A DNA stretch of 12,867 nucleotides from a virus. Below the pieces are notes generated by a model that saw only the letters and a list, made by a program, of their open reading frames with translations, was not told where the DNA came from and ran no database searches. Position 1 is the first letter of the stretch. The number at the start of each line of letters is the position of its first letter. The stretch lies in the UHGV virus genome UHGV-1686525; one strand, given 5' to 3'. The position numbers and the translations under genes are program-made. Positions 1 to 12,867 of this stretch are shown here, in pieces.

Positions 1-35
<35 letters not shown>

Positions 36-36
36 A

Positions 37-441
<405 letters not shown>

Positions 442-444
442 GAG

Positions 445-732
445 ATGACTGAACAAGAAATGCCGAGATACCAGTGCCACAAAAAAGTTCGCGCCCTGAA
501 GATTGGCTCTATAGAACATAAGCCAAACCCAGATCAGTCTGGTAAGACTGGCTCTTCTAGTTATGGGGCAATTATTCATCCGGATGATAAGAAATACGCA
601 GCATTTGATGTTAGCGCGGAATATATCTGTAAGCACCGACCAATGTCTGGAGGCTATTACGTTGTCTATGAGGATGGATATGAATCATATTCTCCTGCTG
701 AGGTATTTGAGTCTGGATATTCAAAATTATAG
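445..732 (+). CDS. Hypothetical protein (95 aa), unknown function; contains C-H ... C-x-H residues (QCHKK ... ICKHR) and a Tyr/Gly-rich C-terminus
   Basis: ATG at 445 only 3 nt after the upstream stop, preceded by GGAG (433-436); 95-codon ORF ending TAG 730-732. No family recognised from sequence. Confidence 0.55.
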   Translation: MTEQEMPRYQCHKKVRALKIGSIEHKPNPDQSGKTGSSSYGAIIHPDDKKYAAFDVSAEYICKHRPMSGGYYVVYEDGYESYSPAEVFESGYSKL

Positions 733-741
733 GAATCCTCT

Positions 742-921
742 ATGACAAGCGTCGTTGATCTTGGTAAGGAGAAGAAATTCCCAATTACTCAAGAGCTATA
801 CGAGCGGCTTGAAAGCGTCATCCATGATTACGATGGTGAAATCAGTTTATGCGAGGCGATTGGCACACTCGAATTGCTGAAGCAGTCACTGATTGAAGGC
901 GCGAAAGAGTCCTCAGCCTGA
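742..921 (+). CDS. Hypothetical small protein (59 aa; MTSVVDLGKEKKFPITQELYERLESVIHDYDGEISLCEAIGTLELLKQSLIEGAKESSA), not in the supplied ORF track because it is under 60 aa
   Basis: ATG 742 preceded by AGGA (731-734) at 7 nt spacing; in-frame stop TGA 919-921; fills the otherwise unexplained gap between the 95-aa ORF and the small terminase; same strand. Confidence 0.45.
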   Translation: MTSVVDLGKEKKFPITQELYERLESVIHDYDGEISLCEAIGTLELLKQSLIEGAKESSA

Positions 922-944
922 AATGACAACTAAGTGAGATGAAT

Positions 945-1367
945 ATGGCGACTGAACCAAAAGCTGGTCGCCCCTCTGATTATATGCCGGAGGTGGCTGA
1001 CGATATCTGCTCGTTGCTTTCTTCTGGCGAAAGTTTGCTGAAAGTATGTAAGCGTCCTGGTATGCCGGATAAGTCCACTGTTTTCCGCTGGTTGGCAAAG
1101 CATGAGGATTTTCGCGACAAGTACGCGAAGGCAACTGAGGCACGAGCTGATTCTATTTTCGAAGAGATATTCGAAATTGCTGACAATGCGATTCCAGATG
1201 CTGCTGAGGTGGCAAAGGCAAGACTTCGCGTTGATACTCGCAAATGGGCGCTGGCCCGAATGAATCCCCGTAAGTATGGCGACAAGGTAACTAACGAGCT
1301 TGTCGGTAAGGACGGCGGCGCAATCCAGATTGAAACATCACCGATGAGCACTCTATTCGGAAAATGA
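945..1367 (+). CDS. terS: Terminase small subunit (P22 gene 3 position; Sf6 gp1-type, 140 aa from the second ATG)
   Basis: Lies immediately upstream of and overlaps the large terminase (ATGA overlap at 1364-1367). The protein MATEPKAGRPSDYMPEVADDICSLL... matches my recollection of the Sf6 gp1 small terminase, including its 140-aa length and N-terminal DNA-binding region. The track start at 939 (MNM...) has a GAG Shine-Dalgarno directly abutting it; ATG 945 has better spacing (GTGAG about 7 nt upstream). Confidence 0.88.
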   Translation: MATEPKAGRPSDYMPEVADDICSLLSSGESLLKVCKRPGMPDKSTVFRWLAKHEDFRDKYAKATEARADSIFEEIFEIADNAIPDAAEVAKARLRVDTRKWALARMNPRKYGDKVTNELVGKDGGAIQIETSPMSTLFGK

Positions 1368-2779
1368 CCTCGATTAATCCTATCTTTGAACCGTTCATTG
1401 AGGCGCATCGCTACAAAGTCGCCAAAGGCGGTCGAGGTAGCGGCAAATCATGGGCAATTGCGAGGCTGCTTGTTGAGGCGGCGCGTCGGCAGCCTGTGCG
1501 TATTCTCTGCGCTCGTGAACTGCAAAACAGTATCAGCGATTCGGTAATCCGGTTGCTTGAAGACACCATAGAGCGGGAAGGGTATTCGGCTGAGTTTGAA
1601 ATTCAGCGTTCCATGATTCGTCATCTCGGAACGAATGCTGAATTCATGTTCTACGGCATCAAAAACAACCCGACGAAGATTAAATCGCTCGAAGGCATTG
1701 ATATCTGCTGGGTGGAAGAAGCGGAAGCGGTAACGAAGGAATCGTGGGATATCCTGATACCAACCATCCGTAAGCCGTTCTCTGAAATATGGGTAAGCTT
1801 CAACCCGAAAAACATACTCGACGATACCTATCAGCGATTCGTTGTAAATCCTCCCGATGATATTTGCCTGCTGACGGTGAACTACACCGACAACCCGCAC
1901 TTTCCTGAAGTTCTCCGTCTGGAGATGGAAGAGTGCAAACGCAGAAATCCGACACTGTATCGTCACATCTGGCTTGGTGAGCCAGTAAGCGCAAGTGATA
2001 TGGCAATCATCAAACGTGAATGGCTTGAAGCCGCAACCGATGCGCACAAGAAACTCGGATGGAAAGCGAAAGGCGCTGTTGTCTCTGCACATGACCCATC
2101 AGATACAGGGCCGGATGCTAAAGGTTATGCATCGCGTCACGGTTCGGTAGTTAAGCGCATTGCCGAAGGTCTGCTGATGGACATCAACGAGGGCGCTGAC
2201 TGGGCTACTTCTCTGGCGATTGAAGACGGCGCTGACCACTACCTGTGGGATGGTGATGGTGTTGGTGCCGGGCTACGCAGACAGACAACGGAAGCGTTCT
2301 CCGGCAAGAAAATAACCGCCACGATGTTCAAGGGCAGCGAATCGCCATTTGATGAAGATGCACCATATCAGGCCGGAGCATGGGCTGATGAAGTCGTACA
2401 GGGAGACAACGTTCGCACTATTGGTGATGTGTTCCGCAATAAGCGAGCGCAATTCTATTACGCGCTGGCTGACAGGCTGTATCTGACATATCGGGCGGTT
2501 GTCTACGGTGAGTATGCAGACCCCGACGACATGCTGAGTTTCGACAAAGAAGCGATAGGCGAGAAGATGCTGGAGAAGCTGTTTGCAGAACTGACGCAGA
2601 TTCAGCGCAAATTCAATAACAACGGGAAGCTGGAGCTTATGACTAAGGTCGAAATGAAGCAGAAGCTCGGTATTCCATCTCCTAACCTGGCTGATGCGTT
2701 GATGATGTGTATGCATTGCCCGGAGTCGGCTGCGCAACCCGACTATTCCAGTTACTCAATTCCTTGTGGTGTAGGTTGA
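1364..2779 (+). CDS. terL: Terminase large subunit (P22 gene 2 position; ATPase/nuclease, 471 aa)
   Basis: Walker A P-loop KGGRGSGKS near the N-terminus (VAKGGRGSGKSWAIA); Walker B-like hydrophobic run ending in acidic residues (IDICWVEEAEA); acidic-residue-rich C-terminal half consistent with an RNase H-like nuclease domain; size and position between small terminase and portal. Confidence 0.95.
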   Translation: MTSINPIFEPFIEAHRYKVAKGGRGSGKSWAIARLLVEAARRQPVRILCARELQNSISDSVIRLLEDTIEREGYSAEFEIQRSMIRHLGTNAEFMFYGIKNNPTKIKSLEGIDICWVEEAEAVTKESWDILIPTIRKPFSEIWVSFNPKNILDDTYQRFVVNPPDDICLLTVNYTDNPHFPEVLRLEMEECKRRNPTLYRHIWLGEPVSASDMAIIKREWLEAATDAHKKLGWKAKGAVVSAHDPSDTGPDAKGYASRHGSVVKRIAEGLLMDINEGADWATSLAIEDGADHYLWDGDGVGAGLRRQTTEAFSGKKITATMFKGSESPFDEDAPYQAGAWADEVVQGDNVRTIGDVFRNKRAQFYYALADRLYLTYRAVVYGEYADPDDMLSFDKEAIGEKMLEKLFAELTQIQRKFNNNGKLELMTKVEMKQKLGIPSPNLADALMMCMHCPESAAQPDYSSYSIPCGVG

Positions 2780-2780
2780 T

Positions 2781-4979
2781 ATGGCAGAAAAAAAGATGAC
2801 TGACTGGCATCGCAAGGTGCTGTGCAACTTTGATAATGCCTGGTCAGCAACGCAGGATATGCGTGAGCAGATTATTGAAGCTCAACGTTTCGTCCGGGTG
2901 TCCGGCGCACAGTGGGAAGGCAGCACAAACGCTGGTTACTCATTTGATGAAGGCAGGTTTGAGCATTACCCGCGCTTTGAGCTGAATAAGATTGCCCGTG
3001 AATGTGATCGCATCATTGGCGAGTATCGACAGAATCGCATCAGCGTTAAATTCAGGCCGAAGGATGACAAGGCATCGGAAGCGTTAGCCGAAAAGATGAA
3101 CGGCAAATTCCGCGCTGACTATCAGGAAACATCCGGTGGCGAAGCGTGTGATAACGCATTTGATGATGCCGTAACTGGCGGATTCGGTTGTTTCCGCATG
3201 TGTGCCGATTACGAAGATGAAATGGATCCGAGTAACGAACAGCGCCGTATAAGCCTTATCCCGGTTTACGACCCAGCGACATGCGTCTTCTTCGATCAGG
3301 ACAGCAAGCAATATGACCGCTCTGATGCTATGTGGGCTTTGGAAATGTTCTCCATGACACCTAAAGCGTTCGAGGCTGAATACCCTGATTCCATCGCGGC
3401 AGGCCTTTCTCGTGATGACACTGGCACTCAATATGACTGGTCAACTCCTGATGCTATCTATGTTGGTCGCTACTACGAAGTTCGCATAGAGAAGGTGAAG
3501 CTCTCAGCATGGCGCAACCCTGTTAGCGGAGAAACGGCAATCTATGATGAAGATCAAATCAAAGATATTGTCGACGAGCTAACCGATGGTTCATTCGAAC
3601 TGATCGGTGAGCGGACAGTGAAGAAACGCCGCGTTTATTGCGGTCTTCTGTCTGGCGCTGAATGGCTGGAAGAACCGAAGCGTATTCCGGGCGAACATAT
3701 TCCACTCATCCCGGTATATGGGCGTCGCTCATTTGTTGATAATCAGGAGCGAATCGAAGGCCACGCAGCAAAAGCGATGGATGCACAGCGTCTTGAGAAC
3801 CTGATGGTTTCCATGATTGCAGATAACGCTACTCAGGCTGGCGGTGATGGCATTCCTGTAGTTGATGTTGACATGATTCCTGGTCCTCTCGCCACTCATT
3901 GGGCGGAGCGCAACAAAAAGCGCCCGGCGTTCCTGCCGATGGTCAGTCTGAAAAACAAAAACGGAGATATTACTGCGCAGGCTCAGGTAAGTAGTTATAC
4001 ACCTCCGACACAAATGCCTCCTGCTCTTGCCGGGTTATTGCAGTACACCGGAACGGCTATTCAGCAAATTACCGGGGCTTCGCAGCTTGAGAACATGCCG
4101 AGCAACGTTGCTACCGATACCGTTGATAGCATCTTTAACCGGATGGATACGCAGTCCTATATCTACATGGACAACATGGCTAAATCCATGCGCCGCGCTG
4201 GCGTCGTGTGGCTTTCTATGGCGCGTGAGGTCTATGGCAGTGATACGCCGATGCGTATCGTTAATGAGGACGGCAGCGATGATGTGGCGCTGATGACTGG
4301 TGAAGTTGTTGACCGTCAGACAGGGCAGGTTATCGCGCTTAATGACCTTTCGCAGGGCAACTATGAAGTGACTGTCGATGTTGGTCAGTCGTTCGCTACT
4401 CGCCGTGATGCAACGGTTAAGTCGTTACTTTCCATGCTGGCACTTATCCCACCAGGAACGCCGAAGCACGACCTTGTATCGTCGATGATTCTCGACAATA
4501 TGGACGGCGAAGGGATGGACGACCTTAAAGAATACAACCGCAATCAGTTGCTTCTGTCTGGAGTTATCAAGCCGAGAACCCCAGAAGAACAGCAGATGGT
4601 TGAGCAGGCGAAACAACAACAGGCCAGTCAGCCAGATCCGGCTATGGTTGCTGCGCAAGGTCAGCTTCTTGCTGGTCAGGCTGAATTGCAGAAAGCGCAG
4701 AACGAACAGGCAGCCATTCAGGTTAAAGCATTCCAGGCACAGACTGATGCTCAGGTTGCAGCGGCAAATGTTGTGAAAATCCTCGCATCTGCCGATAGCC
4801 AGCAGAAATCTGATATCCGCGAGGCTCTGAAACTGCTCGGACAGTTCCAGCAACAGCAAGGAGACAATGCCCGTGCTGATGCAGAGCTTGTCCTGAAAAG
4901 TCAGGCACAGGGCCATGCGCAGCGCATGGACATCAGCAGCATCCTGCAAAAATCAACTCAGCAACAACCACAGCAGTAA
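2781..4979 (+). CDS. Portal protein (P22 gene 1 position; 732 aa) with a long Q/A-rich helical C-terminal extension
   Basis: Starts 1 nt after the terL stop; 732 aa, close to the P22 portal (about 725 aa); C-terminal ~130 residues are Gln/Ala-rich and predicted helical, like the P22 portal barrel domain; synteny terL-portal-scaffold-coat. Confidence 0.92.
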   Translation: MAEKKMTDWHRKVLCNFDNAWSATQDMREQIIEAQRFVRVSGAQWEGSTNAGYSFDEGRFEHYPRFELNKIARECDRIIGEYRQNRISVKFRPKDDKASEALAEKMNGKFRADYQETSGGEACDNAFDDAVTGGFGCFRMCADYEDEMDPSNEQRRISLIPVYDPATCVFFDQDSKQYDRSDAMWALEMFSMTPKAFEAEYPDSIAAGLSRDDTGTQYDWSTPDAIYVGRYYEVRIEKVKLSAWRNPVSGETAIYDEDQIKDIVDELTDGSFELIGERTVKKRRVYCGLLSGAEWLEEPKRIPGEHIPLIPVYGRRSFVDNQERIEGHAAKAMDAQRLENLMVSMIADNATQAGGDGIPVVDVDMIPGPLATHWAERNKKRPAFLPMVSLKNKNGDITAQAQVSSYTPPTQMPPALAGLLQYTGTAIQQITGASQLENMPSNVATDTVDSIFNRMDTQSYIYMDNMAKSMRRAGVVWLSMAREVYGSDTPMRIVNEDGSDDVALMTGEVVDRQTGQVIALNDLSQGNYEVTVDVGQSFATRRDATVKSLLSMLALIPPGTPKHDLVSSMILDNMDGEGMDDLKEYNRNQLLLSGVIKPRTPEEQQMVEQAKQQQASQPDPAMVAAQGQLLAGQAELQKAQNEQAAIQVKAFQAQTDAQVAAANVVKILASADSQQKSDIREALKLLGQFQQQQGDNARADAELVLKSQAQGHAQRMDISSILQKSTQQQPQQ

Positions 4980-5069
4980 TTAACCCATAACGTGCAATGG
5001 CTGTCTTTATGAGGCCTGGCACCCTATTGCCTTCCGATGGGCTGAACATCGAGTAAACAGGGGTAACAA

Positions 5070-5963
5070 ATGGACCAGATGGCAGAAAACACACCAGAAG
5101 TTGAAATCGAAAACGACGCGTCAGAGCAGATTCCTGATGATGTCGAACTGGCTGAAGAAGTTGAAATAGAAGATGGCAGTGAGTCCTCCGGCAATGATGC
5201 AGAGGAAGCTACTGAAACTGATGACGACGAATCAGAACAGGAATTCTACTTTGGTGACGAAAAGCTGGATTCGCCAACCAGCGAAGATAGCGCAGAGCAT
5301 GGACTGGTAAAACACCTGCGCAAGACGATTAAAGAGAAAGACCGCGAACTGAAAGAACTGATGCGTCAGTCTCAGAAACCCGTCGAGCAGCAGTCGGTAA
5401 TCACTCAACCACCGCGAATGCCAAAACTGGACGATGAGGACATCGGTTTCGATGAAGAAATCTACCAGCAACGCATGGCTAAGTGGGCAGAGGATAACGG
5501 AAAGTACCAGCAACAGGAGATGGCTCGCAAGCAGAAGGAGCAGGAGCTTCAGGCTGCTTATCAAGAGCGATTATCCAAATATCAGCAACGTGTTAAGGCT
5601 CTCAAGGTTCCTGGCTATCAGGAAGCAGAACAGGCCGTACTCGAGGAAATCCCCATCGAGACACAAAACGCGATCCTGTTTGAGTCAGAGAAGCCGGAAA
5701 TCGTTGTTCTGGCACTCGGTCGCAACGCTGAACTGCGCAAGCAACTGGCAGAAGCTACCAACCCCGTAGCAATTGGTCGTCTGCTGGAACGTATCGAATC
5801 GAAGGCCAAAATCATGCCAAAAGCAAAAAACACGGCAGCCACAACCCCGACAGTTAAGGGGAGCAGCGGCGCAGTAATCAATAACCTCGACAAACTGAAA
5901 GCCAAGGCGCTGGAAACTGGTGACTGGACGCCGTATTTCGCCGCTAAAAAGGCAAAAAAATAA
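5070..5963 (+). CDS. Scaffolding protein (P22 gene 8 position; 297 aa)
   Basis: Position between portal and coat; size close to P22 gp8 (about 303 aa); highly charged, helical, coiled-coil-like composition; basic C-terminal helix-turn-helix-like end (...LDKLKAKALETGDWTPYFAAKKAKK) resembling the P22 coat-binding C-terminus (...YRKLKAKLKGIR); very acidic N-terminal ~70 residues. Confidence 0.85.
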   Translation: MDQMAENTPEVEIENDASEQIPDDVELAEEVEIEDGSESSGNDAEEATETDDDESEQEFYFGDEKLDSPTSEDSAEHGLVKHLRKTIKEKDRELKELMRQSQKPVEQQSVITQPPRMPKLDDEDIGFDEEIYQQRMAKWAEDNGKYQQQEMARKQKEQELQAAYQERLSKYQQRVKALKVPGYQEAEQAVLEEIPIETQNAILFESEKPEIVVLALGRNAELRKQLAEATNPVAIGRLLERIESKAKIMPKAKNTAATTPTVKGSSGAVINNLDKLKAKALETGDWTPYFAAKKAKK

Positions 5964-5981
5964 CCTATCGGAGCATTAAGC

Positions 5982-7235
5982 ATGGCTAACCAATTAGCAA
6001 AAGACCTTGAAATCATGTTCGAAAACTACGTTGAAGGCTTTGAGGCCGCCTGTGTAGTTTCCCGTAACGCTAAAAAATTCCGTCCTGGTGATACAGCAAT
6101 GCAGCGAGCAGGTGATGTTCTGTATCGTCCGCAGCATTACCACATGAACATTGAGGAAGGCCTAGACCTCAGCGGCAAAACGCCAACAGCACTGGTTCAG
6201 CGCCTTGTTCCTTCTGTGTTCAAGGAGCCGAAAAACATTCTGTACACTCTGGATGCGCGTGAAATGCGTGACCCGGAACATAAAACTGAAGCTGGTCGCG
6301 CCGCAGGTATGCGCCTTGCTGCACAGATTGACTCTGACCTGATTTCCATGGTTACGCAGCGTGCTACTAACGTGATCAAGATGGCTGACTCAACCACAGG
6401 TTCACAGGGCCGTGATTTGTGGAACTGTGCGGCAGGTATTGATGCCACCATGACGGCGATTGGTGTACCTCAGGGTATCAACCGTCGCTCTTTCTGGAAC
6501 CCCTTCAACTACAAAGACCTTGCTGGCGAGCTTGGTCACCGTGCCTATGCTCAGGGCGCAACCCTGACAGCATACGAAAAAGCGCAAATCCCTCCGGTTG
6601 CGTCCTTCGATAGCTACAAGACCGATATTTCTGGTCGTGTTCCGAAGGGTACAGCAACTTCCATTACGCTGGCAGAAGCACCTGCGCACAAGGTTGAAGC
6701 GAAAGATGCTAACGATATGCCAGTGGATAACCGGCAGGGGACCATTACGGTATCTGCTGAAGGTTTGCAGGTTGGCGATGCGTTTACCATCGCAGGGGTG
6801 AATTCTGTACACCAGATCACCAAAGATACCACCGGGCAGCCGCAGGTATTCCGCGTTCTGGCAGTAAGCGGAACGACAGTAACTATCTCCCCGAAAATTC
6901 TGCCGCCTGACAACGCGGATGTCGCCAGCCGACCATATGCAAACGTTGATGCTAATGCGGCAAGTAGCGCAGCAATCACCATTCTCAACAAAAATGCCGC
7001 ACCGGCTAACCTGTTCTGGGCTGATGGTTCTGTTGAACTGATGTACGGCAAGCTGGCGTTCCCAACTGGTCAGGGTCCACAAGTAATGACAGCAACCACC
7101 GAGCAGGGCGCTACGCTGATCATGTCTTACGCCTTCGACCACATCAAAGGTGTAACCACTGCGCGTTTCACCACCCTGTACGGTTGCTCTGTACTTGTTC
7201 CTGAATATACGGGCATCGTTATTGCCGGGCAGTAA
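5982..7235 (+). CDS. Major capsid (coat) protein, P22 gene 5 position (417 aa)
   Basis: Follows the scaffold gene with GGAG upstream (5969-5972); 417 aa, close to P22 coat (430 aa); contains an FWAD motif in a C-terminal context similar to P22 coat (..NLFWADGS.. vs P22 ..NVFWADDA..); followed by a strong intrinsic terminator. Confidence 0.92.
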   Translation: MANQLAKDLEIMFENYVEGFEAACVVSRNAKKFRPGDTAMQRAGDVLYRPQHYHMNIEEGLDLSGKTPTALVQRLVPSVFKEPKNILYTLDAREMRDPEHKTEAGRAAGMRLAAQIDSDLISMVTQRATNVIKMADSTTGSQGRDLWNCAAGIDATMTAIGVPQGINRRSFWNPFNYKDLAGELGHRAYAQGATLTAYEKAQIPPVASFDSYKTDISGRVPKGTATSITLAEAPAHKVEAKDANDMPVDNRQGTITVSAEGLQVGDAFTIAGVNSVHQITKDTTGQPQVFRVLAVSGTTVTISPKILPPDNADVASRPYANVDANAASSAAITILNKNAAPANLFWADGSVELMYGKLAFPTGQGPQVMTATTEQGATLIMSYAFDHIKGVTTARFTTLYGCSVLVPEYTGIVIAGQ

Positions 7236-7242
7236 TTTTGGT

Positions 7243-7265
7243 GGGGCTTCGGCCCCATTTTTATT
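7243..7265 (+). terminator. Rho-independent terminator/stabilising hairpin directly downstream of the coat gene
   Basis: GGGGC-TTCG-GCCCC (5-bp GC stem extendable to 7 bp, UUCG tetraloop) at 7243-7256, followed by ATTTTTATT (7257-7265); starts 8 nt after the coat stop codon. Confidence 0.8.
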
Positions 7266-7276
7266 GGGAGAAGACA

Positions 7277-7465
7277 ATGGCACGAACAATGCTCTATAAG
7301 CCGGGCAACATGATCACCTGTGGTCAGTTTGCTGTCGATTACATCATTGTTGATGACGAAGAAGTTAAATCTCACCTGAAAAAAGGCTGGGTAAAAACTC
7401 CTGAAGAAACCGCAACGAAGCAAAAAGTGGCTAAGGCGGAAGAAGATGGCGAAAACGAAGGGTGA
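7277..7465 (+). CDS. Small hypothetical protein (62 aa from ATG 7277) between coat and gp4; same position as the small ORF between genes 5 and 4 in P22
   Basis: The track ORF 7238..7465 would start inside the terminator hairpin. The internal ATG at 7277 is preceded by GGGAGAAG (7267-7274) and is the more plausible start. The 3' end overlaps the gp4 start by 20 nt. Confidence 0.55.
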   Translation: MARTMLYKPGNMITCGQFAVDYIIVDDEEVKSHLKKGWVKTPEETATKQKVAKAEEDGENEG

Positions 7466-7907
7466 TCTCGTTCTTAAGGCTTTACGAAAAGCCGGGCTGT
7501 ATTCCAATGCCACGTTGACAGATGCCGACCCTCAGGCAATTGAAGATGCCATTAATGACCTCGAAGACATGATGGCAGCATGGCAGGCGAAAGGTATCGA
7601 GCTTGGATATCAGTTTGCGGATACAGAAAACGGCATCATGCCGTTACCTGACGATGATTCAGGTATCCCTGCATGGGCAAATGATGGCGTCGCTTTGAAG
7701 CTCGCTGTGCAAGTGTGCATGGATAACGTCATTCAGCCGTCAGACGCTCTCCTTGCCGCTGCTGACAGTGCATATCAGACAATCTGCATCGCTTTAACCA
7801 AAATACCACCACTTGAGCGGCGAAATGACATGCCTCGCGGTAGTGGTAACAAAAGCGCGTTTACGTGGAATCGGTTTTACATCGAGAAAGATGATCCGAG
7901 TACGTGA
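7446..7907 (+). CDS. Head completion/tail adaptor protein, P22 gp4-like (153 aa)
   Basis: N-terminus MAKTKGDLVLKALRKAGLYSNATLTDADPQAIEDAINDLEDMMAAW closely parallels the P22 gp4 N-terminus as I recall it (..KTKGDLV..ALRKLG..ATLTD..PQ......DLE.MMA.W); C-terminal ..MPRGSGN..F.. also shared; correct position after coat. Confidence 0.88.
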   Translation: MAKTKGDLVLKALRKAGLYSNATLTDADPQAIEDAINDLEDMMAAWQAKGIELGYQFADTENGIMPLPDDDSGIPAWANDGVALKLAVQVCMDNVIQPSDALLAAADSAYQTICIALTKIPPLERRNDMPRGSGNKSAFTWNRFYIEKDDPST

Positions 7908-7916
7908 GGTGAATAA

Positions 7917-9335
7917 ATGCCGATTCAGCAACTTCCGCTCATGAAAGGTGTCGGCAAAGACTTCCGAAATGCCGACTATATCGACTATCTGCCAGTGAAT
8001 ATGCTGGCTACACCCAAAGAAATCCTGAACAGCAGCGGATATCTTCGCTCATTCCCGGGCATTGCCAAACGCTCTGATGTGAACGGTGTATCGCGCGGCG
8101 TCGAGTACAACATGGCGCAGAATGCTGTTTATCGTGTGTGTGGTGGGAAGCTCTACAAAGGAGAAAGTGAAGTCGGTGACGTCGCCGGAAGTGGTCGCGT
8201 ATCAATGGCGCATGGTCGAACATCACAGGCTGTAGGCGTTAATGGTCAACTGGTCGAGTATCGTTATGATGGCACGGTTAAAACCGTCTCAAACTGGCCT
8301 ACAGACAGTGGATTCACGCAGTATGAGTTAGGTTCAGTTCGCGACATTACTCGCTTACGTGGGCGTTATGCGTGGTCAAAAGATGGTACTGATTCATGGT
8401 TCATCACGGACCTTGAAGACGAATCACATCCTGACCGTTACAGCGCACAATATCGTGCTGAGTCTCAGCCTGACGGCATCATCGGCATCGGAACATGGCG
8501 AGACTTCATCGTCTGTTTTGGTTCATCGACGATTGAGTATTTTTCCCTGACTGGTGCAACCACCGTTGGTGCTGCTTTGTATGTCGCACAGCCATCGCTG
8601 ATGGTGCAAAAAGGCATCGCCGGAACTTACTGCAAAACGCCGTTTGCTGATTCCTATGCGTTTATCAGCAATCCGGCAACAGGTGCGCCGTCTGTGTATA
8701 TCATCGGCTCCGGTCAGGTATCACCAATCGCCAGCGCGAGCATTGAGAAAATACTACGCTCCTACACTGCTGATGAACTGGCTGATGGCGTGATGGAATC
8801 GTTGCGGTTTGATGCGCATGAGTTGCTGATTATCCATCTTCCGCGTCACGTCCTCGTGTACGACGCATCTTCAAGTGCCAATGGTCCGCAATGGTGTGTG
8901 CTGAAAACAGGCCTGTATGACGATGTGTACCGCGCTATCGACTTCATTTACGAAGGCAATCAGATAACGTGCGGCGATAAGCTGGAGTCCGTGACCGGGA
9001 AATTGCAATTCGATATCAGCAGCCAGTACGACAAGCAACAGGAACACCTGCTGTTTACTCCGTTGTTCAAAGCGGATAACGCCAGAGTTTTCGACCTTGA
9101 AGTTGAATCTTCAACTGGCGTTGCGCAGTATGCTGACCGCCTGTTCCTCTCTGCAACTACTGACGGCATCAATTACGGGCGTGAGCAGATGATTGAGCAG
9201 AATGAACCGTTCGTTTACGACAAACGCGTTTTGTGGAAGCGTGTCGGGCGAATCAGGAAAAATGTCGGCTTCAAATTGCGCGTTATCACGAAGTCACCTG
9301 TCACTCTGTCTGGCTGCCAGATAAGGATTGAGTAA
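7917..9335 (+). CDS. Head completion/tail hub protein, P22 gp10-like (472 aa)
   Basis: Exactly the length of P22 gp10 (472 aa) and in the syntenic position between gp4 and the tail needle; GAGGTGA Shine-Dalgarno upstream; stop overlaps the needle start (TAATG). Confidence 0.85.
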
Positions 9336-10288
9336 TGGCTGATTCGAATCTCAATGAGCCGGTAATCATTCAGACTACACGACTCGACACATCAGTCCTT
9401 CCACGCAATATCTTCTCGCAGTCGTATCTGCTTTACGTTATCGCACAGGGCACTGATGTTGGTAACGTGGCTAACAAGGCCAACGAAGCAGGGAAGGGGG
9501 CTTATGATGCACAGGTGAAGAATGATGAGCAGGATGTCACCCTTGCAGACCATGAATCCAGAATTGAAGCTGCTGAAGCAACTCTCATCAATCATGAAAA
9601 TAGAATTGCAGCAGCGGAAAGCACTCTTGCAGATCATGAAACAAGGATTACGGCTGCTGAAACAGAGCTGGCTGATCACGAGACGCGAATTGCTGCCAAT
9701 GAATCTGAGTTAGCAAACCATGATGCGCGCATAACTCAGAATACAACTGATATCGACGCACTTGATACCAGGCTCACAGCGGCAGAGGGAAGTATTTCGA
9801 CGCTACAAAGCACAGTTGGTGATCACTCAACAAGAATATCTGCGCTTGAGTATGCCACCACGCGCAAGAAATCAGAGGTTGTTTACTCAGGAGTATCAGT
9901 AACCATTCCAACAGCGCCGACCAACCTTGTTAGCCTACTGAAAACGCTCACGCCGTCATCCGGCACGTTGGCACCATTCTTCGACACCGTTAACAACAAG
10001 ATGGTTGTGTTCAACGAGAACAAAACCTTGTTCTTCAAGCTGGCGATCGTCGGGACGTGGCCCAGCGGAACAGCCAACAGGTCAATGCAGCTAACCTTTT
10101 CCGGCTCTGTTCCTGACACACTGGTAAGCAGCCGCAACTCGGCGACAACGACCGATAACATCCTGTTAGCTACGTTCTTCAGCGTGGATAAAGACGGCTT
10201 TCTTGCCACAAATGGCAGTACGTTAACCATTCAGTCGAATGGTGCGGCGTTTACTGCCACAACCATCAAAATCATTGCGGAGCAGTGA
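9335..10288 (+). CDS. Tail needle (cell-envelope-penetrating plug), P22 gp26-like N-terminal domain and trimeric coiled coil, with a longer C-terminal beta-rich knob-type domain (317 aa)
   Basis: N-terminal ~65 aa ([43 protein letters not shown]...[13 protein letters not shown]) are near-identical in pattern to the P22 gp26 N-terminus as I recall it; followed by five 14-residue heptad-pair repeats ([14 protein letters not shown] and similar) typical of the needle coiled coil; the C-terminal ~145 aa are Thr/Ser/Val-rich and non-helical, unlike the short P22 tip. Confidence 0.92.
9545..9754 (+). repeat. Five imperfect tandem 42-bp (14-codon) repeats encoding the heptad-pair coiled coil of the tail needle
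   Basis: Protein units [14 protein letters not shown] / [14 protein letters not shown] / [14 protein letters not shown] / [14 protein letters not shown] / [14 protein letters not shown]; DNA units share the gc(a/t)ga(c/t)ca(t/c)ga...(a/c)g(a/g)att...gc.gc.ga pattern but are diverged at synonymous positions. Confidence 0.8.
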
Positions 10289-10767
10289 TGGAAATAAAGC
10301 TCATCGATAATCCGGTGAAGCTTGCAGAATTCCTCAACAACCCGGCAAACACGGGAAATATCGTAGACAGTGGAGATAAATACTACATCAAGCCTGATGC
10401 GGTATATCTCGGCATCTACGAAGGATTAGTGCTGGCTGGGGTTCATGAAGTGCGTAACTTCTGGCATAGCGTTGTTGAATGCCATGCTGTGTACGACCCC
10501 GGATTCCGAGGCGAATATGCACTGCAAGGGCATCGATTATTCTGCAAATGGCTTCTCGAAAACTCACCATTCCTTAACAGCATCACCATGGTTCCTGACA
10601 TCACCAAATACGGACGGGCAATTATCCGTTTGCTTGGCGCTACCCGTGTTGGTCACCTTGATGATGCTTATACCAGCAATGGAAAGCCTGTAGGCATCAC
10701 GATTTATCAGTTACCGCGCTCAAAATACGAGGAGCTAAAGAATGTTAATTTTCCAGATTGCCAATAA
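10288..10767 (+). CDS. P22 gp14-like virion assembly/ejection-associated protein (159 aa from ATG 10288)
   Basis: Syntenic position directly after the tail needle; ATG 10288 shares a base with the needle stop (GTGATG); the track start at 10285 is a GTG one codon upstream. Assignment is by position and size only. Confidence 0.65.
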   Translation: MEIKLIDNPVKLAEFLNNPANTGNIVDSGDKYYIKPDAVYLGIYEGLVLAGVHEVRNFWHSVVECHAVYDPGFRGEYALQGHRLFCKWLLENSPFLNSITMVPDITKYGRAIIRLLGATRVGHLDDAYTSNGKPVGITIYQLPRSKYEELKNVNFPDCQ

Positions 10768-11395
10768 GCACCTCAGCAAAGCTGTTTACTGCAAAGGCGG
10801 CAGTGATGGCGGTTCAAAAGCCCAGGCACGCGCAACTGAAAAGGGTATCGAATTGCAGCGTGAAATGTGGCAAACGAACATGCAAAACCTTGCACCGTTC
10901 ACGCCACTCGCTCAACAGTACGTATCAGAGTTGCAGAATCTTTCCTCTCTTCAGGGGCAAGGTCAGGCGCTTAACCAGTATTACAACTCCCAGCAGTACA
11001 AAGACCTTGCTGGTCAGGCGCGTTACCAGAGTCTGGCAGCAGCAGAGGCAACGGGTGGATTAGGCTCTACAGCAACAGGAAACCAGTTAGCATCAATCGC
11101 ACCTACACTCGGTCAAAACTGGCTGTCAGGTCAGATGAACAACTACAACAATCTGGCAAATATCGGCCTTGGTGCTCTTACAGGTCAGGCAAACGCTGGA
11201 CAAAACTACGCCAACAACGTCAGCCAGTTGTATCAACAGCAGGCGGCAGCATCTGCGGCTAATGCGAATAAACCATCAGGATTTCAGAGCGCCCTGGGTG
11301 GAGCGGCAGCAGGTGCAGCTGCAGGTACTGCAATCATGCCTGGTTGGGGTACAGCAATTGGTGCTGGCGTCGGTCTTCTTGGTTCACTTTTTTAA
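10742..11395 (+). CDS. Ejection (internal virion) protein, P22 gp7-like (217 aa), Q/N/G/A-rich with a C-terminal Gly/Ala-rich hydrophobic segment
   Basis: Position after the gp14-like gene and size close to P22 gp7 (about 229 aa); low-complexity Gln/Asn/Gly composition; C-terminus GGAAAGAAAGTAIMPGWGTAIGAGVGLLGSLF looks like a membrane-inserting segment, consistent with an ejection protein; the start overlaps the gp14 end by 26 nt. Confidence 0.72.
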   Translation: MLIFQIANKHLSKAVYCKGGSDGGSKAQARATEKGIELQREMWQTNMQNLAPFTPLAQQYVSELQNLSSLQGQGQALNQYYNSQQYKDLAGQARYQSLAAAEATGGLGSTATGNQLASIAPTLGQNWLSGQMNNYNNLANIGLGALTGQANAGQNYANNVSQLYQQQAAASAANANKPSGFQSALGGAAAGAAAGTAIMPGWGTAIGAGVGLLGSLF

Positions 11396-11407
11396 TGGAG
11401 GTGTCTC

Positions 11408-12802
11408 TTGGCTACATGGCAACAGGCTGGTAATTCAGGCGCGCTTCTTGCCGGGTTAGGCGGCATGAACTCCAACGCTCCAAGAGCAAGTGATGCAGAC
11501 GCCACGCTTGCATACATTCGACAGAATAACGAGATGGAGCGTTCAGGACGTAATAACGTTGGCTTGCAGGCTTTGCAGGGCATTTCATCTGTCATGGATA
11601 TGTATAAGCAGATGGATCAGCAGAAGCGACAGCAAGAGTTTCAGCAGGCTTATGCTGATGCATATACATCTGGTGACCGCGATGCAATGCGAAAACTGGC
11701 ATCACAGTATCCTGAGCAGTTTGACGCTGTAAGAAACGGCATGAAATTTGTCGATGAAGACCAGCGTTCCACTGTCGGCACACTGGCAGCAAGTGCCAGA
11801 CTGGCAGCTTCATCTCCAGAAGCCATGATGTCATGGTTGCAGAACAACTCATCTGAGCTTACTCGTGCCGGAGTAGACCCTCTGGATGTGGCGAAAATGT
11901 ATCAGCAAAATCCACAAGGTTTCACAGAGTTTGTTGATCACCTTGGAATGGCTGCACTTGGTCCAGAACAATATTTTCAGGCGCAAGACAGAATCGTTGG
12001 GCGTGAGATTGATCGCGGAAAACTTGCAGAGACAATCCGCAGCAATCAGGCTGGCGAGGCGCTAACAGCACGAGGTCAGAACATCACGATGCGCGGTCAG
12101 GATTTATCTGCTTCTACTGCGCGACGCGGGCAGGATTTGGCAATGCAGCGAGCGTCAACAAGAGGAACCGCTGGGAATGATGAGCGTACAGTTCAGTTAT
12201 CAGATGGCAGAACTGTAACGGTTGGCGGGAAACTTCACGGCGCTGGGGCAAATGCGTTCTACGAAGGCATCGACAACGAGGGGAATATGGTTCGCGTTCC
12301 TGCCAGTTCAATCGCAGCGCCTGCAACATCGTCTGCATCAGCACAAAACTATGCCATGAAGAAGGATATCGACGCGATCGCAAATGCAGACGCTTCTGCT
12401 CTCGATTTCATGACAGGAATGACCGGCGGCGCAGGTAACCCGGCAATTGGTGCTGATGTTCGCAGCCGATTAACAGGAAAAGAGCAGCGCCAGTTATATA
12501 ACTCAGCACAACGTATTCAGGGCAGAATGCAGAATCAGGGTGTGGCGGCAGCAAGGGACATGGGGGCCAGTGGTATTAACACCGTTGCAGAAGCGAAGAT
12601 GTATTTTCAGGGGATGCCGCAGGTTGACTATTCAAGCCCGGAGGCTATGCAGCAGTCGATTCGTGAGATTCAGGAATACACCAACAATTACAACCAACAA
12701 TATAACGTTAATGTTGGTAAATCTCAGCGGCAGCAATCTCAACCTGCACAGGTATCACAGCCAGCAGCCAGCAGTAACTTTTCTTCACTATGGGGTGATT
12801 AA
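11408..12802 (+). CDS. Ejection (internal virion) protein, P22 gp20-like (464 aa); probable TTG start
   Basis: Size close to P22 gp20 (about 471 aa) and syntenic; GGAGG (11397-11401) at 6 nt from TTG 11408; the first in-frame ATG (11465) lacks a comparable Shine-Dalgarno; Q/A/G-rich composition. Confidence 0.72.
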
Positions 12803-12867
12803 TGGCTAAAGCATGGAAAGATGTTATCGCCTCTCCACAGTATCAGGCGTTAGCACCAGAACAAAAA
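12803..12867 (+). CDS. 5' end of the next ejection protein gene (P22 gp16 position), truncated by the window end ([22 protein letters not shown]...)
   Basis: ATG 12803 immediately follows the gp20-like stop (TAA 12800-12802); open to the end of the window; assignment by synteny only. Confidence 0.5.

Follow-up and report, generated by a model that had tools for sequence, protein, structure and literature searches.

Does the C-terminal end of the tail needle encoded in this viral DNA take part in choosing the host? We analyzed a stretch of 12,867 nucleotides (UHGV virus genome UHGV-1686525), referred to here as the window. The original prediction was that the last ~145 residues of the needle form a divergent knob-type domain, like the knobs of Sf6/HK620-type phages, and that this domain is a likely determinant of host interaction. 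We found that the domain belongs to a described family. Taking identity and function together, we are highly confident that region 9851-10288 encodes an ordinary Sf6/HS1-type tail needle knob of a P22-like prophage, and that this knob would act on the kinetics of DNA delivery. The features discussed below are collected in Table 1.

Table 1. Features of the tail needle gene and its neighbors, with positions in the window.
Feature	Position	Strand	Basis or remark
Upstream gene, gp10 homologue (head closure / tail hub)	7917..9335	+	PHROG 578, E 9.8e-230
Tail needle gene, homologue of P22 gene 26 and Sf6 gene 9	9335..10288	+	317 aa, HS1 type
N-terminal virion-binding plug domain, residues 1-69	9335..9541	+	similarity to gp26
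Trimeric coiled-coil shaft, residues 70-172	9542..9850	+	heptad register 70-172
C-terminal knob domain, residues 173-317, TNF-like jellyroll	9851..10285	+	PF16532, similarity to 4K6B/3RWN, model
E181, L-glutamate contact (by HS1)	9875..9877	+	invariant, 37/37 homologues
K235-L236-A237; K235 is an L-glutamate contact (by HS1)	10037..10045	+	K235 invariant, 37/37 homologues
S266-R267-N268, phosphate triad, distal tip near the 3-fold axis (by HS1)	10130..10138	+	R267 in 36/37 homologues
S283-V284-D285; S283 and D285 are L-glutamate contacts (by HS1)	10181..10189	+	S283 in 34/37 homologues
Downstream gene, gp14-like DUF2824 / head morphogenesis protein	10288..10767	+	PHROG 651, E 1.1e-72; strain 317 annotation

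The region is the 3' part of a tail needle gene. The whole open reading frame matched PHROG 1030 ('tail needle knob') with an E value of 2.1e-135. Codon 173 starts at base 9851, and 9851-10288 encodes Y173 to Q317 followed by the TGA stop codon (10286-10288). The domain had been predicted to start at residue 173; the boundary chosen for experiments lies one residue away (HS1 codons 174-317; PMC3741392).

The needle gene lies between homologues of gp10 and gp14, as expected in a P22-like virion assembly operon, and overlaps each of them by one base. The TAA of the gp10 homologue overlaps the needle ATG (TAATG, 9333-9337), and the needle TGA overlaps the ATG of the gp14-like gene (TGATG, 10286-10290). 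These genes are part of one long operon on the + strand of the window. In the PHROG scan, the order on this strand was small and large terminase, portal, scaffold, coat, gp4-like adaptor, gp10-like head closure, needle, gp14-like DUF2824 protein, and gp7-like and gp20-like ejection proteins. This is the canonical virion-assembly order of P22-like phages (Lederbergvirus), and it is identical in P22, Sf6, HK620, prophage HS1 and the prophage of E. coli strain 317.

The junction that follows the gp14-like gene varies among these genomes. In the window, the open reading frame of the gp7-like ejection protein (10742-11395) shares 26 bases (10742-10767) with the end of the gp14-like gene. The same 26-base overlap is annotated in strain 317. 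The overlap is 14 bases in 720R6, and there is a 2-base gap at this junction in Sf6, HK620 and P22.

The strain 317 prophage is a close relative of the window. The needle gene is 100% identical in DNA sequence to the strain 317 gene (WP_021527637.1), which RefSeq annotates as 'tail needle knob protein', and positions 1279-12867 of the window are 99.7% identical to that prophage. Positions 437-1278, downstream of a DUF2560-like gene and including the 5' part of the small terminase region, are not shared with the strain 317 prophage and are a mosaic replacement. The match of a 95-aa open reading frame at 445-732 to phrog_11049 is confined to the first half of that family (positions 1-94 of 182). 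This frame is followed by about 200 bases that hold no + strand open reading frame of at least 60 aa, except for the overlapping 563-745. The frame at 445-732 may be a truncated gene.

We found that the knob-coding DNA is under selection as a protein in the + frame. It differs from the DNA for the Sf6 knob at 21 of 435 nucleotides, and the changed codons are synonymous in 19 cases and non-synonymous in 2. This ratio indicates purifying selection on the knob and coding in the + frame. An antisense open reading frame of 115 aa (9883-10230, - strand) lies wholly within the knob-coding DNA. We rejected it as a gene, and it is probably spurious, because of the 19:2 ratio in the + frame and the strong match of that frame to a protein family.

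The C-terminal region stands apart in composition from the rest of the needle. Residues 173-317, described beforehand as rich in Thr, Ser and Val, contain 16.6% T, 11.0% S and 8.3% V. The three together make up 35.9% of this region, as against 22.7% of residues 1-172, where Ala, Glu and Asp are abundant instead. The 24-residue peptide quoted as an example is present.

Profile and sequence searches identified the domain. The needle matched Pfam family PF16532 (Phage_tail_NK, Sf6-type phage tail needle knob) with an E value of 4.7e-108 and a score of 358.9 bits (cutoff 27), and profile positions 1-175 of 175 aligned to needle residues 136-317. A sequence search of the PDB returned the knobs of HS1 (4K6B, E 3e-90) and Sf6 (3RWN, E 2.4e-89), with 99% identity to the 4K6B chains and 97% identity to the 3RWN chains over the aligned residues. 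Within the knob itself, 144 of 145 residues are the same as in HS1 (PDB 4K6B) and 143 of 145 are the same as in Sf6 (PDB 3RWN).

The predicted fold agrees with this assignment. We modeled residues 165-317 (window 9827-10285) as a single chain with AlphaFold2, using an alignment of 37 homologues. The model had a mean pLDDT of 93.7 and a pTM of 0.87. It begins with a short helix, the end of the coiled coil, and continues with eight beta strands and two short helices, which bears out the expectation of a beta-rich C-terminus. The search for a jellyroll or TNF-like fold that had been suggested as a check gave a clear answer. In Foldseek, the model superposed on 4K6B and 3RWN with a TM-score of 0.90 and an E value of about 1e-24. 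The next matches, with TM-scores of about 0.5, were PRD1 P5, EDA/TNF, C1q heads, TNF-like lectins and Bacillus exosporium proteins. The TNF/C1q-like matches had E values of 1e-4 to 1e-3 and sequence identities of 6-17%. We regard the likeness of the modeled knob to the TNF/C1q superfamily as a resemblance of fold, rather than as demonstrated homology.

After the phage knobs, the neighbors in fold space include BC2L-C and PLTL, two TNF-like lectins with glycans bound in their solved structures, as well as ExsFA/BxpB from the Bacillus exosporium. On the model, the lectins provide a fold-level lead only for possible binding of carbohydrate by the knob.

The knob is unlike the tips of P22 and HK620 needles. 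BLASTP aligned residues 173-317 to P22 gp26 only at a non-significant E value of 0.31 over 30 residues and returned no alignment with HK620 gp26. On these grounds, we rejected homology of the knob to either tip. HK620 gp26, a protein of 233 aa, carries no knob; its tip is of the P22 type and was classed as subtype A of such tips by Leavitt et al. (PMC3741392). The domain had been likened to both Sf6 and HK620 needles, and alignment to both had been proposed. The Sf6 half of that comparison holds, given the near-identity of the two knobs, and the HK620 half does not. The predicted divergence of the domain holds with respect to P22 only, and not with respect to HS1, Sf6 or the curated Pfam family.

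Its profile score, its jellyroll fold, its C-terminal place on a gp26-type plug and heptad shaft, and its contact residues (below) are all those of the PF16532 family. We found nothing against identification as an Sf6/HS1-type knob. The domain is already known and is neither new nor divergent, being one residue away from a knob for which structure and part in infection were both published in 2013.

The remainder of the needle is of the P22 type, as had been stated. Residues 1-72 are identical to P22 gp26 at 58 of 72 positions, to Sf6 at 67 and to HK620 at 68. In the PDB sequence search, the plug domain matched the P22 gp26 chains 2POH, 3C9I and 8EAP. The N-terminal domain serves as the plug of the portal channel (PMC3741392). 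The BLASTP alignment of the needle to P22 gp26 (E 1e-53) runs through the coiled coil and ends at residue 159.

The predicted coiled coil is also there, and it is built of repeats. Residues 70-139 (window 9542-9751) are five tandem units of 14 residues, each of two heptads or 42 bp, with the pattern LADHxxRIxAAExx. TRF reported a 42-bp tandem repeat in 2.5 copies at 9538-9641. Compared with that of Sf6 gp9, the shaft has 35 extra residues (5 heptads), and the published counts are 16 heptads in HS1 and 11 in Sf6 and P22 (PMC3741392). Needles of the HS1 type have 317 aa, the Sf6 needle has 282 aa, and many knob-bearing proteins in the database have 254 aa. The steps between these lengths, 35 and 28 residues, are whole numbers of heptads. 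These differences are consistent with a change of needle length by unequal recombination between shaft repeats. Other Pfam families that appeared in the scan (MscS_porin, ATG16, crescentin, tropomyosin and others) were all below their cutoffs. We rejected these matches, which reflect coiled-coil composition. The NCBIfam scan of the needle likewise gave only sub-threshold coiled-coil noise (e.g., SMC, PspA) and no specific model.

We found that the ligand-contact residues of the HS1 knob are all kept in the window. In HS1, L-glutamate is contacted by E181, K235, S283, D285, L290 and K312, and phosphate is bound by the triad S266-R267-N268 (PMC3741392). Each of these residues is present here, and the HS1 numbering is unchanged. 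We measured conservation in 37 diverse homologues with identities down to 52% (Table 1). Position 285 is D in 29 of the 37 and E in the other 8. The glutamate-contact residues were previously found to be completely conserved in 21 homologues from phages that are not P22-like, including T4-like phages and Mu-like Vibrio prophages (PMC3741392).

The sole difference between this knob and that of HS1 is A237 (codon 10043-10045), which is S237 in HS1 and lies two residues from K235. Position 237 is S in HS1, Sf6 and 720R6. Among the 78 cluster representatives listed with the motif, it is S in 73, V in 4 and A in 1. As far as can be judged from the sequence, S237A is a rare change and the only local peculiarity of the knob.

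Knobs of this kind are widespread. Of 5426 complete E. coli genomes, 946 contain matches to parts of the needle gene, and in 164 of these the match covers at least 80% of it. Many near-identical knobs are found in the protein database on needles of differing length, and 40 of the 120 cluster representatives listed are 254 aa long. Further knobs that we collected from the protein database (P0065-P0087 and P0040) include some, on needle-like proteins of Enterobacter, Citrobacter, Serratia, Yersinia and Salmonella enterica, that are 68-84% identical to this one. S. enterica subsp. salamae has a knob with 97% identity. We inspected four of these needle-like proteins at full length (P0065, P0067, P0069 and P0078), and all four have a gp26-like N-terminus. 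The survey of Leavitt et al. (2013) reported knob divergence of at most 4.9%, with knob-type needles only in P22-like phages of Escherichia and Shigella and in 0 of 48 Salmonella ones (PMC3741392). The hosts and the divergence of knobs in the protein database are wider than in that picture.

Published experiments bear directly on what such a knob does. Hybrid P22 phages that carried HS1 codons 174-317 or Sf6 codons 69-282 in place of their own needle tip gave normal titers and infected Salmonella normally (PMC3741392). Single and double mutants of the glutamate contacts had normal titers and normal kinetics of K+ release, and 10 mM external L-glutamate had no effect (PMC3741392). The rate of K+ release, which is linked to ejection, was 40-70% of wild type in the HS1-knob hybrid only; in the Sf6 hybrid, whose needle has the Sf6 knob and most of the Sf6 shaft, it was near wild type (PMC3741392). 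Because the Sf6 hybrid behaved in this way, the effect of the HS1 knob may be one of matching between knob and shaft rather than of the knob itself. Virions tipped with the T4 foldon were infectious, with a relative infectivity of about 0.13 and slower K+ release (PMC3741392). The authors' conclusion was that the needle tip is unlikely to contribute to host specificity and that it influences the kinetics with which DNA is delivered, and they left room for a role specific to the native host (PMC3741392). The domain swaps proposed in the original prediction had thus already been done, with no change in host specificity, and the results, like those for the glutamate-site mutants, count against the predicted role of the knob as a determinant of host interaction.

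Other functions of the knob can be weighed against these results. The knob could lack any specific binding function and be mainly a structural cap that stably trimerizes the coiled coil, holds it in register and serves as a bulky mechanical tip. An unrelated trimerization domain, the foldon, can replace the tip in infectious virions; P22-type and Sf6-type tips are interchangeable although unrelated in sequence; and the 'drill bit / hole punch' role that the authors propose scales with the diameter of the tip (PMC3741392). However, the foldon-tipped virions are impaired, and capping alone leaves the strong conservation of the pocket across distant types of phage unexplained. We consider it somewhat unlikely that capping is the main role. 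It is quite unlikely that the knob is a specific receptor-binding domain for an outer-membrane protein or an LPS element of E. coli or Shigella that contributes to host range and triggers release of the needle. The fold is of the kind seen in receptor-binding knobs and TNF-like lectins (PRD1 P5, TNF/EDA, C1q, BC2L-C and PLTL), the knob is under strong purifying selection, and both the host distribution in the 2013 survey and the room left for a native-host role speak for such a function (PMC3741392). Yet Salmonella infection by P22 was unaltered by the HS1 and Sf6 knobs and persisted with the foldon (PMC3741392), and in Sf6 the mutations that change host range and dependence on Omp proteins are in the tailspike (PMC9400499). 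Moreover, knobs at least 95% identical occur on prophages that have different tailspikes, in many E. coli lineages, and such near-identity runs opposite to the diversification that receptor-binding tips typically show.

The pockets raise the further question of whether the knob senses a small molecule or a component of the envelope, with the pockets binding a Glu-like moiety during penetration and so promoting release of the needle. The invariance of E181 and K235 and the near-invariance of S283 and D/E285 in homologues down to 52% identity are in favor of this, as are the full conservation of the contacts in the 21 non-P22-like homologues (PMC3741392) and the TNF-like lectins among the fold neighbors. 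However, the pocket mutants and the external glutamate had no effect in the published assays (PMC3741392), and the conserved residues might serve the stability of the trimer instead. We judge a sensor to be very unlikely. It is conceivable that the knob has a role specific to its native host, E. coli or Shigella, and the version in which a Glu-like or glycan component of the E. coli envelope binds in the pockets, an activity invisible in P22/Salmonella chimeras, seems highly unlikely. If that version were true, the S237A change, which lies two residues from K235 on the strand, would adjust the affinity for the ligand or the kinetics of ejection in this prophage lineage.

Our results are most consistent with an ordinary Sf6/HS1-type knob that acts in DNA delivery. 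Given its near-identity to the solved structures, the knob would be a globular trimer of roughly 45 Å in which each of the three chains forms one TNF-like jellyroll. This trimer would cap a coiled-coil shaft of 16 heptads whose N-terminal end plugs the channel of the portal and tail hub. Three inter-subunit pockets would hold L-glutamate, and a phosphate site would lie on the 3-fold axis. A homotrimer with bound L-glutamate and phosphate is what identity at 144 of 145 positions to 4K6B predicts, for a sequence that here carries S237A. From the work on HS1 and Sf6, we infer that the needle would reach past the tailspikes, touch the outer membrane first and be released as ejection starts. The knob would then set the speed of envelope breach and DNA delivery and not the choice of host. 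Primary host specificity would lie in the tailspike, and contact with Omp proteins is probably made there too, as the mapping of Sf6 host-range mutations and of the inferred Omp contact to the tailspike rather than the needle suggests (PMC9400499). The functional part of this explanation depends on chimeras in a P22/Salmonella background.

Region 9851-10288 needs no follow-up as a candidate for a new determinant of host range. The family, atomic structure and distribution of the knob and the domain swaps are already published, and automatic annotation already gives 'tail needle knob protein'. For prophages of the HS1/Sf6 type, host specificity is better sought in the tailspike. To the question of the glutamate pocket, the window adds little beyond the natural S237A variant.

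Among needles studied before, that of HS1 (EcHS_A0316, from the prophage of E. coli HS) is the closest match. It has the same length (317 aa) and is identical at 308 of 317 positions, with no gaps. Eight of the nine substitutions are in the N-terminal domain and shaft, and one (S237A) is in the knob. The flanking genes are the same, with gp10 upstream and DUF2824/gp14 downstream. The sites of integration differ: the HS1 prophage is next to tRNA-Thr/proA, whereas the strain 317 prophage, nearly identical to the window, is next to ybhB/bioA.

The Sf6 gp9 needle has a knob that differs at only two positions (A237S and A305S) and has the same ligand-contact residues. In contrast, its shaft, besides being five heptads shorter, is much more divergent in sequence. 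The gp26 needles of P22 and HK620 (PDB 2POH, 3C9I, 5BU5) share a homologous plug domain and coiled-coil shaft, the same place in the virion and the same gene order. Their tips (about residues 141-233), however, are unrelated in sequence to the knob, and P22-type tips have a different fold (PMC3741392). The domains of PRD1 P5, EDA/TNF, C1q, BC2L-C and PLTL bind receptors or glycans, and the needle knob resembles them at the level of the fold only.
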